Origin: Candidatus Rokuibacteriota bacterium
GTDB lineage: Bacteria; Methylomirabilota; Methylomirabilia; Rokubacteriales; CSP1-6
NCBI GenBank assembly: GCA_003221455.1
Contig: QHRX01000009.1
Coordinates: 10,031 to 74,030 of the forward strand
Direction: 5' to 3'
DNA length: 64,000 nt
Shown here: positions 1 to 64,000 of the stretch, in pieces
Position numbering within the stretch: the first letter of the stretch is position 1
How the letters are laid out: the number at the start of each line of letters is the position of its first letter
Program-made: the position numbers and the translations under genes
The notes under the pieces: model-generated
What the model was told of the DNA's origin: nothing
Database searches by the model: none
What the model saw: the letters and a program-made list of their open reading frames with translations, nothing else

Positions 1-103
1 CAGCCGACGCTCGCCGAGCTGGTCGCCGTCCGAGGCCTTCGCTCGCACTACCATCAGAACGCCGTCCAGAGCTGGAGGGTGGCCCCCGACGGGAGGGTAT
101 CGA

Positions 104-655
104 ATGTCCACGCCTAGGGCCGCCGTCGTCGGCGCCGTGGCCGCGACGTGCATGGCCCTGGCCGGCCCGGCGCAGGCCCAGCTCCCGAGCTACGGCGTCG
201 GTCGCCCGCCGACGCCGGAGGAGATCCGGGCGTGGGACATCGCCGTCGGCCCGGACGGCGCGGAGCTGCCGCCCGGCGAAGGGACGGCGGTCAGCGGCAA
301 GCCCGTATACGATGCGAAGTGCGCGGCCTGTCACGGGGCGACGGGGCGGGAGGGGCCGCAGGACGTGCTCGTGGGCGGCCAGGGCTCGCTCGCCACGGCC
401 AAGCCGCTCAAGACGATCGGCAGCTACTGGCCGTACGCGACGACCGTCTACGACTACATCTACCGGGCGATGCCCTTCACGCAGCCGGAATCGTTGACGG
501 CCGCTGAGGTCTACGGCGTGACGGCCTACCTGCTCTATCTCAACGGGATCATCGGCGAGCGCGACGTCATCGACCGCCGCACCCTGCCGCAGGTGAAGAT
601 GCCGAACCGTCACGGCTTCGTCCCGGATCCACGGCCGGAGAAGTTCCCGCGCTGA
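104..655 (+). CDS. c-type cytochrome (class I, SoxX/sulfite-dehydrogenase cytochrome-subunit-like), secreted
   Basis: N-terminal signal peptide (AMALAGPAQA). Single CxxCH haem-binding motif (CAACH). Conserved SoxX-like C-terminal helix (VYGVTAYLLYLNG). GGAGGG RBS about 9 nt upstream of the ATG. Confidence 0.8.
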   Translation: MSTPRAAVVGAVAATCMALAGPAQAQLPSYGVGRPPTPEEIRAWDIAVGPDGAELPPGEGTAVSGKPVYDAKCAACHGATGREGPQDVLVGGQGSLATAKPLKTIGSYWPYATTVYDYIYRAMPFTQPESLTAAEVYGVTAYLLYLNGIIGERDVIDRRTLPQVKMPNRHGFVPDPRPEKFPR

Positions 656-694
656 TCGCCGCGAGGGGCCGGGGCGGAGGCCGAGGGGAGGGCG

Positions 695-1825
695 CTACCT
701 GAGTGTGTCGCGGAGCTCGCGGGTCAGCACCTCGACCGTCCCCCGCGTCCCGCCGGCGAGCTTCTGCTTCCACTCGCCCTCGGTCTCGAAACGGCGGTCG
801 CGCAGGCGCTCGCCCCACGGCTTGATGGTCTCGCGGATCGCGTGGAGCTCGAACGGGTCGCGCCGGAGCTCCCGGGCGCGGGCCATGATGTCGGGCGCGA
901 CCCGGATGAACGCCCGGAGCGCCGCCCCCGTCTTGATGGAGTACTTCCGGCCCGCCCACGCGTTCGGGAAGACGCCGGCCAGGGCCTTGACGTAGTTCAA
1001 GAAGAAGCGCTTCGCGCCCTGGCGCAGTTCCTGGATGCGCGCGGCGCCGCCGACCTTCTCCACGGTCTCCAGGAGCTCGACGATCTCCTCGGCGAGCGGC
1101 GCCTGGCTCACCCGGCCGCGGCCCGTGCCGAGCATCTTGATCTCGCCGTGGAGCGGCGACGTCTCGTCCTCGTTGAGCGAGCGGATCACGTCGTGGGCGA
1201 GGGCCTGGTTCGGGTCGGGGTAGAGCTTGCGACCGGCCAGGCTGATGATGTGCGACGGGTTGAGGCGCGTGTGCTTGGCGTTGATGGTGACGAAGAGCTC
1301 GACGATCTGCCGGGCGTCGAGGGTGTCGAAGAGCACGGCCGGCACCTCGATGCCGAAGGTCTCGCCCGACTGGGAGAGGGCGTGAAGCGCGAGCAGGCGG
1401 TGCTGGCCGTCGAGGACGCGGAGCACGCCCTGCTCCTCGGGGATCTGCAGGAGCCCGAGGTCGTGGTGGCTCGCCAGCGGCGTGAACGTGAAGCGCTTCT
1501 CGGACGTGATGATGACAGCGCCGGGGATCGCCGGGAGCGTGGCCGCCTCCTTGCACTCCCGGTAGTAGGCCACGAGCTCGTCGATCTTCCGTCGGATCAC
1601 CGGCCGCTGGTACGCGATCTCGCTCTCGCTGATGCGCTTCTCCAGAACCTCCCAGTTCACGCGCCCGCGGTTGCCGCGGGCGGGCTTGGTGGTGACCTTG
1701 GGGGCCCCCCCCGTGTAGCCGAGCACCTCGAACTTCACGAGCCGATCGATGTCCTTGGCCGAGAACGAGGCCTGGTAGAACTCGACGCCGAACTGCTTCA
1801 CGCGGTGGGCGTGGACGGTGATCAT
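695..1825 (-). CDS. DGQHR-domain protein (DndB/DpdB-like, ParB-like nuclease superfamily)
   Basis: Contains the exact DGQHR motif (VLDGQHRLLAL). Its 376 aa length is typical of DndB. No dndACDE, dptFGH or dpd partner genes are visible in the window. Confidence 0.75.
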   Translation of the reverse strand: MITVHAHRVKQFGVEFYQASFSAKDIDRLVKFEVLGYTGGAPKVTTKPARGNRGRVNWEVLEKRISESEIAYQRPVIRRKIDELVAYYRECKEAATLPAIPGAVIITSEKRFTFTPLASHHDLGLLQIPEEQGVLRVLDGQHRLLALHALSQSGETFGIEVPAVLFDTLDARQIVELFVTINAKHTRLNPSHIISLAGRKLYPDPNQALAHDVIRSLNEDETSPLHGEIKMLGTGRGRVSQAPLAEEIVELLETVEKVGGAARIQELRQGAKRFFLNYVKALAGVFPNAWAGRKYSIKTGAALRAFIRVAPDIMARARELRRDPFELHAIRETIKPWGERLRDRRFETEGEWKQKLAGGTRGTVEVLTRELRDTLR

Positions 1826-1955
1826 TGCCGTGTCATGCTAATCGAAGCGCAAATCCCAGTCAATCGACGCGGTGCCCGACGGGGCGCGCCGGGGCGCGGC
1901 CCCTCTATTTTGTGGTCCGCGCGGAGCGGGACGGCATCCGTGGGATTCCCCGGGG

Positions 1956-3167
1956 TCAAGCGAGGCCGAAGGCCTCCCGGGCAAGCGCGGCGATGTGCCG
2001 GCCGATGGCCAGGGACGCGGTGGCGGCCGGCGAGGGCGCGTTGAGCACGTGGATCGCGTCCGGCCCGCTCACGATGCTGAAGTCGTCCACCAGCGAGCCG
2101 TCGGCGGCCACCGCCTGGGCGCGGACGCCGGCGCCGCCCGGGGTGACGTCCTCGGGACGGATCGCGGGGATCAGGCGCTGGAGCGCCCGCACGAAGGCGG
2201 CCTTGCTGAGCGAGCGGTACATCTCGTAGCTGCCCGTGCGCCAGTATCGCGCCACCATCGCCCAGAACCCCCGGTAGCCGAGCGCCCCGGCCAGCTCTCC
2301 CGGCCGCACCCGGCCGAGCGAGTAGCCCTCTCGCGCGAAGGCCAGCACCGCGTTCGGCCCCGCCTCGACCTGGCCGTGGATCGTCCGCGTGAAGTGCACG
2401 CCGAGGAACGGGAACGCGGGGTCGGGCACGGGGTAGACGAGGCCGCGCACGAGGTCGTGCCGCTCGGGGCGGACCATGTAGTACTCGCCGCGAAACGGGA
2501 TGATCCGCACCGCCGTCGGGGCGCCCATGAGCCGGGCCACCACGTCGGAGTAGAGTCCCGCGCAGTTGATGACCCTTCGCGCCGCCGTCTCTCCCCGGCT
2601 CGAGCAGAGGCGGACGCCGTCACCGTCGCGGACGACGCGCGTGATGTGGCGGCCGGTGAGGATCTCGGCGCCGGCGGCCCGCAGCCGGAGGTCCAGCGCC
2701 GCCGCGACCTCCGTGAAGTCCACGATCGCGGTGCTCGGCGAGTGGATCGCGCGGACCGCCGCCGCGTGCGGCTCGATGGTCCGGAGCTCGCCCGGCTCGA
2801 GGAGGCGGAGCCCCGGCACGCCGTTGGCGGTCCCGCGCTCGTAGAGGGTCTGCAGGCGCGGGAGCTCCGCGTCGGTGGTGGCCACGATGACCTTGCCGAT
2901 GCGCTCGTAGCGGATGCCGTCCTGCTCGCAGAACTCGATCAGCTGCCGGGCGCCCTCCACGGTCAGGCGGGCCTTGTACGATCCCGGCCGGTAGTAGATC
3001 CCGGAGTGGATGACGCCGCTGTTATGGCCGGTCTGGTGGGTGCCGATGCGCGATTCCTTCTCGAGGAGGACCAGCCGGAGGCGTGGAAACCTTTCGGTGA
3101 GCGCGAGCCCGGTGGCGAGCCCGACGATGCCGCCGCCGACGATGGCTACGTCGTACATTACGGCCAT
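1956..3167 (-). CDS. lhgO: FAD-dependent L-2-hydroxyglutarate oxidase/dehydrogenase-like oxidoreductase
   Basis: N-terminal Rossmann FAD motif (VAIVGGGIVGLATGLAL). Length and motifs fit the LhgO/DAO family. Start could be either of two in-frame ATGs (MAVMYD or MYD). Confidence 0.7.
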   Translation of the reverse strand: MAVMYDVAIVGGGIVGLATGLALTERFPRLRLVLLEKESRIGTHQTGHNSGVIHSGIYYRPGSYKARLTVEGARQLIEFCEQDGIRYERIGKVIVATTDAELPRLQTLYERGTANGVPGLRLLEPGELRTIEPHAAAVRAIHSPSTAIVDFTEVAAALDLRLRAAGAEILTGRHITRVVRDGDGVRLCSSRGETAARRVINCAGLYSDVVARLMGAPTAVRIIPFRGEYYMVRPERHDLVRGLVYPVPDPAFPFLGVHFTRTIHGQVEAGPNAVLAFAREGYSLGRVRPGELAGALGYRGFWAMVARYWRTGSYEMYRSLSKAAFVRALQRLIPAIRPEDVTPGGAGVRAQAVAADGSLVDDFSIVSGPDAIHVLNAPSPAATASLAIGRHIAALAREAFGLA

Positions 3168-3196
3168 GCTACGCTACCGCCCCAAAGGAGACAACG

Positions 3197-3598
3197 ATGC
3201 GGCGTATCTACGGTAGGACCGATGGCGAAGAGCGTCACGCGCACGACGGCTGTCCGCGCACCGTCCGCCTGCTGATCGAGCCCGCCACCGCGGGCGCCAC
3301 GCACCTCGCGATGGGCACCGAGGCGGTCGATCCGGGCAGCCGGATCCCCGTCCACGTCCACGACGACGCCGAGGAGATCCTCTTCCTCTACGCGGGCGGC
3401 GGTCGCGCCCGCGTCGGCGACGAGGAGATCGAGATCGGTCCCGAGACCGCGATCTTCGTGCCGGCGGGCGCCCCGCACGGGTTCGTGAACACCTCGGCCG
3501 CGCCCGCCCGGCTCACGTGGACCTTCTCGCCGCCGGGCGCCCACGAGAAGTTCCGCGACGAGGCGGTGTGGAAGCACGCGCGTCGGGACCCGCGCTGA
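3197..3598 (+). CDS. cupin-domain protein
   Basis: Small protein with a cupin metal-binding pattern (HVHDDAEE ... PAGAPHGF). AAAGGAG RBS upstream. Its stop overlaps the next gene's start (TGATG). Confidence 0.7.
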
Positions 3599-4053
3599 TG
3601 GCGGGGAAGTACTACGAGGAGCTGACCGTCGGCCAGGTCTTCCGCCACCAGCCCGGCCGCACGATCACCGAGGCCGACAACGTGTTCTTCTCGTGCCTGA
3701 CCATGAATCCGCAGCCCCTGCACGTCGACTTCCACGCCGCCCAGCAGGCGGAGTTCGGCAAGCCGCTGGTGAACAGCCTGCTCACGCTCGGGATCGCGGT
3801 CGGGCTCTCGGTGGGGGAGACGACGCTCGGCACCACCGTCGGCAACCTCGGCTTCGAGAAGACCGAATTCCCGAAGCCGGTGTTCCACGGCGACACGCTC
3901 TACGCGGAGACCGAGGTGGTCGACAAGCGCGAGTCGAAGTCGCGCCCGCAGTGGGGGATCGTCACGTTCGAGCACCGCGCGCGGAACCAGCACGGGGAGC
4001 TCGTCGTGCGGACCCGCCGCGCCGCCATGATGCGGAAGCGCGAGGCGCGATGA
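3598..4053 (+). CDS. MaoC-like (R)-specific enoyl-CoA hydratase / itaconyl- or mesaconyl-CoA hydratase-like
   Basis: Single hot-dog fold, 151 aa, with MaoC dehydratase hallmarks. ATG at 3598 overlaps the cupin stop. Confidence 0.8.
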
Positions 4054-4943
4054 CCGAGGGGCTGCGCCGGTCGCTCCACTTCGTCCCCGGCGGCAACGAG
4101 AAGATGATGGCCAAGGCGCTCGGGCTGCCCGCCGACGGGCTCATCTACGACCTCGAGGACTCGGTGCCGGCTGACCGGAAGGTCAGGACGCGTGCGACGG
4201 TCCGCGCCTGGCTCGAGGGTGGGGACCTGGGGGGCCGCGAACGCTGGGTCCGCATGAACCCGCTCGTCTCTGGGTTCGGCCGCGGCGACCTCGAGGAGAC
4301 CCTGCCCGGCCGCCCCCACGGCTACGTGGTCCCGAAGCCCCGGCGCGCGGCCGACGTGCGCGAGGTCGCCCAGCACCTCGACCGGCTCGAGGAGCACCAG
4401 GGCATTCCGAACGGCGCCACGCGGCTCCTCCTGATCGCCACCGAGACGCCGGAGGGGCTCCTCAACATCGCCGAGTTGGCCGCGGCGAGCCCGCGGATCG
4501 CCGCGGTCTCGTGGGGCATCGAGGACCTCGGCGCGTCGATGGGCCTGCCGCGGACGCGCGACGCGGGCGGACGCTACCTGGACATCCCGCGCTACGCGCG
4601 TATGATGTGTGCGATCGCCGCCAGCGCCGCTGGCGTCGAGGCCCTCGACACCGTCTACACGGACATCGACGACCTGGACGGGCTCCGCCGGGAATGCGAG
4701 GAGGCGGCGTGGATGGGCTTCGCCGGCAAGCTCTCGGTCCACCCGACCCAGATCGACGTGATCAACGCGGCCTTCGCGCCGACGCGGGAGGCCGTCGCCG
4801 AGGCGCAGGAGTTGATCGCCGCGTTCGAGGAGCACGAGCGCCGCGGCGTCTACGCGTTCCGCTTCAAGGGGCGAATGGTCGACGCCCCCCACCTCAGCCA
4901 GGCCCGGAAGGTCGTGGCGCGCGGAGTTCGAGCCGGCCACTGA
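4050..4943 (+). CDS. CitE/HpcH-family acyl-CoA lyase (citramalyl-CoA / malyl-CoA lyase-like)
   Basis: Citrate-lyase beta-subunit-like sequence ([30 protein letters not shown]). ATGA overlap with the upstream hydratase. Confidence 0.8.
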
Positions 4944-5087
4944 CCTGCCCGGGCATGTCACGATGCCCGTCCCGCGATGTCCCGCCGACACACCTTTTTT
5001 GACGCCCGGACCGGGCTCCGCTCGGCAGATCAATGGGTTACGACACAGGTACGATGTTTGCTCTAAGAGCGTCGCGGAGGAACGGGG

Positions 5088-5690
5088 ATGAGCCACGGCT
5101 TCCGGTCCACCCTTCTCGTCTCGGCGCTCCTGACGGCGCTCACTCTCGCGGCGCCACCCGGATCCGCGGCCCGGCCCGCGGGCGACCCTCCTCCCGCAAC
5201 CGGCGAGCTCGACGCGCTCGACGGGCTCGCCGCCGCGCTCCGGAGCGATCTGCACCTCGAGCAGCAGCGGCTCGACTCAGCGTGCGAGTTCACGGAGATT
5301 CGCGCGCGCCTGATCAGGGTGCGGGACGAGGCGGTCGCGGCCGCCGAGCGGCTGGGGAGCCTCTGGCGCGGCGGCCGCCTCCGCGCCCGTGGCCTCGCGA
5401 TGTCGGAGGTGCTCGTCTACGACTTCGCCGCGCTCATCTACGAGGCCCGGCGCGACACGGCACTCGCCGACACGCTGGCGACGCTCGAGGAAGAGACGCG
5501 CCAGGGGTCGGCCGAGGCGCGCGCCCTCTTCCGGCGCATGGTCGAGATCCATCCGGCGGCGCCGGCCTGTCTGAGCGGGACGCCCGACGAGCCCGAGCGG
5601 GGCGACCTCGCCGCGGTCCGCGCGCTCAAGCGGGCGCTCTCGATCGACTCCGTGCCTGATAGCGTCCTGGTGATCCGCGGGCTCAGATGA
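5088..5690 (+). CDS. hypothetical secreted protein
   Basis: Signal-peptide-like N-terminus (LLVSALLTALTLAAPPGSAA). GGAGG RBS about 9 nt upstream. No recognisable domain. Lies between the lyase and the convergent CoA-transferase. Confidence 0.4.
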   Translation: MSHGFRSTLLVSALLTALTLAAPPGSAARPAGDPPPATGELDALDGLAAALRSDLHLEQQRLDSACEFTEIRARLIRVRDEAVAAAERLGSLWRGGRLRARGLAMSEVLVYDFAALIYEARRDTALADTLATLEEETRQGSAEARALFRRMVEIHPAAPACLSGTPDEPERGDLAAVRALKRALSIDSVPDSVLVIRGLR

Positions 5691-6885
5691 CGCGCTCGGC
5701 GCGGAGCCGCCCGATCGCCGCGGCGTCGTAGCCGAGCTCGCCGAGCACCTCGTCCGTGTGCTGGCCGAGGGTCGGCGCCGGCCGCCGAATGCGGGCGGGT
5801 GTGTCGGAGAGCTTGATCGGGATCCCGAGCACCCGCGTCCGCCCCGCCACCGGATGGTCAACCGGCACCGCCATCTCGCGATGCGCCACCTGGGGGTCGG
5901 CGAAGACCTGATCGTAGGTGAGGATCGGCCCCGCCGGAACGCCCTCCGCCTCGAAGCGGTCGAGCCAGGTCGCCGTGGTCTCCTTCTCAAAGCGCGGCTG
6001 GAGCAGTGCCTCCAGCTCCTTCCGGTGCCGGACGCGGTCGCCCGGCGTCCGGAACCGGGGGTCGTCGACGAGCTCTGGGACGCCGAGCAGCGCGCAGATC
6101 TTCGGCCAGAAGCCCGGCGAGCCGCCGCCGAGGTTGATCCAGGAGTCCTTCGTCCGGAAGGCCTGGTAGGGCGCGCTCGCACGGTGGCCGGGCCCCAGGC
6201 GCTCCGGGACCTCGCCCGTCGCGAAGTAGGAGGAGGCCTCGTAGATCGACCACGCGATCGGCGTCTCCAGCAGCGACGTGTCGACGTGCTGACCCCGGCC
6301 GGTGCGCGACCGCGCGGCGAGGGCGGCCAGGATGCCGATCGTGGCGAACATGCCGGTGCCAATGTCGGCGATCGGGATCGGCAGCGGCAGGGGGGGGCCG
6401 TCTAGATCGCCGCTGATCGACATGAACCCTGACATGCCCTGGGCGATCCGGTCGAAGCCGCCGCGCTCCCGATAGGGACCGGTCTGGCCGAATCCCGAGA
6501 TCGAGCAGTAGATGACGCGCGGGTTGATCGCGCGCACGTGGTCGTAGCCGAGCCCGAGGCGGGCCGTCGCGCCCGGGCGGAAGTTCTCCAGGACGACGTC
6601 GACCCGGGCCGCCAGCGCGAGCGCGATCGTCCGGCCGGCCGCCGCCTTCAGGTCGAGCGTGACGCTCCGCTTGTTGCGGTTGTAGGTCATGAAGGCCGCG
6701 CTCTCGCCGCTGATCTTCGGGGAGACCGCGCGCGCGTCGTCGCCGACGCCCGGCCGCTCGAGCTTGATCACGTCGGCGCCGAGGTCGCCGAGCAGCATGG
6801 CGCAGTAGGGCCCGGAGAGCTGGGAGGTGAGGTCCAGGACGCGCAGGCCGTCGAGGGCGAGGCTGCCGGTCGTCATCGGCGACAC
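5683..6885 (-). CDS. family III CoA-transferase (CaiB/BaiF-like)
   Basis: N-terminal LRVLDLTSQLSGPYCAMLLGDLGADVIKLE and overall CaiB/BaiF fold signature. The conserved Asp region is present. Confidence 0.85.
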   Translation of the reverse strand: MSPMTTGSLALDGLRVLDLTSQLSGPYCAMLLGDLGADVIKLERPGVGDDARAVSPKISGESAAFMTYNRNKRSVTLDLKAAAGRTIALALAARVDVVLENFRPGATARLGLGYDHVRAINPRVIYCSISGFGQTGPYRERGGFDRIAQGMSGFMSISGDLDGPPLPLPIPIADIGTGMFATIGILAALAARSRTGRGQHVDTSLLETPIAWSIYEASSYFATGEVPERLGPGHRASAPYQAFRTKDSWINLGGGSPGFWPKICALLGVPELVDDPRFRTPGDRVRHRKELEALLQPRFEKETTATWLDRFEAEGVPAGPILTYDQVFADPQVAHREMAVPVDHPVAGRTRVLGIPIKLSDTPARIRRPAPTLGQHTDEVLGELGYDAAAIGRLRAERVI

Positions 6886-7145
6886 AGTCTACGGCGCGAC
6901 GGCGCGGCGCGCAAACGCCGCGCCCGCGGGCAAGCGCGTCTGGGTCGCCCGCGCGTCGGTCGCGGTGCGCGCGGCGGTCGGGTCGGCGCCCGGCGGATCT
7001 CGCCGCCCTTCGACCTGACCCCCGACCGCCCGGTCTCGACCGGTCGCCGCGCGCGGCGTCCGTGCGCGTTCAGGTCCAGACGTCGTCTTCCCGGTCGGAC
7101 CGGGGGCGTCGGGGCCGGCCCGCGGGTGGCGCTGCCCGGCCGTGC

Positions 7146-7175
7146 TTGACACGTCGAACAATCGGATGCTATTCG
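7146..7175 (+). promoter_or_regulatory. candidate sigma70-like promoter for the downstream membrane glycosyltransferase gene
   Basis: Perfect -35 TTGACA at 7146-7151. A 17-nt spacer is followed by CTATTC/TATTCG as a weak -10. It lies about 30 nt upstream of the ATG at 7207 in a 320-bp non-coding gap. Confidence 0.3.
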
Positions 7176-7206
7176 TGGGGCCCATTTGCGCCGGCACACA
7201 TCACGC

Positions 7207-8658
7207 ATGAGGGCCGGGACGTCCGCGGCTCAGGGCCTCCTGGCGGCGGCGCTCGCGGTGGTCGCCTTCCGCCTCGCCTGGTCGTCGCGAACCTGGCCGC
7301 TGATCCACGACGCCCCCCTCATGCACTACATCGCCTGGCGCATCCAGCACGGCGCCGTCCCGTACCGCGACCTATTCGACATGAACGCGCCCGGCCCCTA
7401 CCTGATCCACCTGCTCGTGCTGCGGACGCTCGGCGGGGGCGACCTGGCCTGGCGGATCTTCGACCTCGGCTGGCTGGCGCTCACCTGCTGGGTGGTGGCG
7501 CTCTACGCGTGGCCGGTCGGCGTCGGCCCCGCGGCGGTCGCCGCCGCGCTCGTCGCCCTCTACCATCTCGCGGGTGGCGTGTGGCTCGCCGGCCAGCGCG
7601 ACTTCCTCCTCTGCGCGTTCCTGATCGGAGGGGCGCAGCTGGTGGCGTCGCCGGCCACCTGGTGGCGCCTGATCCTGGCGGGGGTCGTCGGCGGGGCAGG
7701 GGTCACGCTGAAGCCCCCCGCCCTGATCTTCTTGATCGTGCTCGCGCTGGTGGCGGCCGTCGCGGCGGCGCGCGAGGGCCGGGTCTGGTGGACGCCACCC
7801 CTCGCCGTCCTGGCCGGTGGCGCCGCGGCGCCGCTCGGGTGCCTCGCCTGGCTCGCCTGGACCGGCGGGCTCCGGGCCTTCGTCGAGATCTTCGTCGAGT
7901 ACGACCTCCCGGTCTACTCGCGGCTGGCGCGCGTTTGGCCGTGGACCGCGCTCGGCTGGTGGCCGTTCGGCTGGCGCGTCTGGGCTCTCTTCGCCGTGCT
8001 CGTCCTGGCCGCCGGCGCCACTCGGCGCTGGGACACGCGGCGGGCGCTCGTGCTCGCGGGCCTGGCCTATGGCGTCGTGCACTTCCTGGCGCAGGGCAAG
8101 GGCTGGGAGTACCAGGTCTATCCGCTGGCCACGTTCGCTTGCCTCGGCGCCGGCTTCGCCATGGCGGCCCCCGCCCGCGCGGTGCGGGGGACGGCGCTCC
8201 TGGCCTCCGCGCTCCTCGGCCTCCAGCTCTACGTCAAAGGCGTTCAGGAACTCCGGCCGGCGTGGATCACGGCGAAAGCCCAGCGCGTGGACCGCATCGT
8301 GGCCGACCTGCGGGGTCGCGTCGGGCCGGAGGACACAGTCCAGGTGCTCGACACGGGCGAGGGGGGCGTCCACGCGCTCCTCAGGCTCGGCGTGCGCCAG
8401 CCGACGCGCTTCATCTACGACTTCCCGGTCTTCCACGACGAGGACCGGCCGGTCGTCCGGCGCCTCCGCGCCGAGTTCCTGCGCGAGCTCGAGGCCGCGC
8501 CGCCAAAGTTCATCGTGGTCCTCGAGCGCGGCTGGCCGTCGGGGGACTACGCGCGGATCGCCTGCTTCCCCGCGCTGGCCACCTGGATCGCGGCCACCTA
8601 TCGCCTCGACCGGGAGGGCCCCGAATACCGGGTCTATGCGAAGCGAGCAGATCTTTAG
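7207..8658 (+). CDS. GT-C fold membrane glycosyltransferase (ArnT/PMT/DUF2029-like), polytopic
   Basis: About 11 predicted TM helices. N-terminal periplasmic-loop motif (YRDLFDMNAPGPYL) typical of dolichyl/undecaprenyl-phosphate-sugar-dependent transferases. The ORF finder used an upstream TTG at 7186. Confidence 0.5.
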   Translation: MRAGTSAAQGLLAAALAVVAFRLAWSSRTWPLIHDAPLMHYIAWRIQHGAVPYRDLFDMNAPGPYLIHLLVLRTLGGGDLAWRIFDLGWLALTCWVVALYAWPVGVGPAAVAAALVALYHLAGGVWLAGQRDFLLCAFLIGGAQLVASPATWWRLILAGVVGGAGVTLKPPALIFLIVLALVAAVAAAREGRVWWTPPLAVLAGGAAAPLGCLAWLAWTGGLRAFVEIFVEYDLPVYSRLARVWPWTALGWWPFGWRVWALFAVLVLAAGATRRWDTRRALVLAGLAYGVVHFLAQGKGWEYQVYPLATFACLGAGFAMAAPARAVRGTALLASALLGLQLYVKGVQELRPAWITAKAQRVDRIVADLRGRVGPEDTVQVLDTGEGGVHALLRLGVRQPTRFIYDFPVFHDEDRPVVRRLRAEFLRELEAAPPKFIVVLERGWPSGDYARIACFPALATWIAATYRLDREGPEYRVYAKRADL

Positions 8659-9289
8659 GATCATCCGGGCCTACGACGACCCGGTGGTGCGGGCCTACTG
8701 CTGGCTCCGCTTCGGCATCCTGCGCCAGCGCTTCCTCGACGAGATCGGCCAGTATCTGCCGCCGTCGGGCGAGGTGCTGGACCTCGGCTGCGGCTTCGGA
8801 CTCTTCTCGCTCTACTACGCCTCGATCGCCCCCGGCCGCTTCGTCCGCGGCCTCGACCTGAACGGCCGGCGCATCGCGATGGCCCGTCATGCGGCCGCGC
8901 GCCTGGCGATCGCCAACGTGGCGTACCGCCAGGGCGACGCGCGCGACGTCGGCGGGAGCGGCGAGTACGGTGCCGCCTACATGCTCGACATCGTGCACCA
9001 CGTGCCGGCCGCGAGCGTCGAGCCACTCCTCCGGCGGCTCCATGGCTGCCTCGCCCCTGGGGCGCCGCTCCTGATCAAGGACGTCGATACCCGTCCGGCC
9101 TGGAAGCGCTGGTTCACCTGGACGCTCGACCGCCTGATGGACCCGTGGACGCCGGTCCGCTACTGGCCCGCCGACGAGCTCGAGGCCCTCCTCGAGCGCG
9201 TGGGCTTCCGAGTCCACCGGCACCTGATGGTGGACTTCCTGCCGTACCCCCACGTGCTCTACATCTGCCATCGGGCGGGGGGTCGCTGA
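8636..9289 (+). CDS. class I SAM-dependent methyltransferase
   Basis: Motif I (VLDLGCGFG) and motif post-I/II (PLLIKDVD). Overlaps the 3' end of the GT-C gene by about 23 nt. Confidence 0.7.
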   Translation: MRSEQIFRIIRAYDDPVVRAYCWLRFGILRQRFLDEIGQYLPPSGEVLDLGCGFGLFSLYYASIAPGRFVRGLDLNGRRIAMARHAAARLAIANVAYRQGDARDVGGSGEYGAAYMLDIVHHVPAASVEPLLRRLHGCLAPGAPLLIKDVDTRPAWKRWFTWTLDRLMDPWTPVRYWPADELEALLERVGFRVHRHLMVDFLPYPHVLYICHRAGGR

Positions 9290-9546
9290 GAGGGCGCGGG
9301 TCAACCGCGTCGGCGCCGTCGACACGCCCTCGCGGCGCGCGACCGCGTCGGTGCCGGTCCCGGCGGCCGCATGGTCACGTCGGGCGTGACCGAGGTCTCG
9401 TCGGAAAAAAGGGCGCGAGCGACGGGGACGTGACCCGGGCGGCGAGGACCCTGCGCAGGACGCGGCCGTTCGGTTTGACGACCGGCGCCTCTGGAGTATA
9501 TCGTCACAGCGCCGAGAGCCGCCCGCGGGCTCGAGGAGGACGACTC

Positions 9547-9933
9547 ATGCACACGCTCGTCCGGGCTCAAGGGCTCTCGGAGCCGATCAGCCACTACTCC
9601 GACGCGGTGGTGGCCGGCCGAACGGTCTACGTGTCGGGCCAAGGCGCGTTCGATGCCCGCGGCCGTCTCGTCGGCGCCAACGACGTCGTGGCCCAGACGC
9701 GTCAGGTGCTCGAGAACATGAAGACGGCGCTCGGGGCCGCCGGCGCGACGCTCGACGACGTCGTCAAGGTGACCGTCTACCTCGCTAACCGCGACGACCG
9801 GCCCCGGGTCAACGAGGTGCGGAAGGAATACTTCAGGGCCAACAAGCCTGCCAGCACGCTGATCGAGATCAGTCGCTTCGCGATCGAGGGCATGCTGATC
9901 GAGATCGAGGCGATTGCGGTTCTGCCCTCCTGA
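9547..9933 (+). CDS. RidA/YjgF family reactive-intermediate deaminase
   Basis: 128 aa. YSDAVVAG...VYVSGQ and C-terminal LIEIEAIAV are typical of the YjgF/RidA chorismate-mutase-like fold. Confidence 0.8.
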   Translation: MHTLVRAQGLSEPISHYSDAVVAGRTVYVSGQGAFDARGRLVGANDVVAQTRQVLENMKTALGAAGATLDDVVKVTVYLANRDDRPRVNEVRKEYFRANKPASTLIEISRFAIEGMLIEIEAIAVLPS

Positions 9934-10064
9934 GTCTGGCGCGACCGCCGCAGCGCGGCCGCCGGTCGTGAGCCGGCCTTGACGCTCGGCGCTCGCGGGA
10001 CGTGCATCGCGCTGCGGCCGCGCCGAGGGCCGACCGGCCCCCCGCGCACCCGCGTCCCGCTGGG

Positions 10065-10478
10065 ATGACGACGCCGCTCCGCACGCTTCCTGCGCGTGTC
10101 GTCCGCTGGAGTCGGCTCGCCCGCTGGCTGCGCGCGGCGGATGCGGTCGGGGGCTTCGGCGTGACCTGGGCGGCCGTGCAGGCCTGGGGGCCGGGCGCCG
10201 GGCCGCGGCTCCACGCGCTGCTGGCCCTCGCGGCCGCCGCCGGCGCGGCGTGCGTGCCCTTCGTCCGCCGCCGGTTCCGTCCCGTGAGCGGCCTCGTCGC
10301 TCTGTGGGTGAGCCGCCGCCTCGCGCCCGGCGCCGCGGCCTGGTTCATCCGCCCGGGGGGCGCGGAGCGCGTGCTCGTGACGGGCCGTCGGGGCCTCCGC
10401 CTGGTCATCTTCCCGGTCGGAGCGGACGGCCCGGCGGAGGGGATCGAGGTGCGCCGCACGCGCGTCTTGCTCGTGTAG
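10065..10478 (+). CDS. small membrane protein with bacterial PH (bPH_2/YdbS-like) domain, putative
   Basis: Two N-terminal hydrophobic helices, then VLVTGRRGLRLVIFPV...IEVRR, which resembles the YdbS/YdbT membrane-flanked PH domain. Arg-rich composition makes this uncertain. Confidence 0.35.
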   Translation: MTTPLRTLPARVVRWSRLARWLRAADAVGGFGVTWAAVQAWGPGAGPRLHALLALAAAAGAACVPFVRRRFRPVSGLVALWVSRRLAPGAAAWFIRPGGAERVLVTGRRGLRLVIFPVGADGPAEGIEVRRTRVLLV

Positions 10479-10502
10479 GGCCGGCGAGGCGCGCGGGCCC
10501 GG

Positions 10503-11297
10503 TCACGCCGGCTCGCGGTCGCGGATCGCCTCCTCGATTCGCTGGAAGCGTCGCCGAATCGCCTCGAGACTCTCCTCGTGCGGGATGATGTAGAAGCGGT
10601 TCCGTCGGATCGCGTCGACGACCATGGCGGCGACGGGCTCGGGCGAGAGCGTGCGGCCGATCAGCTCGACCGGCGCCGCCGCGGCCGCGCCCTCGTTCCG
10701 GAGCGCGGGCGGCCGGCCGCGCTCGCTGTCGCGGATGCGGGTGGCGACGCCCATCGGGCAGAGGACCGAGACGCCGATCCCGTACGGGCGCAGATCCTTC
10801 ACCAGGGTCTCGGAGAGCCCGACCACCGCGTACTTGGACGTGTTGTAGACGCCGAGCCCCTGGCTCGCGATGAGCCCCGCCATCGAGGCCGTGTTGACGA
10901 CGTGCCCCTCGCTCTGCTGGGCGATCATCCGCGGCACGAAGGCCTCGACCCCGTGGATCACGCCCCAGAGGTTGACGCCGAGGACCCAGCGCCAGTCGCG
11001 GTGCGTGGCCGCCTCGAGCCCGCCCCACAGCGCGACGCCGGCGTTGTTGCAGACCACGTGCACGGCGCCGTAGGCGGCCCAGGCCCGGTCGGCCAGGGCC
11101 AGGACCTCCCGGCGTTCGCTCACGTCCGTGCGCACGGCGACTCCGTCGAGCCCGTCGATCGTCTGGGCAAGGCCCGCCTCGTCCACGTCGGCGGCCACGA
11201 TCCGCATCCCGGCCTGCGCGAGCGCGCGGGCGAGGGCGCGCCCGATACCGCTCGCCGCGCCGGTGACGACGGCCACCCTGCCCGCCAGCTCCCTCAC
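10503..11297 (-). CDS. short-chain dehydrogenase/reductase (SDR)
   Basis: TGAASGIGRA cofactor motif, NNAG, and catalytic YxxxK (YNTSKYAVVGL). Confidence 0.85.
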   Translation of the reverse strand: MRELAGRVAVVTGAASGIGRALARALAQAGMRIVAADVDEAGLAQTIDGLDGVAVRTDVSERREVLALADRAWAAYGAVHVVCNNAGVALWGGLEAATHRDWRWVLGVNLWGVIHGVEAFVPRMIAQQSEGHVVNTASMAGLIASQGLGVYNTSKYAVVGLSETLVKDLRPYGIGVSVLCPMGVATRIRDSERGRPPALRNEGAAAAAPVELIGRTLSPEPVAAMVVDAIRRNRFYIIPHEESLEAIRRRFQRIEEAIRDREPA

Positions 11298-12265
11298 GGG
11301 TGGAGGATGACCTTACCGTAGCTCTCGCGCGCAGCGATGGCGGCGAGGGCCTGCGCGGCCTGCGCGAGCGGAAACGTCTTCCAGACGACGGGACGGAGCA
11401 TGCCGCGCTCGACCAGGGCCAGGAGGTCCGCCATCCACCGGTCCACGAGCGGCGAGCCGCGCTCTTGATAGAGGCCCCAGTGCACGCCAACGACGCTGAT
11501 GTTCTTCAGCAAGATCCGGTTCGCGGCGATCTCCGGGATTCGGCCGCCGGCGAAGCCGATCACGAGCAACCGGCCCTCGAAGGCGATGCACTTGCTCGAG
11601 CCGTCGAAGACGTCGCCTCCGACGGGGTCGTAGATGACGTCGGCACCGCCCCCGGTCACCTCCTTCACGCGCGCGACCCAATCCTCGGTGCGGTAGTTGA
11701 CGAGTACGTCGGCGCCAGCCTGGCGGGCCACGTCGAGCTTCTCGGCGGTGCCCGCCGTCGCGATGACGCGCGCGCCCAGCGCGTGGCCGATCTGCACGGC
11801 GGCGAGCCCGACACCGCCAGCGGCGCCGTGCACGAGGAGCCACTCGCCGGCCCGGAGCCCGGCGCGATGCACGAGGGCGCACCAGGAGGTCTGGTACACG
11901 AGGCCGAACGCCGCACCGTCGTCGAAGCCGAGCGCGGCCGGCAGCCGGTAGACGCGGCGCTCGGGCACGGCGACGGCCTCCGCGTACCCGCCCCACCCCA
12001 TGAGCGCGAACACCCGGTCGCCGGGCGCGAAGCGCCGGGCGTTCGGCCCGCAGGCGCGCACGACCCCGGCCACCTCCACGCCCGGGCTGAACGGCAGCGG
12101 CGGCTTCTTCTGGTACTTGCCCTGCACGATCAGGATGTCCGGGAAGTTGCAGCCGATGGCCTTCACGTCGATCAGCACGTCGCCGGGGGCGGGCGTGGGC
12201 GGGGGCACGTCGGCGTATTCGAGCTCCGTCGGGTCGCCCCAGCGGGTGGCGAGCATGGCTTTCAT
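11294..12265 (-). CDS. NADPH:quinone oxidoreductase / zinc-independent MDR-family oxidoreductase
   Basis: Qor-like sequence (GVNFPDILIVQGKY, LVHGAAGGVGLAAVQIG). Start taken at MKAML. 4-nt overlap with the SDR gene. Confidence 0.85.
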   Translation of the reverse strand: MKAMLATRWGDPTELEYADVPPPTPAPGDVLIDVKAIGCNFPDILIVQGKYQKKPPLPFSPGVEVAGVVRACGPNARRFAPGDRVFALMGWGGYAEAVAVPERRVYRLPAALGFDDGAAFGLVYQTSWCALVHRAGLRAGEWLLVHGAAGGVGLAAVQIGHALGARVIATAGTAEKLDVARQAGADVLVNYRTEDWVARVKEVTGGGADVIYDPVGGDVFDGSSKCIAFEGRLLVIGFAGGRIPEIAANRILLKNISVVGVHWGLYQERGSPLVDRWMADLLALVERGMLRPVVWKTFPLAQAAQALAAIAARESYGKVILHP

Positions 12266-12318
12266 CGGATCGTCGCTCCGTCCTTGACCGGGATCGGCAG
12301 CAGTATACACTTCGGCCC

Positions 12319-13161
12319 GTGACGCGGAACGTGGTGACGGTCGAGGGCGGTGTGCGCATCCACTACCGGCGCCTGGGCGCGGGGCCCGGCATGGTGCTGC
12401 TCCACGGCTTTCCCCAGACCGGCCACATGTGGCGAAAGGTGATGCCGGCGCTCGCCGAGCGCTTCACCGTCCTCGCTCCCGACCTGCGCGGCTACGGCGA
12501 TTCCGACCGCCCGCCCGGCGGCTACGACAAGCGCCGGATGGCGGCCGACCTCGCGCAGGTGATCGAGGCGCTCGGCCTGACGCCGGTCGTCTTCGTCGGC
12601 CATGACCGTGGCGCGCGCGTCGGACATCGCTTCGCGCTCGACCACCCGGCGCTCCTCACGCGCCTCGTGCTCCTCGATATCGCCCCCACGTTCGACGTCT
12701 TCGACCGCCTCGACCAGGCGAGTGCGCGGCGGGTCTGGCACTGGTTCTTCCACCTGGTCCCGGACCTCCCCGAAGCCCTCACGGCCGGACGTGAGGAGGT
12801 CTACCTGCGCTGGTGCTACCGGACCTGGAGCCACAACCCGGCGGCGATCGAGGAGGAGGCGGTCCAGGAATACCTGCGCTGCTTCCGTCAGCCCGGCGCG
12901 ATGCGCGCGGCCTTCGAGGACTATCGGGCGGGCGGGACGGTGGATCTCGAGCAGGACGTCGCCGACCGCCACCGAAAGGTCACCGTGCCGACCCTCGTGC
13001 TCTGGGGCGCCAGCCGCACCGCGCAGAGCACCGACATGCTGGCCGTCTGGAGGGCGCGCTGCGAGCGTGTGGAGGGGCGCGCCGTCCCCGAGTGCGGCCA
13101 CTTCATCCCGGAAGAGCGGCCGGCCGCCGTGATCGACGCGGTGCTCGGCTTTGCGGGCTAG
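12319..13161 (+). CDS. alpha/beta hydrolase (epoxide hydrolase/haloalkane dehalogenase-like)
   Basis: HGFPQTGHMWR and the nucleophile elbow region (VFVGHDRGARV). GTG start. Confidence 0.8.
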   Translation: MTRNVVTVEGGVRIHYRRLGAGPGMVLLHGFPQTGHMWRKVMPALAERFTVLAPDLRGYGDSDRPPGGYDKRRMAADLAQVIEALGLTPVVFVGHDRGARVGHRFALDHPALLTRLVLLDIAPTFDVFDRLDQASARRVWHWFFHLVPDLPEALTAGREEVYLRWCYRTWSHNPAAIEEEAVQEYLRCFRQPGAMRAAFEDYRAGGTVDLEQDVADRHRKVTVPTLVLWGASRTAQSTDMLAVWRARCERVEGRAVPECGHFIPEERPAAVIDAVLGFAG

Positions 13162-13502
13162 TTCCCGGCGAGCTTCGAGAAGAAGCTCTTCACGCTGTGG
13201 CCGAGGCCGGCGGCGCCCGCCTTGAAGTTGGCCCACGCGCCCTTGGCCGGGGGCTCGGCCGCCTTTCCCGATTCCTTGAGCTTCTCGCCCGTGAACTTGC
13301 TGCCCTCGACGATCGTGTGACCGATCCCTTTCGCCGTCTCCTCAATGCCCGGGCCGATCTTGCCGGTACCGATCTTGTGCGCGCCCTCGTCGACCTGCTT
13401 GGTCGCGGCCTTCACCTTCGACGCGTCGGCGGCGGCGGCGGGCGTCGCGGTGACGACCAGCGCCCCGAGCAGGGCCGTGCAGACAACCGCGGATCGTGGC
13501 AT
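13158..13502 (-). CDS. small secreted Lys/Gly-rich protein, hypothetical
   Basis: Signal peptide with AxA site (VVTATPAAAADA). Non-Arg-rich composition unlike the spurious ORFs. 114 aa. Confidence 0.45.
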   Translation of the reverse strand: MPRSAVVCTALLGALVVTATPAAAADASKVKAATKQVDEGAHKIGTGKIGPGIEETAKGIGHTIVEGSKFTGEKLKESGKAAEPPAKGAWANFKAGAAGLGHSVKSFFSKLAGN

Positions 13503-13526
13503 GGCAATCCTCCAACACGATCTATC

Positions 13527-13910
13527 TTACCGCGGGCCGTCCCCAGCCCGCGCCGAGCCGGCCACCAGTTTAGAGGGCGATCGTGGGGCCGACGCTGGCT
13601 GGCTCGGATCAGACGGCAGGTTGAGGCTCATCGAGGGGCCGACGAGGAGCAGCCCGTTATTGGGAGGCGGGTCTCCCACTCCGTCCTGGCTCGCGATCTC
13701 GAACGTCGGAGCGGCGGAGTTCGTGTCAAGGGCTCCGACGACGAAATTGGGCGTACAGGTCGTCGGAATGGGGTTCCCGTTGGCGTCCAGGACGGGCGCC
13801 CCCGTGCTCGGGTCGGTCTGGTATGTGCGCACCGGGTTGGTCTGCTGTCCGGCCACGGGGAGCGAGGCGAGCCGCGCGACGAGCGGCAGGACTGAGAGGA
13901 TTTTCTTCAT
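13527..13910 (-). CDS. small secreted Pro/Thr/Ser-rich protein, hypothetical
   Basis: Lys-rich signal peptide (MKKILSVLPLVARLASLPVAG). 127 aa. Same strand as, and immediately downstream of, the PilZ receptor gene. Confidence 0.45.
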   Translation of the reverse strand: MKKILSVLPLVARLASLPVAGQQTNPVRTYQTDPSTGAPVLDANGNPIPTTCTPNFVVGALDTNSAAPTFEIASQDGVGDPPPNNGLLLVGPSMSLNLPSDPSQPASAPRSPSKLVAGSARAGDGPR

Positions 13911-13944
13911 TCACCCCTCGAGCGAGCGGCGGTCACGTTTTACC

Positions 13945-15552
13945 TTAGGCGGCTCCCCGTCGCCGGTCGCCGACGACGCGGGCGAGGAGGCCCCTCGCCC
14001 CCCCCTCGTGCGCGATCGCGGCGCGCGGCAGCTCTTCTTCGACCGAGAGCCCGATCGTCCGATCGCCGACGTGCCGGAGCTCTCCGACGCGGATCACCCC
14101 ACTCTTCATCCCCGGGAGGAGGACCTCGACCCGGTAGCAGCCCCCGAGCTCGAGCAGGTCGGCCCGCGCGGGGCCCGCGACGACGACGCGCATCCCCTTG
14201 AGGCTCGCGTCCACCGCACGGCCGACCGCCGCCCCGCCTGCGTGGAGCCACACGCGGACGGGCCAGGAAACCGGATCGCGGGGATTCCGTCGGCGTTCTC
14301 CGGCCCGCGGTCGCTCGGGATGCGGCGCGGGCGTCCCCCGCGCCGGCCCGGCGGACTGCCGGGGGGTCTCGACGGCCTCGGGTACGCCCTCGGACGGGAA
14401 GCCGTTCCTGGCCGGCGCCAAGGCCACGCCGGCCGCCCCCGCGGCGAGCGGGCCGGGCGCTCCGCCGAGGCCTCCCACGTGACGCGGGATAATGCGGTTT
14501 CCGATCACGCGCGCCGCCGCCAGGGCCAGCGCGGCGATGAGCCCGAGCCCCAGGAGGGTCGGGGCGAGCGCCGCGTCGGGCGCGGCCAGCGCCGCCTCGC
14601 GGGGAATGGCGACGGCTAGATAGGCGCCTTCGCTTCCGTCCGTGCTGGGCAGGGGAGTGAAGCCGACGAACCGATCGATGCCGTCGGGTCCGGCGGTCTC
14701 GGCCGAGCCCTCGCCCAGAGCCACCATCCGGTCGACGACGGCCGGGCCCCAGGCGACGGGTCCGACCCATTTGGCGGGATCGGGGAAGCGGACCCGGACG
14801 CGGCCCTGGCGGTCGCTGATCGTGACCGTCGAGCCCTCGGGTAACCGGGCGAGCGCGGCGAGCCGCGCGAGCCCCGTCAGGTCGACCGCCGCGAAGACGG
14901 CCCCCTGCACGGTCCCCGCGTCGTCGCCGAGGGGGTAGCTGACGTTGACCGTGGTCCGGCCTGTCACGCGGTCGACCCGGTACTCGCCGACCTCGAAGCC
15001 GCTGTTCTCCAGGGCGCGCCAGAAGTGGGCGCGTCCGCCGAGCTCGATCGGCTCTCCCGGCGGCGCCGCGCTGCAGAAGACGCTCCCGTTCAGCGTGACG
15101 GCGCCGAGGTTAGCGTAGCGCGAGTACCGCCGCAGAAGATCGCCGACGAGCGCGTTGCACCGGTCGGGCCGCTGCTGCCGAACGTCGGGGAGCTGGGCGA
15201 GCATCGTCAGGAGCTGCCGCGCCATCTCGATCGACCGTTCGTGCTCGGCGGCGAGGGCGCGCGCCCAGCGCACCGTGTCCTCCTGGGCGAGCGAGGCGGC
15301 GTGGCGGCGCTGCGCCAGAGTCGTCCGGAGCAGCAGTCCGGCCGTGGGGACGAAGCCGACCAGGAGCAGCAGCACGAGGTGGACGTGAAGCCGGGACAGG
15401 TAGGACCGCCGCACGAAGTCCGCCCGACTGCGGCGCCGGGCGGGCTGGGAGCCGGTCTCGCCCGACGGCAAGGTCGCGCTGACCCACGCGCCGTTCGTCG
15501 GGGCGGGCGGGGGAGAGGTGTGCTGCGGAGCTGACTCGGTGACCGCCGGCAT
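13945..15552 (-). CDS. transmembrane receptor: periplasmic sensor domain (Cache/CHASE-like) + C-terminal PilZ domain (putative c-di-GMP effector)
   Basis: Two TM helices flank a periplasmic domain of about 260 aa. A Gly/Ala/Pro-rich linker follows. The C-terminus has PilZ-like RxxxR (RRRNPR) and DxSxxG (DASLKGM) motifs. AAGGAGG RBS 7 nt upstream of the ATG at 15552. The ORF finder started at an upstream GTG. Confidence 0.5.
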   Translation of the reverse strand: MPAVTESAPQHTSPPPAPTNGAWVSATLPSGETGSQPARRRSRADFVRRSYLSRLHVHLVLLLLVGFVPTAGLLLRTTLAQRRHAASLAQEDTVRWARALAAEHERSIEMARQLLTMLAQLPDVRQQRPDRCNALVGDLLRRYSRYANLGAVTLNGSVFCSAAPPGEPIELGGRAHFWRALENSGFEVGEYRVDRVTGRTTVNVSYPLGDDAGTVQGAVFAAVDLTGLARLAALARLPEGSTVTISDRQGRVRVRFPDPAKWVGPVAWGPAVVDRMVALGEGSAETAGPDGIDRFVGFTPLPSTDGSEGAYLAVAIPREAALAAPDAALAPTLLGLGLIAALALAAARVIGNRIIPRHVGGLGGAPGPLAAGAAGVALAPARNGFPSEGVPEAVETPRQSAGPARGTPAPHPERPRAGERRRNPRDPVSWPVRVWLHAGGAAVGRAVDASLKGMRVVVAGPARADLLELGGCYRVEVLLPGMKSGVIRVGELRHVGDRTIGLSVEEELPRAAIAHEGGARGLLARVVGDRRRGAA

Positions 15553-15757
15553 GGTCGACCTCCTTCGCCGGTAGATCACCGCCCGTTGGGGCGGACAACT
15601 AGGGGCCTGAACCCCTGAAGCGGCGCCCGTATACTTCTACGCGGTTGGGCCGGCCAAGTCAAGCCGCGGTCGCGACCCGAATCGGACCCGGAGGATCCAT
15701 TACGGCCCGGGCGGCCTCCGTTGGTTCGGCTGAAGCCGGGAATGATATCCTCTGCGC

Positions 15758-16546
15758 GTGACCTACCGGCACCTTCTCGTCGCGCGCTCCGCCGACGGTC
15801 ACGTCGTCACGGTGACGATCGACCGGCCCGAGCGGCGGAACGCGCTGAACACGGCGCTCGGCGAAGACCTGCTCGCCTGCTTCGAGAGGCTGGCGCGCGA
15901 TGCCGACGCACGCGTCGTGGTGCTGACCGGCGCGGGCGACAAGGCGTTCTGCGCGGGGGCCGATCTGAAGGAGCGCGATGGCATGACCGACGAGGCGTGG
16001 CGCGCCCAGCACGTGGTCTTCGAGCAGGCCGCCCTCCGGATCCTCCGCTGCCCGATCCCGGTGATCGCCGCGGTGGAGGGCGCGGCCCTCGGCGGCGGCT
16101 GCGAGCTGGCGCTCCTCGCCGACTTCATCGTCGCCGGCGCCACCGCGGTGTTCGGCCTGCCGGAGACGACGCTCGGAATCTTCCCCGGCATCGGCGGCAC
16201 CCAGCTCCTGCCGCGCATGGTGGGCGCCCCCCTGGCGAAGGAGCTGATCTTTACCGGCCGCCGGCTTGCGGCGGACGCGGCGCGGGAGGCGGGCCTCGTC
16301 AACCACGTGGTCGCCGCGGGCCAGGCCCGGGCGACCGCGACGGAGATCGCCGCGACGATCGCGGGCAACGGCCCGATCGCCGTCCGCCAGGCGAAGAAGG
16401 CGATCGCGTACGGCACCGAGACCGACCTCGAGACCGCCATGGTCCTGGCGATCGAGGCCTACAACGCGACCGTCGTGACCGAGGACCGGCTCGAGGGCGT
16501 GCGCGCGTTCAACGAGAAGCGACCCCCCCGCTTCACCGGACGATGA
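15758..16546 (+). CDS. enoyl-CoA hydratase/isomerase (crotonase family)
   Basis: Crotonase signature (AFCAGADLKE) and GGGCELAL oxyanion region. Confidence 0.85.
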   Translation: MTYRHLLVARSADGHVVTVTIDRPERRNALNTALGEDLLACFERLARDADARVVVLTGAGDKAFCAGADLKERDGMTDEAWRAQHVVFEQAALRILRCPIPVIAAVEGAALGGGCELALLADFIVAGATAVFGLPETTLGIFPGIGGTQLLPRMVGAPLAKELIFTGRRLAADAAREAGLVNHVVAAGQARATATEIAATIAGNGPIAVRQAKKAIAYGTETDLETAMVLAIEAYNATVVTEDRLEGVRAFNEKRPPRFTGR

Positions 16547-17709
16547 CGACGCTGAACCTCTCGCTCACCGCCGAGCAGCGGGCGCTCAAGGCCGGCGTCG
16601 CGGGGGTCTGCGCGCGCTATCCCGGCGAGTACTGGCGCGAGCTCGACCAGAAACGCGAGTACCCGGAGGCCTTCGTGGACGAGCTGACCCGCGCCGGCTA
16701 CCTGGCGGCGTTGATCCCGCCGGAGTACGGCGGCGCCGGCCTTGGCCTCCTCGAGGCGGCGCTCATCCTGGAGGAGATCAACCGCTCGGGGGGCAACGCC
16801 GGCGCGTGCCACGCCCAGATGTACATCATGGGCACGCTCCTGCGTCACGGGAGCGAGGCGCAGAAGCAGGCGTACCTCCCGAAGATCGCCGGCGGCGAGC
16901 TCCGGCTGCAGGCCTTCGCGGTGACCGAGCCGAACGCGGGTTCGGACACCACCAAGCTCCAGACGACGGCGGTCCGGCGCGGCGATCGCTACGTGGTGAA
17001 CGGGCAGAAGATCTTCATCTCCCGCGTCCTCCAGTCCGACCTCATGCTGCTGCTCGCCCGCACGACGCCGCTCGCCGACGTCGCCCGGAAGACCGACGGG
17101 CTCTCCGTCTTCCTCGTCGACATCCGGCAGGCCCGCGGGCTCGAGGTGCGGCCGCTCCGCGTGATGATGAACCACTCCACCAACGCCCTCTTCTTCGACA
17201 ACATGGAGGTCCCCGCCGCCGGCCTGATCGGCGAGGAGGGCAAGGGGTTCAGCTATATCCTCGACGGCATGAACGCCGAGCGGATCCTCGTCGCCTCCGA
17301 CTCGATCGGCGACGGAAAATGGTTCGTCGAGAAGGCGGTCGGCTACTCGAACCAGCGCGTGGTCTTCGGCCGGCCCATCGGCGCCAACCAGGGGGTGCAG
17401 TTCGCGATCGCCCGGGCCCACATGGCGGTGGAGGCGGCGGAGCTGATGCGCAACAAGGCCGCCGCGCTCTTCGACGCGAGCGAGCCCTGCGGGCCCGAGG
17501 CCAACATCGCGAAGTACCTGGCGGCGGAGGCGGCGTGGGAGGCCGGGAACGCGTGCATCGACTGCCACGGCGGCTACGGCTACGCCGAGGAGTACGACGT
17601 CGAGCGGAAGTTCCGGGAGGCGCGGCTCTACAAGACCGCGCCCATCAGCCAGAACCTCGTGCTCGCCTACGTGGGCGAGCACGTGCTCGGCCTGCCCCGC
17701 TCCTACTAA
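16543..17709 (+). CDS. acyl-CoA dehydrogenase
   Basis: ACAD fold motifs (FAVTEPNAGSD, catalytic C-terminal region YGGYGYAEEY). ATGA overlap with the hydratase gene. Confidence 0.9.
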   Translation: MTTLNLSLTAEQRALKAGVAGVCARYPGEYWRELDQKREYPEAFVDELTRAGYLAALIPPEYGGAGLGLLEAALILEEINRSGGNAGACHAQMYIMGTLLRHGSEAQKQAYLPKIAGGELRLQAFAVTEPNAGSDTTKLQTTAVRRGDRYVVNGQKIFISRVLQSDLMLLLARTTPLADVARKTDGLSVFLVDIRQARGLEVRPLRVMMNHSTNALFFDNMEVPAAGLIGEEGKGFSYILDGMNAERILVASDSIGDGKWFVEKAVGYSNQRVVFGRPIGANQGVQFAIARAHMAVEAAELMRNKAAALFDASEPCGPEANIAKYLAAEAAWEAGNACIDCHGGYGYAEEYDVERKFREARLYKTAPISQNLVLAYVGEHVLGLPRSY

Positions 17710-17784
17710 GTCCGCCCCCGGGGCCGGCCGGGCCGCGCGGCTGCCCGTTGACCCGCGCCCTGGGGCGCGAGCGGCCGTTCGTCG

Positions 17785-19068
17785 CTACCGGGTGCGCCGG
17801 GCGCGGTGGAGCCAGAAGTGCTCGGCGCGCATCTCGAGCCGCGCGGCGAGGAGCCGCGTCCCCCGCTCGAGGTCGCCGGCGCGGAAGCACGCCTCGAGCA
17901 GGGTGTCGTGGAAGACGTCCCGCTGCGCGCGGCTCCCACCGAGCTCGACGATCCGCGGCGAGAGCGACTCGATCCGCTCGATCACCCGCGCATAGTCGCC
18001 GCCCGCGAACGCGTGGAGCCCCTCGATGAGCGGGATGGCCACGCCCGCGACGAGGTCAGAGCGATCCTTGGCGGCGCGCTCCCGGAGGAGGCCGAGCTGC
18101 TCGCCCGCGGTCGCCCAGTCCCCCGCCATCGCGAGCGCCATCGCGAGGTGTGCCGCGTGGTAGAGGAGGCCCGGGCGCCTCACGCGCTCGCGGGCGATCG
18201 CCGCGAACGGCGCCCAGGCGCCGCCCTGCGGGCGGCCGTAGAGCTCGAAGCGCCAGAGGAGCGAGATCGAGTCGTGCAGGTCGCCCGCGATCGACGAGGG
18301 CGCCAGCTCGAATACCTCGCGCGCGAGCGCGCGGGCCCGGTCGTAGCCGCCGCAGGCGAGGTGCATCAGAGCGAGGTGCCACAGCAGGTGGTCGCGAAAC
18401 CAGCCGAGCTGGACGCAGGGCTCAACCCGGGCCGGGAGCGCGGCGAGCCCCTCCTCGCTCCGGCCCGTCTCGTAGAGCGCGTGCGCGAACGCGTGCACGG
18501 CCCACGCGTCCCGGGCGTCCCGCGCGAGGGCGGCCTCGGCGGCGCGGAGGGCCTCGGCGCGCCGGCCTCCTTCCTCGAGGGCAAACGCGTGGAGGCCGAG
18601 CATGAACGAATCGTCCGCGTTCGCGGCCGCCAGGTCCCCGGTGAGGGCCAGCAGCTCCGCGAAGCGCCCCTGCCAGAAGAGGATGAAGTAGAGCCGCTGG
18701 AGGATCACGAGGTCGCGCGGGTAGGCCGCGAGGTGCGCGCGCATCGCCGCCTCGGCCTCCGTCGTCTTGCCGCCGGTGAGCAGCGCGACCGCCTCCACGT
18801 GGCCGCGCTCGCGCGCCGACTGGGCCTCGGCGGCCAGACGCGCGCCCGCCGCCTCGGCGCGCGCCTCCTGGAACCGCTCGTCGAGGAACAAGCAGACGGC
18901 CGCCCCGGCGCGGGCCAGCGCGAGCCGCTCGTCGCGCGCGGCGGCGGCGCGGAAGCGCTCGAGCGCGCCCGCGTCCCACGCGAGCAACCCACGCGCGCCG
19001 AGGTCGTAGAGATCGAGCGCCCCGCGGTCGGTCGTCGTGACGCCGAGTCCGCGCCCGTCAGCCAGCAT
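17785..19068 (-). CDS. TPR-like helical repeat protein (TTC38-family-like)
   Basis: All-helical repeat composition along the full length. Start placed at an internal Met (MLADGRGLG). No catalytic motif. Confidence 0.45.
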   Translation of the reverse strand: MLADGRGLGVTTTDRGALDLYDLGARGLLAWDAGALERFRAAAARDERLALARAGAAVCLFLDERFQEARAEAAGARLAAEAQSARERGHVEAVALLTGGKTTEAEAAMRAHLAAYPRDLVILQRLYFILFWQGRFAELLALTGDLAAANADDSFMLGLHAFALEEGGRRAEALRAAEAALARDARDAWAVHAFAHALYETGRSEEGLAALPARVEPCVQLGWFRDHLLWHLALMHLACGGYDRARALAREVFELAPSSIAGDLHDSISLLWRFELYGRPQGGAWAPFAAIARERVRRPGLLYHAAHLAMALAMAGDWATAGEQLGLLRERAAKDRSDLVAGVAIPLIEGLHAFAGGDYARVIERIESLSPRIVELGGSRAQRDVFHDTLLEACFRAGDLERGTRLLAARLEMRAEHFWLHRARRTR

Positions 19069-19133
19069 CCGGGGCAGGATACTACAGCGCGGGGACGGGC
19101 CGCGCGAGCCCGCCCCGCGGGGGCGGACCCGGC

Positions 19134-19613
19134 CTACGTCGCAGAGAGGAAGGACCGGAGCATCCACGCCATCTTCTCGTGGCGCTCCAGCAGCCCGGTC
19201 AGGAAGTCGCTCGTGCCGACGTCATGGTGCCGATCGACCGCGACGGCGAGGTCGTCGCGGAGCTGGCGGATGACCGCCTCGTGGTCGGCGAGCAGGTCCG
19301 CCACCATGCCCGTCGCGTCGGGGATCGTGCCAGGTTGCTCCTTGAGCCGCGCGTGATGCGTGAACTCGGCAAGCGTGCCCCGGGCCCGGCCGCCCAGCGT
19401 CCGCGCCCGCTCGGCGACGTCGTCGACGACGCCGTCCAGCTCCTCGTACTGCGCCTCGAAGAACGTGTGCAGGTCGTTGAACTGCGGGCCGGTCACGTTC
19501 CAGTGGTAGTTCCGCGTCTTGGTGTAGAGCAGGTACTCGTCTGAGAGCACGTCGTTCAGGATCGTCACAACGGACGCGCGAGGCGCATCCGGGATACCGA
19601 TGTTGGGTGCCAT
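19134..19613 (-). CDS. dps: Dps family DNA-protection/ferritin-like protein
   Basis: Dps ferroxidase-site pattern (YHWNVTGPQFNDLHTFFEAQYEE). 159 aa. Confidence 0.8.
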   Translation of the reverse strand: MAPNIGIPDAPRASVVTILNDVLSDEYLLYTKTRNYHWNVTGPQFNDLHTFFEAQYEELDGVVDDVAERARTLGGRARGTLAEFTHHARLKEQPGTIPDATGMVADLLADHEAVIRQLRDDLAVAVDRHHDVGTSDFLTGLLERHEKMAWMLRSFLSAT

Positions 19614-19715
19614 TCGTCGCTCCTCCTCGCCCTTTGGATGGCGGCGGTCCGCCGGCGGGTTCACGCCCGGCCGCCGTGGTAGAGTGGCGCCGAGATCGCC
19701 TTGGAGGCTGCTCCG

Positions 19716-20669
19716 ATGAAGTTGCCGAGTCGCGTCACGATCTGCGAGGTCGGGACCCGTGACGGGTTCCAGATCGAGCCCGACTTCATCCCGACCGATC
19801 TGAAGGTCGAGGTGGTGAACGGGCTGGCCGAGGCGGGCCTGCCCCTGATCGAGGTGACCTCGTTCGTCCACCCGAAGGTGGTGCCCGCCCTCCGGGACGC
19901 CGAGGCGGTGATGGCGCGGATCGCCCGCCGGCCCGGCACCGTCTACGCCGCCCTCGTCCCAAACGACACGGGCGCGGTGCGGGCCGTCGACGCGGGCGTC
20001 GACGAGATCCACACGGTCGTCTCGGCGAGCGAGAGCCACAACCTCGCCAACGTCAACATGACGATCGCCGAGTCCCTCGACCGGCTGCACGCGGTCATGC
20101 GGGTGGCCGAGCGGGCGGGCGTCCGCGTGGTGGCGGGGATCTCGACGGCCTTCGGCTGCCCGTTCGAAGGCGCGGTCCCGGTGAGCCAGGTCGAGCGGAT
20201 CGTGGCGCGGCTCGCCGACATGGGCGCCCGCGGAATCGGGCTGGCCGACACGACCGGGGTCGCGAATCCACTGCAGGTCACACGGGTACTCGAGCACCTG
20301 GCGCCGAAGTTCCCGACCCTCGAATGGGGGCTCCACACCCACGACACGCGCGCGATGGCGATCCCGAACGTCCTCGCCGCCATGGCGCACGGGGTGACGC
20401 ACTTCGACGCCTCGATCGGCGGCCTCGGGGGCTGCCCCTTCGCGCCCGGCGCCTCCGGCAACGTCTGCACCGAGGACCTCGTCCACTGCCTCCACGCCAT
20501 GGAGGTCGAGACCGGCATCGACCTCGACCGCCTGCTCGCCGTCTCCAGGCGCGTCGAGGGGATCGTCGGCCGCGCGCTCCCCGGCCAGGTCGTCAAGGCC
20601 GGGCCGTACACCCGGCGCTATCCCGTCCCCGACGGGATCGCCCACCGGCTCCCCGCGACGGCCGAATGA
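19716..20669 (+). CDS. hydroxymethylglutaryl-CoA lyase
   Basis: TIM-barrel HMGL signature (VTICEVGTRDGFQ, GLADTTG, HTHDTRAMA, GGLGGCPFAPGASGN). Confidence 0.85.
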   Translation: MKLPSRVTICEVGTRDGFQIEPDFIPTDLKVEVVNGLAEAGLPLIEVTSFVHPKVVPALRDAEAVMARIARRPGTVYAALVPNDTGAVRAVDAGVDEIHTVVSASESHNLANVNMTIAESLDRLHAVMRVAERAGVRVVAGISTAFGCPFEGAVPVSQVERIVARLADMGARGIGLADTTGVANPLQVTRVLEHLAPKFPTLEWGLHTHDTRAMAIPNVLAAMAHGVTHFDASIGGLGGCPFAPGASGNVCTEDLVHCLHAMEVETGIDLDRLLAVSRRVEGIVGRALPGQVVKAGPYTRRYPVPDGIAHRLPATAE

Positions 20670-21220
20670 ACAAGACGCCGCGGCGGATGCTCCGGGTGAT
20701 GGACACCGCGCTCAAGTGGTGGCGGCTCCCCGCCATCGGCCGGGACAAGGGCCGGCTGATCCGCCGTCTGATCGAGCGCCACCGGCCCAAGCGGGCGATC
20801 GAGATCGGCTCACTCTTCGGCTACTCCGCGGTGTTGATCGGCGCGAGCCTCCCGGCGGGGGGCCGGCTCGTCTGCATCGAGGCGAGCGAGTTCCTCGGCG
20901 AGCTCGTGCGGCGGAACGCCGAGGCCGCCGGCCTGGGCAAGCGCGTGAGCGTGACCGTCGGCGACGCGCTCCGCGTCCTCCCGCTCCTGCGCTCGCGCTT
21001 CGACTTCGCGCTGATCGACGCCGCCAAGGAGGAGTACCTCGATTACCTCCGCTCGCTCGAGCCGAGGCTCGTCCGGGGTGCCGTCGTGGTCGCCGACAAC
21101 ACCGGGATGTTCCGCCGCGAGGTCATGCCCTACCTCGACCACGTGCGCGGGAGCGGGCGCTACCGGACGCGCGAATACGATGTCGGCGGGGACTGCATGG
21201 AGGTCTCCATCCTCTCGTGA
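20666..21220 (+). CDS. class I SAM-dependent O-methyltransferase (caffeoyl-CoA OMT-like)
   Basis: AIEIGSLFGYSA motif I and VVVADN. ATGA overlap with the HMG-CoA lyase stop. Confidence 0.75.
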   Translation: MNKTPRRMLRVMDTALKWWRLPAIGRDKGRLIRRLIERHRPKRAIEIGSLFGYSAVLIGASLPAGGRLVCIEASEFLGELVRRNAEAAGLGKRVSVTVGDALRVLPLLRSRFDFALIDAAKEEYLDYLRSLEPRLVRGAVVVADNTGMFRREVMPYLDHVRGSGRYRTREYDVGGDCMEVSILS

Positions 21221-22179
21221 CCCCGCCGGCGCGCACGGCGGCCTACCTGAGCCCCGGCGGTGATCTCGGGGTGGCGGTCGGGCTCGCCCGGCGCGCGGAG
21301 GGGCTCGGCTACGAGAGCGTCTGGGTCACCCACGGCACCGGCCGCGACTCCTTCCTCGTGCTGGCCACGTACGCCTCGGCCACCAGCCGCGTCGGCCTCG
21401 GCAACGGTGTGGTCCCGATCTACCCGCGTCACCCGACGGCGGTGGCCCAGGCCGCGCTGACGCTCTCGGAGCTCTCGGGCGGCCGTTTCCGCCTCGGGCT
21501 CGGCGTCAGCCACCGCGCGGCGATGGAGGGGATGCTCGGCCTGCGGCTGGCGGAGCCCCTCTCCGTCATGCGGGAGTACGTCGCGGTCCTTCGCGGGGCG
21601 CTCGGACGGGGGGCGCGGTTCGTCGGGCGGCACTACCGGGTCGAGTGGAGCATGACCCTGCCCGACCTCCCCCCGGCGCCGCCGATCCTGCTGGCCGGCC
21701 TCTCGCCGAAGATGCTCGAGCTCGCGGGCGAGGTCGCCGATGGCGTGGTGTTGTGGCTCTGCACGCCGCGCTACATACGGGAGACGGCCCTGCCGGCGCT
21801 CGAGCGGGGGCGGCGCCGGGCGGGGAAGACGCTCGAGGGCTTCGAGATCGTGGCCGCCGTGCCGCTGGCGATCACGGACGACCCGGCGGGGGCGCTGCGT
21901 GCGTTCCGCGAGGAGCTGGTCCGCTACCTGGCGCTCCCGTTCTACCGGGCGATGCTCGAGGAGAGCGGCTTCGGCGAGGACGTGGGGAAGTTCGATCGCG
22001 ACCGCGTCGTCCCTGAGCGCCTAGCCGGGGCGCTCGGCGGCATCGGCCCGCCAAAGACCGCGCGCGCCTACGTGCAGGCCTACCGCGACGCCGGCGTGAC
22101 GCTCCCCGCCGTGCGGCCGATCACGTTCCCCGACGCCCCCTGGTCAGCGCGCACGCTGGACGAGGCGCTCGCCGGCTGA
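21217..22179 (+). CDS. LLM-class (luciferase-like) flavin/F420-dependent oxidoreductase
   Basis: Luciferase-like TIM-barrel pattern (GYESVWVTHGTG, RFRLGLGVSH). GTG start overlapping the upstream stop (GTGA). Confidence 0.75.
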   Translation: MTPPARTAAYLSPGGDLGVAVGLARRAEGLGYESVWVTHGTGRDSFLVLATYASATSRVGLGNGVVPIYPRHPTAVAQAALTLSELSGGRFRLGLGVSHRAAMEGMLGLRLAEPLSVMREYVAVLRGALGRGARFVGRHYRVEWSMTLPDLPPAPPILLAGLSPKMLELAGEVADGVVLWLCTPRYIRETALPALERGRRRAGKTLEGFEIVAAVPLAITDDPAGALRAFREELVRYLALPFYRAMLEESGFGEDVGKFDRDRVVPERLAGALGGIGPPKTARAYVQAYRDAGVTLPAVRPITFPDAPWSARTLDEALAG

Positions 22180-22257
22180 GGGGCGCCTGCCGCCGGCGGC
22201 GCGCCCTGGGAGGGCGACGCCCTGCGGGGGAAGCGAGCCGGTATACTTGGAGCCACG

Positions 22258-23169
22258 ATGATGCGCCTCGCCCCCATGGCCGGCGTCACCAACGCGCCGT
22301 TCCGGCTGCTCGCGCGCGAGTGCGGCAGCGATCCCGTCACCAGCGAGGAGATCGACGCCCGCGCGCTCGTCCATGACAACAGCCGCACCCGGGAGATCGC
22401 GCGCTTCCTGCCCGAGGAGCGCCCGATCACGATGCAGCTCCTGGGATCGGAGCCCGACGTCCTCGCCGAGGCCGCGCGCCGACTCGAGGCCGAGGGCGCC
22501 GACGCGATCGACCTGAACATGGGCTGTCCGGTCCCGAAGATCGTGGCCAAGGGCCAGGGGGCGGCGCTCATGCGCGACCCGGCCGGCGCCGCCGTGATCT
22601 TCCGCGTCATGCGCAGGGCGATCCGGGTGCCGCTGACGATCAAGATCCGAGGGGGCTGGGACGACCGGTCGGTGAACGCGGTCGAGATCGCGCGGGTGGC
22701 AGAGGGCGAGGGCGTCGGCGGGATCACCGTCCACCCGCGGACGCGCGCTCAGCAGTTCACCGGGCGGGCGCCGTGGGAGACTATCGCCTCGGTCGTGGAC
22801 GCGGTCAGGCTCCCGGTGACCGGCAACGGCGACGTGCGCTCGCGCGCCGACGCGGAGGCGATGCGGCGGGCCACAGGGTGCGCGGGCGTGATGGTGGGTC
22901 GGGGCGCGCTGGGCGCGCCGTGGGTCTTTCTACCGGCGCCGCCGGCGCGGGCGGAGCGCGCGCGGGCGATCCGCCGCCATTGCCAGCTGATCATGGCGCT
23001 CCTGCCCGAGCGCTCGGCGCTGCTGCAGCTCCGCAGGCACTTGGCGTGGTACGCGGACGGGCTTCCGGTAGCCGGCCAGGCCCGCGCGGCGATGTTCCGG
23101 GTCCCGGACGCGACGGCGCTCCAGGCGCTCTTCTGGAGCCTCTGGGAGGGCGCGCCCGCCCTACTGTGA
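22258..23169 (+). CDS. dus: tRNA-dihydrouridine synthase
   Basis: LAPMAGVTNAPFR N-terminus, DLNMGCPVPK with the catalytic Cys, HPRTR. Confidence 0.85.
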   Translation: MMRLAPMAGVTNAPFRLLARECGSDPVTSEEIDARALVHDNSRTREIARFLPEERPITMQLLGSEPDVLAEAARRLEAEGADAIDLNMGCPVPKIVAKGQGAALMRDPAGAAVIFRVMRRAIRVPLTIKIRGGWDDRSVNAVEIARVAEGEGVGGITVHPRTRAQQFTGRAPWETIASVVDAVRLPVTGNGDVRSRADAEAMRRATGCAGVMVGRGALGAPWVFLPAPPARAERARAIRRHCQLIMALLPERSALLQLRRHLAWYADGLPVAGQARAAMFRVPDATALQALFWSLWEGAPALL

Positions 23170-24263
23170 CTTGCCGCGTGCGGCGATGTCCCACACGGCC
23201 TCGACGCGCGCGCCCCGCATCGCGTACACGCGGTCGTACAGGTTCATCGTCGGATCGCAGTGCGGCGGGAAGAACTCGACCCGCTCGCCGAGCCGAACGC
23301 TGCCGCGCGGGTCCCGGCTCAGCAGGCGCCCGTGTTCGTCCCCGGCGAACTCGTAGACCACGCTCGGCCGCTCCACCGGCTCTGGCCCGAAGGGGCGGTC
23401 CGTGGCGAATGCCTTCAGACCGGCGTCTACGATGGCGAGGTCCGGTGCCGGCACGCTCACGACGGTGGCGAGCACGGTCAGCGCCATCTCGAAGTCGGTG
23501 AGCCGGTCGCCGGTCCGGCCGCCGATCCGAAGGTAGTCGAGATCCATCACGCAGTACGACCCGCACTGGAGCTCCGTGAGCCCCGCGAGGTCGGAGTCGA
23601 TGTCGTAGGTGCCGGTGGAGCCGCCGCTGACGATCTCGACCGGAATCCCCCGCGCCTCGAGGAGCCGCCGCGTCTCGATGAGCGGCGTCATCGCCTTGAC
23701 CGCCGCCTCGCGCCTGGCCGCCCAGCCGACGATGTGCGCGCACTGCCCGGCGTAGCCCTGGAGGCCGCGGAACCTGAGCGACGGGGCCGCCGCCACGGCG
23801 CGGGCGAGCGCCAGCGCGGGCTCGCCCGGCCCGGTGCCGGTCCGGCGGCCGCCGACGTCGACGTCGACCAGGACGCCGAGCACGTGCCCGGCGGCGCGGG
23901 CCGCGTGCGCGAGGTCCCGCACGTTGTCCGGGTGGTCGACCACGACGAGCACGCCTGGGTCGTGGTCGAGGAGGCGCATCAGCCGGCCGACCTTCTCGTC
24001 GCCGACGACCTCGGTGGAGATCAGGAGGCCGGGGATCCCGGAGGCCGCCATCACCTCCGCCTCCGCGAGCTTGGCGCAGACGACGCCCGTCGCACCGGCC
24101 GCGACCTGGCGCCGCGCGATCTCCGGGCACTTGTGGGTCTTCGCGTGCGGGCGGAACTGCTTGCCCGCGGCCGACACGTGCGCGGCCGCGGCACGGAGGT
24201 TCCGGTCGAAGCGGTCGAGGTCGAGGAGAAGGGCGGGGGTGGGAATGTCGTCGCGGATCACGG
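23161..24263 (-). CDS. fold-type III PLP enzyme, D-serine dehydratase-like (DSD1 / D-threo-3-hydroxyaspartate dehydratase / D-threonine aldolase family)
   Basis: PTPALLLDLDRFDRN start region, PHAKTHKCPE with the PLP lysine, alanine-racemase-like N-domain. Start assigned to the GTG giving VIRDDIPTPALL. The ORF is open further upstream. Confidence 0.7.
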
Positions 24264-24334
24264 CCGAGACTCTAGCACGCCGTCCGCCGCACCCGGCCTG
24301 TCTATTGCCGGGTGCGTTCGGTATCATCTGAGGC

Positions 24335-25186
24335 TTGACGATGAACGTGGCGGAGAGCCTCGAGGCGTTCGTGACCTGGCGGGAGACCGTCGGCGGACGA
24401 CTGGGCCTCGTGCCCACGATGGGCGCGCTCCACGACGGCCACCTCTCCCTCGTCCGCCGCGCGCGGCGCGAGACCGACCGGGTCGTGACGACGATCTTCG
24501 TGAACCCGACGCAGTTCGGCTCCTCCGACGACCTGAAGGCCTATCCGCGCGACCTCGACCGTGACCTGGCCCTCCTCCGGGAGGAGCGGGTGGACTGCGT
24601 CTTCACGCCGGGGGAGGCGATGATGTACCCGGGAGACTTCTCGACGTGGGTCGTGGTCGAGCGGCTCACCGACCGCTGGGAGGGCGTCTCGCGGCCGGGC
24701 CACTTCCGCGGCGTCGCCACGGTCGTGCTGAAGCTCCTCAACATCGCGCGCGCCGACCGCGCCTACTTCGGCGAGAAGGACTACCAGCAGCTGCGGGTCG
24801 TGGAGCGGCTCGTCCAAGACCTCAACGTGCCGACCGAGATCGTCCCCTGCCCGACGGTTCGCGAGTCCGACGGGCTCGCGATGAGCTCGCGGAACGTCCA
24901 TCTGTCGCCGGACGACCGTCGGGCCGCGCTCGTCCTCTTCCGGGCGCTCAGCGCGGCGCGCGACGCCTGTCACGCGGGCGAGCGGAACGGCGAGGCACTC
25001 GGCCGTCTCGTCGCGGAAACGATCGGCCGCGAGCCCCGCGCGCGCGCGGACTACGTCGCGGTGGCCGATCCCCGGACGCTCGAGCCCGTGACGCGGGTCG
25101 GGCGCGGCGGCGCCGTGTGTCTGGTGGCGGTCTGGGTCGGCTCGGTGCGGCTCATCGACAACGTGCTCCTCGGATCGCCCGGCTAG
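24335..25186 (+). CDS. panC: pantoate--beta-alanine ligase
   Basis: PTMGALHDGH, FVNPTQF and HxGH-type nucleotidyltransferase motifs. 283 aa. Confidence 0.9.
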   Translation: MTMNVAESLEAFVTWRETVGGRLGLVPTMGALHDGHLSLVRRARRETDRVVTTIFVNPTQFGSSDDLKAYPRDLDRDLALLREERVDCVFTPGEAMMYPGDFSTWVVVERLTDRWEGVSRPGHFRGVATVVLKLLNIARADRAYFGEKDYQQLRVVERLVQDLNVPTEIVPCPTVRESDGLAMSSRNVHLSPDDRRAALVLFRALSAARDACHAGERNGEALGRLVAETIGREPRARADYVAVADPRTLEPVTRVGRGGAVCLVAVWVGSVRLIDNVLLGSPG

Positions 25187-25228
25187 CCTCGCGGCGTCGG
25201 TCGGCGCGGCCGGCGGCCGGGTCCGGCG

Positions 25229-25682
25229 TCACGCGGTCGTGACGGCCTGCGCGGCGTCCTTCGGGTCGTCGGGGCGGGGCGGGAAGTGCGCGCCCAGCGC
25301 GCGGCCGATCTCGGCGACGGCCGCGGTCACGCCGTCGCGCATGCGCCCCGCGCGGAGCTCCCGCTGCAGTACGTCGCGCACGGAGTCCCAGAGGCGGTAG
25401 CCGACCCGCGCGTGGATCCCGTCGTCGCCGACGATCGCGAACTTGCGGTCGTCGACCGCGAGGTAGAGGAGCACGCTCGCACGATGGTGGGTCCGGTGCA
25501 TGCCGAGGGCGTGGAACACGCGGCGGGCGTGGGCGAGCACGTCGCCGACCGCGCGTCGCTCGAGATGCACGCGGATCTCGCCCGCCGTCTGCCGCTCGGC
25601 CGCGGCGACGGCCGCCCGGATCGCCTCGAGATCGGCGGGCGAGAAGTGCCGCTCGACCCAGTCCGGATGCGGCTCCACCATC
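25229..25682 (-). CDS. TPM-domain protein (cytoplasmic type)
   Basis: TPM (TLP18.3/Psb32/MOLO-1) domain pattern. ATGA overlap with the upstream TPM gene. Confidence 0.7.
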
Positions 25683-26400
25683 ACCAACTCCCGCTCGCGC
25701 CGCCCCCGCCGAAGCCGCCGCCGCCCCCACCGAAGCCCCCGCCGCCGCCGAAGCCCCCGCCCCCGCCGAAGCCGCCGCCGCCGAAGTACCAGCCGCCGGG
25801 CCCCCCGGTGTAGCCGCGGCGGCCGTGGATCCCGGGCTGACGGCGCGAGGCGACGGCGAGCATGCCGAAGACGACGACGGAGAGGAGCATGAACGCGATC
25901 GGCGCCAGCGAGACCGCGTACGCGGCCACCGGCCGCCGCGCCGGCCGCGCGCGGTACTCGCCGGCGATCGCCTGGAAGATCGCCGTGAGCCCCGCGTCGA
26001 GGCCGTCGGCGTAGCGCTCCTGCCGGAAGAGCGGGGCGAGCTCGTGGCGGATGATGGAGTCGGCGACCGCGTCGGTGAGCCGGGCCTCGAGCCCGTAGCC
26101 GACCTCGATCCTCACCTTGTGGTCCTGGAGGAAGACCAGCACGATGACGCCGTTGTCCCGGCCGGCGTGCCCGATCTTCCACCGCTCGGCGAGGCGGATC
26201 GAGACGTCTTCGAGGCTCTCGCCGGCGAGCGACGGGAAGATCGCGACCACGACCTGGTTGCCGGTTTGCAGCTCCTCGGCGGCGGCGCGGCGCTCGAGGC
26301 GGTCCCGGTCGGCGGGGCTCAACACGCCCGCGTAGTCGTTGATGTGCCCGCTCGGCGCGGCGGGGAGCGTAAGGGCGAGGACGAGGAGCAGCGGGACCAG
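25681..26400 (-). CDS. TPM-domain protein, YgcG-like, signal peptide + C-terminal TM helix + Gly-rich tail
   Basis: Signal peptide (LALLVPLLLVLALTLPAAPSG), TPM domain, C-terminal TM helix, then a GGGGF-repeat tail. No canonical start codon in frame just 5' of the signal peptide. Start uncertain; it may use a non-canonical codon or overlap the lemA 3' end. Confidence 0.55.
   Translation of the reverse strand: MVPLLLVLALTLPAAPSGHINDYAGVLSPADRDRLERRAAAEELQTGNQVVVAIFPSLAGESLEDVSIRLAERWKIGHAGRDNGVIVLVFLQDHKVRIEVGYGLEARLTDAVADSIIRHELAPLFRQERYADGLDAGLTAIFQAIAGEYRARPARRPVAAYAVSLAPIAFMLLSVVVFGMLAVASRRQPGIHGRRGYTGGPGGWYFGGGGFGGGGGFGGGGGFGGGGGGFGGGGASGSW
25700..25790 (-). repeat. degenerate 15-nt tandem repeat encoding (GGGGF)n tail
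   Basis: ccgaagcc-containing units recur about 5 times and translate to GGGGFGGGGGFGGGGGF. Confidence 0.6.
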
Positions 26401-26405
26401 CAGGG

Positions 26406-27002
26406 CTAGAACTTGACCTTCGGGGGGGTCTGAGCCTCGGGAGCGGCCTCGAAGAAGGCCTTCTCTCGGAACCCCCGCAGGCCGGCGATCACGCTCCCGG
26501 GAAAGAGCCGCACCCGCGTGTTGTACTCCCGCACGGCCTCGTTGAAGCGCCGCCGCTCGACGGCGATGCGGTTCTCGGTGCCCTCGAGCTGGCTCTGCAG
26601 CTCGAGGAAATTCTGGTTCGACTTGAGCTCGGGGTAGCGCTCGACCGTCACGAGCAGGCGAGAGAGCGCGCCGCCGAGCTGGGTCTGCGCCTCCTGGAAC
26701 CGGCGCAGCGCCGACGGGTCGCTGAGCGCCTGCGGCGGCAGCTGGATGCTCGAGGCGCGCGCCCGGGCGCTGGTGACCTCGTTGAGGACCGTGCGCTCCT
26801 GGCTGGCGAAGCCCTTCACGGTCTCGACCAGGTTGGGGATCAGGTCGGCCCGGCGCTGGTAGACGTTCTGGACCTGCGCCCACTTCTCGTTCACGTCCTG
26901 GTCGAGACGGACGAGCTGGTTGTTGACGCTGATCGCCCAGCCGACGGTGGCGATGGCGAGCAGCAGGACGACGGCGAGGACGGCCAGGAGCGCGCGGGCC
27001 AT
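26406..27002 (-). CDS. lemA: LemA family protein
   Basis: N-terminal TM anchor, then the LemA helical bundle (NQLVRLDQDVNEKWAQVQNVYQRRADLIPNLVETVKG). Confidence 0.8.
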   Translation of the reverse strand: MARALLAVLAVVLLLAIATVGWAISVNNQLVRLDQDVNEKWAQVQNVYQRRADLIPNLVETVKGFASQERTVLNEVTSARARASSIQLPPQALSDPSALRRFQEAQTQLGGALSRLLVTVERYPELKSNQNFLELQSQLEGTENRIAVERRRFNEAVREYNTRVRLFPGSVIAGLRGFREKAFFEAAPEAQTPPKVKF

Positions 27003-27097
27003 AGGACGTACCGATTATAGCGAGGACGGCTCGGCTCCGCGAGCCGAGCGCCCGGGGTCGCGTTGACCGGGGCGGCCGCCCGGGCTACGATGCGGCC

Positions 27098-27910
27098 GTG
27101 CGCACGCAGCTTGCCGAGTACCGCGTTCCCGCGCGCAATCCCTCCGGGCACTCCGCGAACAAGATCCACGACGACCTGGTCGCGCGCCAGCTCGGCTTCC
27201 GCGGGGGCCTCGTGCCCGGCGTCACCGTCTACGCCTACATGACGCGGCCGCTCGTCGCCGCCTGGGGGCGGGAGTGGGTCGAGGGCGGGACCGCGTCCGT
27301 GCGGTTCGTCAAGCCGGTATACGCGGGCGAGGTGGTCACGGTCCGGGCTGCGGGCGTGCCGGCCGATCCGGCGGCGCTCGAGGTGAGCGCCGTCAACCCG
27401 GCGGGCGAGCCGTGCGCGGTCCTCACCGCCCGGCTGCCGGAGCTCGGCGCCGCTCCGTCCGTCGACCTGGCTGCGTATCCCGCGCGCGAGCTCCCCGCCG
27501 AGCGGCCGCCCGCCACGCGCGCCGTCCTCGCGGCGCTCGACGTCCTCGGCTCCCCCGTGCTCCTCTGGGACGCGGCCGCGGCCGCCGAGGCCCGAGCGAA
27601 GTTCGACGACCCGGACCCCCTCGCCGGGGACGCCGCCGCCCTCGCGCACCCCGCCGTCTTCCTGGACCAGGGCAACCGCGCGCTCGACCAGAACGTCCGC
27701 CTCGGCCCCTGGATCCACACGGGCAGCACGGTCCAGCACCTCGGCGGAGTCCGGCCCGGCGAGCGGCTGACGACGCGCGGCCGCGTGGGCCGGCTGTTTG
27801 AAAAGCGGGGCCAGGAGTTCGTGGAGCTCGACCTCCTGGTGGTGGCGGGGGACGCACGGCCGGTCGCGCGGCTCTCCCACACCGCCATCTACCAGCTCCG
27901 GGCGTCGTGA
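27098..27910 (+). CDS. MaoC-like double hot-dog dehydratase/hydratase
   Basis: Two hot-dog halves (N-terminal half without the catalytic motif, C-terminal MaoC-like half). GTG start. Confidence 0.65.
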   Translation: MRTQLAEYRVPARNPSGHSANKIHDDLVARQLGFRGGLVPGVTVYAYMTRPLVAAWGREWVEGGTASVRFVKPVYAGEVVTVRAAGVPADPAALEVSAVNPAGEPCAVLTARLPELGAAPSVDLAAYPARELPAERPPATRAVLAALDVLGSPVLLWDAAAAAEARAKFDDPDPLAGDAAALAHPAVFLDQGNRALDQNVRLGPWIHTGSTVQHLGGVRPGERLTTRGRVGRLFEKRGQEFVELDLLVVAGDARPVARLSHTAIYQLRAS

Positions 27911-29061
27911 GCGGTCCGCTCGCCGGGATCCGGGTCGTCGACCTCACGAGCTACGTCGCCGGTTCCTACGCGGCGATGGCGCTGGCCGACATGGGGGCCG
28001 CGGTGGTCAAGGTCGAGTCCCTCGCCGGCGACTCGTTCCGCGAGCTGCCGGGGTTCCTCGGCTGGAACCGCGGCAAGCGCTCGCTCGCGGTGGACCTCAA
28101 GACCGACGCCGGGCGGGCCGTGCTCGACCGGCTCGCGACGCGCGCCGACGTCGCCCTGGAAAACATGCGGCCGGGCGTCGCCGACCGGCTCGGCGCGGGC
28201 TGGGCGCGGCTCTCGGCGCTCAACCCGCGCCTCGTCTACTGCTCGATCACGGCGTTCGGCCCGACCGGGCCCGACGCGGGGCGGCCCGGCTTCGACCCGC
28301 TCTTCCAGGCGCTGGGCGGCGTGATGGCGCTCCAGGGGTTCGGCGGCCCGCCCCAGTACGTGCGGATCGCGGTGACCGACTACTACGCGGCGGCGCTCGC
28401 GAGCCAGGCGATCCTGGCCGCGCTCTTCGCGCGGGAGCGCACCGGCCGCGGCCAGAAGGTGGAGACGTCGCTCGTGCAGGCCGTGCTCGCGCTGCAGTCG
28501 GGCAACGTCGTCTTCTACCCGGACAAGGACACCCGCCTCCGCGAGAACCCGACCTACCGCCTCTACGAGGCGGGCGACGGCCGCTGGCTCTTCCTCGCCT
28601 GCGGCAACCAGTCTTTCTGGGCAAAGCTCTGCAAGGCACTCGACCTGGGCGCGCTCGTGGACGACCCGCGCTTTGCCTCCTGGATGCTGCGCGTCGAGAA
28701 CCGGGACGCGCTCTCGCCGCTCCTCGAGGCGCGCTTCCGCGAGTGCTCGCGCGCGGAGTGGCTCGAGACGCTGGGCGCTCACGACGTCCCGTGCGCGCCG
28801 GTCCAAACCCTCCAGGAGTTCGTCGCCCAGCCGGCGGTGGCGCGGCTCGCGATGGTCCGGCAGTACGCGCATCCGGAGGTCGGTCCGCTGCGGCTGATGG
28901 GCCAGCCGCTCGGCTTCTCGGCGACGCCCGTCGTTGACCCCGGTCCCCCGCCCACCCTTGGCCAGCACACCGACGAGATCCTGGCCGAGGCCGGGTACGA
29001 TCGGACCGCGATCGCCGACCTCAGGCGCCGCGGCGTCGTCGGAGGAGGGTCGGCGAGGTAG
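27907..29061 (+). CDS. family III CoA-transferase (CaiB/BaiF-like)
   Basis: GIRVVDLTSYVAGSYAAMALADMGAAVVKVE N-terminus. GTG start overlapping the upstream stop. Confidence 0.85.
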   Translation: MSGPLAGIRVVDLTSYVAGSYAAMALADMGAAVVKVESLAGDSFRELPGFLGWNRGKRSLAVDLKTDAGRAVLDRLATRADVALENMRPGVADRLGAGWARLSALNPRLVYCSITAFGPTGPDAGRPGFDPLFQALGGVMALQGFGGPPQYVRIAVTDYYAAALASQAILAALFARERTGRGQKVETSLVQAVLALQSGNVVFYPDKDTRLRENPTYRLYEAGDGRWLFLACGNQSFWAKLCKALDLGALVDDPRFASWMLRVENRDALSPLLEARFRECSRAEWLETLGAHDVPCAPVQTLQEFVAQPAVARLAMVRQYAHPEVGPLRLMGQPLGFSATPVVDPGPPPTLGQHTDEILAEAGYDRTAIADLRRRGVVGGGSAR

Positions 29062-30054
29062 GTGCCGTTCCGCTATTACGCGCGCCTCTCGCGCTCCCAG
29101 AAGGCGACGTACGCGAAGAGCGACGGCGTCCCGCTGCTCCGGCTTCGCCGGGCGGAGGAGGTCCGGCCGCTCGTCCGCGCGCTCGAGGTGGCGCTCGGGT
29201 CGGAGAGCCGCGAGCGCACCCAGGCGGCGAGCGACCACCTCATCCGCGGCCTGACCGACGCGCTCGGGATCCGGGCCGTCCGGGTCGAGGTGCTCGCGGC
29301 ACGGCCGCACGCGCGGTCGGGGGAACTGCACGGCCTGTACGAGGCGCCACGGGGCGCCCGGCCCACGATCACGCTGTGGATGCGCACGGCCAAGCAGCGC
29401 CGGGTGGTGGCCTTCCGTACCTTCCTCCGAACGCTGCTCCACGAGGTCGGCCACCATGTCGACTACACCCTCTTGAAGCTGCCGGACTCGTTCCACACCG
29501 AGGGGTTCTACAAGCGGGAGTCGAGTCTCTTTCACCAGCTCGTCCTGCCGGAGGGAGATGCGATGCCGACGATCGAAGACGTCGCGAAGCGACCGATCGA
29601 GCAGCAGCTCGACCGCCTCGGGCGCACCGCCCACGACCTCGCGGAGGCCATACGGGGTCAGGCCGACGCAGCGCTCTCGCGTCGACCGGACCAGAAGAAC
29701 TGGGCCGCCACGGAGGTGCTCTGCCACCTGCGCGACACGGAGGAGTCGTTCATGGGCCGCTTCCACACGATCCTGGCGATGGACGAGCCCAAGCTCTTCC
29801 CGATCGACCCCGACCGGTGGGCCGACGAACGCCAGTACCTCCGCGCGGACGCCGAGCATGCGCTGCGCGCGTTCCGGCGGCGTCGGGAGGAGTCTCTCGG
29901 CCTCCTGCGCGGGCTCGCGGCCGAGGCCTGGAACCGCGGCGCGATCCACCCGGTGAAGGGCCGCATGACCGTCCGGGAGTTCGTCACGCTGATGGCGTGG
30001 CACGACGACAACCACCTCGATCAGCTGAAGCGCGCCCTGGAGGGCCGGGCGTAG
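29062..30054 (+). CDS. fusion protein: N-terminal HExxH zinc-metallopeptidase-like domain + C-terminal DinB_2 (DinB/YfiT-like) domain
   Basis: LLHEVGHHVDY (HExxH) in the N-terminal half. C-terminal four-helix DinB_2 pattern ending WHDDNHLDQL. GTG start immediately after the CoA-transferase stop. Confidence 0.5.
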   Translation: MPFRYYARLSRSQKATYAKSDGVPLLRLRRAEEVRPLVRALEVALGSESRERTQAASDHLIRGLTDALGIRAVRVEVLAARPHARSGELHGLYEAPRGARPTITLWMRTAKQRRVVAFRTFLRTLLHEVGHHVDYTLLKLPDSFHTEGFYKRESSLFHQLVLPEGDAMPTIEDVAKRPIEQQLDRLGRTAHDLAEAIRGQADAALSRRPDQKNWAATEVLCHLRDTEESFMGRFHTILAMDEPKLFPIDPDRWADERQYLRADAEHALRAFRRRREESLGLLRGLAAEAWNRGAIHPVKGRMTVREFVTLMAWHDDNHLDQLKRALEGRA

Positions 30055-30177
30055 CGCCCGATCAGCCGCGGGGGGCGACTCCGAGGGCGGCCAGCCGGAG
30101 CTCCTGACAGACGTCCCACCGCATGGTCCAGAGGACGCCCCCGACGTCGAGAATGACGCCCGCGGGCTCGGCCGGGG

Positions 30178-30435
30178 TCAATGCCCGCTCGGGATCTGGT
30201 AGGTCCGGCCGCCGCCCTGCTTCTTTTGGGGCTCGGGCTGCAGGGGCTGCACCGCGATCCAGCCCTTGGTCTGCATGCAGTCGGCGTCCAGTTCGCCGCG
30301 GCGGGTGCAGGCGGCCGTGTCTCGGTGGAACTCTTCCACCGTGTACGGGCCCGGCTTCATCCACTGGCGGTCCGGCTCCTGGGAGCACGCCGCCGCTGCG
30401 ACGACGAGCAGCAGCAGCGCCGGCCGGATTTTCAT
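30178..30435 (-). CDS. small lipoprotein, hypothetical
   Basis: Signal peptide with lipobox (LLLLVVAAAAC). 85 aa with 3 further Cys. Confidence 0.4.
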   Translation of the reverse strand: MKIRPALLLLVVAAAACSQEPDRQWMKPGPYTVEEFHRDTAACTRRGELDADCMQTKGWIAVQPLQPEPQKKQGGGRTYQIPSGH

Positions 30436-30944
30436 AGAACGCTCCCGGCGCGGAAACCTCGCCCTTCAAGGCGGGGAGGAGCGCCGATCTCCATGGCGGA
30501 CTCTCCCCGGGAGCTGAGCACGCGCTCCGCGAGCGGCCCTGGCGATAACCAAGCCGTGGGCCCGCTCAGACAGCCGTCGAAACGACGGTGGGGCTGGACG
30601 GGGAGGCTCCGGCGCAGCCGGGCGGGCCGACGAACCGTCAACCTGGAACCGCAGGGCCAGGCTCTCGGGTTCAAGCACGGGCTCCTTTCTCTGAAAGCCC
30701 CGGACTTCAGTCCGGGCGATGTTTACGCGCGGTATTCTATCAGCACTACTCTCCAGGGCCGCGACCGCACCCTGCGGCCGGTCGTGGCTCGTGCAGACGG
30801 AGCCACAGCCGCCCGGCGCCGCTGCGCCCTTCAGTTTTCGGCGTATCGGGCACCAGTGCCGGATCGGTCACCACCGGGGGGCCGCCGATCTCCTCAGAGG
30901 TGCGTTCTTCGCTCCCAGCGGCAACGGCGCTAGACTGATTCTAG

Positions 30945-31460
30945 ATGCTGTCCACCCCGTGGCGCCCAACCATCCGGGGACTTCTCGTCGGCCTTGCCTG
31001 GCTCGTCTTGACCACGGGGGCGGCCGCCCAGCCTCCGGCTCACTACCGAACCGGCGCGGACGGCGTGATCCTGCCGGACTCTTCTGCGACACCCGGAGCC
31101 ACTCGCCCCGTCACCGTCAGCGACCTCTGCCCCATCGCCCACACGCGACGCGTTCGCCACGTCACCCCGGCCCAGAAGCACCGTGCGTATGCCGTCTACG
31201 GCGCCACGCCGAAGCAGGGGGTCTGCTGCGAGGTCGATCACCTCATCCCACTGGAGCTCGGTGGCTCGAACGCTGATAGCAACTTGTGGCCGGAACCGTA
31301 TGCGCCGAAGCCGGGTGCTCGCGAGAAGGATGTGCTCGAGACGTTCCTCCACTTCGCGGTGTGTGGGGGCACTCTGGACCTGAAAGAGGCCCAGCAGAAG
31401 ATCGCGGCGGACTGGTACGCCGTCTACCTGGAGATGCGGGGGCAGGGTCCCTCGCGGTAG
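30945..31460 (+). CDS. secreted HNH-endonuclease-domain protein
   Basis: Signal peptide (LAWLVLTTGAAAQP). HNH motif (CCEVDHLIPLELGGSNADSNLWP) with an upstream Cys pair. Confidence 0.6.
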   Translation: MLSTPWRPTIRGLLVGLAWLVLTTGAAAQPPAHYRTGADGVILPDSSATPGATRPVTVSDLCPIAHTRRVRHVTPAQKHRAYAVYGATPKQGVCCEVDHLIPLELGGSNADSNLWPEPYAPKPGAREKDVLETFLHFAVCGGTLDLKEAQQKIAADWYAVYLEMRGQGPSR

Positions 31461-31695
31461 CCGTTGTCGCTCGCTCGTTGAATCACCGGGCATGCGGGAC
31501 GCGATTCTTCTTGGTCAGCGTCCCGGGATTCCTAGGGTGACCCGCCCCAACGTCTCCGCGTCCCACTGGCCTCTCGCAGTTCCGGGCAGAGTCACGCCGA
31601 CGGACGGTCCGGCTATGCGGGACGCCGGCTACCGGCGACGCCGCCCCCGTGCGGTGAGCGCCGCCGTCGGGCCCCTCCTACCGGGGCTCGGGCGC

Positions 31696-32643
31696 TCACC
31701 CCATGGCCACGACACCTGACACACGCTCGATGAGCGCCCGCACGACGGGCGCAATCGTCCCGGACGGATCGGGCATCGTCAGCGGCAGGGCGGTCTGGCT
31801 CCACGGGGTCCAGCGGGGCCGCGACGCGGGCGGAAAGAGGAGGACCGCCTGGGAGCCGACGGCGGCCGCGAGATGGCTCACCCCTGTGTCGCCGCCAAGG
31901 TACGCCGCTGCCTCCCGGAGGATCGCGGCCAGGACGGGCAGGGGGGGCTTCAGCAGCCGCAGCATCGGGAGATCCGGGGTCGACAGCAGTTCGCCCGCGG
32001 CGGCCTTGTCGGCCGGGCCCTCGTGGACCACCACCTGGCATCCGGTCTCGCGCACCACGCCGCGGATCGATTGGGCAAAGCCGCCGGCGGACCAGCGCTT
32101 CTCGGCGCCGCCGGCACCGGGATGGACCACGAGGAACGGGCGCGCGGCGTCGACACCGAGGCGCGACAACGCCCGCCGCGCTTCCGCGCGCCACGCATCT
32201 GGCAGGCGGAGCGGCAGGAGCGGCGGGGGAGTCGTCACGCCGCAGGGCTTCACCGTCTCCACGAGGTGCTCCCAGACGCGGAGCGGGGACTCCGGCGGAG
32301 GAACGGGGGAGGCCACCACGACCTCCCGCCCGAGCTCGCGCAGTCGCGCCGGAAAGGGATCGGCGCGGGCGCCGAACCACGAAATCACTCGGGCGAAACC
32401 GGCCAGACGGCACCGGACGTCGGCGGGCACGGGATCACGACCGAAGAAGGCCTCGAGCCCGAGCCCATCGAAGGACGGGCAGGACCCGACGACGCCGGTC
32501 CCAGCGAGGAGCGTGCCGAGGTGAGACTGCCCCGCGAAGGTCGGCGCGGTCCCGCCGCCGAGCTCCCGGAGCGCGGTCAGCGCGGGAATGGCCTGCAGGA
32601 CGTCGCCGAGAGCCCCCGGATGGATGACGAGCGTCGCGTTCAT
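31696..32643 (-). CDS. glycosyltransferase family 9 (ADP-heptose:LPS heptosyltransferase-like)
   Basis: LVIHPGALGDVL, VVHPGAGGAEKRW, GGDTGVSHLAAAVG motifs. Start at the internal Met MNATLV. Confidence 0.7.
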   Translation of the reverse strand: MNATLVIHPGALGDVLQAIPALTALRELGGGTAPTFAGQSHLGTLLAGTGVVGSCPSFDGLGLEAFFGRDPVPADVRCRLAGFARVISWFGARADPFPARLRELGREVVVASPVPPPESPLRVWEHLVETVKPCGVTTPPPLLPLRLPDAWRAEARRALSRLGVDAARPFLVVHPGAGGAEKRWSAGGFAQSIRGVVRETGCQVVVHEGPADKAAAGELLSTPDLPMLRLLKPPLPVLAAILREAAAYLGGDTGVSHLAAAVGSQAVLLFPPASRPRWTPWSQTALPLTMPDPSGTIAPVVRALIERVSGVVAMG

Positions 32644-32786
32644 GCTCGGCGATGCGCCCGGGTCAACCGGATCCGGGGGCTTCCCGTTGAGGGGCGCGCT
32701 TTTCCACGACCCGCAAGTCTCCTCTCGGAAGCGACGGCAGCCGGCCGTTGGCTGCGTGGTCGTCCAGTCCCGGCCAGATTCTACCC

Positions 32787-33119
32787 TCAGGCGCCCGATC
32801 GTCCAGTCCCGAGCGTCTCCCAGGCGGCGCGCTGCACTGCGAGCCACGGCGTCGATTCGAACGCGGAGCCCGTCGCGCCCGTCGCCGAATGCTCCATGCC
32901 GGTGACGTAGAACGTCGCCCGCCAGCCGCGCTCGTCGTACCGGGTGAGGCTGAGGTCATAGCCCTGCCGTGCCATGCCGGCGGCGACGAGGCCGATGCCC
33001 GACCAGGTGCCGAGCCAGGCGCGAACGAGGCTGAGCTCGGGCGCGTCGGCGGCGACGAGGGCGAAACCGAGTGCCGCGGTGAGGAGCGCCCTACGGTCAG
33101 CAGGACGCTCCTCGCGCAT
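32787..33119 (-). CDS. hypothetical small protein
   Basis: ORF with non-extreme composition and a hydrophobic N-region (LLTAALGFALVAADAPELS). No known domain. Weak. Confidence 0.3.
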   Translation of the reverse strand: MREERPADRRALLTAALGFALVAADAPELSLVRAWLGTWSGIGLVAAGMARQGYDLSLTRYDERGWRATFYVTGMEHSATGATGSAFESTPWLAVQRAAWETLGTGRSGA

Positions 33120-33523
33120 TGACGTCACGCCCTCCCGCTGGCGGCCTCCCACTGATTCGACACCCGCCCGGCCGGCCAGCCGAGCGGATCTCTGATCGGC
33201 CATCTGCCCGTTCAGAATGGTCTGCCGGTCCCGAGGCGCCGTCGAGCGGCGCGATCGGCGACAGCGCGACGACCGGGGAGAGGGCCTTCTTCACAGCCAG
33301 CGGCGCCGAAGGAGCCCAACGGGCGGAAGGGCGCCGCCGTCGTCTGCTTGACGCCTTCCCGGTTTGTGCCGGTGACCGTGTCAGCGGCGCCGCCCACGCA
33401 CGCGGACACCCGGTCCGTACGTCGCTGATCCGACGAGCGAGCCAGGCGCTATTCTATCAGCGGGCACGCGCGCCAGATCCGGGCGCGCGAGACGGCCCCG
33501 GGTCCGCGCGTCCGGAGGAGACC

Positions 33524-34366
33524 ATGCCGATCGCACGAGTGAACGGAGTCGACCTGTACTACGAGGAGACCGGCCGTGGGTTTCCTCTCGTCTGGAGCCA
33601 CGAGTTCGCGGGCGATCACCGCTCGTGGGAGCCGCAGGTGCGCTACTTCGCGCGGCGCTACCGCGTGATCACCTACAACCACCGCGGCTACCCCCCGTCG
33701 AGCGTGCCCGCCGACGGCGCGGCCTACGACAACCTCACCCTCGTCGAGGATCTCTACCATCTCCTGCGTCAGCTCGGGATCTCACGCGCCCACGTGGGGG
33801 GGCTGTCGATGGGCGGTAACGTCGCCCTGAACTTCGGCCTCCGGCATCCCGAGATGGCCGCGAGCCTCATCGTCGCCGGCTGCGGCAGCGGCACCGTGGA
33901 CCGCGAGCGGTTCCTTGCCGAGTACGGCGGGCTCGCCGCCGAAGTCGAGCGGGGCGGGATGGGCGTCCTGGTGACCCGCCTCGGCGCCATCCCCACACGC
34001 CAGGTCTTCCGCGCGAAGGACCCGCGCGGATGGAACGAGTTCCTGCGGTACCTCGGCGAGCACTCGGCCCTGGCCTCCGCGCACCTGATCCGGGGCGTCA
34101 TCCTCAGGCGGAAGACGATCTTCGAGCTGGAGCCCGAGCTCCGGAGGCTGTCGATCCCGACGCTCGTGATGGTGGGCGACCAGGACGAGCCCTGCCTCGA
34201 GCCCGGCCTCTTCATGCGACGCCTCATCCCGCACGCCGGCCTCGTGATCCTGCCGATGAGCGGCCACACGATCAACATCGAGGAGCCCGCGCTCTTCAAC
34301 CTGCACGCGGCCGAGTTCCTCACCGCCGTCGAGAACGGGCGGTGGGGGAGCTGGAGCGCGGCCTGA
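33524..34366 (+). CDS. alpha/beta hydrolase
   Basis: Nucleophile elbow GLSMGG. Acid/His region near the C-terminus (LPMSGHT). Confidence 0.8.
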   Translation: MPIARVNGVDLYYEETGRGFPLVWSHEFAGDHRSWEPQVRYFARRYRVITYNHRGYPPSSVPADGAAYDNLTLVEDLYHLLRQLGISRAHVGGLSMGGNVALNFGLRHPEMAASLIVAGCGSGTVDRERFLAEYGGLAAEVERGGMGVLVTRLGAIPTRQVFRAKDPRGWNEFLRYLGEHSALASAHLIRGVILRRKTIFELEPELRRLSIPTLVMVGDQDEPCLEPGLFMRRLIPHAGLVILPMSGHTINIEEPALFNLHAAEFLTAVENGRWGSWSAA

Positions 34367-34482
34367 ACGGCGCGGGCGAGTCTCGTCGCACGCCCGCGGC
34401 GGGACGAGACCGGGTGGGCCCGCGCGCCGAGCGGCGTCGCCCTGCGCCCGGCCGGTCGGTCGGCGGAGTACAATCGGGACCG

Positions 34483-35031
34483 ATGACGACGCTGGCGAGG
34501 GTCTTGCTCGTCGCGACGCTCCTCGCCGGTTGCGCGACCCGCCCCCCGGCCGAGGAAATGGCGGCCGGGTGCCCCGCCCACCCCACGGAGACACTGATCC
34601 TGCCCGGTGAGCAGGCGGTGTTCCGGGCGACGGGGCCGGAGGATCGGAGCGTCACCTCCGCTCACGTGACGGGGACCGATCTCCGGGGCACGATCACGGT
34701 CGAATCGGACCGCGGTCCGGTCGAGGTGTGGATCGTCGATACGGCCCACTACCACTTCGGCGACCGGGTGGAGATCAGCATGGCCGTCCGGGCCGTGCGC
34801 GTGGAGGTTCGGCCTGCGTCGCCGGCCTCGCCAGAGGCGCCGCCTGCGGAATGGAGCGAGCCGGGCGATCACGCGGTCGTGCGGGGGCGCATCCTGAGTG
34901 CGGACCCGCGCGGCACGATCGCCGTCGAGTCGCCGCGGGGCCCCGTCCGGATCTGGGCGACGATCGAGCCGGGGCGGTACTGCGTCAGGAACTGGGTCGA
35001 AGCGCAAACCCGCGTCCGCCGGGCACCGTAA
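34483..35031 (+). CDS. lipoprotein with internal tandem duplicated domain, hypothetical
   Basis: Lipobox LLAGCAT. Two repeats of about 45 aa (TITVESDRGPVEVWI / TIAVESPRGPVRIWA). Confidence 0.45.
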   Translation: MTTLARVLLVATLLAGCATRPPAEEMAAGCPAHPTETLILPGEQAVFRATGPEDRSVTSAHVTGTDLRGTITVESDRGPVEVWIVDTAHYHFGDRVEISMAVRAVRVEVRPASPASPEAPPAEWSEPGDHAVVRGRILSADPRGTIAVESPRGPVRIWATIEPGRYCVRNWVEAQTRVRRAP

Positions 35032-35155
35032 CTGGAGGGGAGAATGAACGAGCCGTCGGTGCGGGGGTTGATCGCCGCGGACGGCTCGTCCGACCTCGGC
35101 TTCTTCGACCGGGACGGTAAGCCGATCGGGCCCGCCACGCAGCTCCCGTCCCACT

Positions 35156-36166
35156 CTAGGGCGAGCGCGTCAGCTCCGCCCTCATGCCCGTCTCCGCCGC
35201 CGCACCGGGCCTGAACAGGACGTAGCCCACGCCGGAGCGCTCGAGCCAGACTCGCCGGAGGTCGGCCAGCGCGTATCGCCGGGGTACCTCGCGGGCGGTC
35301 GGCGCCGCGGGGTCGTTGGCGAGCACGGTCCGGCCCTCGTAGCCGGTGAGGACGAGCAGGTGCCCCGTGGTTGATTCGATCGCGGCGCCGGCGAGCTCGC
35401 CCGCGGCGTAACGGACCGACGCCACGATCGGCACCCCCTCCGCGAGGCACCAGGCCGCGGCGGCCCAGGACGGGAAGCGGAGCAGGTAGCCCCAGACGCC
35501 GCGGCGGGCGGCCGCGCGGATCGCCGCCGGCCAGACGCCGTAGAGGTCGTGTCGCGGGTCGAACATCTCGCGGGCCAGGTCGAGCGGGGCCGCGGGCCGC
35601 TCCCAGTAGCCGAGCACCATCGCGACGCTCGTGGGCGAGCAGATCCGGTGGCGGATCGCCTCGGGGGTCTCCATCTGGCTGAGCGCGGGGACCTCGAGCG
35701 CCACCGGTCCCTCAGCCGCCGTCCCGCTCTCGGGATCGTCGTCGGACGCCGACACGGCGCAGAGGGCGGGGGCGGCCGCGACCGCCGCCAGGTCCGACGA
35801 ATGGACCCACACGCGGAGCCGGACCTCCTCCACCGGTGGCGAGGCCGTGTAGAGATCGATCTCGGGACGGAGGCAAGGGTCGGATGACCCGCTCGCGGCC
35901 CAGGGGTGCGGCCCGACCGGGCTCAACGGGCTCCAGGCGCGGCTCGCGGCGCTCCGCGCCTCGAATCGGAAGGTGTGCTCGGGCTCCGTGAGCAGGCTCA
36001 GCGACGGGAGGATCTGGGTCGCCGCCACGCGCAGCCGGAGGGGGGGCAGGTCGAGGAGGGCCGTCTCCGGACCCACCGGCGTCCAGGGCGGCAGCGGCGC
36101 CGGCGCCTGCCGGCACTCCGGCGGCACCGGCGCCGGGCCACCGAAGACGAAGAGGTCCGTCGCCAC
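35156..36166 (-). CDS. peptidase C39-like (papain-fold) domain protein
   Basis: C-terminal C39_2-like motif (CSPTSVAMVLGYW, catalytic Cys). GTG start overlapping the upstream stop (TAGTG). N-terminal half Pro-rich, unknown. Confidence 0.5.
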   Translation of the reverse strand: MATDLFVFGGPAPVPPECRQAPAPLPPWTPVGPETALLDLPPLRLRVAATQILPSLSLLTEPEHTFRFEARSAASRAWSPLSPVGPHPWAASGSSDPCLRPEIDLYTASPPVEEVRLRVWVHSSDLAAVAAAPALCAVSASDDDPESGTAAEGPVALEVPALSQMETPEAIRHRICSPTSVAMVLGYWERPAAPLDLAREMFDPRHDLYGVWPAAIRAAARRGVWGYLLRFPSWAAAAWCLAEGVPIVASVRYAAGELAGAAIESTTGHLLVLTGYEGRTVLANDPAAPTAREVPRRYALADLRRVWLERSGVGYVLFRPGAAAETGMRAELTRSP

Positions 36167-37191
36167 TACGTGCCGGCCAGCTGTCTCCGGACGAGCTGGG
36201 CGCCCGCGACGAGCGCGCGGAGCTTCTGGTTGCACATGTAGCGCGGGCTCCAGCCGAAGCCACAGTCGGGATTGACCGTGAGCTTTTCGGGCCGGCAGAC
36301 CTCGAGGACGCGGCGGATGCGCGCGGCCACCTGCTCGGGCGTATCCTGGTTGAAGCCCTTCACGTCGACGACGCCGGCGCCGAGTTCGCGGCCGTCGCCG
36401 TACTTCTGCCAGAGGTCCAGCTCCGCCATCTCGCGCCCGGCGAACTCAAGCACGAACTGGTCGGCGCGGGCCTGGAGGAGCCCGGGGAAGTAGGGCGCGT
36501 ACGAGCGCTCGAAGCGCGAGCGGCCGAAACGGTTGCCGAAGCAGACATGGTAGGCGAGGCGCGCGCGCACCCCCTCGGTGGCGGCGTTGAAGAGCCGCGC
36601 CATCTCCTCGCCCGTGACGGTGCCTCGCGCCGGCTCGTCGATCTGGATGAAGTCGGCGCCGGCGGCGACGAGCCCGCGGAGCTCCGCGTTGATGACCTCG
36701 GCGAAGCGCTCCGCGACGTCGACCACCCCCGTGTACAGCTTGCCGGGGTGGATGCGGGAGCCGAACGTCAGCGGCCCGGCGCACGTCGCCTTGGTGCGGC
36801 GGGTCGTGTGGGCCTTGAGGTACTCGAACTCCTTGACGATGCCGAGGCCGCCGGACGGCGTCTCGATGCGCCCGATCGCCTCGTAGCGCGTCTGCTGGTC
36901 GTACCCCCAGGGACCCGCCTTGCGGCGCACCGGTAGCGTCTCGATGCCCTTGATGATCGCGTAGTACGAGTCGACGTACCCGTCGAGCCGCCGCACCTCG
37001 CCGTCGGTGATGATGTCGATCCCGGCCCGCTCCATGTCGCGGATCGCGGTATCGGCGGCGTCGTCCATCGCCTCCTCGAGATCGGCGGGACCGAAGTCGC
37101 CAGCTTCCTGCGCCTTGACCGAGACGAACCACCAGCCGGGCTTGCCGTGGGAGCCGACCACCGTGGTGGGGATCCGCGGCAGGTCAGCCAT
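36166..37191 (-). CDS. methionine synthase II (cobalamin-independent) C-terminal-domain-like protein
   Basis: MetE catalytic-domain pattern (IQIDEPA, HVCFGN, NPDCGFG zinc ligands). 341 aa, short form. Confidence 0.8.
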   Translation of the reverse strand: MADLPRIPTTVVGSHGKPGWWFVSVKAQEAGDFGPADLEEAMDDAADTAIRDMERAGIDIITDGEVRRLDGYVDSYYAIIKGIETLPVRRKAGPWGYDQQTRYEAIGRIETPSGGLGIVKEFEYLKAHTTRRTKATCAGPLTFGSRIHPGKLYTGVVDVAERFAEVINAELRGLVAAGADFIQIDEPARGTVTGEEMARLFNAATEGVRARLAYHVCFGNRFGRSRFERSYAPYFPGLLQARADQFVLEFAGREMAELDLWQKYGDGRELGAGVVDVKGFNQDTPEQVAARIRRVLEVCRPEKLTVNPDCGFGWSPRYMCNQKLRALVAGAQLVRRQLAGT

Positions 37192-37780
37192 GGCGCGAGT
37201 CCTCCGATCGATCGGTCGGGGCGGGAGCGTCGGCCGGGCGGCCGTCGGCGACGTGGTCGAAGGTGAAGGTGGCCCGGACCTCGGGCGGGTTGCGGAGCGT
37301 GTCGAGGATCGAGCAATAGCGCTCCGCGGACGCGAGCAGGCGCCGAGCCCGCTCCGCGTCACCACCGCGCACGACGACGTGGGTCCGGACCTCGAGCTTC
37401 TGGATGCCGACCTTCGTCGTGCGGTCGAGGGCGAGCGTCCCGCGGAGGTCGGACGTCCCGGTCACGGTCACCCGGACGTCGTCCAGGGCGAGACCCATGT
37501 TGGCCGCCACCATCCGCACCGTCAGCTCCTGACAGGCCGCCAGCGCGGCCTCGAGCACGTCGCCGGGGCACGGCAAGGTGCCGTCGCCGCCCGCGACCGG
37601 ATGGAGGCCCACCGTGATCTCGAAGGCCCGGCCGTCGGCGCGGCCGATGCGGACCCGCATGGGATCGCGCAGGTCCGAGGGAAGGCTCTGCACCGTGTCG
37701 GCGATCCTGGCCCTGTCTGGATGCTGCCTGAGGTCCTCCTTGAGCGAGGCCTGGTGCCGGCGGACGTCCACCGAATACAT
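37184..37780 (-). CDS. OsmC/Ohr family protein
   Basis: OsmC pattern, including the second conserved Cys region (ASAERYCSILDTL). Confidence 0.8.
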   Translation of the reverse strand: MYSVDVRRHQASLKEDLRQHPDRARIADTVQSLPSDLRDPMRVRIGRADGRAFEITVGLHPVAGGDGTLPCPGDVLEAALAACQELTVRMVAANMGLALDDVRVTVTGTSDLRGTLALDRTTKVGIQKLEVRTHVVVRGGDAERARRLLASAERYCSILDTLRNPPEVRATFTFDHVADGRPADAPAPTDRSEDSRHG

Positions 37781-37804
37781 ATGGGGTCTCCTCGAGGGCG
37801 CGCC

Positions 37805-38041
37805 CTACTTGTGGCCGCCGGCCAGCACGCCGCCGCTGTCTACGGTCCCGCCGATCGGGCCGGGCGTGGTCAGCGCGGCGTCGTCGCGTCGGTAGTCGGG
37901 CCCGCGGTGGGCCGCCTGCCGGGGCTCGAGCGAGGCGCAGCCGCCGAGCATCGCAGCGAGCCCGAGCCCTACCAATCCCGCGAGCACGGTCTTCGTCGTC
38001 CCACGCGCGTCGGTCTGGGCGCTCCGGGCACCATCGTACAC
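37805..38041 (-). CDS. small lipoprotein, hypothetical
   Basis: Lipobox (AAMLGGCAS) after a hydrophobic stretch. 78 aa. Confidence 0.35.
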   Translation of the reverse strand: MYDGARSAQTDARGTTKTVLAGLVGLGLAAMLGGCASLEPRQAAHRGPDYRRDDAALTTPGPIGGTVDSGGVLAGGHK

Positions 38042-38310
38042 CGGCGACGCCCGTCGCGGGGCCGCGCCGCCTCCCCGGATTGAGCCGGGGCGTCCCGGAA
38101 GCCGCGAGGCGGCTCCGGGGACTCGCGTCAGCCTCCCGACGTCCGAATGTCTTCGCCCGATCCGACGCCTCCCTGGAAGTCCTCGAAAACGAACCGCTGT
38201 GTGTGGGGTCGACGGCTGGTACGGGGGCTGCAGCCGCCTTGGATGCCCCGGGACATTTTGACGCTCGGCGCGCCTGGGAGGTCGTTCCCTCTCCGCTGAA
38301 GGAGGTCGGG

Positions 38311-39552
38311 ATGGTTGAGCAGCTCGTCCGGGCGGTTCCGGAACGGTGGCGGGAGATCGCGGGGGTGGTGGCCGCTCCCGTCATCTGGATTCCGCCGATG
38401 CAGCGAGCCATCGCGCAGTTCTTCCTCGAGTCCCCGTCGCTGTGGATCGCCGCCGTGAAATACGTGCTCCTCCTCTTCCCGGCGGCCCTCTGGGTCGTCG
38501 CGGTCTGGTGCACGCAAGGCGCGCTCTACACGCTGCCCTTTCGCGGCCGGCGCCAGGCCTTCGTCTCCACCATGCTGCTCATGTGGTGGGACGCCGTGCG
38601 CGCCGCGTGGCTCTACTGGATGGGGGTCCTCCGTCTCGCCGTGGTGCTCGTGGGGTGGAGCGCCATGTTCGTCAGCCTCGGCATGAAGCTGATGGCACGG
38701 GGGGCGGTCCGGCTGGCCGGGCTGCCCGTCACGGCGAGCAAACGGCTGGCGAAGCACCATTCCCGGCCCGGGGTGCCCTGGATCGCCGTCCTCATGTTCA
38801 GGTTCTGGTGCTTCGTGGAGGCCACGGTGTTCACCTGGGTCCTGTTCCCGACGGTGTCCACGGTGGTGGCGAAGTTCGTCGGTCCCGCCCACGCGCGGGC
38901 CTACACGGCGCCCGTCCTCTACGTCTTCCTGCTCCTCCTCGTCAGGGGAAGCTTCGCCAGCCTGCGGGCGCTCGCCGACGCCGTCAAGACGCACGAGCGC
39001 GAATGGCTGGCCCAGATCGTCGTGGTCGGGCTGTCCGTGATGGTGTTCGAGGTGTTGGTCCTCTACCGGGAGCTGGTGCACGTCCTGGCGTCCTGGATCG
39101 CCGCCCGGACGGGCGGGAGGTACGAGCTCGGCGCGTGGCTCACCGTGGCCATCCCGCTGGCGGGCTGGATCAGCGTCCGCAGCATGACGTGGTTCTTGTT
39201 CGCGCAATTCGGGACGCCGGCGCTGCCCGCCCATCTCGGGCGCCGGCCGGCGATCGAGCCGAACGGCCGGCCGATCACGGTGCCGCCGACGTCGGGCGGC
39301 GGCGGGTGGCGGGCAGAGCTGGACGAGCTCGGGCGGGGGATGGGCTGGCTGCACGAGAAGAGCGACGAACTGCTCGAATATTTGGCGCTCCCCGTCCTCA
39401 CGGTCCTGGCCGTCGCCCTCAATTTCGGCATGGTCCTCGTGACGTCGCGGCCCGCCTTCAGCGTCCCCTTCAAGGGTCTGAAGGCCGTGCCGGACACGGG
39501 GGACATTCTCGCGGCGATGGCCCCGCCACCGAGGAAGGGCGTCAGCGCGTGA
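38311..39552 (+). CDS. polytopic Trp-rich integral membrane protein, uncharacterised
   Basis: Strong GAAGGAGG RBS 5-8 nt upstream of the ATG at 38311. About 8 predicted TM helices. No recognisable family. Confidence 0.55.
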   Translation: MVEQLVRAVPERWREIAGVVAAPVIWIPPMQRAIAQFFLESPSLWIAAVKYVLLLFPAALWVVAVWCTQGALYTLPFRGRRQAFVSTMLLMWWDAVRAAWLYWMGVLRLAVVLVGWSAMFVSLGMKLMARGAVRLAGLPVTASKRLAKHHSRPGVPWIAVLMFRFWCFVEATVFTWVLFPTVSTVVAKFVGPAHARAYTAPVLYVFLLLLVRGSFASLRALADAVKTHEREWLAQIVVVGLSVMVFEVLVLYRELVHVLASWIAARTGGRYELGAWLTVAIPLAGWISVRSMTWFLFAQFGTPALPAHLGRRPAIEPNGRPITVPPTSGGGGWRAELDELGRGMGWLHEKSDELLEYLALPVLTVLAVALNFGMVLVTSRPAFSVPFKGLKAVPDTGDILAAMAPPPRKGVSA

Positions 39553-39691
39553 GGGGAGGCCTCGGCCACGATCGGTCCCCCGACGGGGGTCCGCGGATTC
39601 TGGACGGCCCGGCTCCGCTCGGGTCGAGGGGTGCCGGTCGATCCAACCTCACTCCTGCCCGGCGAGGCGGACCGCCCCGAGTACGCGTCGG

Positions 39692-39916
39692 ATGACGGCC
39701 CGAGCGTCCAGCTGCCTCGTGCTCCTCGTCGCCACGCTGATCGGGGGGGGCTGCGGTGACGAGCCGACCGAGGCACAGCGCCATCGGGACAATGTGCGGT
39801 GTGCGGAGTTCGCGGCGGGGCTCCAGGCCGAGCGCGCCGAAGCGGCCTACCAGCGGTGCATGGACGGCAGTCGGGAGCGGTTCAAAGCGCCCGAGGACAG
39901 CCCCCCGTCGAACTAA
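39692..39916 (+). CDS. small Cys-containing lipoprotein, hypothetical
   Basis: Lipobox (LIGGGCG). 74 aa with 3 further Cys. Confidence 0.4.
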   Translation: MTARASSCLVLLVATLIGGGCGDEPTEAQRHRDNVRCAEFAAGLQAERAEAAYQRCMDGSRERFKAPEDSPPSN

Positions 39917-40043
39917 GGCCTCGGGCGGGTCCGACGCGGCGGAGGGCGCGTCGCGACGGCCACGCACGATCGCCCGACCCGCGAGGATCGGCCGGCGCCG
40001 CGTACGGCCGCCGAGCCACCACTGGGATAAGATCTGTAGCGGC

Positions 40044-40736
40044 ATGAGTGATCTCCCGGCCCACCCAGTCCGACGGGTCGTCTGGAAGGTCTGCGCCGTC
40101 GCCGCCGCCGTGCTCCTGGCCGGCCTGATCGCGGTCGATATCCATCTGGCGTGGAACGTGATTCGCACGTCTCGGGTCGAACGCGAGACAGCGAAGCTGC
40201 GCACGTGGGAGCCGACGGCGATCGCCATCCGGGCCGATCAACTGCGGATCCCGGGCGGGCGGGGTCCCTTTCTGATGGCGACGATTGAGACGCGGTGCAG
40301 CGGCTCTCGCCTGTACTATACCCTCAGCGTCCGGAAGAACCCCCAGTGCTGCGCCGCCGCGACCGGCGACGGCGCCGCCGGGCCCGTCGCGGCCGTCCTG
40401 CTGGACCTCGTGAGCTTCGATGACTTACTCAGCTCGGTCAGACGATTCACCATCCGCCTCATCGACGAGCAGGGGGCCACGATGAAGACCGTGGTGGTGG
40501 CGCGGCGTCAGGTGTATCTCCAGTCGGACAACGCGGGCGGCGTTCGCGCGGGCGAGGCGAGTGCCGGCGTCCCTTGGGACTGCGGCGTCTACAGCCAGGT
40601 CAAGCGGGTCGTCGTCGAGTCGGACGAGTTTCGCGAGAAGAGTGAGCGGGCCGTGTCCCCGCACGTCGCCGCGGCGCACGCCCCGCCCGCCGATCACGGC
40701 TCTTCGCCGGGCCGCGAGCGGGATCGGGGGCGGTAG
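40044..40736 (+). CDS. membrane-anchored periplasmic protein, hypothetical
   Basis: Single N-terminal TM (VCAVAAAVLLAGLIAV), then a domain with 4 Cys. No known family. Confidence 0.4.
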   Translation: MSDLPAHPVRRVVWKVCAVAAAVLLAGLIAVDIHLAWNVIRTSRVERETAKLRTWEPTAIAIRADQLRIPGGRGPFLMATIETRCSGSRLYYTLSVRKNPQCCAAATGDGAAGPVAAVLLDLVSFDDLLSSVRRFTIRLIDEQGATMKTVVVARRQVYLQSDNAGGVRAGEASAGVPWDCGVYSQVKRVVVESDEFREKSERAVSPHVAAAHAPPADHGSSPGRERDRGR

Positions 40737-40840
40737 AATGACCCGATTGCGTTGGGCCGCGCGGATCGGCTAAGTATTAGCGCCGGGGCGGCAGGATCCG
40801 GGGCGTGTGGTCCGAAGCGCCCGGGGGGGAGGAAGGGCTC

Positions 40841-41725
40841 ATGGCCACGACAAGCGTACGACATTTGACCGCGGAGCAGATCGCCGCCTACCATCGTGAC
40901 GGCTACCTCGCGGTGCGGGACGTGATCGACCCGACGCAGCTCGAGGCACTCCGGGCGGCGACGGACGAGTTCGTCGAGCAGTCGCGGCGCGTCACGTCGA
41001 GCGGCCCCGTGTTCGACCTCGATCCCCGTCACACGGCGGAGCGCCCGATCCTGCGGCGAATCAAGAATCCCGCCGACAACCACGCGCTCTACCGCTGGGT
41101 GGCCTTCGAGTCCCCGATCCCGGCGATCGTGGCGGAGCTGATCGGCCCCGACGTCAAGTTCCACCACAGCAAGCTGAACCTCAAGGGCGAGAAGATCGGC
41201 GCGCCAGTCGAGTGGCACCAGGACGCCGCGTTCTACCCCCACTCGAACGACGACGTGCTCGCGGTGGGGCTCCTGCTCGACGACGCCACGCCTGAGAACG
41301 GCTGCCTCGCCGTGCTGCCCGGAAGCCACCGGGGGCCCGTGTACGACCACTACGAGGGCGATGGCTTCACCGGCAGCATCAACCGGGCGGACCTCGGCCG
41401 GCTCGACCTCGGGCGGGCGGTCCCGCTCCCGGTCCCGGCCGGAAGCATCCACATCCACCACTACCGGGCCGTCCACGGGTCGGCCGAGAACAGGTCGAGC
41501 GCCCCGCGGCGGCTCCTGATCAACTCCTATAGCGCGGCGGACGCGATCCCGTTCACCCCCGACACCCAGCACTCGCCGCTCTACGGCCGGATCGTGTGCG
41601 GCGTCCCCGCCGCGCAGTTTCGACGCACGGCGGCCGAGTGGCGGATGCCGCCGACCTGGGACCACGGCTACACGTCGATCTACGAGCTCCAGGGACGCGC
41701 CAGCGGCGCGCCGGGAGCGATGTGA
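40841..41725 (+). CDS. phytanoyl-CoA dioxygenase (PhyH) family Fe(II)/2-oxoglutarate oxygenase
   Basis: HxD...H facial triad (WHQDAAFYPH ... HIHHYRAVHGS). GGGAGGAAGG RBS. Confidence 0.8.
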   Translation: MATTSVRHLTAEQIAAYHRDGYLAVRDVIDPTQLEALRAATDEFVEQSRRVTSSGPVFDLDPRHTAERPILRRIKNPADNHALYRWVAFESPIPAIVAELIGPDVKFHHSKLNLKGEKIGAPVEWHQDAAFYPHSNDDVLAVGLLLDDATPENGCLAVLPGSHRGPVYDHYEGDGFTGSINRADLGRLDLGRAVPLPVPAGSIHIHHYRAVHGSAENRSSAPRRLLINSYSAADAIPFTPDTQHSPLYGRIVCGVPAAQFRRTAAEWRMPPTWDHGYTSIYELQGRASGAPGAM

Positions 41726-41730
41726 TCGCC

Positions 41731-43029
41731 ATGACGGGTCGTCGGCTCGGCCTGGGAGCGCTCGCCGTCCTGCTCCTGCTCGTGGCGGGCGCGGCCACGC
41801 CGGCCGAGGCGCAAAAACCGCGGCTCCGCGTCTGGCTCCTCCGCACCTACGTGCCCGACGCCAACAAGGCGCTCGAGGCGAGCATTGCCGAGTGGGGCCG
41901 GCAGAAGAACGTCGAGACGTCGATCGAGTACTTCACCTTCGACGACATCGAGACCAAGTACGTCGCGGCGATCGAGACGGACTCCCTGCCTGACGTGGGC
42001 CAGCTCCAGACGATCAGCCCCTCGCGCTACCACGGCATGGGGCGTCTCATGGACGTGAGCGACGTGGTCGCCGACGTCGAGCGGACGAACGGGCCGTTGC
42101 TCGACTCGGCCCTCGCCGCGACCCGCTTCGGCGGTCGCTTCTACGCCGTGCCGTTCAACTACATCACCGATGTCCTGTTCGTCCGCACGGACGTGTTCAA
42201 GAAGGCGGGGGTCCCGTACCCGAAGACCTGGGAGGAGGTACGGGAGGCCGCCCGTCGGATCAAAGCGAAGGGCGTGATGGACTACCCGCTCGGCCAGAGC
42301 TGGAATCGGAGCGCCGACGGCTATGGGGTGTTCCAGGCGCTGCTCTACTCCTACGGAGGCGGCTGGGCCGACGCCCGCGGTCACTACAAGTCGATCATGA
42401 ACGATACCTGGCGGGCGGTCGTCCGGTGGGCGAGCGAGATCTATACCAAGGACAAGACGGTGCCGCCCGACGCGATGGCCTGGACCGGCTTCGGCAACAA
42501 CGAGGCGTACCTCGGCGGCAAGATCGCGATGACCTTCAACGGTCCGAGCATCTACTACGTGCTCGAGAAGGAGAATCGACCGCTCCTCGGCGACACGCTG
42601 ATGCTGGTCAAGCCCGCCGGCCCCGCCGGTCGGAACCACGACGTGTTCCTCCTCTCGTGGGGCGTGTTCAACGGCACCAAGCACGCGGAGCTGGCCCGGG
42701 ACCTGGTTCGCTTCGTCATGTCCCCGGACGAGGCCCGGAAGTACATGTACCAGTCGTGGGGGCAGATGGTGCCGGCCTTCGAGAAGCTCCGCCGCGACCC
42801 CTACTGGCAGAAGAACCCCTCGTACAAGGCGGTCCTCGAGGCGCCGAGCCACGCCCACACTCCCGGCTACCCGGGCCCGCTCACCCCGGCCGCGGCCGAG
42901 GTCGTCGCCACCAACGTCCTCACCGATCTCTGCGCGCGCGTGATCGTGGAGGGCTGGGACGTCGAGCGCGCCCTCCAGGAAGCCGACAAGCGCATCAACG
43001 ACATCTACGCCACTGTGCCCTCCCGATAG
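41731..43029 (+). CDS. ABC transporter substrate-binding protein (family 1, carbohydrate)
   Basis: Signal peptide and family-1 SBP fold pattern. Confidence 0.85.
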   Translation: MTGRRLGLGALAVLLLLVAGAATPAEAQKPRLRVWLLRTYVPDANKALEASIAEWGRQKNVETSIEYFTFDDIETKYVAAIETDSLPDVGQLQTISPSRYHGMGRLMDVSDVVADVERTNGPLLDSALAATRFGGRFYAVPFNYITDVLFVRTDVFKKAGVPYPKTWEEVREAARRIKAKGVMDYPLGQSWNRSADGYGVFQALLYSYGGGWADARGHYKSIMNDTWRAVVRWASEIYTKDKTVPPDAMAWTGFGNNEAYLGGKIAMTFNGPSIYYVLEKENRPLLGDTLMLVKPAGPAGRNHDVFLLSWGVFNGTKHAELARDLVRFVMSPDEARKYMYQSWGQMVPAFEKLRRDPYWQKNPSYKAVLEAPSHAHTPGYPGPLTPAAAEVVATNVLTDLCARVIVEGWDVERALQEADKRINDIYATVPSR

Positions 43030-43078
43030 CGTCGCCTCCTCCGCCCCCGCGCTCGGGCGGGCCTCGGCGAGCCGACGG

Positions 43079-43945
43079 GTGCTCCCGCCCGATGCCGGGA
43101 TCGGCTACCTGTTCGTCCTGCCGCTCGTCGTCCTCGTCCTCCTGCTGATCGCCTATCCGCTCGGGAGCGCCGTCTATCTGAGCCTCACCGAGAAGTACGT
43201 CGGGTACCCGCCGCGCTTCGTCGGTCTGAAGAACTACGTGGAGCTGACGGGGGACCCGGTCTTCCGGAAGGTCATCTGGAACAGCGCGGTGTTCACCGTC
43301 GGGTCGGTGACGGTCAAGCTCATGATCGGGCTCCTGATGGCGCTCTCGCTCCACCAGGCGCTCTTCGCGCGGCGCCTCGTCCGCGGCCTCTTGCTCCTGC
43401 CGTGGGTCGTCCCCACCGTCATCACCGCGCTCGCGTGGCACTGGATGTTCGACGCGCTCCGCGGCTTCATCAACGTGTCGCTCGAGACCCTCGGCCTGAT
43501 CGGTGAGCCGATCGCCTGGCTCGGGCAACCGTCCACGGCCATGATGGCCGTGGTCGTCGTCAACATCTGGCGCGGGTTCCCCTTCTTCGGCGTCTCGCTG
43601 CTGGCGGGCCTCCAGGCCATCCCGGCCGATCTCTACGAGGCGGCCGCCGTGGACGGCGCCTCGGCCACCCAGCGGTTCCGCCACGTCACGCTTCCCGGAC
43701 TCCGCCCGGTGATCTTCGTGACCACGCTGATCTCGACGATCTTCACGCTCAACGACTTCAACATCGTCTACGTGATGACGCGGGGCGGCCCCGGCATCGC
43801 CACCCACATCCTCGCCACGTACACCTACGAGGTCGGGTTCCAGGCGCTGCGCTGGGGTCGGGCGGTGGCGGTCTCGATGTACCTGATGCCCCTCGTGGTG
43901 GTGATGATCGTCGTGCTCGCCCGGCGGCTGACGCGGGAGGACTGA
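43079..43945 (+). CDS. ABC transporter permease (MalF/UgpA-like)
   Basis: 6 TM helices. EAA loop (EAAAVDGASATQRFRHVTLP). Confidence 0.85.
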   Translation: MLPPDAGIGYLFVLPLVVLVLLLIAYPLGSAVYLSLTEKYVGYPPRFVGLKNYVELTGDPVFRKVIWNSAVFTVGSVTVKLMIGLLMALSLHQALFARRLVRGLLLLPWVVPTVITALAWHWMFDALRGFINVSLETLGLIGEPIAWLGQPSTAMMAVVVVNIWRGFPFFGVSLLAGLQAIPADLYEAAAVDGASATQRFRHVTLPGLRPVIFVTTLISTIFTLNDFNIVYVMTRGGPGIATHILATYTYEVGFQALRWGRAVAVSMYLMPLVVVMIVVLARRLTRED

Positions 43946-43946
43946 G

Positions 43947-44765
43947 GTGGGGGCCCGCGTGCTCGCCTGGGTGTCTCTCTCGGTCCTGCTCGTGGCCGTG
44001 GGCGTGCCCTTCTACTGGATGGTGACCACGTCGCTCAAGACGTCGACCCAGATCCAGAGCCTCACGCCCTACTACTACCCGCGCCCGGTCACCTTCGGGA
44101 ACTACGTCGAGCTCCTGCGCGGCACCGGCTTTCCGCGCTGGATCCGCAACAGCACGGCCGTGGCGCTGGGCGCCTCGCTGGTGACGGTCCTCGTGAGCTG
44201 TCTGGCCGGCTACAGCCTCGCGCGCATCCGCTACCCGGGGCGGCGCCTCCTGGCCACGACGGTGCTGGTCGTCTACCTGGTACCGCCGACGCTCCTCTTC
44301 ATCCCGCTCTATACGATCCTCAACGGCCTCGGCCTCGCCAACACGCTCTGGGCCCTGCTCGTCGCGTACCCGACCTTCACGGTCCCGTTCTGCACGTGGC
44401 TCCTGATCGGGTTCTTCCGGTCGATCCCGCCCGACCTCGAGGACGCGGCCATGGTGGATGGCGCGAGCCGCGTCCAGGCCTTTCACCGCGTCGTCCTTCC
44501 GCTGGCGGCGCCGGGCGTGCTCGCGGCCGGGCTCTTCGCGTTCACGCTCGCCTGGAACGAGTTCCTGTACGCGCTCGTGTTCATCCACGACGGCGACCTG
44601 AAGACGATCCCGGTCGGGCTGAACGACCTGATGTTCGGCGACATCTTCCTGTGGGGCCAGCTCATGGCGGCGTCGGTGCTCACGACGGTGCCCGTCGTCG
44701 TGCTCTACACCTACCTGCAGCGCTACATGGTCGAGGGGCTGACCGCGGGCGCGGTGAAGGGGTAG
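43947..44765 (+). CDS. ABC transporter permease (MalG/UgpE-like)
   Basis: EAA loop (DLEDAAMVDGASRVQAF). GTG start 1 nt after the upstream stop. Confidence 0.85.
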   Translation: MGARVLAWVSLSVLLVAVGVPFYWMVTTSLKTSTQIQSLTPYYYPRPVTFGNYVELLRGTGFPRWIRNSTAVALGASLVTVLVSCLAGYSLARIRYPGRRLLATTVLVVYLVPPTLLFIPLYTILNGLGLANTLWALLVAYPTFTVPFCTWLLIGFFRSIPPDLEDAAMVDGASRVQAFHRVVLPLAAPGVLAAGLFAFTLAWNEFLYALVFIHDGDLKTIPVGLNDLMFGDIFLWGQLMAASVLTTVPVVVLYTYLQRYMVEGLTAGAVKG

Positions 44766-44767
44766 GC

Positions 44768-45598
44768 TCAGAAGACCTCGTCACGCTCGCCGAACTCGAA
44801 CTCCTCGGTCCGGTCGTCGAGCCCCTCGCGGGTCAGGATCCCCCCCTCGATGAGGAGCCCCTCGAACGCCCGGAGCCAGCGTTCGTAGTAGGTGGACTCC
44901 TCGCCGCGGGTCTCGGCGGCGGCGATCTCGGCGCTGAGGCGCCGCTGGAAGTCCCGCCAGTCGTAGACGCGTCGATCCTGGAGCGCGACCGCCATGCCGA
45001 AGACGCGCCCCTGCCAGGGCGCCTCGAAGAGGAGCTCCCCGTTCCGCCGGGGAACGGCAGCCGGCCCGTCCATGTTCGCGACGAGGCGGTCCGGCGTCGG
45101 CGCCGAGGGCCCGGGCGCCGTGGGAGGGGGGACGAGGGGGGCGCCGTCGCCGGACCCCGCGCGGGGCCGGAGATGGCGATCGTCGACGGGCTGGCCGTCC
45201 GGGCGCTCGACCCACGTCGAGGCGGTGAACTGGAGAGCGGCGAGAGCGGGCGGGGGTGGCTGCCAGCCATCCGCCCCGAGGAGCTCCTCGACATAGTCGT
45301 AGAGCGCCCGCGCCTGGGCCTCGGAGTTGATCGAGTGGAACCAGGCCTGGCGGCCGTCGAAGAGCAGCATGACCACGTTGGCGAGGCGGCAGGGGCCGAG
45401 GCAGCCGCCGATGGTGAGGTGGACGCGGTGACGCAGGCTCCGTCGCTCCCACTCGTCGTGGAACCGCGCGCGCGGCACCGGCGGGAAGCCGGCCTCGGTG
45501 CGGCCGCAGCAGCAGCCGTCGGCGCAGACGAAGAGGTGGCCGCGCGTGCGCGGCACCTGGAGGCGTCGGCCGTCGGCTCGGGACACGATGTTGCGCAT
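44768..45598 (-). CDS. nitrile hydratase accessory/activator-like protein with N-terminal thioredoxin-like [2Fe-2S] ferredoxin domain
   Basis: N-terminal HLFVC..C.C...(about 30 aa)...GGCLGPC..ANVVML.FDGRQAW matches the Trx-like 2Fe-2S ferredoxin pattern. C-terminal half resembles NHase beta/accessory proteins (LFEAPWQGRVFGMAVAL, YYERWL). Confidence 0.55.
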   Translation of the reverse strand: MRNIVSRADGRRLQVPRTRGHLFVCADGCCCGRTEAGFPPVPRARFHDEWERRSLRHRVHLTIGGCLGPCRLANVVMLLFDGRQAWFHSINSEAQARALYDYVEELLGADGWQPPPPALAALQFTASTWVERPDGQPVDDRHLRPRAGSGDGAPLVPPPTAPGPSAPTPDRLVANMDGPAAVPRRNGELLFEAPWQGRVFGMAVALQDRRVYDWRDFQRRLSAEIAAAETRGEESTYYERWLRAFEGLLIEGGILTREGLDDRTEEFEFGERDEVF

Positions 45599-45623
45599 GG
45601 CGGCGTCGACGGAGGCCGCGAGA

Positions 45624-46238
45624 CTACCGCGCCGGGGCCGCCGCCGTCACCCGGGCCACCCCGATCATCGCGTCACGGGTGACGAGCCGCGCCAGCTCGG
45701 CCTCGCCGAGGTGCCCGGTGCCGGCGGGGCGTTCGGGCAGCACCAGGTAGCGGACCTCGGCGCTGCTGTCCCAGACCCGAACCTCGACCGACTCGGGGAG
45801 CTCGAGACCGAACTCGCGCAGGAGCGTCCGCGGTTCGAGCACGGCCCGCGAGCGATAGGCGGGCATCTTGTACCAGTTCGGTGGCAGCCCCAGCACCGGC
45901 CACGGATAGCAGGAGCAGAGCGTGCAGACGACCAGGTTGTGCACGGTCGGGGTGTTCTCCACGGCGACCAGCTTGTCGCCGCCGCCGCGGCCGCCGAAGC
46001 CGAGCTCCGCGATGGCCGCGGCGCCGTCGGCGAGGAGCCGCTGCTTGTAGGCCGAATCGACCCAGGCGCGCGCCACCACCCGGGCGCCGTTCATCGGGCC
46101 GACGTCGTTCTCGTAGATGGCCACCAGCTTGTCCACGACGTCGCTGGACAGGAGCCCCTTCTCGATCAGCAGCGACTCGAGCGCCCGCACGCGGAGCGCC
46201 GGGTACGGCTCGGGCTCGGAGTTATGCGTGCCGCCCAT
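45624..46238 (-). CDS. nthA: nitrile hydratase alpha subunit (cobalt type)
   Basis: Metal-binding claw [10 protein letters not shown]. The Thr/Tyr variant is typical of Co-type enzymes. 204 aa. Confidence 0.85.
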
Positions 46239-46274
46239 CGTCCTGCCCTCCGCCTGGCCGGGAGGCCGCGGCGG

Positions 46275-46949
46275 TCACGCCGGCTCCAGGTAGCTCTCCC
46301 ACAGGTCCAGGTACACCCACGCGCCGGGCTCGGCGCTCTCGCCCCAGAGCTCCCGGCCCTCGAAGCGGACGCTATAGAGGGGCTGCGGCTGTCGCCCGCG
46401 GCCGTGGGCGTGAGCGTCGGGCAGCGTGTAGACGCCGTGGAAGCGCTCGATCGCGCCGTGGCGGCCGCGGGCGTACCGCGGCAGGCGCGTGTGGCCCGCC
46501 GGGTGCGTGTTCCGGGTCAGGACCCGGTCGCCGGCGCGGAAGCGCGGCGCCGGCGCCGCCTCGCTCTTCGCGGCGCTGCCCGCCCGGACGGCGTGGAGCA
46601 GGCGCGCGCTCAGCGCGGGATCGTCGCGGCGCGGGTGCGCCGCCGGGTTCGCGCCAAGGGCGGCCGTGCGGACGTCCAGCTCGATTCGCTTCACCACGCC
46701 CTTCTCGATCAGGAGCGTCTCGACGGCGGCAAACCAATGCTCGTAGTACCCGGAGGCGAGGTAGTGGGCGGCGCCCATGCGCTCGATGCCGTGGCGGAAC
46801 TCGTCGACGTTGTAGAGCCGCTGCGTCATCGCCGCGACGTTCATGGCGAGCACGCGCTTCTCCCAATCCGCGTGGAAGACCGGCTCGTTCGGCTCACGCG
46901 CGACCGGCCCGAACCCCTGCATCCCGCCGAGGTCGTGGACGCCGTTCAT
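46275..46949 (-). CDS. nthB: nitrile hydratase beta subunit
   Basis: MNGVHDLGGMQGFGPV N-terminus and C-terminal beta-barrel half. Start at the internal ATG (46949) of a longer ORF. Confidence 0.8.
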   Translation of the reverse strand: MNGVHDLGGMQGFGPVAREPNEPVFHADWEKRVLAMNVAAMTQRLYNVDEFRHGIERMGAAHYLASGYYEHWFAAVETLLIEKGVVKRIELDVRTAALGANPAAHPRRDDPALSARLLHAVRAGSAAKSEAAPAPRFRAGDRVLTRNTHPAGHTRLPRYARGRHGAIERFHGVYTLPDAHAHGRGRQPQPLYSVRFEGRELWGESAEPGAWVYLDLWESYLEPA

Positions 46950-47008
46950 GCGCGCATGATCGACGAACGCCCACGGCGCGTCAAGCGGCGCGGGCGGCGA
47001 GGTCGGGG

Positions 47009-47677
47009 TCAGTCGACGAAGGCGACGGCCCGCACGGGCGAGCCGTCGGCGCCCTCGATCGCGAGCGGAAGGGCCGCGAAGCGGCAGCGCGGCCGCCGGA
47101 TCTCGTGCAGATTCGCCAGGTACTCGATGACCGTGACGCCGGCCGGGAACAGGATGAAGTGGGTCGTGCTGTCCTCGCGCGCGAGCGGGGTGTCGGGGCG
47201 GAAGATCATGTCGCGGATGCAGTAGTCGGGCGGGTAGTCGTAGCCGACCGCCTTCACGCGCCGCCGCACGAGCCAGTGGCACGCGCTCGCGTCCGTGTAC
47301 GGCGCGTGGCTCCAGAAGCGCTCGGTCTCGACGCCCACCCGGAGGGGCCAATCGGTCCGCAGGAGCACGATGTCTCCACCCCGCACGTGCTGGGCCCGCT
47401 GCTCGAGCTCGGCGGCCGTCACGGCGCCGTTCTCGCCGAGGTGCGTGAGGTCCACCACCACCGCGTCACCGATCCACTGGTCCACCGGCATCTGGGCGAT
47501 GTGGCGCGCGCCGGGAAGGAAGTGCGACGGTGCGTCGACGTGGGTGAACGCGTGGCACGGCATGGTCACGCTGGTGGACTGGAAGACGTCGCCGCGATGG
47601 TGGGAGCCGCGGACCTCCGTCGCGACCTTCCAGCGGAAGTGCGTCTTGATCGGCAGGCTCAGGTCGACGACGCGCAC
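47009..47677 (-). CDS. cyclase-family metal-dependent hydrolase (kynurenine/aryl-formamidase-like)
   Basis: Cyclase fold motif (HAFTHVDAPSHF) and downstream His/Asp/Glu metal ligands. Confidence 0.75.
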   Translation of the reverse strand: MRVVDLSLPIKTHFRWKVATEVRGSHHRGDVFQSTSVTMPCHAFTHVDAPSHFLPGARHIAQMPVDQWIGDAVVVDLTHLGENGAVTAAELEQRAQHVRGGDIVLLRTDWPLRVGVETERFWSHAPYTDASACHWLVRRRVKAVGYDYPPDYCIRDMIFRPDTPLAREDSTTHFILFPAGVTVIEYLANLHEIRRPRCRFAALPLAIEGADGSPVRAVAFVD

Positions 47678-47688
47678 CCGTCCTCCGA

Positions 47689-48804
47689 TCAGAGCCCGAC
47701 CGTGTAGCGGGCGAGGCGCGTCTCGTCCACCTCGACGCCGATGCCGACACCGTCGGGGACGAACGCGTAGCCGTCCTTCACGACGAGCGGGCGCTTCACG
47801 ATGTCGTCGGCCAGCCAGCCCGCCGGCCCGACGTGAAAGTCCCCGCCGAGCGAGGCGTTCCAGGTGGCCGCGTAGAAATGCGCGGCGGTCGCGGAGCCCA
47901 CGCTCGTCCCCGGCTGCCCGCCCGGGTAGATCGGAAGCGAGGCCGCCTGGGCGATCGCCGCGATCCGCTGCGCCGCGTAGATCCCGCCGTGCTTGGCGAG
48001 CTTCATCCCGAAGATCGAGGCGGCCCGCCGCCGCACCAGCTCGAGTGCGGACTCCGGCGAGTGCAGGCTCTCGTCGGGCATGATCGGGACACCGGCGAGC
48101 TCGATGAGCCGAGCCATCCCGTCGAGGTCGCCGAGGCCGAGCGGCTGCTCGACGAGCTCGAGCTTGAACGGGGAGAGGTCGCGGAGGAGCGCCAGCGCCT
48201 GATCGAAGCCGAACACGCCGTTGGCGTCGACCCGGAGGCCCACCTCCGGCCCGACGGCGTCCCGGACGGCGGCGACGTTTTCGATGTCCTCCGCCGCGTG
48301 CGCCGAACCGATTTTCACCTTGACCAGGCGGAAGCCGCGGCCGAGCGCCCAGCGCGCCTCATCGGCCATCCGGCGGCGGTCCTGGATCCCGATCGTCCAG
48401 ACGACGGGGATCCGGTCGCGGTAGAGGCCACCCAGGAGCTGGTGGAGGGGGACCCCATACGCCTTTGCGTTCAGGTCGTAGAGCGCGTCGACCACGGCCG
48501 CCTTGGCGTACGGGCTTCCCGCGATCGCCGCCTCCATGTCGCGCACGATACGCTCGACCTCGAACGGACTCCGGCCGATGAGGACGGGCGCGAGGCGCTC
48601 GCGGATCAACGGGACGATCGTGGCCTGCGACTCGGTGCAGCCCTGGAAGCCCTCGAGCGGCTGCGTCTCGCCGAGGCCGGCGAGCCGGCCCGCCCAGAGG
48701 CGCACGATCACGTTGTCCTGGTGCTCGAGCACCCCCGTGGCGAGCTTGAGCGGGATCCGGTTCGGGAGCCGGATCGGGATTACCTCCACGCGATCGATCG
48801 TCAT
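47689..48804 (-). CDS. enolase-superfamily enzyme (mandelate racemase/muconate lactonizing enzyme family)
   Basis: KVKIG... capping/barrel pattern with metal ligands (LRVDANG, ELVEQP, MPDESL). Start at ATG 48804 inside a longer ORF. Confidence 0.8.
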   Translation of the reverse strand: MTIDRVEVIPIRLPNRIPLKLATGVLEHQDNVIVRLWAGRLAGLGETQPLEGFQGCTESQATIVPLIRERLAPVLIGRSPFEVERIVRDMEAAIAGSPYAKAAVVDALYDLNAKAYGVPLHQLLGGLYRDRIPVVWTIGIQDRRRMADEARWALGRGFRLVKVKIGSAHAAEDIENVAAVRDAVGPEVGLRVDANGVFGFDQALALLRDLSPFKLELVEQPLGLGDLDGMARLIELAGVPIMPDESLHSPESALELVRRRAASIFGMKLAKHGGIYAAQRIAAIAQAASLPIYPGGQPGTSVGSATAAHFYAATWNASLGGDFHVGPAGWLADDIVKRPLVVKDGYAFVPDGVGIGVEVDETRLARYTVGL

Positions 48805-48847
48805 TGCGTCACCCGCTCTCTCGGCCCTCCCGGCCGCCGTCTTCCCA

Positions 48848-50110
48848 TCATACGGGCTCCGGTGCGGCTGCGGCGAGGCGGCTCCCCTCGCCGGCGCAGG
48901 CGAAGGGGAAGCCCATGACAACCCAGAGGAGGTCGATGACCTCCGAGTCGCCGAAGTTGTACTCGAAGAGCCCGGCCACGAGGAAGGCGGCCACCGCCGC
49001 GATGCTGCCCGCCACCAGGGCCCGGTCGTCGGCCCGCGCGGGCGGAAGCGCGGTGTAGATGCGCCCCGCGCCGGCGAAGAAGGCGATCCAGATCCAGAGC
49101 CAGGCCCCGAGCCCGAGCAGGCCGTGCTCGGCGCCAATCTGGACGAGGTTGTTGTGCAGGTGGCCAGTGCGCGGCTTCCGCGCGTCTGGGTTCTTGTAGG
49201 CGGGATAGACGCGGTGGACGCCGCCGGGCCCGAGCCCGAGGAGCGGCGCGTCCTCGATCATGCGGTGCCCGGCGTCCCAGAAGTACAGGCGCTCGCGCGC
49301 GGTCGGGTCCTCCGGGTTGCCGAACGAGAGCAGCCGCGTCCTGAGCGCGGAGGGCACGGCAAGCGCCAGGAGGATGCCGAGGGCGAGCGGCGCGATGAGC
49401 CAGAGCCGGCGGCTCCAGACGGTGAGGATCCCGGTCGCGACCGCGAGCCCGAGCCACGCGCCCCGCACGTAGGTGAGCCCGAGGGCCGCGACGGCGGGCG
49501 CACCGGAGACGAGCAGGCTCCGCGCGTGCGCTCGCTGGCCGAACAGCAAGAGCGCGAGGCCGAGCGAGAGCGCGATCATCAGGCTCCCGCCCAGTGTCAT
49601 GTAGATGCTGAAAAAGCCCTTGGCCCGGAAGGGGTGCAGGCGGCACGCCTCGAGCTTGACCCTGAGCGCCACGCCGACCCACGCGGGCAGCGCGAGCTGG
49701 GTCTCGCACGCGAGCGTCTGGACGATCGCGTAGACCGAGACCGCGGCCACCACCGCGAAGAACCGGCGGAGCCCGCGCCGGATCGCGTCACCTCCGGCGA
49801 AGCCGTTCGCCGCGATGAAGAAGAGCGCGAGCCCGATCAGGTGCTTGGACTCGAAGAAGGCGCCCGCCCGGTCCGCCGCCGCCGCCGCCGACACGAGCGT
49901 GAGCGCCGCGAAGGTCAGCATGGGAAGGAGCAGCGGCAGCCGGTACCGCGCCCGCTCGGCGGGGTCGGTCAGCGCGAGGAGCGTCGCGACGATGAGCAGG
50001 GCGAGGAGCGTGTCGATCGCCGTGATCGACACGCTCAACGCCAGGAGGAGGAGGCCGAGGAGGACCGGGATCGAGCGCGCCGCCGCCTGCGCGAGCCAGG
50101 GCGCCGTCAC
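48848..50110 (-). CDS. O-antigen ligase (Wzy_C/WaaL-like) family membrane protein
   Basis: About 11 TM helices and a Wzy_C-like periplasmic loop. GTG start assumed. Confidence 0.6.
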   Translation of the reverse strand: MTAPWLAQAAARSIPVLLGLLLLALSVSITAIDTLLALLIVATLLALTDPAERARYRLPLLLPMLTFAALTLVSAAAAADRAGAFFESKHLIGLALFFIAANGFAGGDAIRRGLRRFFAVVAAVSVYAIVQTLACETQLALPAWVGVALRVKLEACRLHPFRAKGFFSIYMTLGGSLMIALSLGLALLLFGQRAHARSLLVSGAPAVAALGLTYVRGAWLGLAVATGILTVWSRRLWLIAPLALGILLALAVPSALRTRLLSFGNPEDPTARERLYFWDAGHRMIEDAPLLGLGPGGVHRVYPAYKNPDARKPRTGHLHNNLVQIGAEHGLLGLGAWLWIWIAFFAGAGRIYTALPPARADDRALVAGSIAAVAAFLVAGLFEYNFGDSEVIDLLWVVMGFPFACAGEGSRLAAAAPEPV

Positions 50111-50288
50111 GCCTTGAGGGTGATCTGCCACCCCGACAGTATGCACTGATGCCGGGCGCGTGAGTGCGACTGGACCCGGCGGTGGCCAACCCCTCTGTGC
50201 CAACGGCGCTTTGGTGATGCTCACGGCGGCGTCCAGACCTCGCTGGCGCGTCGCCCCGCGGGGGGGGCCGCCGCGAGCCCGGATGCCG

Positions 50289-51404
50289 TTACACCTTCAA
50301 ACCGAAGAGCCTGGCGGCGTTTTCGCCGAGGAGCCTTCGTTTCAGGTCTGACCCGAGGTCCGACCGGCCTGCCACCGTCGAGACCGAGTCGGGGCACATG
50401 CAGTCGAAGTGGGCGTAGTCCGAGGCGTACATGAGCCGGCCGTCCCCGACCCGCGCCGCGACGAATGGCACCGTCGTCTCCTCGGGCTCGATCGTGTAGA
50501 AGCAGCGGTCCGAGGCCATCTGCTCGGCCGGGTCGCGCGTGAGGTGGGGGAGCTGGTCGGAGAAGAGCTCCCAGTGCTCGTGGACCCGCTCCATCAGGTA
50601 CGGGATCCAGCCGCAGCCCGCCTCGAAGACGCCGATCCGGAGCCCGGGGAAGCGCTCGAGCACGCCGCCCGCGAGCATCCCCGCGAAGGCCATGAACACG
50701 TCGGCGCCGTAGAACACGTGCTTGAGGAAGAAGTTGTCGAACCGGTCGGCGCCGACGGTGCGGGCGGAGAGAAGGTGCAGGCACGCGGGGACGCCGAGTT
50801 CCTCGGCCGCCGCGTAGATCGGGTCGAAGCGCCGGGCGCCGGGATCGCGCCCGTCGGGCCAGGTGGGGACCCGCACGGCCACGAGCCCCTGCTCCCGCAC
50901 GGCCCGTTGGAGCTCGCGGGCGCCGGCCTCGGGGTCCTGGAACGGGACCGCGGCGACGCCCTTCAGCCGATCGGGCGCCGCCCCACAGTACTCGGCGAGC
51001 CAGTCATTGTAGGCGCGGCAGGTGGCGAGCGCGAGCGCGGGGTTCTCGACGAGGCCGATCGCGGCCGAGGAGAGGGCGCCGCCGAAGAGGACGGCGACGT
51101 CGATCCCTTCGAGGTCCATGTCGGCCAGCCGCGCCTTGGGATCGGTCATTCCCGGGCGGCCGGTCCACTGGTGGGCGGGCTTGTGCACGGTGATGGGCCG
51201 GCTCCCGCGCCCCCACTTGTCCTCCCAGCGCGGGAAGACCTTCCCCTCGATCGTCAGACGTCCCTGGCCCGACTCATGGCGCCCGTCGGAGATGTAACGG
51301 GGCGCCCAGTCCCCCCAGTCCCCGTCGAGGCGCCTGACCCAGTCGACCCCGGTTTCCTCCACGTGGCCGTCCGCGTCGATGACCGGGTATCCGAGTGAGT
51401 TCAT
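50289..51404 (-). CDS. amidohydrolase-2 family protein (ACMSD-like metal-dependent hydrolase/decarboxylase)
   Basis: VIDADGHV N-terminal metal site. TIM-barrel amidohydrolase_2 pattern with a downstream His and Asp (YASDYAHFD). Confidence 0.8.
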   Translation of the reverse strand: MNSLGYPVIDADGHVEETGVDWVRRLDGDWGDWAPRYISDGRHESGQGRLTIEGKVFPRWEDKWGRGSRPITVHKPAHQWTGRPGMTDPKARLADMDLEGIDVAVLFGGALSSAAIGLVENPALALATCRAYNDWLAEYCGAAPDRLKGVAAVPFQDPEAGARELQRAVREQGLVAVRVPTWPDGRDPGARRFDPIYAAAEELGVPACLHLLSARTVGADRFDNFFLKHVFYGADVFMAFAGMLAGGVLERFPGLRIGVFEAGCGWIPYLMERVHEHWELFSDQLPHLTRDPAEQMASDRCFYTIEPEETTVPFVAARVGDGRLMYASDYAHFDCMCPDSVSTVAGRSDLGSDLKRRLLGENAARLFGLKV

Positions 51405-52119
51405 GCCCGTCCTCCTCCAGCTTCGTCGGCGGTCCCGGACGCCAGTTGTAGGCGCCGGGCCCGCCCCTGTCAAGGTCGCGATCGCCGATTCGGATCCGGC
51501 TCAGTCCGGGTCAGGGCGACCATCCCTCTTCGTGCCCGTTCGTGGCGAGGGGAGCAAGCCGCAGCTTCCGGAATGGGTTCGGCGACGGCAGGACTTTCGC
51601 GTTCTTGCGAAAAAGAGCGCGCCCGGGCGAGCGAAGCACGGCACTCGACCATCCCAATGTTGACTCGGTTGCGGGCCGCACCGACGGGGGAGAACAACGC
51701 GGCGGCGGTCAGAATCCGGAGACCGCGTGCATGGAGGAACCCAGCTGACATTCAGGACGAGACGCTTCCTGGTGGCGACAGGCGTAGTGCTACGTGCGAC
51801 CCTGCGAGGCCTACTGCCATCGTACGTCCAGGGCGTCGACTCGGACCGGCTCCTCAACGCGGACTAAGGATGGCACTGCGCCATCAAGCCCGAAGGAACA
51901 CGATAGATGGAGATCGACGAAACGGTTCGATGGGCTCCCCGGACGGGGACCCAACGGACGAGGGAGAGACTCTCGATACGCGGCATGATCCATCGCCCGC
52001 GGATCCCGAGGCGGCTCGGGAGGGGAGTGCGCATAGTGCGCCGACAGGGGAAGTCGGCTCCGCCGGTGTTGGGAGTGGTGATCGTGGCTGGAACGACGGA
52101 GTGGCGAGGAGACCGTGAC

Positions 52120-52689
52120 ATGAATATCGACGCGCTGGCAGGGAACTGGTGGGCTCTGGCCCTTCGCGGTGTCGCCGCGATCATCTTCGGCCTCCTGGCG
52201 TTCGTCTTGCCGGGCGTCACGCTGGCCGCCCTGATCCTACTCTTCGGCGGCTACGCCCTTGTCGAGGGTGTCCTCAACGTCACCGCCGCCGTCCGAGGCC
52301 GCGGAGACGACCAGCCGTGGTGGGCACTGCTTCTCGAGGGACTCGTCAGCATCGCCGCGGGCATCGTCGCATTCGCGGTGCCGGGTCTTACCGCGCTCGC
52401 GCTGCTCTACGTGATCGCGGCGTGGGCGATCGTGACCGGGGCGCTGGAGATCGTGGCTGCCATCCGACTTCGCCGCCGGATCACGGGTGAGGCCTGGCTG
52501 GCGTTAAACGGCGTCCTGTCGATCGCCTTCGGCGCGCTGACGATGCTCGTACCCGGAGCCGGCGCGCTGTCCCTGGTGTGGTTGATCGGAGCGTACGCGA
52601 TCGCCTTCGGCGCACTCCTACTCGGGCTGTCGCTCCGGCTCCGTCGCTGGCGCGGCGAGGCGGCGGTGCGGATCGCTCGTGCCGCGTGA
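52120..52689 (+). CDS. hdeD: HdeD-family (DUF308) acid-resistance membrane protein
   Basis: Six short TM helices with repeated GxxxIxxG motifs. 189 aa. Confidence 0.75.
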   Translation: MNIDALAGNWWALALRGVAAIIFGLLAFVLPGVTLAALILLFGGYALVEGVLNVTAAVRGRGDDQPWWALLLEGLVSIAAGIVAFAVPGLTALALLYVIAAWAIVTGALEIVAAIRLRRRITGEAWLALNGVLSIAFGALTMLVPGAGALSLVWLIGAYAIAFGALLLGLSLRLRRWRGEAAVRIARAA

Positions 52690-52723
52690 CCCGCGCAAAA
52701 ACCCTTTCGGAACGGAGGAGATC

Positions 52724-53317
52724 ATGACCAGGAAACACGACGGCGCAACACTGACGGAGCGTGCTTGGCCGCTGGCCGTTCATGGAGCGAAGCCGATCCA
52801 GCATTACGGGGCAGTGGCGAGATTACCCATCGCGCTCGATGCCTCGGTCTGCGCCACGAGCGTCGAGAACCTCAACCAGCTTCTGGCCGACACCATGACC
52901 TTGCGGGACTTGTACAAGAAGCACCACTGGCAGGTGAGCGGGCCGACCTTCTATCAGCTCCACCTCCTCTTCGACAAGCACTTCAACGAGCAGAGTCAGC
53001 TCGTGGACGCGATCGCAGAAAGGATCCAGTCGCTGGGCGGCGTCAGCATCGCCATGGCCTACGACGTGGCTGAGATGACGCTGATTCCGCGCCCGCCGCG
53101 TGACCGCGATGAAGTCTCCGTGCAGATTGCTCGGCTGCTTCACGCGCACGAGATCGTCTTGAAGGAGACCCGTGCGATGGCGCGGCAGGCGGCTGAGGCT
53201 GGCGATGACGGCACCAACGACCTGCTGGTCAGCGACGTGATCCGGACAAACGAGTTGCAAGTCTGGTTCGTCGCCGAGCACCTTGGGGACACACCGCTCG
53301 TCGCGCGCGAGGGGTAG
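52724..53317 (+). CDS. dps: Dps family DNA-protection/ferritin-like protein (second copy)
   Basis: HHWQVSGPTFYQLHLLFDKH ferroxidase motif. GGAGGAG RBS. Confidence 0.8.
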   Translation: MTRKHDGATLTERAWPLAVHGAKPIQHYGAVARLPIALDASVCATSVENLNQLLADTMTLRDLYKKHHWQVSGPTFYQLHLLFDKHFNEQSQLVDAIAERIQSLGGVSIAMAYDVAEMTLIPRPPRDRDEVSVQIARLLHAHEIVLKETRAMARQAAEAGDDGTNDLLVSDVIRTNELQVWFVAEHLGDTPLVAREG

Positions 53318-53569
53318 GCTTCCGAGTCGCGAGAAGCTCATCGCGGCTCTCTCCGTTCCCGACGGGCAGGGCCGGATCGTGCGGGTCATTCCGGCGACGG
53401 ACTATCGCCGGGCGACCGAGCCCGCGGGCAACGGGCGTCCCGGGAGGGAGCCCATGGCGACCCGTACGGGGAGAGGTCCGGGAACCCAGGCCAGGACTCC
53501 GCCACGAACTAGGGGCGGGAGCCGAACGTGCGATCTGACGGACATGCGGCACCTGGGGGGAGCGTCGCG

Positions 53570-54175
53570 ATGACGATTACGAGACCGGGGTGGACCTTTC
53601 TGCTGACGCTGTTGGCGAGCGTACTGGTCGGGTCGGCCGGGTGCGCGCCCGCGGTCGCACCGGCTCCGGCCACAGTCCGCCGTATTGCAGTCCTGCCCCC
53701 GTTCGATGCCATGGGAGCTCCGCTTAGTCCGAGGGCGCCCGCCGACCTCGGTGCGGCCCCGACGCTGGGCCTCCGTGCGATCCTCGCGTCAGAGGCCCGC
53801 ACACAACTCGCTCGTCAGGGCTTCGAGGTCGTCGACCCGAACTTCGTGGAGACGGCGACCGGAGGACGAGTGCCGTCGAGTCCCGAGATGGCGGCCGAGA
53901 TCCTTCGGTCGGTGAAGCTCGATGCGGCGGGCTTGTTTATGCGGGTGCGTCGCTGGGAGTTCCCGTATCCGACCTTCCGGACGGACGAGGTCATCGTCTC
54001 GCTCGACGCGCTGCTCGTGGACCCGACGAGCGGCCAGATTGTTTGGCAGGTGCGGCGTCCTGCGAAGCCCGTGCCGTTGCATGGCGTGGCCATCGGCGGG
54101 CAGGCGGACGCCGTGGCAGCGGAAGAGGTAATGAAGGAGGTGCTCGCGCCGCTCGGCCAGCGGTTGCCGTCGTGA
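53570..54175 (+). CDS. lipoprotein (LpoB/DUF799-like), hypothetical
   Basis: Lipobox LVGSAGC, then RRIAVLPPFDA as in LpoB-like periplasmic lipoproteins. Confidence 0.5.
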   Translation: MTITRPGWTFLLTLLASVLVGSAGCAPAVAPAPATVRRIAVLPPFDAMGAPLSPRAPADLGAAPTLGLRAILASEARTQLARQGFEVVDPNFVETATGGRVPSSPEMAAEILRSVKLDAAGLFMRVRRWEFPYPTFRTDEVIVSLDALLVDPTSGQIVWQVRRPAKPVPLHGVAIGGQADAVAAEEVMKEVLAPLGQRLPS

Positions 54176-54266
54176 GCGGCGGATAGAAGGTACTGTTCCC
54201 CGCTCCTTGACGGGGCGTGCCCACACCTGCCGTCCCGAGACCCTGACCGCCCCGCCGGGGCTTCCG

Positions 54267-55136
54267 CTACAGGTGGTGGAGCTTCGGGTCGAGCTCGTCG
54301 CGCAGCCAGTCGCCCACCAAGTTGAAGGCCAGGACCACGAGGAGGATGGCGAGGCCGGGGAAGAACGAGACCCACCAGGCGCTCGCGACGTAGTCGCGTC
54401 CCTCCGCGATCATCGAGCCCCACGCCGGCGTCGGCGGCGGGATGCCCGCCCCCAGGAAGGAGAGCGACGCCTCCACGATGATGACGTAGCCGATCTGGAG
54501 GCTCAGAAGCACGAGCAGCGAGGGCAGGGTATTGGGCAGCAGGTGCACGAGGATGATGCGGCGGTCCGAGCAGCCGGTGAGGCGCGCCTGGGCGATAAAG
54601 TCGCGCTCCATCAACGCCAGCACCTCGCCGTAGACGACCCGCGCGTACCGGGCCCACAGGATGGCGCCGATTGCGATCACGACGTTGACGAAGCTCGGCC
54701 CCGCCGTCACCGCCAAGACCAGCGCGAGCAGGATGACGGGCAGGGCGAGCGTGGCGTCCGTCAGCCGCATGAGCAGGCTCCCGATCCGGCCGCGGTAATA
54801 GCCGGCCAGGAGGCCGACGGCGGCGCCGACCAGCCCCGCCAGCAGCACGGTCACGACGCCCGCCGTCAGCGACACGCGGGCACCGAAGATGATGCGCGAG
54901 AGGAGGTCGCGCCCGAGGCGGTCGGTGCCGAGCGGGTGCGCCCAGGAGCCGTCGGCCGCCCAGACCGGCGGGGCGAGCCGGGCGCGGAGCGACTGCGCGT
55001 AGGGGTCGGCAGGGCTCAGGCGGCCCGCCGCCAGGGCGAGGAGCACGAAGGCCGCGATGATCATGACGGGAATCACCGGCATCCGCCGGAACAGGGAGCT
55101 ACGACGCCAGGCCGATTCGGGGGTCGATGACGGCAT
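54267..55136 (-). CDS. ABC transporter permease (DppC/OppC-like)
   Basis: EAA loop region and 6 TM helices. Real start may be the internal Met (MPVIPV). Confidence 0.85.
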   Translation of the reverse strand: MPSSTPESAWRRSSLFRRMPVIPVMIIAAFVLLALAAGRLSPADPYAQSLRARLAPPVWAADGSWAHPLGTDRLGRDLLSRIIFGARVSLTAGVVTVLLAGLVGAAVGLLAGYYRGRIGSLLMRLTDATLALPVILLALVLAVTAGPSFVNVVIAIGAILWARYARVVYGEVLALMERDFIAQARLTGCSDRRIILVHLLPNTLPSLLVLLSLQIGYVIIVEASLSFLGAGIPPPTPAWGSMIAEGRDYVASAWWVSFFPGLAILLVVLAFNLVGDWLRDELDPKLHHL

Positions 55137-56019
55137 AGAGCAGGTCGACGGCGAAGTTCACGGTCACCACGATGGCAGCGGTCACGAGCACGACGGCCTG
55201 GATGACCGGAAAGTCGCGTCCGGTGATCGCCTCGTAGGCGAGCCGGCCCATGCCCGGCCAGGCGAAGACGGTCTCCACGACGATCGCGCTCGTCACCAGG
55301 ATCGCGAAGTAGACGCCGGCGAACGTGACGACCGGGATCAGCGCGTTCCTGAGCGCGTGGCGCCAGACCACCGACACTTCCGACGCGCCCTTGGCGCGGG
55401 CGGTCGTGACGTACTCCGCGTCGAGGACCTCGAGCATCGCGGAGCGGAGCAGGCGCATGAGCCCGGCGACGACGAACCAGCCAAGGGTGAAACCCGGCAG
55501 GATGTAGTGGGCGAGGCTCCCGCTGCCCCCCGCCGGCAGCCACTGGAGGCGGCCGGCCACGACCTCGATCAGCACGATGCCGACCCAGAACGTCGGGAGC
55601 GACTGACCGAGGGTCGCGAGGACCTTGGCGCCGGAGTCGAGCGCGGTTCCCCTCCGTACCGCCGCCAGCACGCCGAGGGGGAACGCGATGAGCAGGCTCA
55701 CGGCCATCGAGAACGCGGCGAGGGCGAGCGAGTTCGGGAGCCGCTCTCGCAGGAGCTCGACGACCGGCCGGCGGGAGCGGATCGACGTGCCGAAGTCCCC
55801 CGTGGCCGCCCGCCCGACAAAGGTCACGTACTGGGCGTAAAGCGGGCGATCGAGGCCGAGGTACCGGCGCGCGTTGGCGAAGTCCTCCTCGGTGGCGACC
55901 ATCGGCAGGACCAAGGTGAGCGGGTCGCCGGTGGCGCGGGCGAGCCCGAAGATCACGACCGAGAACAGGAGGAGGGTGATCGCCGACTGGCTCAGGCGTG
56001 CCAGCACGAAGCGGAGCAT
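55099..56019 (-). CDS. ABC transporter permease (DppB/OppB-like)
   Basis: 306 aa, N-terminal MLRFVLARL. Typical DppB. Start at ATG 56019 inside a longer ORF. Confidence 0.85.
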   Translation of the reverse strand: MLRFVLARLSQSAITLLLFSVVIFGLARATGDPLTLVLPMVATEEDFANARRYLGLDRPLYAQYVTFVGRAATGDFGTSIRSRRPVVELLRERLPNSLALAAFSMAVSLLIAFPLGVLAAVRRGTALDSGAKVLATLGQSLPTFWVGIVLIEVVAGRLQWLPAGGSGSLAHYILPGFTLGWFVVAGLMRLLRSAMLEVLDAEYVTTARAKGASEVSVVWRHALRNALIPVVTFAGVYFAILVTSAIVVETVFAWPGMGRLAYEAITGRDFPVIQAVVLVTAAIVVTVNFAVDLLYAVIDPRIGLAS

Positions 56020-56023
56020 CCGG

Positions 56024-57586
56024 TCAGCGCTCGGCCACCAGCCCGTCGATGTTGAGGTCGAGCATGACGGAGCCCGGGTCCCAGCGGCTGATCCGCTTCG
56101 AGGTGACGTAGGGGGTATGCAGGTAGACGAGGGGGATCCCGTCGTGGTCGCGCCGGAGCCGCGCGAAGGCCTGCCGCATGAGCTCGTTGATCTTCGTGCG
56201 ATCGGTGGTGGTGAGGATCGCGTCAAGCATCCGGTCGATCTCGGGATCGGCGACCGTGTCCGTGGGGCGGGAGGGCGTGTGGGCGAACTTGTCGAGGAGC
56301 GTGTAGGTGCCGATCCAGTCGCGGTTCGGGAGGTTGTAGTAGCCGACGGCGCCGGGCGCCGTCCGGTCCACCCACTGCTTGCGGAAGGCGGGGTAGTCGA
56401 CGGGGACCAGCGTCGGCCGCACGCCGATCTTCTGCCAGTAGCCCGCCAACGCCTCCGCCATCTCCCTGCCCTCGGGCAGGGCCGGGAGCTGGTAAGCGAA
56501 GATGGTGATCGGGAAGCCGTCCCGATAGCCGGCCTCGGCGAGGAGGGCGCGGGCGCGGGCGGGATCGAAGGGGTACCGCCACTCATCGGGCACTGTGAGC
56601 TTGACGTCACGGAACGCCCAGGTGAGCCCGAACGGAATCGCCGCCGGTTCGGCCTTGCCGCCGAAGATGGTGGCCGCGATCTCGCGGCGGTCGATGGCGA
56701 GGTTCAGGGCCTCGCGGACGCGCCGGTCCCGGACCGGCGTCCGGTCCCAGGGGAGAATCCACCAGAGGTGGAGGAGCGAGTCGTTGTCGCGGTAGCGGAC
56801 GGGGAAGCCGGCCTGCTCCATCTCCCGGACCCGATCGCGGCTCACGTCGGCGATATCGACCTCGCCGCGTCGGACCATGGCCATGCGCGTCGACTCCTCG
56901 GGAATGACCCGGAAGGTCACCGTCTGGTACCGGGGCGTGCCGATCCGCCAGTGGTGCGGCACCGCCGCCAGCCGGACGTGCGAACCGGTGACCTGCTCCA
57001 CGAAGCGATAGGGGCCACTGCCGATCGGCTTCCGGGCGAACTCGTCGTCGCCGACCGACTCGATGTACCGCTTGGGCAGGATCATCCCCTCGGTCGCGAG
57101 CGCGCGCGAGAGATACGGCGGGATGACCAGCGTCGGCTCCCGCGTGACGATCACGACGCGGTCGGGGGCGGGCGTCTCGATCCGGTCGAGGAGGGCGCGG
57201 AGGACGCCCGCGTAGCCTGTGGTCGAGCGCGGTCCGATGGCGCGGAGAATGCTGAACCTGACGTCGGCCGATGTGAGCGGGTCGCCGTTGTGGAAGTGCA
57301 CGTCGCGCCGGAGCGTGAACGTCCAGCGCCGGTGGTCGGGCGAGACCTCCCACGCCGTTGCGATGCCGAGCTCCGGGCTCAACCGGCCGTCGGGGGTGAC
57401 GCCGATCAGGTAGTCGAACATCAGCGCCAGGTAGAACTTCACGCCGTGCCCGCCGAGGGCGGGATCAAGCACCTCGTTGGCGAAGCTCGAGAGCGCCACC
57501 GTGAGTTCTCCCGCCGGTGGGGCCGCGGCCCCCGTGGCCTCTGTCGCGGTGAGGAGGAGCAGCAGGAGCGCCGTGGTCGCGCGCAT
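56024..57586 (-). CDS. ABC transporter substrate-binding protein, family 5 (peptide/nickel/opine type)
   Basis: Signal peptide (LLLLLLTATEATGAAA) plus family-5 SBP body. The start ATG shares its A with the upstream gene's stop (TGATG). Confidence 0.85.
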   Translation of the reverse strand: MRATTALLLLLLTATEATGAAAPPAGELTVALSSFANEVLDPALGGHGVKFYLALMFDYLIGVTPDGRLSPELGIATAWEVSPDHRRWTFTLRRDVHFHNGDPLTSADVRFSILRAIGPRSTTGYAGVLRALLDRIETPAPDRVVIVTREPTLVIPPYLSRALATEGMILPKRYIESVGDDEFARKPIGSGPYRFVEQVTGSHVRLAAVPHHWRIGTPRYQTVTFRVIPEESTRMAMVRRGEVDIADVSRDRVREMEQAGFPVRYRDNDSLLHLWWILPWDRTPVRDRRVREALNLAIDRREIAATIFGGKAEPAAIPFGLTWAFRDVKLTVPDEWRYPFDPARARALLAEAGYRDGFPITIFAYQLPALPEGREMAEALAGYWQKIGVRPTLVPVDYPAFRKQWVDRTAPGAVGYYNLPNRDWIGTYTLLDKFAHTPSRPTDTVADPEIDRMLDAILTTTDRTKINELMRQAFARLRRDHDGIPLVYLHTPYVTSKRISRWDPGSVMLDLNIDGLVAER

Positions 57587-59256
57587 CAATCCTCGACGGG
57601 CATCGTGACTGGCTCGCCCGCGCCGTAGAAGTACGCCCCCCGCCCGGCGGCGCCGCCGACGACGGCGATCTCGAAGCAGTCGGGTGTCTCGACGACGGGC
57701 AGCGGGAGGTCTGGGTGATCGGCGAGCCAGCCGAGCTCGGGGTGGGCGGCCTGGAGCGCCTTCGGCTCCTTGTTCAGCATGAGCGTCCGGAACGGCAGGC
57801 GCGCCGTCTTGTAGAGGGCCTGCTGGATCCGGGCCCGGTCCCACCCCTCGCCGGCGAAGATCTGCGCGTGCTCAGGGCAGACGAAGAGCGTGTTGTGCTC
57901 GCGCTCCTCGGTCTTGTAGCGCGGGTCCGCGCGCCGGCCGATCAGCCAGAGCGCCGTCCCCACCTGGGCGACGTTGGTGGCCGCCGTCGCGAAGACCTGG
58001 ATCAGGTCCTCGGGGCGCGTGCTCCTGAAGTCGTGTAGCTCGCAGATCCCGTAGACGAAGTGGACGGTCACCGTGCTGGCCTCGCGGGCGTAGCCGCGGG
58101 CCACGTGGTAGGGCTCCCACGGGCTCTGGGCCTCGTTCTCCGCGCACGCCAGGCTGTACTTGAGCGGGGAGCCGATCGTGTCCATGTCGGAGACGCCGAC
58201 GTAGGTGTGGCCCACGTTCATCATCGTGAGGCGGACCGCCCGGCCGAGGACGGTGTTGGACGCCGACGGGGCGCCCGGCCCGAGCGCGCACATCCCGGCG
58301 TTGAGGTTCGCCGCCCGCCCCTTCGGCCCGTTGACGAGGACGAGCGGGGCGTGGGGCCCCGTCGACATCGCCTTGTTGCGCAGGTACATCTTCGGCTCCG
58401 CGAGGCAGCGGACCGCGGCGACGAGGAGCGGCAGGTGCTCGGGCCCGCCGCCGGCCATCACGGCGTTGATCGCGAGCTTCTCGACCGTGGCGACGCCGAA
58501 CCCGGGCTCGAGTGTCGCGATGACCTCGCCGGGATCGCGGGCGCTGCCGCGCAGCATGGCCTCGACGGCGCGGCCGGTCGGCGCCACCAGCGGGAAGCCG
58601 TCGCTCCAGCCCCGCGCGAGGAAGTCCCGGTTCATGCGACTCCACGCGTCGAGCAGGTCAGGCCCGTCGTAGGTGAGCCGTTCCTCCACGGCGGGACGAC
58701 CGACGTCGGCGCACGCCTCGACGGGGCGGGTGAGCCCGGCGACCACCTGATCAAACGCCTCCGTCACCATGCGGTGGATGTCCTCGGGGCGCCGGTTCGT
58801 CAGGGGCGTCGGCACCACCGCGAGCGGCAGGCCGGCGAGCCCGAAACTCTGTGCGCTCCGCCGCGCGTCCTGGACGAAGGCCTCGGCGGTGATGATCACG
58901 GTCGGGACCCCCCGTCGCTCGAGCTCGACCATGTCGTGGACACCCCACGACGTGCACGACCCTCAGTCGTTGGTGGTGCCGACGACGGCGTCGACCTCTG
59001 CCGCGATGCGGTCGGCGTCCTCCGCGGTGCAGTGCCGCATGAGCCAGCCGACCGAGCCCGTGTAGCGCTTGAACCTGGCGCCGGGAAAGCGCTCCCGGAG
59101 GAGCTGCTCGGTGCGATCGAGCGCGGCGTCGCCGCCCGCCTTCATGTTCCAGTAGAGGCCAATCGTCGCATGGCCGAGGTCGCGGAGCCGCGGCGCGGGC
59201 TTCACCGATTGCTCGACGACGTTCGCGACGGGACTCAGGATCTCGAGGCTCGCCAT
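57586..59256 (-). CDS. candidate selenoprotein with UGSC motif (in-frame TGA at 58965-58963 read as Sec), fused to a large C-terminal uncharacterised domain
   Basis: ORFs 58963..59256 and 57586..58932 are in the same frame, separated only by a TGA. The joined reading gives ...VVGTTND-U-GSC-TSWGVHDMVELERRGVPTVII..., placing U inside a U-G-S-C motif. A 7-bp-stem hairpin begins 12 nt 3' of the TGA. The alternative is two separate genes with ATG at 58932. Confidence 0.5.
58933..58951 (-). promoter_or_regulatory. candidate bacterial SECIS hairpin downstream of in-frame UGA
   Basis: GTCGTGG-GGTGT-CCACGAC perfect 7-bp stem with a G/U-rich 5-nt loop. It starts 12 nt after the TGA at 58965-58963. Confidence 0.4.
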
Positions 59257-59350
59257 CTCCGCACCTCCTCGGGGTGACCGGCCGGCTCACCTCCCCGCCC
59301 GCGGGCCGGTGGCGCGAGGATGGGCCGTCGGAGGGCGTCGCGTCAAGTCC

Positions 59351-59383
59351 TTGGGAAGGCCTTTGGGAAGGCCTTGGGAAGGC
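59351..59383. repeat. three tandem copies of TTGGGAAGGC (CCTTCCCAA on minus strand) in an intergenic region
   Basis: Units at 59351-60, 59363-72 and 59374-83. They lie in the 300-bp gap between pcp and the selenoprotein gene start, upstream of the latter on the minus strand. Confidence 0.7.
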
Positions 59384-59557
59384 GTTGCTGTCGGTCCAGA
59401 CGACGGTCACGGCTCACTTGCTCGGTGAACATGTCACCCCGTGAGCGACCCGCCCCGCGTCTGGGTTGACACGGGAGGCGGCGAGAAGGGGTGCCTGCCG
59501 AGCGAGGAATCGAGACTCCGCACGGGCGCCCGCGTCGGGAGGCTCGGTGAGAGGTGT

Positions 59558-60265
59558 CTAGGCGGTGGGCCTGGAGGAGCTCGCCGGGGGCCGGGGGCGC
59601 TCTTCGAGCGAGACCTCGAGGATGATCCGGGCGGCTTCGACCATGGTCCCGAGGCTCATCGAGGCGAGGGCGTGAGGCGCGTACGGCTCGGCGCTCTTCC
59701 CGGCCCGCACCTCCTCGCAGAGCCGCGCGACCTGCTCGGCGAGGTAGGGCAGGTGCACGAAGCCGCTCGGGACGCCCGCCGCCTGCTCGGCCTGGAGCAC
59801 CGTGTACATGGTGGCGTTGCAGAGGAAGGTGCCCGCCGTGGTCGAGAGGCGGGCGGGGATCCCGGCTCGAAGCAGCGCCTGCTCGATCGCCCGGAGCGGC
59901 AAGGTCGCGGGGAGGGCGGTGAGCCCCTCGGGAACGACCACGTCGTCGGCGAGGCGCGCACCCTCGTTGTCGGGGATGGTGAAGTCGGCGATGTTGACGG
60001 CGACGCGCTCGAGACGGATCACGGGCTCGCCCGGGCAGAGGCCGAGGCTCACCACGGCGACCGGACCGGTCTCCTGCAGCAGATCGTGGATCCGGCGCCG
60101 CAGGGGACCGAAGGTGACGGGGAGGATCCGGCCGACCACCCGGCGGCCCAGGATCTCCGCGCCGTCGAGCTGCTTCACGACCTCGGCCGAGGGGTTACGG
60201 TCGAGGCCGCCGTAGGGCTCGAACCCGGTGAGGAGCGCGACCCTGGGCACCGTGGTCCGGCTCAA
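59558..60265 (-). CDS. pcp: pyroglutamyl-peptidase I (peptidase C15)
   Basis: LLTGFEPYGG N-terminus and catalytic Cys region (AGTFLCNATMY). Confidence 0.85.
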   Translation of the reverse strand: MSRTTVPRVALLTGFEPYGGLDRNPSAEVVKQLDGAEILGRRVVGRILPVTFGPLRRRIHDLLQETGPVAVVSLGLCPGEPVIRLERVAVNIADFTIPDNEGARLADDVVVPEGLTALPATLPLRAIEQALLRAGIPARLSTTAGTFLCNATMYTVLQAEQAAGVPSGFVHLPYLAEQVARLCEEVRAGKSAEPYAPHALASMSLGTMVEAARIILEVSLEERPRPPASSSRPTA

Positions 60266-60392
60266 CGCATCCAGAAAGTCGGGGCGGGACCGCGGGGCGC
60301 CCGGAGGAGCCCGCTCGAGGCTCTGCGCCCGTCGCTCACGTCCTGCCCGCTGGTGCGCTCCATCGGTCGCGCCTCCTTCGTTAGGGTCGGGC

Positions 60393-61446
60393 TCAGGGAA
60401 TTCGGACCGCGCCTTCCATCAGCCGCCGGGCGGTGCGGTAGACCGTCACGCGCGTGGCCACTGGTCCCGGGCCGACCTCGGCCGCGATCGGGAGCACCCC
60501 CGACGGATGGCCGAGGCGGAGGTCGCGCGCGGCCGGGCCGGCGACCTCGTGGACCACCGTGCCCTCGATGCGCGCGGCGACGGCGAGGCACATCGCCGCC
60601 GTCAGCGCGACGGCCCGGTGGCACGCGCCCAGCGAGATGACGCGGGCGATCAGGTCCGCCTGGGTCGCGTCGTAGCGCGCGCGGTCGAGCGCCGTGAAGG
60701 GTGCGGGCGGCGCCACCAGCACGATCTTCGGCACGGCCGCGCTCCCCGGGATCCCCATGAGCCCGGCGGCGGCGGTCCGGATCCGCTCGAGGCGCCCGCC
60801 GAGCGCCCGGTCCGCGTCGATGTCGGTGGGCGACTCGGTGCCGGTCAGTCCGACGTCCTTGGCCCGCACGAACACGACCGGGTTCGTCGCGTCGACGCTC
60901 GAGGCCTCGACCCCCTCGATCAGGTCGCGCGCCGCCGGGGTCGACGAAGTCGAGGGCGATCCGCGCGCCCGTCCCGGCGACGCCCGGCAGCTCGAAGTCG
61001 CCCTCGACCGCGGCCTCGCCGTCGCGGACGGGCACGCGGGCGATGAGGAGCTTCTGCGTATTCGTGTTGTGAATGCGGACCACCGTCGCGGGCTCGACGG
61101 CGGGCACGAGGTGCTCGTCGATCGCGAACGGGCCGACGGCCGCCGAGCAGTTGCCGCAGTTGCCCGTGTAGTCGACGACGGGGCGACCCACCTCCACCTG
61201 GGCGAACGTGAAGTCGACGTCCGCGTCCGGGCGAGCCGGCGGGCCGACGATACAGGCCTTCGAGAGCGACGAGATGCCGCCGCCGAGGCCGTCGAGCTGG
61301 CGGCCGTAGGGATCGGGGCTCCCGAGGGCTCGCAGCAGGACGGCGTCCCGCTCCGGGCCGCGGGGGGGCAGGTCGCGCTCGTGGAAGAAGAGGGCGCGGC
61401 TCGTGCCGCCGCGCATGTAGACCGCCCGGATCTTCCGCTGGCTCAC
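60393..61446 (-). pseudogene. prpF: prpF-like 2-methylaconitate isomerase (PrpF/AcnD-accessory family), reading frame disrupted
   Basis: N-terminal part (VSQRKIRAVYMRGGTSRALFF...ALDFVDPGGA) is in one frame. The C-terminal part (DLIEGVEASSVDATNPVVFVRAKDV...RTARRLMEGAVRIP) is in another. The switch occurs within a GCGCGCG run near 60921-60936. The alternative is a sequencing indel in an intact gene. GTGA overlap with the upstream aconitase gene. Confidence 0.6.
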
Positions 61447-63371
61447 GCGCGGGAGAGCGCTCGGGTGTGGGCCAGCAGCCCGCCGGCGAGGAGGATCTCG
61501 CGCTCGCGCGGGGTGAGGAGGCACCGGGCGGTGTGGCGGGCACCGGTGCGCTCGCTCACGACCGTCACCCGTCCGTCGGCGACGAGCGAGGCCCGCACGG
61601 CCTCGAGCGTCAGCGTCTCGCCCGGCTCGATCGCGTCGTAGGTGTCGGGTTCGATCGTCAAGGGCACGACGCCCCAGTTGATCAGGTTCGCGCGGTGGAT
61701 GGGCGCGAACGACTTCGCGAGCACGGCGCGGACGCCGAGGTACATCGGCGCCACCGCCGCCGCCTCGCGCGACGAGCCCTGGCCGTAGAGCTCGCCGGCG
61801 ACGAGCAGGCCGCGGCCCGCCGCCTTCGCGCGCGCGACGAACTCCGGGTCGACATACTTGAACGTGAACTCCGCGATGGCCGGCACGTTCGAGCGAAACA
61901 CGAGCGCCGCGGACCCGCCCGGCGAGATGTGATCGGTGGAGATCTTGTCGCCGAGCTTCAGAAGGACGGGCGCGGCGAGCCGGTCTGCGACGGGCTCGCC
62001 GAGCGGCACGTCCTTGATGTTGGGGCCGCGGACGACCTCGGCCGGCTCGCCGGGCGCCGCCGGCGGCACGAAGCCGGCGTCCGACGCGAGAAAGTCCGCG
62101 GGGAGGACGAGCGCGGGCAGCGGCGGCCGCGCCCGCGGGTCGGTGATCCGGCCCGTGAGCGCCGAGGCCGCGGCGACCACCGAGGAGCAGAGGTAGACCT
62201 GATCGTCCTTGGCGCCGCTCCGGCCGGGGAAGTTGCGGTTGAACGCGCGGAGGCTGCGGGCGCCGGCCGCGGGCACATGGCCGATCCCCGGACAGGCGCC
62301 GCAGGTGGACTCGGAGATGACGACGCCCGCGGCGAGGAGATCCTGCACGAGCCCTTCGCGCGCCATGACCTCCAGGATCCGGTGCGAGCCCGGGAAGACC
62401 ACGAACGAGACCGATGGGTGCACGCGCCCCCCGCGGACCACCTGCGTCACCGACCACACGTCCTCCCACGAGCCGTTCGTGCAGGAGCCGGCCATGACCT
62501 GCTCGACCGCGGTGCCCGCGACCTCCTCGATCGGCACCACCCGGTCGGGCGAGCCGGGGAGCGCGATCAACGGCGTGATCGTCGAGAGGTCCACGTCGAT
62601 GGCGGCGTCGTAGTCGGCGTCGGGGTCGGGAGCGGCGGGGCGCCAGTCGGCCTCGCGGCCCAGCCGTCGGAAGTAGTCGCGCGTCACCTCGTCGCTCGGG
62701 AAGATCGAGGTCGTGAGCGTCAGCTCGGCGCCCATATTGGCGATCGTCATCCGCTGGGGCAGCGAGAGCGCGGGGAGGCCGGGGCCCGTGTACTCGAAGA
62801 TCTTCCCGGCGCCGCCGCGCACGCTGAGCCGCCGGAGCAGCTCGAGAATCACGTCCTTGGCGGTGACCCACGGACCGAGCGCGCCCCGGAGCCGCACCGC
62901 GACGATCTGCGGCATCGTGAGATAGTGCGGGCCGCCGCCCATCGCGACCGCGACGTCGAGACCGCCCGCGCCGATCGCGAGCATGCCGGCCGCGCCGCAG
63001 AGCGGCGTGTGACTATCCGTTCCGAGCAGCGTCTGGCCGGGGGCGCTGAAGGATTCCAGGTGGACCTGGTGGCAGATGCCGTTGCCGGGCTTGGAGAAGA
63101 CGGCCCCGTAGCGCCGGGACGCGGTCTGCAGATAGCGGTGGTCGTCCGAGTTGCGCGAGTCGAACTGGTACACGTTGTGGTCGATGTAGGTCACGACCCG
63201 TGGCGGCCGGACGTGCGGGAACCCCAGCGCCTCGAACTGGAGGAAGGCCAGCGTCCCGTTGGTGTCGGTGAGGAGGATCTGGTCGGCGGTGATGCCGATC
63301 TCGTCCCCGGCCACGGGCTTGCCCGCGACGAGGTGCGACTCGATCAGCTTCCGCGCGAGCGATTTGCCCAC
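61443..63371 (-). CDS. aconitase-family Fe-S hydratase (AcnD/2-methylcitrate dehydratase-like, 642 aa form)
   Basis: Aconitase catalytic domains (GICHQVHLE, GTDSHTP, Fe-S Cys ligands SCTNGS / CGAC) and a C-terminal swivel domain. Adjacent to prpF and a citrate-synthase homologue. Confidence 0.85.
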   Translation of the reverse strand: MGKSLARKLIESHLVAGKPVAGDEIGITADQILLTDTNGTLAFLQFEALGFPHVRPPRVVTYIDHNVYQFDSRNSDDHRYLQTASRRYGAVFSKPGNGICHQVHLESFSAPGQTLLGTDSHTPLCGAAGMLAIGAGGLDVAVAMGGGPHYLTMPQIVAVRLRGALGPWVTAKDVILELLRRLSVRGGAGKIFEYTGPGLPALSLPQRMTIANMGAELTLTTSIFPSDEVTRDYFRRLGREADWRPAAPDPDADYDAAIDVDLSTITPLIALPGSPDRVVPIEEVAGTAVEQVMAGSCTNGSWEDVWSVTQVVRGGRVHPSVSFVVFPGSHRILEVMAREGLVQDLLAAGVVISESTCGACPGIGHVPAAGARSLRAFNRNFPGRSGAKDDQVYLCSSVVAAASALTGRITDPRARPPLPALVLPADFLASDAGFVPPAAPGEPAEVVRGPNIKDVPLGEPVADRLAAPVLLKLGDKISTDHISPGGSAALVFRSNVPAIAEFTFKYVDPEFVARAKAAGRGLLVAGELYGQGSSREAAAVAPMYLGVRAVLAKSFAPIHRANLINWGVVPLTIEPDTYDAIEPGETLTLEAVRASLVADGRVTVVSERTGARHTARCLLTPREREILLAGGLLAHTRALSRA

Positions 63372-64000
63372 CTACCGCCCTTCCACCGGGGCCCACGGCT
63401 GGCGGATCGGCCCCACGTACTCGGCGCGGGGGCGTATGAGGCGGTTGTCGTCATACTGCTCGATGAGGTTGGCGGTCCAGCCGGCGATGCGGCCGGCCGC
63501 GATGACGGGGGTGAAGAGATCGACGGGGATGCCGAGCGAGTAGAAGAGCGGCGCCGAGTAGAAGTCGACGTTGGGGATGAGGCCCTTGGCCGCCTGGACC
63601 GTCTCGTGCAGGCGCACGGCCATGTCGTACCAGTGCGGCTGGCTCGACTGCCGGCACGCCTGCTCGGCCATGCCGCGCAGGATCGCCGCCCGCGGGTCGC
63701 CCGCCTTGTACACCCGGTGGCCGAAGCCCATGAGCCGGCGCTTCGCCCCGAGGGCGCCGGCGACGAACGCGTCGACGCGGGCGACCTCGCCGATCTCCAG
63801 CAAGGTCCGCATCACGGCCTCGCCCGCGCCGCCGTGGAGCGTGCCCCGGAGCGCGCCGACGCCACCGGCGACGGCCGAGTGCATGTCCGAGAGCGTGGCC
63901 GCGATGACGCGCGTCGTGAACGTGGAGGCGTTCAGCTCGTGCTCGGCGTAGAGGGTGAGGCACGCGTCGAAGGCCTTGGTGTTGACCGCGTTCGGCCGCT
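63372..64000 (-). CDS. prpC: citrate synthase / 2-methylcitrate synthase family (partial, N-terminus beyond window end)
   Basis: C-terminal citrate-synthase signature (GFGHRVYK, catalytic His and Asp). The ORF is open to the window edge. Confidence 0.8.
   Translation of the reverse strand, partial: RPNAVNTKAFDACLTLYAEHELNASTFTTRVIAATLSDMHSAVAGGVGALRGTLHGGAGEAVMRTLLEIGEVARVDAFVAGALGAKRRLMGFGHRVYKAGDPRAAILRGMAEQACRQSSQPHWYDMAVRLHETVQAAKGLIPNVDFYSAPLFYSLGIPVDLFTPVIAAGRIAGWTANLIEQYDDNRLIRPRAEYVGPIRQPWAPVEGR

What the first reader, a model, noticed from the sequence alone, without database searches (positions are those of the whole stretch)
695..1825. Orphan DGQHR-domain (DndB/DpdB-like) protein with no visible modification or restriction partners
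The protein carries the exact DGQHR motif and has DndB-like length. This family is known as the regulator or partner of DNA phosphorothioation (dndBCDE), of 7-deazaguanine DNA modification (dpdB), and of related defence islands. Here it sits between a secreted cytochrome c and lhgO with no dndA/C/D/E, dptFGH or dpdA/C genes within 64 kb. It may be a relic, may act with partners elsewhere, or may belong to an undescribed DGQHR-containing system. Only 100 bp of sequence lies beyond the cytochrome gene, so partners could sit past the window edge.
Basis: partly seen in the sequence, partly recalled or inferred. Interest (0 to 1): 0.55.

Follow-up and report, generated by a model that had tools for sequence, protein, structure and literature searches.

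The report
Conserved stand-alone DGQHR (ParB-fold) gene
This is an intact, strongly conserved, stand-alone member of the DndB/DpdB protein superfamily that soil Rokubacteria inherit vertically among ordinary metabolic genes, so it is neither a decayed relic nor part of a local DNA-modification defence island, and its nearest outside relatives unexpectedly sit inside CRISPR-Cas type I-G operons of myxobacteria.

Summary
Window 695..1825 (minus strand) encodes an intact 376-aa protein with the QR pair, DGQHR and FxxxN signatures. It matches the generic DGQHR domain model over its full length (123 bits, cut-off 58.85). It fails the DndB model (22 vs 328) and the DpdB model (51 vs 300).

No Dnd, Dpt, Dpd, Ssp or Cas partner occurs in the 64-kb window. 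None occurs in the ~10 kb past the window edge, which holds SoxC-type sulfite dehydrogenase and housekeeping genes. None was seen within ±10 kb in 80 other Rokubacteria species.

It is not a relic. Orthologues are 84-91% identical in those 80 species. It has the lowest dN/dS of eight neighbourhood genes (0.14). A near-consensus sigma-70 promoter is kept in 80/80 loci, mostly leaderless.

The sister clade (43-45% identity, Myxococcota) lay beside type I-G CRISPR-Cas genes for all five proteins examined. The sampled loci of the other related clades are orphan.

Best reading (inferred): a stand-alone, NTP-switched DNA-binding regulator or chromosome-associated factor. It is a new variant of a known kind, of moderate interest.

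The parts
695..1825 (-). Stand-alone DGQHR-domain protein gene (376 aa). The predicted structure has a ParB/Srx-fold N-domain (about aa 1-200) and an all-helical basic C-domain (about aa 205-375).
1388..1411 (-). Codons for D139-A146, DGQHRLLA. This is the family's DGQHR signature and also fits the ParB nucleotide-binding pattern GxxRxxA.
   Evidence: Translation. D139-R143 and L145 are invariant and A146 is at least 90% conserved in the 89-sequence alignment A4. The analogy between DGQQR/DGQHR and GxxRxxA is stated for DpdB in PMC10164549.
1604..1609 (-). Codons for Q73-R74, the 'QR pair' of DGQHR domains.
   Evidence: Translation; invariant in A4; motif defined in PMC4619093.
1280..1294 (-). 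Codons for F178-N182 (FVTIN), the FxxxN motif of DGQHR domains. It is followed by a highly conserved loop (aa 183-202) that the model leaves at low confidence.
   Evidence: Translation; F178 and N182 invariant; loop conservation; pLDDT below 50 for 183-202.
1835..1863 (-). The gene's own sigma-70-type promoter: -35 TTGACT (1863..1858), 17-nt spacer, -10 TAGCAT (1840..1835). The -10 box ends 9 nt before the ATG and there is no Shine-Dalgarno sequence, so the mRNA is probably leaderless or nearly so.
   Evidence: It is the only promoter-like site in 500..2100, with 0.0 expected from shuffles. Sequence. The same element (TTGAC-N17/18-TAnnnT) is present in 80/80 Rokubacteria loci, with TTGACA in 72/80 and a -10-to-ATG distance of 6-10 nt in 51/80.
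1956..3167 (-). Context only: lhgO (L-2-hydroxyglutarate oxidase), upstream on the same strand and 130 bp away. It is not a conserved partner.
   Evidence: NF008726 538 bits. lhgO was detected upstream in 42/80 loci, and the immediate upstream neighbour varies: lhgO-like, or membrane-protein-like ORFs not assigned to any family.
104..655 (+). Context only: a c-type cytochrome, convergent with the gene and 39 bp from its stop. It belongs to a sulfite-dehydrogenase/molybdoenzyme block inserted in this lineage between the DGQHR gene and greA.
   Evidence: Pfam Cytochrome_CBB3 / Cytochrom_C. The upstream SoxC-type gene on L001 scores 583 bits against TIGR04555. The cytochrome, SorA and MoCoBD genes have no match in any of the 80 other species, and Fer2 has only one weak match (43% identity).

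Best explanation
The gene encodes a stand-alone member of a distinct DGQHR subfamily. Rokubacteria (Methylomirabilota) inherit it vertically as a single, independently transcribed chromosomal gene, and it works without a dedicated neighbouring partner. SHOWN: the ORF and all family signatures are intact. On the predicted model the N-domain has the ParB/sulfiredoxin fold, with DGQHRLLA matching the GxxRxxA nucleotide-binding pattern. The C-domain is helical and basic, with no nuclease motif. Purifying selection is stronger than on greA, trmI or lhgO. The gene has its own near-consensus promoter in every species examined. No modification, restriction or Cas gene was found near it in the window or in the 80 other Rokubacteria species examined. 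INFERRED, by analogy with the characterised relatives DndB (ATP-modulated repressor), DpdB (DNA-stimulated ATPase homodimer) and ParB/KorB/Noc (CTP-gated DNA clamps): the protein dimerises through the ParB-like domain, binds and hydrolyses an NTP there, and uses that cycle to gate DNA binding by the basic C-domain. On this reading it acts as a chromosomal regulator or nucleoid-associated switch and not as an enzyme of a defence island. Its Myxococcota sister clade appears to have been recruited to type I-G CRISPR-Cas operons, where it often follows a WYL regulator. That fits a regulatory or DNA-loading role.
Confidence: 0.45

Rival explanations
1. It is the DndB- or DpdB-type component of a DNA phosphorothioation or 7-deazaguanine modification system whose other genes lie elsewhere in the genome (a translocated partner acting in trans).
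For: The protein is in the same superfamily. The best specific models hit are DpdB (NF041060 51 bits; PADLOC DpdB 57.5 bits) and DndB. dndA is known to be unlinked in some dnd systems (Makarova 2013, PMC3632139). Whole genomes were not available to scan.
Against: Scores lie far below the equivalog cut-offs (51 vs 300; 22 vs 328). The nearest annotated DpdB found on plasmids is only 27% identical over 62% of the length. The gene keeps one syntenic position in at least 80 species with no such gene within ±10 kb. In one survey dndBCD occurred in only 568 of 31,478 genomes (PMC11662687), whereas this gene is kept clade-wide at 84-91% identity. No paper among the best-ranked hits of the literature search mentions Rokubacteria together with these modifications.
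Confidence: 0.1
2. It works in trans with a type I-G CRISPR-Cas system encoded elsewhere in Rokubacteria genomes, as regulator or accessory, like its Myxococcota sister clade.
For: All five distinct Myxococcota-clade proteins examined sit beside csb1, csb2 and cas3g, with adjacent cas4/1-cas2 and a CRISPR array where the contig reaches. That clade groups with Rokubacteria at 100% bootstrap.
Against: tblastn with WYL, the small partner protein, Csb1, Csb2, Cas3g and the Cas3-extension protein found nothing in the window or the fetched Rokubacteria loci. The window has no CRISPR array. CRISPR-Cas is generally patchy (from general knowledge), whereas this gene is kept at one locus throughout. The sampled loci of the other related clades (P0123; P0162-like; the 31-33% clade) are orphan in metabolic contexts, so the Cas link looks derived.
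Confidence: 0.1
3. It is a ParB/Srx-fold enzyme acting on a small molecule or a protein (as sulfiredoxin, serine kinase SerK or SbnI do), not a DNA-binding protein.
Against: All characterised DGQHR/DUF262-type proteins named here (DndB, DpdB, SspE, DndI, GmrSD) act on DNA. The full-length two-domain layout resembles DpdB as published. Both domains are basic. No metabolic neighbour is conserved with it.
Confidence: 0.12
4. It is a decaying relic of a lost defence island.
For: It is isolated from any partner.
Against: The 376-aa ORF is intact, as it is in 80/80 species. Within Rokubacteria, 281 of 376 columns are at least 90% conserved. dN/dS is 0.14, the lowest in the neighbourhood. The promoter is conserved. 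All signature residues are invariant.
Confidence: 0.02

Closest known systems
DpdB (NF041060), the ATPase partner of the DpdA DNA transglycosylase in the Dpd 7-deazaguanine system
   Different: The score is 51 bits against a cut-off of 300. Identity to an annotated DpdB is about 27% over 62% of the length. No dpdA, dpdC or dpdD-K was detected in the window. This gene is inherited vertically among metabolic genes and does not sit on a defence island.
DndB (TIGR03233 / PF14072), the ATP-modulated transcriptional repressor of the dndBCDE phosphorothioation operon
   Same: It shares the DGQHR domain with the QR, DGQHR and FxxxN motifs. Like dndB and the Myxococcota homologues, it is the first gene of its transcription unit and has its own promoter.
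   Different: The equivalog score is 22 bits against a cut-off of 328. The Pfam DndB match covers only the N-terminal half (aa 5-192). No dndA, C, D or E and no dptFGH were found. No conserved HEPN-type Rx4-6H motif is present in the C-domain, although one was proposed for DndB by Makarova et al. 2013.
DGQHR proteins encoded in Myxococcota type I-G CRISPR-Cas operons (no description found in the searchable literature)
   Same: They are the closest large relatives outside the Rokubacteria group (43-45% identity, same length, co-linear over the whole protein). They group with Rokubacteria at 100% bootstrap.
   Different: They form a separate clade (100% bootstrap). Their genes are followed by a 150-201-aa acidic protein and by csb1, csb2, cas3g and a 'Cas3-extension' (probably Cas8u1) gene. 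Three of the loci are preceded by a WYL regulator. In L097 the operon lies next to cas4/1-cas2 and a 33-repeat array. None of these partners occurs near the Rokubacteria gene.
ParB-CTPase-fold switches (ParB/Spo0J, Noc, KorB, PadC) and 'orphan ParB-like' proteins (PMC12704722)
   Different: No Pfam ParBc hit at E<=0.1 and no recognisable HTH or parS-binding domain. The surveyed orphans are frequently linked to mobile elements, whereas this gene is syntenic and vertically inherited.
DUF262/GmrS-type N-domains of SspE, DndI, BrxU and GmrSD
   Different: The match is below the cut-off (33.2). There is no C-terminal HNH or DUF1524 nuclease and no EHxxP nickase motif.

Membership tests
DGQHR domain family (TIGR03187 / Pfam PF14072) | Profile score above the curated cut-off over the whole domain | tested here: met
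   TIGR03187 scores 123 bits (cut-off 58.85), covering aa 6-314 and profile positions 1-276 of 276. PF14072 scores 54.3 bits (cut-off 29.1).
DGQHR domain family (TIGR03187 / Pfam PF14072) | Nearly invariant DGQHR pentapeptide plus the QR pair and the FxxxN motif (as listed in PMC4619093) | tested here: met
   DGQHR is at aa 139-143, QR at 73-74 and FVTIN at 178-182. All are invariant across the 89 sequences of three clades.
DGQHR domain family (TIGR03187 / Pfam PF14072) | ParB/sulfiredoxin fold of the N-terminal domain | tested here: met
DndB (TIGR03233 equivalog) | Equivalog profile score of at least 328 bits | tested here: not met
   22.2 bits, covering aa 68-191 only. PADLOC DndB scores 24 bits.
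DndB (TIGR03233 equivalog) | Encoded with dndC/D/E (and often dptFGH) | tested here: not met
   No Dnd or Dpt model hit among the 70 window proteins. None is present beyond the window edge. The recurrent ORFs flanking the gene in 80 other species look metabolic or housekeeping. Whole genomes were not scanned.
DndB (TIGR03233 equivalog) | ATP-modulated binding to the dnd promoter and repression of it | not testable with these tools
   This needs EMSA or reporter assays. The partial inverted repeat at its own -35 box is not consistently conserved.
DpdB (NF041060 equivalog) | Equivalog profile score of at least 300 bits | tested here: not met
   51.1 bits. PADLOC DpdB models score 57.5 and 26.5 bits.
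DpdB (NF041060 equivalog) | Encoded with dpdA (a TGT-like transglycosylase) and dpdC | tested here: not met
   No DpdA or DpdC-K hit in the window. None is present on the extended contigs.
DpdB (NF041060 equivalog) | DNA-stimulated ATPase activity and homodimer formation | not testable with these tools
   These properties were established for Salmonella DpdB (PMC10164549). Here they are only inferred.
Type I-G CRISPR-associated DGQHR clade (Myxococcota) | Membership of that sequence clade | tested here: not met
   In the NJ tree the Rokubacteria and Myxococcota clades each have 100% bootstrap and are separate. Identity between them is 43-45%.
Type I-G CRISPR-associated DGQHR clade (Myxococcota) | Adjacent small acidic protein, csb1, csb2, cas3g and Cas3-extension gene | tested here: not met
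   tblastn with all six partner proteins gave no hit in the window or the fetched Rokubacteria loci. The window has no CRISPR array.
Canonical ParB (PF02195 / TIGR00180) | ParBc profile match, HTH/parS-binding domain, and a ParA partner | tested here: not met
   No ParBc family appears in the Pfam scan at E<=0.1. Only the GxxRxxA pattern (GQHRLLA) is shared. The ParA motif was not examined.
GmrSD / DUF262 type IV restriction enzymes | GmrSD_N profile above cut-off and a C-terminal HNH/DUF1524 nuclease | tested here: not met
   PF03235 scores 17.3 bits (cut-off 33.2). No HNH-like or EHxxP motif is present.

The most novel reading that the evidence does not exclude
The protein could be the founding example of an uncharacterised subfamily of stand-alone, chromosomally fixed DGQHR/ParB-fold NTPases. 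In Rokubacteria, and in several other lineages where sampled loci are orphan, these would perform a housekeeping DNA transaction such as global regulation, nucleoid organisation or chromosome handling. One branch would then have been captured by type I-G CRISPR-Cas in Myxococcota as a new accessory or regulatory subunit. On this reading the family is primarily cellular and its defence association is secondary. That is the opposite of the usual assumption for DndB-like proteins.
Probability: 0.3. Interest if true: 0.7.

Novelty: new variant of a known kind. Interest (0 to 1): 0.5.

Why it matters
DGQHR proteins are usually read as markers of DNA-modification defence islands (Dnd, Dpd). This case shows a whole clade that is nothing of the kind. 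It is a single, independently transcribed gene in a fixed chromosomal position, under stronger purifying selection than greA, across one of the most abundant uncultured soil lineages.

That matters in three ways:

- **Annotation.** A DGQHR or 'DndB' Pfam hit alone should not be counted as a defence gene.
- **ParB-fold biology.** It adds a vertically inherited member to a set of 'orphan' ParB-like switches described as frequently linked to mobile elements.
- **CRISPR biology.** The sister clade sat inside or beside myxobacterial type I-G operons in every locus sampled, often just after a WYL regulator. That points to an unstudied accessory or regulatory component of type I-G CRISPR-Cas, and it can be tested in culturable myxobacteria.

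Tried and rejected
- **Sequence search of the PDB (phmmer).** It returned only chance-level hits, best E 0.28.
- **AFDB50 fold search.** The library was not available.
- **Autoregulatory operator.** The inverted repeat AAACCCCT/AGGGGTTT around the -35 box looked promising. It is perfect in only 16/80 loci, has 2 of 8 pairs in the window, and shows no covariation. I do not claim it.
- **HEPN-type Rx4-6H motif in the C-domain** (proposed for DndB). R321/R322...H328 exists in the window protein, but these positions are not conserved even within Rokubacteria.
- **SspE-type EHxxP nickase and HNH motifs.** Both are absent.
- **Functional link to lhgO or the cytochrome c/sulfite dehydrogenase genes.** Rejected. 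lhgO is upstream in only about half of the loci. The cytochrome, SorA and MoCoBD genes have no match in any of the 80 other species.
- **Plasmid-borne close relatives.** None was found; the best hits are 27% identical or less.
- **Literature.** Only 8 papers mention DGQHR. I found none describing a DGQHR/DndB-like gene in type I-G loci, and none tying Rokubacteria to Dnd or Dpd. The library is incomplete, so this does not prove absence.
- **First tree bootstrap.** It timed out and was redone with numpy distances.
Full report
**1. The observation**

Window 695..1825 (minus strand) is an intact 376-aa ORF starting at ATG 1825. Its codon-position GC (0.68/0.43/0.98) matches the other genes of this 72%-GC window. 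Its overall GC (0.693 against 0.721) is unremarkable.

The protein carries all three signatures that define DGQHR domains (PMC4619093):
- the QR pair, Q73-R74, encoded at 1604..1609;
- DGQHR, aa 139-143, within DGQHRLLA at 1388..1411;
- FxxxN, FVTIN at aa 178-182, encoded at 1280..1294.

It matches the generic DGQHR domain model TIGR03187 end to end (123 bits, cut-off 58.85). It matches Pfam DndB over its N-terminal half (54 bits, cut-off 29.1).

A c-type cytochrome lies at 104..655 on the plus strand. A genuine L-2-hydroxyglutarate oxidase lies at 1956..3167 on the minus strand (NF008726, 538 bits).

**2. Is it really orphan?**

I called 70 genes in the window with a GC3 filter. I scanned all of them against PADLOC in one call. 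At E<=1e-5 the only Dnd/Dpd hits are on this protein itself. The other hits are generic: mad2 in two proteins, PD-T4-2_B in one, and an oxidoreductase model in one. The window has no CRISPR-like array and no tRNA. The ten further genes scanned, out to about 12 kb, are metabolic or match no family.

The identical protein occurs on 19 soil-metagenome contigs, and two of them (L001, L002) extend about 10 kb past the edge. Beyond the cytochrome lies a SoxC-type sulfite dehydrogenase (TIGR04555, 583 bits). After that come a 2Fe-2S/molybdopterin oxidoreductase pair, greA, a PNPOx-family gene, a surA/ppiD-like gene, a trmI-like methyltransferase and an MFS transporter. None is a modification or restriction gene.

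**3. Who has it, and how conserved is it?**

The protein database returned 5,755 hits. The best 120 are all 85-99% identical and about 376 aa long. Where named, they come from Candidatus Rokubacteria, NC10 or Methylomirabilia.

Among GTDB species representatives, 189 encode a relative. The best 80 (L011-L090) are 84-91% identical, and most are labelled Rokubacteria or Methylomirabilota MAGs.

In those 80 loci the DGQHR protein is the most conserved gene of the neighbourhood:

| Gene | Median identity |
|---|---|
| DGQHR | 85.6% |
| MaoC | 83.8% |
| TrmI | 79.1% |
| GreA | 77.2% |
| CitE-like | 71.0% |
| LhgO | 69.2% |
| MFS | 63.6% |
| SurA-like | 51.1% |

The loci were selected by similarity of this protein, so I also computed Nei-Gojobori dN/dS on random locus pairs:

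| Gene | dN/dS |
|---|---|
| DGQHR | 0.140 |
| TrmI | 0.161 |
| MaoC | 0.187 |
| GreA | 0.230 |
| CitE-like | 0.233 |
| LhgO | 0.325 |
| MFS | 0.359 |
| SurA-like | 0.469 |

Within Rokubacteria, 281 of 376 alignment columns are at least 90% conserved. This excludes the relic hypothesis.

**4. Synteny**

The ancestral order is citE(-) maoC(-) lhgO(+) DGQHR(+) [slot] greA(-) surA-like(-) trmI(-) MFS(-). The cytochrome c, sulfite dehydrogenase and MoCoBD genes next to the gene in this window have no match in any of the 80 other species. Fer2 has one weak match at 43% identity. The block is therefore a lineage-specific insertion into the slot.

In 31 of the 59 loci that have greA, the DGQHR gene and greA are convergent and less than 400 bp apart. 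Elsewhere the slot holds recurrent ORFs that look like an alpha/beta-hydrolase, a CoA-transferase and a solute-binding protein. These names are read from the sequences and were not tested against family models. The upstream neighbour also varies. It is an lhgO-like ORF in 24 loci, and ORFs that look like membrane proteins in 22 and 10 loci. No gene is consistently co-oriented and adjacent, so the gene stands alone throughout the clade.

**5. Its own promoter**

All 80 loci with usable upstream sequence (79 GTDB loci plus the window) have TTGAC-N17/18-TAnnnT within 200 nt upstream. The -35 box is TTGACA in 72 of 80. The element lies in an AT-rich island (about 44% GC) with consensus GAAAACCCCTCTGTTGACAGGGGTTTGC.

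In 51 of 80 loci the -10 box ends 6-10 nt before the start codon, which implies a leaderless or near-leaderless mRNA. In 22 loci there is a 49-65-nt leader, and several of those displayed show a GGAGG upstream of the start codon.

In the window the element is TTGACT (1863..1858), a 17-nt spacer and TAGCAT (1840..1835). It is the only promoter-like site in 500..2100, with 0.0 expected from shuffles.

The partial inverted repeat around the -35 box is not reliably kept (2 of 8 pairs in the window) and shows no covariation. I do not claim an operator.

**6. Structure**

AlphaFold2 was run on an 89-sequence alignment spanning three clades. It gave pLDDT 80.1 and pTM 0.50. The model has a mixed alpha/beta N-domain (about aa 1-200) and an all-helical C-domain (about aa 205-375). 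A highly conserved loop (aa 183-202, AKHTRLNPSHIISLAGRKLY) has low confidence.

- sulfiredoxin, 6.2
- pNOB8 ParB-N, 5.8
- SbnI and serine kinase, 5.6
- KorB, 5.5
- SspE, 5.2
- DndI, 5.0
- BrxU, 4.7

GQHRLLA fits the ParB nucleotide-binding pattern GxxRxxA. Both domains are basic, pI 9.4 and 9.8. There is no EHxxP nickase motif, no HNH motif and no conserved HEPN Rx4-6H motif.

**7. Relation to DndB, DpdB and other clades**

The protein fails every specific model:

| Model | Score (bits) | Cut-off (bits) |
|---|---|---|
| DpdB (NF041060) | 51 | 300 |
| DndB (TIGR03233) | 22 | 328 |
| TIGR04172 | 44 | 450 |

Annotated plasmid DGQHR and DpdB proteins are 27% identical or less.

An exhaustive search of 1.84 billion 50%-identity cluster representatives found only 1,088 relatives at E<=1e-3. 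The full-length ones fall at these identities:
- 85%: P0121, the Rokubacteria cluster
- 53%: P0123
- 43-45%: P0130 and P0134
- 37%: P0162
- 31-34%: P0215, P0220, P0223, P0258 and P0263

An NJ tree with 200 bootstraps recovers four clades, each at 100%. Rokubacteria, P0123 and the 43-45% clade group together at 100%. The tree was rooted by choice on the 31-33% clade. The P0162-like clade branches between that root and the other three.

**8. The unexpected relatives**

The 43-45% clade is from Myxococcota. Named members come from Anaeromyxobacter, Polyangiaceae, Sandaracinaceae, Labilithrix and Myxococcaceae. All five distinct proteins I looked up lie beside type I-G CRISPR-Cas genes:

- **L093:** WYL, DGQHR, 150 aa, Csb1, Csb2, Cas3, 321 aa.
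- **L097:** a 33-repeat CRISPR array, cas2 and cas4g/cas1g. Then DGQHR, 201 aa, Csb1/Cas7g (TIGR02570), Csb2 (TIGR02165, 276 bits), Cas3g (TIGR02621, 752 bits) and a 'Cas3-extension' protein (NF049934, 184 bits). WYL is nearby.
- **L099:** WYL, DGQHR, 178 aa, Cas3, 296 aa, Csb1, Csb2, then Cas4/Cas1 further on.
- **L091 and L092:** the same kind of order.
- **L098:** the gene sits next to a Csb1-containing cluster on the opposite strand.

A survey of myxobacterial CRISPR systems describes I-G effector operons as csb1-csb2-cas3-cas8u1 or csb1-csb2-cas3-csx17. Its main text has no occurrence of 'DndB' or 'ParB' (PMC11237760). I found no other paper describing this link.

The other clades are orphan in the loci sampled:
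- P0123 lies among LamB/YcsF, DUF2339 and amylase genes.
- P0162 and P0305 lie by ThyX and an FHA-kinase, or by amylase and P450 genes.
- P0223 lies between ETF genes and an aspartate dehydrogenase. P0220 follows a HEAT-repeat protein.

With that rooting, and one or two loci sampled per clade, parsimony makes the stand-alone state ancestral. The CRISPR association then looks like a Myxococcota-specific recruitment. None of the Myxococcota partner proteins has a tblastn match in the window or in the fetched Rokubacteria loci.

**9. How it most likely works**

*Shown:* the gene is intact and under strong constraint. It has its own promoter. The protein has a ParB/Srx-fold N-domain carrying the NTP-binding-type motif and a basic helical C-domain without nuclease signatures. 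No linked partner was found.

*Inferred from named precedents:*
- DndB is an ATP-dependent repressor of its own operon (PMC4507180; PMC12704722).
- DpdB is a homodimeric, DNA-stimulated ATPase proposed to encircle DNA (PMC10164549).
- ParB uses CTP binding and hydrolysis to assemble on and release DNA.
- A DndB-like protein binds both ATP and GTP.

I therefore propose an NTP-gated, dimeric DNA-binding switch that acts as a chromosomal regulator or nucleoid-associated factor (confidence 0.45). The position of the Myxococcota homologues, often just after a WYL regulator at the head of the cas operon, fits a regulatory or DNA-loading role.

The rivals and their confidences are:
- a trans partner of an unlinked Dnd/Dpd system, 0.10;
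- a trans partner of an unlinked type I-G system, 0.10;
- a non-DNA ParB-fold enzyme such as Srx or SerK, 0.12;
- a relic, 0.02.

**10. Novelty and verdict**

The protein is a bona fide DGQHR-domain family member, and NCBI-derived source names already call these proteins 'DGQHR domain-containing protein'. It is neither DndB nor DpdB. It represents a distinct, vertically inherited, stand-alone subfamily of unknown function, so it is a new variant of a known kind.

An orphan DGQHR protein is not surprising in itself, because the generic domain model reaches well beyond DndB and DpdB. Two things are noteworthy. The constraint is at housekeeping level across a major uncultured soil lineage. The sister clade is tied to CRISPR type I-G with no description found. 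Interest is 0.5.

**Limitations**
- No whole-genome scan of Rokubacteria was possible.
- All functional properties are inferred.
- The structural evidence rests on a predicted model with an uncertain domain arrangement.
- The 80 comparison loci were selected through this protein.
- Clade contexts and the tree polarity rest on one or two sampled loci per clade and on a chosen root.

Noticed in passing
L097:3509-19000 (Myxococcales MAG JADJWW010000010.1); also L093:8832-18696, L099:8001-19194, L091:8854-18100, L092, L098: In Myxococcota, the 43-45%-identical homologues of the window protein are encoded at the head of type I-G CRISPR-Cas effector operons. The order is (WYL), DGQHR, an unannotated 150-201-aa acidic protein, then csb1, csb2, cas3g and a 'Cas3-extension' (probably Cas8u1) gene; in some loci cas3 comes first. 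In L097 the operon lies next to cas4g/cas1g, cas2 and a 33-repeat array. All five distinct proteins looked up show the link. I found no description of it in the searchable literature, including a 2024 survey of myxobacterial CRISPR systems. It deserves a report of its own.
   Followed up: partly
window 1835-1863 (-) and the equivalent position in L011-L090: A near-consensus sigma-70 promoter (TTGACA-N17-TAGAGT-like) sits in an AT-rich island (about 44% GC in a 72%-GC genome). It is conserved upstream of the gene in 80/80 Rokubacteria loci. In 51/80 it lies 6-10 nt from the start codon, which implies leaderless translation. The conserved GGGGTTTG just after the -35 box, and the partial palindrome AAACCCCT/AGGGGTTT, are unexplained.
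   Followed up: partly
window 1-655 and L001:1886-6520: A SoxC-type sulfite dehydrogenase, its c-type cytochrome, and a 2Fe-2S/molybdopterin oxidoreductase pair form a block inserted between the DGQHR gene and greA. The block occurs only in this window's lineage (contigs L001-L010). The cytochrome, SorA and MoCoBD genes have no match in any of the 80 GTDB Rokubacteria species examined; Fer2 has one weak match.
   Followed up: partly
window protein aa 183-202 (nt 1220-1279, minus strand): The segment AKHTRLNPSHIISLAGRKLY follows the FxxxN motif. It is among the most conserved parts of the protein, yet AlphaFold models it with pLDDT below 50. It could be an interface for DNA, nucleotide or dimerisation that orders only in a complex.
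   Followed up: no
window, unidentified genes among the 70 gene calls: The PADLOC scan of all window proteins gave a few generic hits outside the finding: mad2 in two proteins (best E 1.4e-14), PD-T4-2_B in one (8.9e-17) and C3a156 'oxidoreductase' in one (8.9e-13). The summary output does not say which genes they are. No multi-gene defence system is implied.
   Followed up: no
L019, L039, L040, L051, L056, L065, L070: Several loci carry the same syntenic Rokubacteria-type gene at 84-88% identity. Their MAGs are labelled Acidoferrum, Binatia, Eisenbacteria or Verrucomicrobiia, all from the 'SMAG' series. This suggests mis-binning or mislabelled taxonomy in those assemblies.
   Followed up: no
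window 25698-25783 and 59345-59387: The only two tandem repeats in the window are short: a CGCCGC-type 6/18-nt repeat of about 86 nt, and an 11-nt repeat with 3.8 copies. The first overlaps the junction of two gene calls (25229-25687 and 25681-26325, minus strand). Neither resembles a CRISPR array.
   Followed up: no
window 3197-3598 (+) and 3517-4053 (+): The cupin gene and the MaoC-type hydratase gene overlap by 82 nt as called, so the MaoC start codon is probably further downstream. The maoC-citE pair, with a family III CoA-transferase in some loci, is syntenic with the DGQHR gene across Rokubacteria and looks like a C4/C5-dicarboxylate CoA pathway.
   Followed up: no

What the first reader, a model, noticed from the sequence alone, without database searches (positions are those of the whole stretch)
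13158..15552. PilZ-domain transmembrane receptor with periplasmic sensor, followed by two small secreted proteins on the same strand
A 535-aa protein has an N-terminal cytoplasmic tail, two TM helices bracketing a periplasmic domain of about 260 aa, a low-complexity linker, and a C-terminal PilZ-like domain (RxxxR and DxSxxG motifs). Coupling c-di-GMP binding to an extracytoplasmic sensor is uncommon. Two small signal-peptide proteins (127 and 114 aa) follow immediately, one of them Lys/Gly-rich. They could be its secreted or periplasmic partners or ligands.
Basis: partly seen in the sequence, partly recalled or inferred. Interest (0 to 1): 0.5.

Follow-up and report, generated by a model that had tools for sequence, protein, structure and literature searches.

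The report
Cache sensor fused to PilZ domain
A rare membrane protein of uncultured soil Rokubacteria joins an outward-facing Cache sensor to an inward-facing PilZ (c-di-GMP-binding) domain through a decayed HAMP linker, while the two small genes after it are unrelated neighbours, not partners.

Summary
The three minus-strand ORFs exist as described. [quoted passage not shown] PilZ scores below the Pfam cutoff (17-19 vs 22.5 bits). It is nevertheless established by relatives found with a family profile (49 of the 53 sequences aligned match PilZ), by a confident AlphaFold model (pLDDT 86.7) whose top 43 PDB matches are all PilZ domains, and by intact RxxxR (R421-R425) and DxSxxG (D448-G453) motifs. 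Cache and PilZ are under purifying selection; the linker is near neutral and is a recognisable remnant of the HAMP domain of the closest relatives, Cache-HAMP histidine kinases. The family is rare (about 13 clusters, none in 185,579 species-representative genomes). The partner idea fails. The 114-aa secreted Lys/Gly-rich protein belongs to a large Rokubacteria-wide family (at least 481 clusters). None of 80 genomic loci has such a receptor nearby, and syntenic loci exist without the receptor. The 127-aa ORF is strain-specific, and is deleted, frameshifted or replaced in close relatives. Verdict: a real, modestly novel domain architecture, with function unproven and ordinary neighbours.

The parts
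13945..15552 (-). Cache-PilZ membrane receptor gene (535 aa; stop codon at 13945-13947)
   Evidence: ORF and RBS AAGGAGG at 15559-15565; GC3 0.90; 13 homologous clusters, six of them with the full architecture
15391..15552 (-). N-terminal cytoplasmic tail, residues 1-54: a variable Pro/Ser-rich part followed by a basic juxtamembrane stretch
   Evidence: Composition; dN/dS 0.6-2.4; absent from the related kinases
15328..15384 (-). TM1, residues 57-75
   Evidence: KD 2.39 over a 19-mer; dN/dS 0-0.2
14563..15321 (-). Extracytoplasmic dCache_1 sensor domain, residues 78-330 (Pfam match 98-255 = 14788-15261), with invariant C132 and C160
   Evidence: PF02743 52.5 bits vs cutoff 45; many invariant columns in A1; dN/dS 0.24-0.40; 44% identical to the Cache domains of Methylomirabilota histidine kinases
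14500..14556 (-). TM2, residues 333-351
   Evidence: KD 2.16
14299..14496 (-). Ala/Pro/Gly-rich linker, residues 353-418; its first ~35 residues are a decayed remnant of HAMP helix 1 and connector
   Evidence: Aligns to HAMP residues ~308-336 of kinase P0017, whose Pfam HAMP is 310-358; G+P 13-17 per 50 aa vs 4-12 in the kinases; no Pfam HAMP hit; dN/dS 0.7-0.9 and indels
14008..14298 (-). PilZ domain, residues 419-515; RxxxR at 14278-14292 (R421-R425), DxSxxG at 14194-14211 (D448-G453)
   Evidence: Pfam PilZ 17.4-19.2 bits (below the 22.5 cutoff) over model positions 1-87 of 102; 49 of the 53 sequences in alignment A4 (the window C-terminus plus 52 profile hits) match PilZ, best E 5e-12; top PDB sequence hits are PilZ proteins; AF2 pLDDT 86.7 with six strands plus a helix; the top 43 Foldseek PDB hits are all PilZ; dN/dS 0.27-0.50
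13527..13910 (-). ORF127: a strain-variable small ORF, probably a real but decaying secreted-protein gene, not part of a conserved module; poly-C tract at 13857-13860
   Evidence: Only 3 clusters in 5.8e9 proteins; absent from or only a remnant in relatives at 64-88% identity; +1 C frameshift in L012, L013 and L014; internal deletion in L022; core pN/pS 0.46; GC3 0.82
13158..13502 (-). ORF114: small secreted Lys/Gly-rich helical protein of a large uncharacterised Rokuibacteriota/Methylomirabilota family; an independent gene
   Evidence: At least 481 clusters and no Pfam family; at least 80 species-representative genomes, 0 of 80 with a receptor nearby; L020, L021 and L023 have it next to ECH without the receptor; dN/dS 0.2-0.7; AF2 all-helical at low confidence
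13508..13529 (-). Conserved TAAGATAGA (13521-13529) plus GGAGGA (13508-13513) upstream of ORF114: a candidate own promoter -10 element and RBS
   Evidence: Invariant columns in A3 across relatives with and without ORF127; retained in L007, where an opposite-strand methyltransferase gene separates ORF114 from the receptor. Promoter function is inferred; the consensus scan found none

Best explanation
The 535-aa gene encodes an orphan, membrane-anchored c-di-GMP receptor. It arose from a Cache-HAMP sensor histidine kinase of the same phylum, whose kinase transmitter was replaced by a PilZ domain. Shown: an extracytoplasmic dCache_1 domain between two TM helices; a cytoplasmic PilZ fold with intact RxxxR and DxSxxG motifs; purifying selection on both domains; and a linker that is a degraded HAMP remnant evolving almost neutrally. 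Inferred: the Cache domain binds an unknown small extracellular or periplasmic ligand. The PilZ domain binds c-di-GMP. Because the connecting HAMP has decayed into a flexible Gly/Pro-rich tether, the two domains are probably not coupled by the usual helical transmembrane relay. PilZ then most likely works as a membrane-tethered adaptor, as stand-alone PilZ proteins do: at high c-di-GMP it recruits or regulates an unidentified partner at the site of the sensor. The protein would thereby integrate an outside cue (through localisation or oligomerisation) with the cell's c-di-GMP level. The two downstream small ORFs are not part of this system. ORF114 is an independent member of a phylum-wide family of small secreted proteins and has its own upstream signals. 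ORF127 is a strain-specific gene in a variable intergenic hot-spot.
For: Architecture. PilZ identity: every one of the six family C-termini has PilZ as its best Pfam family; the profile search of 1.84e9 representatives gave 138 hits, mostly 90-150-aa proteins, and 49 of the 53 sequences aligned match Pfam PilZ, down to E 5e-12; the profile's top PDB sequence hits are 8u0i (PilZ), MotI/YpfA, YcgR and BcsA, with RxxxR and DxSxxG in register; the AF2 model has pLDDT 86.7; Foldseek ranks 1-43 are all PilZ structures, many bound to c-di-GMP. Selection: dN/dS is 0.24-0.40 for Cache and 0.27-0.50 for PilZ, against 0.7-0.9 for the linker and 0.6-2.4 for the tails. Kinase origin and HAMP decay: 44% identity to kinase P0017 from TM1 to about 30 residues past TM2, HAMP at 310-358 in P0017, and the aligned vestige with raised Gly/Pro content. 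No other output domain. Independence of the small ORFs. No signalling genes among the 20 larger window ORFs scanned.
Against: The window protein's own PilZ score is below Pfam's curated cutoff. c-di-GMP binding is not demonstrated. No partner and no ligand are identified. The tethered-adaptor mechanism is an inference from the decayed HAMP, not an observation. The family evolves much faster than its neighbours (87% vs 97-98% identity against L004). A sister subgroup has lost DxSxxG and half the PilZ barrel, and one paralog lacks the tail altogether. The C-terminal module is therefore dispensable in some lineages, which fits weak or lineage-specific function.
Confidence: 0.6

Rival explanations
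1. Inside-out c-di-GMP receptor (LapD-like logic): c-di-GMP binding to the cytoplasmic PilZ changes the state of the periplasmic Cache domain, which then captures or releases a periplasmic protein or ligand. The Cache domain would be the output rather than the input.
For: There is no cytoplasmic output domain. The Cache-TM core is the most conserved part, and it persists in lineages that lost PilZ. LapD sets the precedent for c-di-GMP-driven inside-out signalling through a periplasmic PAS/Cache-like domain (PMC3032553, found).
Against: LapD needs an intact HAMP relay; here the HAMP is degraded to a Gly/Pro-rich, near-neutral linker with indels. No LapG-like protease or adhesin gene lies nearby. 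The adjacent secreted proteins are not co-distributed with the receptor.
Confidence: 0.12
2. Evolutionary relic: a former Cache-HAMP kinase that lost its transmitter and is drifting. The PilZ domain is a recent, weakly selected add-on, and the protein has little or no signalling function, or only a PilZ-independent one.
For: The protein evolves much faster than its flanking genes. The HAMP has decayed. PilZ is degenerate in the sister subgroup and absent in P0007. The family is rare and missing from all 185,579 species-representative genomes, and syntenic loci lack it.
Against: The reading frame is intact across lineages at 64-100% identity. dN/dS is clearly below the linker's value in both Cache and PilZ. 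All c-di-GMP-contact motifs and 58 of 126 PilZ-region alignment columns are invariant among the six clusters.
Confidence: 0.18
3. One reading: a three-gene module in which the two small secreted proteins are periplasmic partners or ligands of the Cache domain.
For: In the window the three ORFs are on the same strand with 34- and 24-nt gaps and no predicted terminator. ORF114 follows the receptor in most receptor-bearing contigs.
Against: ORF127 is absent, a remnant, frameshifted or internally deleted in close relatives. In L007 an opposite-strand methyltransferase gene separates the receptor from ORF114. ORF114 occurs without the receptor at the same syntenic position (L020, L021 and L023). 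Its homologs in 80 of 80 species-representative loci have no such receptor nearby. The distant receptor subgroup has no ORF114 neighbour. The whole metabolic neighbourhood is equally syntenic, so adjacency reflects shared ancestry among close relatives.
Confidence: 0.04

Closest known systems
PilZ-bearing chemoreceptors (Azospirillum brasilense Tlp1; Aer-PilZ)
   Same: [quoted passage not shown] It integrates an external cue with c-di-GMP (PMC6406031).
   Different: Tlp1 has a HAMP domain and an MCP signalling domain that feeds the chemotaxis pathway, and PilZ only tunes it. Here there is no MCP domain and no functional HAMP, so PilZ is the only cytoplasmic domain.
Stand-alone PilZ adaptors (PA0012/8u0i, MapZ, FlgZ, HapZ)
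   Same: These are the closest PilZ relatives by sequence and fold: single canonical PilZ barrels of 90-150 aa with RxxxR and DxSxxG. 8u0i aligns with TM 0.82 (normalised by target length) and rmsd 2.2 A. The likely mode of action, c-di-GMP-dependent binding of a partner, is inferred from them.
   Different: Those proteins are soluble. Here the domain is tethered to a Cache/TM module by a linker of about 65 residues.
Cache-HAMP-HisKA-HATPase sensor histidine kinases of Methylomirabilota/Rokubacteria (P0014-P0019)
   Same: 44-45% identity from TM1 through the dCache_1 domain, TM2 and the first HAMP helix, which makes them the evident evolutionary source of the sensor module.
   Different: The receptor has no HisKA or HATPase domain. 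Its HAMP is degraded, its C-terminus is replaced by PilZ, and it has an extra N-terminal tail of about 45 residues.
LapD (inside-out c-di-GMP receptor)
   Same: An inner-membrane protein with a periplasmic PAS/Cache-like domain and a cytoplasmic c-di-GMP-binding module, and no enzymatic output (PMC3032553).
   Different: LapD binds c-di-GMP through a degenerate EAL domain and relays the signal through an intact HAMP to capture the protease LapG. None of these components is present here.
Alg44 and BcsA (membrane PilZ proteins)
   Same: A PilZ domain on a membrane protein, structurally similar (4rt0, 4xrn, 4hg6 and 4p00 among the top hits).
   Different: Their PilZ domain regulates an attached polysaccharide synthase or secretion machine. 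There is no glycosyltransferase or HlyD-like domain here, and no exopolysaccharide genes adjacent to the receptor.

Membership tests
PilZ domain (PF07238) | Match to the family profile at or above the curated cutoff | tested here: inconclusive
   The window protein scores 17.4 bits (full length) and 19.2 bits (isolated domain) against a cutoff of 22.5, covering model positions 1-87 of 102. All six family members have PilZ as their best family, best E 4.9e-05. 49 of the 53 sequences aligned after the profile search match PilZ, best E 5e-12.
PilZ domain (PF07238) | Six-stranded beta-barrel followed by a C-terminal helix | tested here: met
   The AF2 model has pLDDT 86.7, strands E16-25, 31-39, 43-48, 62-67, 76-85 and 89-94, and a helix at 100-122. 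Foldseek PDB ranks 1-43 are all PilZ domains, E down to 4.7e-06.
PilZ domain (PF07238) | RxxxR motif in the N-terminal loop | tested here: met
   R421-R-N-P-R425. R421 and R425 are invariant in the 53-sequence alignment and in register with RQYPR of c-di-GMP-bound PA0012.
PilZ domain (PF07238) | D/NxSxxG motif | tested here: met
   D448-A-S450-L-K-G453 is invariant among the six full-architecture clusters and aligns with DLSDTG of 8u0i.
PilZ domain (PF07238) | Binds c-di-GMP | not testable with these tools
   This needs ITC, DRaCALA or MST on the purified domain.
dCache_1 (PF02743) | Profile match above the curated cutoff | tested here: met
   52.5 bits vs 45, residues 98-255. The related kinases score 54-60 bits.
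dCache_1 (PF02743) | Extracytoplasmic location between two TM helices | tested here: met
   TM1 57-75 and TM2 333-351 with basic residues on the cytoplasmic sides. Two invariant Cys residues (C132, C160) are compatible with a periplasmic disulfide, which is an inference.
dCache_1 (PF02743) | Defined ligand-binding pocket or ligand class | not tested
   No solved relative was found by sequence. No structure model of the periplasmic domain was made.
HAMP (PF00672) | Two amphipathic helices after TM2 that match the profile | tested here: not met
   There is no HAMP hit at E <= 1. Only a degraded vestige of helix 1 aligns to the kinases' HAMP, with high Gly/Pro content.
Two-component sensor histidine kinase | HisKA and HATPase_c domains | tested here: not met
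   None were detected. Similarity to the kinases ends about 30 residues after TM2.
PilZ-containing chemoreceptor (Tlp1 type) | MCP signalling domain between the sensor and PilZ | tested here: not met
   There is no MCPsignal match, and only 66 low-complexity residues lie between TM2 and PilZ.
LapD-type inside-out receptor | Degenerate GGDEF-EAL module, HAMP and LapG/LapA partners | tested here: not met
   None of these domains is in the protein, and no such genes are in the neighbourhood.

The most novel reading that the evidence does not exclude
The protein is a previously undescribed class of minimal transmembrane c-di-GMP receptor. PilZ occupancy would control the periplasmic Cache domain (inside-out, without HAMP), or would gate hetero-oligomerisation with the paralogous Cache histidine kinases. 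Either way, second-messenger level and an extracellular ligand would be read by one 535-aa polypeptide that has no enzymatic output.
Probability: 0.12. Interest if true: 0.6.

Novelty: new variant of a known kind. Interest (0 to 1): 0.3.

Why it matters
If the PilZ domain binds c-di-GMP, this is a compact example of an extracytoplasmic sensor wired directly to a second-messenger receptor with no kinase, cyclase or chemoreceptor module between them. It is also a natural case of a histidine kinase being converted by a domain swap, with the HAMP relay caught in decay. That bears on how signalling architectures are rewired, and on whether PilZ adaptors can be localised by sensor modules. The practical point is that standard annotation sees only 'Cache domain-containing protein', because PilZ falls below the Pfam cutoff. 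The significance is limited, however. The family is rare and confined to uncultured Rokubacteria, no partner or ligand is known, and the proposed secreted partners turn out to be unrelated.

Tried and rejected
1. A direct PDB sequence search with the six-member PilZ profile and with the full-length family profile found nothing. Only the deeper 53-sequence profile reached solved PilZ proteins.
2. I tested whether the divergent tail of the distant subgroup is a frameshifted PilZ. A six-frame HMM search found only the N-terminal half, in frame, so the tail is degenerate rather than frameshifted.
3. I tested whether the Cache-only paralog P0007 plus the next gene is a split Cache | PilZ-REC version of the fusion. 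The neighbour is REC-REC with no PilZ, so this idea is rejected.
4. Consensus promoter and terminator scans of 13000-15800 found nothing.
5. The tRNA and Rfam scans of the window found nothing.
6. ORF114 has no credible Pfam or PDB sequence match. Its AF2 model is low confidence (pLDDT 56.8), so no fold search was run on it.
7. The species-representative genome scan for the receptor returned no relative.
8. Literature searches for a described Cache-PilZ architecture found none. Neither the PilZ reviews nor a recent PilZ survey mentions it, and no paper on c-di-GMP signalling in Rokubacteria turned up. This is absence from the searchable library, not proof of novelty.
9. The TAAGATAGA element is conserved only among close relatives (8 of 65 loci), not across the family.
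Full report
**1. The observation**

The window is about 72% GC. Three consecutive minus-strand ORFs lie at the reported coordinates:
- 13945-15552: 535 aa from an ATG preceded by AAGGAGG. An upstream in-frame GTG would give 544 aa, but the homologs start at MPAVTES.
- 13527-13910: 127 aa.
- 13158-13502: 114 aa.

Third-position GC is 0.90 for the large gene and 0.92 for ORF114, like the flanking genes (0.92-0.96). For ORF127 it is only 0.82.

Hydropathy gives this layout for the large protein:
- an N-terminal tail, residues 1-54;
- TM1, residues 57-75;
- a 253-residue external segment, residues 78-330;
- TM2, residues 333-351;
- a 66-residue Ala/Pro/Gly-rich linker;
- a C-terminal domain of about 100 residues.

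The described anatomy is therefore real.

**2. The two domains**

The external segment is a dCache_1 domain above Pfam's curated threshold (52.5 bits against 45).

The C-terminal domain matches Pfam PilZ only weakly. It scores 17.4 bits in the full protein and 19.2 bits in isolation, against a cutoff of 22.5, although the match spans model positions 1-87 of 102. I therefore tested PilZ membership independently, in four ways.
- All six family members that share this C-terminus have PilZ as their best Pfam family.
- A profile of those six, searched against 1.84 billion representative proteins, found 138 proteins. Most are 90-150 aa and are matched from residue ~3, as expected of stand-alone PilZ proteins. 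I aligned 52 of them with the window C-terminus, and 49 of those 53 sequences match Pfam PilZ, down to E = 5e-12.
- A profile of that 53-sequence alignment hits solved PilZ proteins first: 8u0i (PA0012), MotI/YpfA, YcgR and BcsA. RxxxR and DxSxxG are in register with the c-di-GMP-bound PA0012.
- An AlphaFold model built on that alignment is confident (mean pLDDT 86.7). It shows six strands followed by a helix, and Foldseek ranks 1-43 against the PDB are all PilZ domains.

The motifs are R421-RNP-R425 and D448-A-S450-LK-G453. I conclude that the domain is a canonical PilZ domain. Whether it binds c-di-GMP remains untested.

**3. Family, selection and origin**

A search of 5.8 billion proteins found only about 13 clusters with the same sensor plus tail. 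They fall into three groups.
- Six clusters (64-100% identity) have the full Cache-PilZ architecture.
- A second subgroup (52-56% identity) keeps the Cache and TM parts almost unchanged but has a degenerate tail. Only the first half of PilZ is recognisable, DxSxxG is replaced (for example by RACFGG), and no other frame encodes the rest.
- One paralog (P0007) ends after TM2.

None of the 185,579 species-representative genomes encodes a relative.

Nei-Gojobori estimates against five orthologs show constraint on TM1 (0-0.2), Cache (0.24-0.40) and PilZ (0.27-0.50). The N-tail, the linker (0.7-0.9) and the C-tail are close to neutral.

The nearest proteins outside the family are Cache-HAMP-HisKA-HATPase kinases annotated as Methylomirabilota/Rokubacteria. 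Identity is 44% and runs from TM1 to about 30 residues past TM2, which is into the kinases' HAMP domain (residues 310-358 in P0017). An alignment shows a vestige of HAMP helix 1 in the receptor family: kinase R.V.AL..AT..LaaGdLsAR against RHVGGLGGAPGPLAAGA. The 50 residues after TM2 contain 13-17 Gly+Pro in the six PilZ-bearing clusters, against 4-12 in the kinases.

The protein is best read as a kinase whose transmitter was replaced by PilZ.

**4. The small ORFs**

*ORF114.* This gene follows the receptor in most receptor-bearing contigs (L001, L002, L004-L006, L013, L014), but the whole metabolic neighbourhood is equally syntenic there: ACAD and ECH on one side, alpha/beta-hydrolase, ADH and SDR on the other. 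Several results show that ORF114 is independent of the receptor.
- L007 has an opposite-strand methyltransferase gene between the receptor and ORF114.
- The distant receptor subgroup has no ORF114 neighbour.
- L020, L021 and L023 keep ECH directly next to ORF114 with no receptor at all. Their ECH, hydrolase and ADH are 81-84% identical to the window's.
- The ORF114 family is large, with at least 481 clusters and no Pfam domain.
- It occurs in at least 80 species-representative genomes, almost all Rokuibacteriota/Methylomirabilota.
- None of those 80 loci has a Cache or PilZ receptor, or an ORF127 homolog, within 3.5 kb.
- A TAAGATAGA element and a GGAGGA RBS upstream of ORF114 are conserved among the close relatives, including L007, which suggests the gene has its own expression signals.

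The protein has a signal peptide and a conserved Lys/Gly-rich mature part. That part is predicted, at low confidence, to form three amphipathic helices. Its function is unknown.

*ORF127.* This ORF has only three clusters in the database. The identical one is annotated as a hypothetical protein of a Candidatus Rokuibacteriota MAG. Its state varies among close relatives.
- Relatives at 85-87% receptor identity retain about 95 nt of its 5' end, with the ATG destroyed, and lack the next ~310 bp.
- Three contigs that encode the identical receptor carry a +1 C in a poly-C tract, which disconnects the signal peptide from the body.
- L022 has an internally deleted copy followed by unrelated DNA and a frameshifted ORF114.

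The conserved core shows mild purifying selection (pN/pS 0.46). ORF127 is therefore probably a real gene, but it is strain-variable and decaying, and it sits in an indel hot-spot.

**5. Mechanism**

*Shown:* the topology, the identity of both domains, motif retention, the domain-wise pattern of selection, the HAMP decay, and the absence of any other output domain. No signalling genes are found among the 20 larger window ORFs scanned.

*Inferred:* the Cache domain senses an external ligand and PilZ senses c-di-GMP. Because the tether is flexible and nearly neutral, the two domains are unlikely to communicate through a helical relay. PilZ then most likely acts as a membrane-tethered adaptor, like the soluble single-domain PilZ proteins that are its closest relatives.

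The module is essentially refuted by its distribution.

The receptor evolves much faster than its neighbours: 87% identity against 97-98% versus L004, and 65% against 85-89% versus L001. Some lineages have lost PilZ altogether. These two facts keep the relic hypothesis alive.

**6. Comparison with what is known, and novelty**

Coupling a periplasmic sensor to a C-terminal PilZ domain is known in chemoreceptors such as Tlp1 (PMC6406031). Membrane PilZ proteins such as Alg44 and BcsA, and the inside-out receptor LapD, are also known. The published lists of PilZ architectures that I could read mention REC, GGDEF, EAL, HD-GYP, MCP, CheC, HlyD and YcgR-type fusions, but not Cache alone. Other searches found no description either.

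I rate this as a new variant of a known kind: known domains in an unusual minimal arrangement, in a rare family of an uncultured phylum. Interest is moderate to low, because the function is unproven and the suggested partners are ordinary, unrelated neighbours.

Noticed in passing
window 13158-13502; loci L016-L102: ORF114 belongs to a large family of ~110-120-aa secreted Lys/Gly-rich proteins with no Pfam domain. The family has at least 481 clusters and occurs in at least 80 species-representative genomes, nearly all Rokuibacteriota/Methylomirabilota. Some MAGs carry two copies (for example two contigs each of OBJ1_062018_110_59 and MAG050). The core ...GKIGxGVEETAKGIGxTVVEGxKFTGEKLKESGKAAEP... 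is highly conserved. Function is unknown.
   Followed up: partly
window 13503-13944; L004/L005 5582-5714; L007 5609-7433; L022 672-1600: The gap between the receptor and ORF114 is an indel hot-spot among closely related strains. It holds ORF127 in the window, a 95-nt remnant in L004 and L005, an opposite-strand 326-aa methyltransferase in L007, and an internally deleted ORF127 plus ~490 bp of unrelated DNA and a frameshifted ORF114 in L022.
   Followed up: partly
window 13857-13860 (CCCC); L012, L013, L014: The length of a poly-C tract differs (4 C against 5 C) between the window and three independent metagenome contigs that encode the identical receptor. The extra C puts the ORF127 start codon and signal peptide out of frame with the body. 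This could be phase variation, pseudogenisation or a shared assembly error.
   Followed up: partly
P0008-P0013; loci L009-L011 (gene at 5001-6521): The sister subgroup of the receptor has lost the PilZ barrel but carries a conserved C-terminal Cys cluster, AC.C..CRAR.RG.R (for example GACACSACRARLRGRR). This may be a small metal-binding or basic tail rather than junk. A ~540-bp gap follows the gene, and the next gene encodes a zinc-ribbon (UPF0547) protein.
   Followed up: no
L015 3886-5810: A Cache+TM-only paralog (P0007, 383 aa, 68% identical over the sensor) is translationally coupled (TGATG overlap) to a 257-aa REC-REC double-receiver protein. A small HATPase_c_2 (anti-sigma-like) protein is encoded upstream. 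The same sensor module evidently pairs with different cytoplasmic signalling partners.
   Followed up: partly
P0188, P0177, P0199, P0187, P0198, P0226 (hits): The PilZ subfamily closest to the receptor's also occurs fused to GAF-adenylate/guanylate cyclase, PAS and receiver domains, on either side of PilZ. This points to a diversified c-di-GMP effector repertoire; the organisms were not identified.
   Followed up: no
window 13945-15552 and homologs P0001-P0010: The precomputed annotations list only PF02743 (or 'cache domain-containing protein' or 'hypothetical protein') for this family. The PilZ domain is missed by standard pipelines because it scores below the Pfam gathering threshold.
   Followed up: yes
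window 695-1825 (-): A 376-aa ORF matches DndB (DNA-sulfur modification-associated; PF14072, 54 bits) over its N-terminal half. It sits among metabolic genes, and no other dnd-like genes were looked for.
   Followed up: no
window 7186-8658 (+), 17785-19167 (-), 38080-39552 (+): Three long ORFs with good GC3 support (460-490 aa) have no Pfam match at E <= 1e-5. The gene at the position corresponding to 17785-19167 in relatives (426-427 aa, between the Dps/ferritin and ACAD genes) has only faint TPR hits.
   Followed up: no

Follow-up and report, generated by a model that had tools for sequence, protein, structure and literature searches.

A widespread ferredoxin-like domain fused to the activator of a cobalt-type nitrile hydratase, and its probable part in cobalt insertion

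Introduction

Why would the activator of a cobalt-type nitrile hydratase (NHase) carry a ferredoxin-like domain? The question is raised by five minus-strand genes in a 64,000-nucleotide stretch of a Candidatus Rokuibacteriota contig (hereafter the window; all coordinates are positions in it). Co-type activators are metallochaperones in which a metal site is not known (PMC7193024). The known ones, such as NhlE, NhhG and P14K, are single-domain proteins of ∼100–150 aa with no recognized metal or redox site. The activator in the window adds to this plan a linker and a domain of 135 aa with six cysteines.

A cobalt-type nitrile hydratase operon

From 44768 to 48804, the minus strand encodes an MR/MLE enzyme, a cyclase, NHase beta, NHase alpha, and an accessory protein, at the positions given in an initial annotation of the sequence. 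Gene lengths are reproduced by independent gene calls on public contigs. Features of the cluster are as follows.

44768..45598, minus: NHase accessory (activator) protein, 276 aa (open reading frame, TIGR03889, PF21006, AF2 model)
44771..45031, minus: its C-terminal NHase-beta-N-like accessory domain, residues 190–276 (TIGR03889, PF21006)
45032..45178, minus: its disordered Pro/Ala/Gly-rich linker, residues 141–189 (pLDDT <50 in the AF2 model; composition counted)
45194..45598, minus: its N-terminal thioredoxin-like-ferredoxin-fold (TLF) domain, residues 1–135
45389..45403, minus: C66-L-G-P-C70 (GGCLGPC), third and fourth cluster-ligand positions
45506..45526, minus: C25-A-D-G-C29-C30-C31, cluster-ligand positions one and two, with two further invariant cysteines
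45624..46238, minus: Co-type NHase alpha, 204 aa (TIGR01323, 298 bits versus a cut-off of 250)
45906..45929, minus: metal motif VCTLCSCY, alpha residues 104–111
46275..46949, minus: NHase beta, 224 aa (TIGR03888, 274 bits versus 152; PF21006 and PF02211 matches)
46956..46984, minus: sigma-70-like promoter match TTGACG-17-GATCAT, in the 59-bp gap between cyclase and NHase beta
47009..47677, minus: cyclase-family (PF04199) metal-dependent hydrolase, 222 aa (Pfam E 4e-29)
47522..47554, minus: intact HxxTHxDxPxH motif of the cyclase
47689..48804, minus: enolase-superfamily enzyme, MLE subgroup, 371 aa (PF13378, PF02746), with KVK at residues 162–164

The beta, alpha, and activator genes are a cobalt-type NHase operon, as first annotated: all three proteins exceed the cut-offs of their curated models, the activator with 67.5 bits to TIGR03889 (cut-off 46; residues 191–258). 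The nearest solved relatives of alpha are, without exception, Co-type NHases (E 1e-74 to 1e-94), and CTLCSCY, the Co-type motif, is present in 73 of 73 loci having an alpha-subunit motif. The start of beta agrees with the gene call in locus L093. Gene order is likewise that of Co-type clusters (PMC3511329; PMC7193024).

The activator as a natural fusion of two modules

The C-terminal domain resembles the N-terminus of NHase beta (PF21006, E 2e-13; PDB profile matches are to beta subunits of Co-NHases, E 4e-9) and, like NhlE, NhhG, and P14K, passes the TIGR03889 equivalog model. Its fusion to a ferredoxin-like domain, already proposed from the sequence, is real, conserved, and widespread. The alternative, that the 276-aa reading frame is two adjacent genes merged by an assembly or frameshift error, was a fair concern, as some database entries of the family are plainly merged or broken genes (P0037, P0314, P0392, and L002). 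We reject it as wholly improbable for this protein because an identical 276-aa activator is found on 14 independent metagenome contigs from different samples, more than 120 homologue clusters with 56–92% identity span 100% of its length, and the reading frame is unbroken across a linker that differs in length and sequence among aligned homologues. Clusters with the full-length fusion are mainly from metagenome-assembled genomes (MAGs) of Rokubacteria/Methylomirabilota and Chloroflexota, and all sequences of the TLF-domain family are from MAGs or metagenomes.

Six invariant cysteines in a ferredoxin fold

The ferredoxin-like pattern in the N-terminus is real and far beyond chance, and the domain is a member of an uncharacterized family. 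Its predicted fold matches thioredoxin-like [2Fe-2S] ferredoxins (Azotobacter vinelandii FeSI, 5abr; Aquifex Fd4, 1f37/1m2a; the N-domains of NuoE and HydB). The four cysteines expected of such a protein all align with TLF ligands. In alignment, C25 falls at the first FeSI ligand and C30 at the second ligand of the HydB-type CX4C; the GCLGPC loop is, by HMM alignment, the same as that of FeSI. The initial annotation was right about the pattern, while the domain is larger than the 90 aa it gave (∼135 aa, with a beta-hairpin at its N-terminus and a helical extension at its C-terminus) and the first motif is C-x3-CCC rather than C..C.C. C25, C29, C30, C31, C66, and C70 are invariant in 48 of 48 full-length homologues and in 32 of 32 domains drawn from three architectures. 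Mean identity of the domain across phyla is 68%, and the CCCG motif is retained even in family members of just 36–45% identity.

The domain nevertheless differs from known TLFs. In profile searches, the activator passes the accessory model but its N-terminal domain fails curated TLF models (NF041613, 19.9 bits versus a cut-off of 195; no match to PF01257). It adds to the TLF plan the hairpin, the C-terminal extension, and two invariant cysteines that make up the CCC triplet. Moreover, genomic partners of the family are metal-insertion systems rather than dehydrogenases or nitrogenase.

Enzymes encoded beside the operon

The cyclase was initially suggested to hydrolyze the amide produced by NHase and the MLE-type enzyme to act on the resulting acid, making the five genes one catabolic operon. 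We consider this doubtful. The genes lie on one strand and are closely spaced (gaps of 11 and 59 bp), and the metal motif of the cyclase is intact. Among solved structures, this enzyme is nearest to isatin hydrolase and kynurenine formamidase (E ∼1e-13), both of which hydrolyze amide bonds, so the amidase idea is chemically possible. As had been noted from the sequence, the window offers no signature-family amidase: neither amidase-signature nor aldoxime dehydratase domains were found among the ∼45 window ORFs scanned. Both the cyclase and MR/MLE genes also adjoin NHase in L004, L093, and L094 (L008 has MR/MLE alone). But these are the closest relatives of the window, and ∼60 other fusion loci have neither gene, leaving the pathway role unsupported. 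The promoter match (one found versus 0.1 expected in shuffles) also falls after the cyclase gene and before that of NHase beta, which hints, weakly, at a separate transcription unit for the NHase genes. Neither protein points to a substrate or reaches an equivalog threshold: the cyclase is under the arylformamidase cut-off, and the MLE-type enzyme, although nearest to (chloro)muconate cycloisomerases among solved structures (E 4e-59), scores 260 bits to TIGR02534 (cut-off 335).

The domain occurs with other metal-insertion systems

The TLF domain is not confined to one arrangement. Among proteins retrieved, 121 have it N-terminal to the accessory domain and 88 have the permuted order, in which it is C-terminal (e.g., a single ORF at L085 2943–3809); in L090 and L091, the two are separate genes. 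NHase beta, alpha, accessory, TLF, and NicO genes can also form one run, with a separate TLF gene between the activator and the NicO cobalt permease. In other bacteria, the domain is at the N-terminus of CobN, the cobalt chelatase of vitamin B12 synthesis (ORFs of 1534 aa in L077 and 1448 aa in L071; also P0374, P0375, and several CobN fragments). CbtB, CbtA, TLF-CobN, ChlID, and Cbi genes are found together, CbtAB being cobalt transporters; for six TLF-CobN loci, CobW is absent from the flanking 8 kb. In a neighbor-joining tree, domains C-terminal to the activator cluster with CobN-type domains, apart from those N-terminal to it, and therefore at least two independent fusions occurred.

A more distant TLF-like branch is found in Zur-regulon-like clusters with Fur, ZnuA, COG0523, and HisI/QueD paralogues (L088 and L095; cf. 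PMC2770081), so the link may be to general metal delivery and not to cobalt specifically. Some stand-alone members have no evident metal link (L001, L005, and L075). Nevertheless, the association with CobN, NicO, CbtAB, and COG0523 indicates a module for metal insertion that is not specific to NHase and most likely supplies cobalt.

What the domain may do

The C-terminal module of the activator is the usual NHase-beta-like self-subunit-swapping chaperone for the apo-alpha subunit, tied by a flexible linker of ∼50 residues to the TLF domain, which we suggest serves as the cobalt-supply end. Its cysteines would form a site for a metal or a cluster, the likeliest being a [2Fe-2S] cluster held by C25, C30, C66, and C70 that leaves the flanking thiols of C29 and C31 free. 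Co(II) captured at this site would go to the Cys-rich site of alpha while that subunit is docked on the fused chaperone; the TLF site may also hold the alpha site reduced. Alpha, once loaded, would then be swapped into the alpha2beta2 enzyme. We infer the cysteine ligands, the transfer of cobalt, and the order of events, and give the explanation as a whole an even chance. Counting against it, to our knowledge well-studied Co-NHases mature without a TLF-like domain, and both the GCLGPC loop and the set of four canonical ligands point to an electron carrier of the ordinary [2Fe-2S] type, perhaps one that does not bind cobalt.

Such a carrier could pass electrons during maturation of alpha. It would reduce a disulfide that blocks CTLCSC so that cobalt enters, and might also accept an electron as Co(II) becomes Co(III). 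A CxC dithiol/disulfide of C29 and C31 could then be coupled to the cluster, by analogy with the logic of ferredoxin:thioredoxin reductase. Besides the ligands and fold, this reading has in its favor an architecture that, in the AF2 model, would tether a redox centre close to alpha. It also fits the need in vitro for a thiol reductant (DTT, 2-mercaptoethanol, or GSH), which the domain would replace, to load cobalt into apo-alpha–activator complexes (PMC7329996). A redox function has been proposed for the activator (Zhou 2009, as related in PMC7193024). We nonetheless regard a purely redox role as unlikely. The domain is also on CobN, whose corrin substrate has no cysteines to reduce, and the family adjoins Zn-type COG0523 clusters that have no obvious redox step. 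TLFs, as low-potential one-electron carriers, are also a poor fit to two-electron disulfide chemistry unless the extra cysteines join in. The initial view of an Fe-S redox device is compatible with the reductant requirement, but a device particular to NHase is at odds with the CobN, NicO, CbtAB, and COG0523 contexts. Less probable still is a regulatory or structural site that reports O2, iron, or cobalt status and switches the chaperone or chelatase, a role suspected for the Fe-S centres of other chelatases. The TLF domain is an addition to proteins that otherwise look complete and functional, and CbiXL, ferrochelatase, and BchH have catalytically dispensable, unexplained Fe-S centres (PMC7689651). 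Conversely, the extreme conservation of the domain, its occurrence as a separate operon gene, and its independent recruitment to both ends of the activator suggest an active partner rather than a passive regulatory appendage.

Known systems offer partial parallels. DUF1636 (PF07845) has a TLF-related fold (PMC4520260) and, as a distant relative, heads Cbl/cobalt-insertion clusters with a suspected role in cobalt insertion (PMC4520260; bioRxiv 10.64898/2025.12.19.695462). PF07845 weakly matches distant family members (best 22.9 bits, E 1e-4; all below the 31.6-bit cut-off) and does not match the TLF domain of the window. DUF1636 is described as having three of the four ligands and one atypical cysteine, without the CCCG signature. 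COG0523 metallochaperones, which are G3E GTPases, fill the same functional niche, CobW serving CobN and Nha3, the Fe-type activator, serving NHase, and their metal site is a cysteine cluster, CxCC, reminiscent of the CCC in the TLF domain (PMC2770081; PMC11672702). The latter, however, is unrelated in fold and lacks a GTPase domain, and a TLF-like gene adjoins COG0523 genes, instead of replacing them, in L088 and L095. The Fe-S centres of chelatases (4Fe-4S in CbiXL, [2Fe-2S] in ferrochelatases, and that of BchH) are likewise unexplained cysteine clusters on metal-inserting enzymes (PMC7689651), but have other folds and motifs, whereas the TLF module is common to a chelatase, CobN, and a chaperone of a protein metallocentre, the NHase activator.

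The genomic context of the TLF domain is a new result of this analysis. Because the domain is also fused to the CobN cobalt chelatase, we suggest from these gene associations that it probably helps place cobalt into enzymes.

A Cobalt-Type Nitrile Hydratase Cluster

The minus strand at 44768-48804 carries a five-gene nitrile hydratase (NHase) cluster, as described in the initial annotation and confirmed here by profile searches.

Genes of the NHase cluster
47689-48804, minus strand: enolase-superfamily enzyme, 371 aa, Pfam models passed
47009-47677, minus strand: cyclase-family protein, 222 aa, Pfam model passed
46275-46949, minus strand: NHase beta, 224 aa, TIGR03888
45624-46238, minus strand: NHase alpha, 204 aa, TIGR01323
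44768-45598, minus strand: accessory protein, 276 aa, C-terminal part passes TIGR03889

Gaps between the genes are 11, 59, 36, and 25 bp. Both subunits pass their equivalog models (alpha with TIGR01323, 298.1 bits and a cut-off of 249.85; beta with TIGR03888, 274.2 bits and a cut-off of 152.2). The metal motif of Co-type enzymes is C-T-L-C-S-C-Y and that of Fe-type enzymes is C-S-L-C-S-C-T; alpha residues 104-111 read VCTLCSCY. The nearest solved structures of alpha are all Co-type NHases, with Fe-type NHases and thiocyanate hydrolase ranking behind. The earlier assignment to the Co-type is thus upheld by equivalog models, the CTLCSCY motif, and structural relatives. Members of this class have a non-corrin Co(III) center with Cys-SO2H and Cys-SOH, and hydrate nitriles. 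The NHase of the window is ordinary in itself.

Across the window, which has a G+C content of 70-74%, Rfam yielded zero matches to a cobalamin or NiCo riboswitch or other RNA control element, and tblastn found no cobalt transporter, cobN, or cobW. Neither an amidase-signature protein nor an aldoxime dehydratase is present among the ∼45 window ORFs, in agreement with the initial annotation.

The Accessory Protein Is a Genuine Fusion

The accessory gene lies directly downstream of beta and alpha, 25 bp after the latter. Its product passes the TIGR03889 equivalog at residues 191-258 (67.5 bits; cut-off 46) and matches PF21006, an NHase beta N-terminal homology model, with an E value of 2e-13; the activator is a variant of known NHase activators. 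The claim that an N-terminal ferredoxin-like domain is fused to this NHase-beta-like part proved real. Fourteen contigs, each from a different metagenome assembly, encode an identical 276-aa sequence with the same neighbors, and more than 120 clusters (90% identity) span 100% of the protein's length at 56-92% identity, which together exclude an assembly artifact. The order NHase beta, NHase alpha, fusion gene recurs in ∼60 related loci. Scanning GTDB species genomes revealed 509 stretches encoding relatives of the fusion. The best 80 of the 509 are all metagenome-assembled genomes (MAGs), from Rokubacteria/Methylomirabilota, Chloroflexota (Dehalococcoidia, Thermomicrobiales, and others), and a few other groups, and the closest genomic relatives are Rokubacteria/Methylomirabilota MAGs. 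All 73 alpha-subunit motifs found among the loci retrieved (those with L numbers below, which encode relatives) are of the Co-type, CTLCSCY.

AlphaFold modeling informed by 48 homologues divides the accessory protein into three parts. The N-terminal domain (residues 1-135) is predicted with confidence (pLDDT 80-97), residues 141-189 form a disordered linker rich in Pro, Ala, and Gly and variable in length (pLDDT < 50), and the C-terminal domain (residues 190-268) is helical. We refer to the N-terminal domain as TLF, for thioredoxin-like [2Fe-2S] ferredoxin, to the activator domain as acc, and to the order found in the window as TLF-acc. In an alignment of full-length homologues, most TLF-acc proteins have a conserved Cys (consensus AC..PP) in the otherwise variable linker, which is absent from the window protein (residues ∼141-189) and its closest relatives. 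A C-terminal extension of the TLF domain, PPPP..FTAS.W..RPDGxPVDD (residues 110-140; nt ∼45179-45270), is conserved in TLF-acc forms; in its place, forms with the permuted order (acc-TLF) and forms fused to CobN have F(D/S)VFDW. The extension may serve for docking in a manner specific to the architecture. Four database proteins (P0037, P0314, P0392, and P0483) and locus L002 have NHase alpha fragments joined to the TLF/accessory protein, or genes broken apart. They resemble artifacts of frameshifts or gene calling in long-read assemblies rather than additional architectures.

The Appended Domain Has Six Invariant Cysteines

The predicted fold of the N-terminal domain is thioredoxin-like, of the TLF type, and is not a P-loop fold. 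In profile alignments, C25, C66, and C70 match ligands one, three, and four of FeSI, whose GCLGPC is identical, and C30 matches the second Cys of the HydB-type CX4C. That all four ligand positions of Trx-like ferredoxins are accounted for favors the earlier observation. C29 and C31 are likewise invariant, yielding a CCC triplet, and all six Cys are invariant across 48 full-length homologues and 32 domains from different architectures.

The domain passes none of the curated ferredoxin models (NF041613, 19.9 bits and a cut-off of 195; NF041612, 14.4 bits and a cut-off of 150), and its weak matches are limited to NCBIfam TLF models. Fer2_BFD, PF01257, and the HdrB-type CCG domain were rejected as its home, with zero Pfam matches even at E ≤ 10. 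Of the profiles named for the 276-aa protein in the initial annotation, the accessory model TIGR03889 was passed, Fer2_BFD was not matched, and TLF models scored below cut-off. Among concepts already described, the closest is that of DUF1636, whose TLF-like "metal-binding" proteins head Cbl operons (PMC4520260; bioRxiv 10.64898/2025.12.19.695462). The window domain has no match to its model, PF07845, and distant family members score 12-23 bits, below the cut-off of 31.6. The accessory protein also has no match to PF02492 (G3E GTPases of the COG0523/CobW type).

Domain Family Members Are Associated with Cobalt and Other Metal Genes

The appended domain belongs to an uncharacterized family that has no Pfam model and is known from uncultured lineages only. 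Its signature is C-x(2,3)-CCCG...GC[LIM]G[PA]C. Searching 1.84 billion sequences, as representatives of 50%-identity clusters, returned 440 matches at E ≤ 1e-3 and 233 at E ≤ 1e-10. Literature searches found no paper describing the family in NHase or CobN contexts, and nothing relevant on NHase with thioredoxin-like and 2Fe-2S, CobN with thioredoxin-like ferredoxin, or NHase with Rokubacteria.

Two fused orders with the activator recur among retrieved proteins: 121 are TLF-acc, as in the window, and 88 are single-ORF acc-TLF proteins from Thermomicrobiales and Chloroflexia (e.g., L085 2943-3809, 288 aa). The domain is also encoded next to the activator. At locus L090, a TLF-like gene follows a short accessory gene, and the operon at L091 consists of NHase beta, alpha, accessory, TLF-like, and a NicO-family Ni/Co permease. 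Elsewhere the domain forms the N-terminus of CobN (ORFs of 1534 aa at L077 and 1448 aa at L071; database proteins P0374, 1484 aa, and P0375, 1449 aa), with many N-terminal fragments of the same type from Chloroflexota and Planctomycetota. The neighborhood of P0374 is CbtB-CbtA-[TLF-CobN]-ChlID-CbiC/X-CbiD-methyltransferases-CbiG, and no cobW is located within 8 kb of six TLF-CobN loci. At one TLF-CobN locus (L082 8001-8417), the TLF part has an in-frame stop codon and is either a pseudogene or the product of a sequencing error; on account of this stop, L082 is not among the aligned sequences. The genomic contexts of the family account for the labels "cobaltochelatase CobN" and "cobalt chelatase" that JGI and NCBI give many members, which are misleading.

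Other TLF-like genes stand alone. Those at L088 (6001-6453) and L095 (8001-8498) are more distant members (∼40-59% identity), and the clusters around them resemble Zur regulons (cf. PMC2770081), with Fur-family, ZnuA, WD40, and COG0523 genes and paralogues of the HisI or QueD type. The family may thus act in the delivery of metals in general and not of cobalt alone. A copy at L087 follows FecCD/ABC importer genes, and the contexts of a few others (L001, L005, and L075) are uninformative. At L001 (8001-9559), the TLF-like gene overlaps an MR_MLE gene by 4 bp, with no NHase nearby; that MR_MLE protein is 29% identical to the MR/MLE (enolase-superfamily) enzyme of the window and represents a second link between a TLF-like domain and an MLE-type enzyme.

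In a neighbor-joining tree computed with no bootstrap, acc-TLF domains group with CobN-type domains, apart from TLF-acc. This grouping is indicative of at least two acquisitions of the domain by the activator, in both orientations, and should be read as indicative only.

Neighbors of the Cluster and Other Features of the Window

The cyclase-family protein matches PF04199 (102 bits) with an intact HxxTHxDxPxH metal motif (HAFTHVDAPSH from residue 42), scores far below the cut-off of the arylformamidase equivalog TIGR03035 (66.3 bits; cut-off 223), and has as its nearest solved relatives the amide hydrolases isatin hydrolase and kynurenine formamidase (E ∼1e-13). The enolase-superfamily protein belongs to the MLE subgroup (PF02746 and PF13378; KVK at residues 162-164). 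Its nearest relatives are (chloro)muconate cycloisomerases, and it scores 260.3 bits against the muconate/chloromuconate cycloisomerase model TIGR02534, below the cut-off of 334.95. The two genes flank NHase only in the closest relatives of the window: both are present at L004, L093, and L094, L008 has MR/MLE without the cyclase, and other fusion loci have neither. With its neighbors so restricted, the pathway suggested in the initial annotation, in which the cyclase acts as amidase and the MR/MLE enzyme processes the acid, did not find support; a joint pathway with NHase is possible and unsupported.

A sigma-70-like promoter match, TTGACG-17-GATCAT (46956-46984, minus strand; one found versus 0.1 expected), falls within the 59 bp that separate the cyclase gene from that of NHase beta. 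Upstream of the cluster is an Amidohydro_2 (PF04909) gene at 50289-51473 on the minus strand. In at least 10 loci of the Rokubacteria type (L002, L015, L017, L020, L026, L027, L029, L036, L046, and L056), a relative with ∼30% identity lies upstream of NHase beta at a distance of ∼2.3 kb, making this gene a more widely conserved NHase neighbor than the cyclase and MR/MLE genes. Genes for a PhyH dioxygenase and a convergently oriented sugar-type ABC transporter occur downstream. A DndB-like protein (DNA-sulfur modification-associated, PF14072; 695-1837, minus strand) is encoded close to the window's left end. Three large ORFs with high GC3, encoding 478-602 aa (7150-8658, plus strand; 17785-19221, minus strand; 37744-39552, plus strand), have no Pfam match at E ≤ 1e-5.

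A Candidate Role in Cobalt Supply

Activators of Co-type NHases bind apo-alpha, bring about the insertion of cobalt, and exchange the loaded subunit into the enzyme, properties for which PMC3511329 gives the assay; they behave as metallochaperones, although a metal site in them is not known (PMC3511329, PMC7193024, PMC7329996). [quoted passage not shown] What CobN, NicO, CbtAB, COG0523, and the NHase activator have in common is that an acceptor is supplied with a divalent metal, in most cases cobalt; Cys oxidation is not common to them. For this reason we rank a role in cobalt supply first, with moderate confidence. The tethered Cys-rich site of the TLF domain would capture Co(II), which would then pass to the alpha subunit while the fused chaperone domain holds it. 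This site probably consists of a [2Fe-2S] cluster on C25, C30, C66, and C70, next to which are the C29 and C31 thiols. The requirement for DTT fits a domain that is purely for electron transfer, the idea of the initial annotation, but the CobN and Zn-type contexts do not. We place that role second and regard it as unlikely; of the earlier interpretation, the fusion and the Co-type NHase stand and the redox role falls below cobalt supply. In third place, and distinctly improbable, is that the domain acts as a sensor or structural element, a function discussed for Fe-S centers of other chelatases (PMC7689651).

A stronger form of the cobalt-supply reading is that the six Cys bind cobalt directly, such that the domain would be a previously unrecognized, nucleotide-independent metallochaperone module on a ferredoxin scaffold. 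This proposal is tentative and somewhat doubtful. In one form, C29 and C31 would replace the two bridging sulfides of [2Fe-2S] in a binuclear M2Cys6 thiolate cluster, which is an attractive possibility; in another, a Co site would adjoin the cluster. If true, the module would provide both NHase alpha and the corrin chelatase CobN, which are unrelated acceptors, with cobalt, would substitute for or complement CobW-type GTPases, and would identify the metal source of Co-type NHase activators.

The small activators of Co-type NHases act as metallochaperones and swapping chaperones with no known metal site. A six-Cys module that is present on the activator in both orientations, on CobN, and between activator and cobalt permease genes is a concrete candidate, open to testing, for the partner in cobalt supply or redox chemistry that has been missing. 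Its co-expression might improve heterologous production of industrially used Co-NHases. The interest of the finding is in this shared, cobalt-linked module with a ferredoxin fold, which makes cobalt supply or redox chemistry in Co-NHase maturation testable. One uncharacterized domain family, of ∼230 clusters at 50% identity, ties NHase maturation to the insertion of cobalt into cobalamin.
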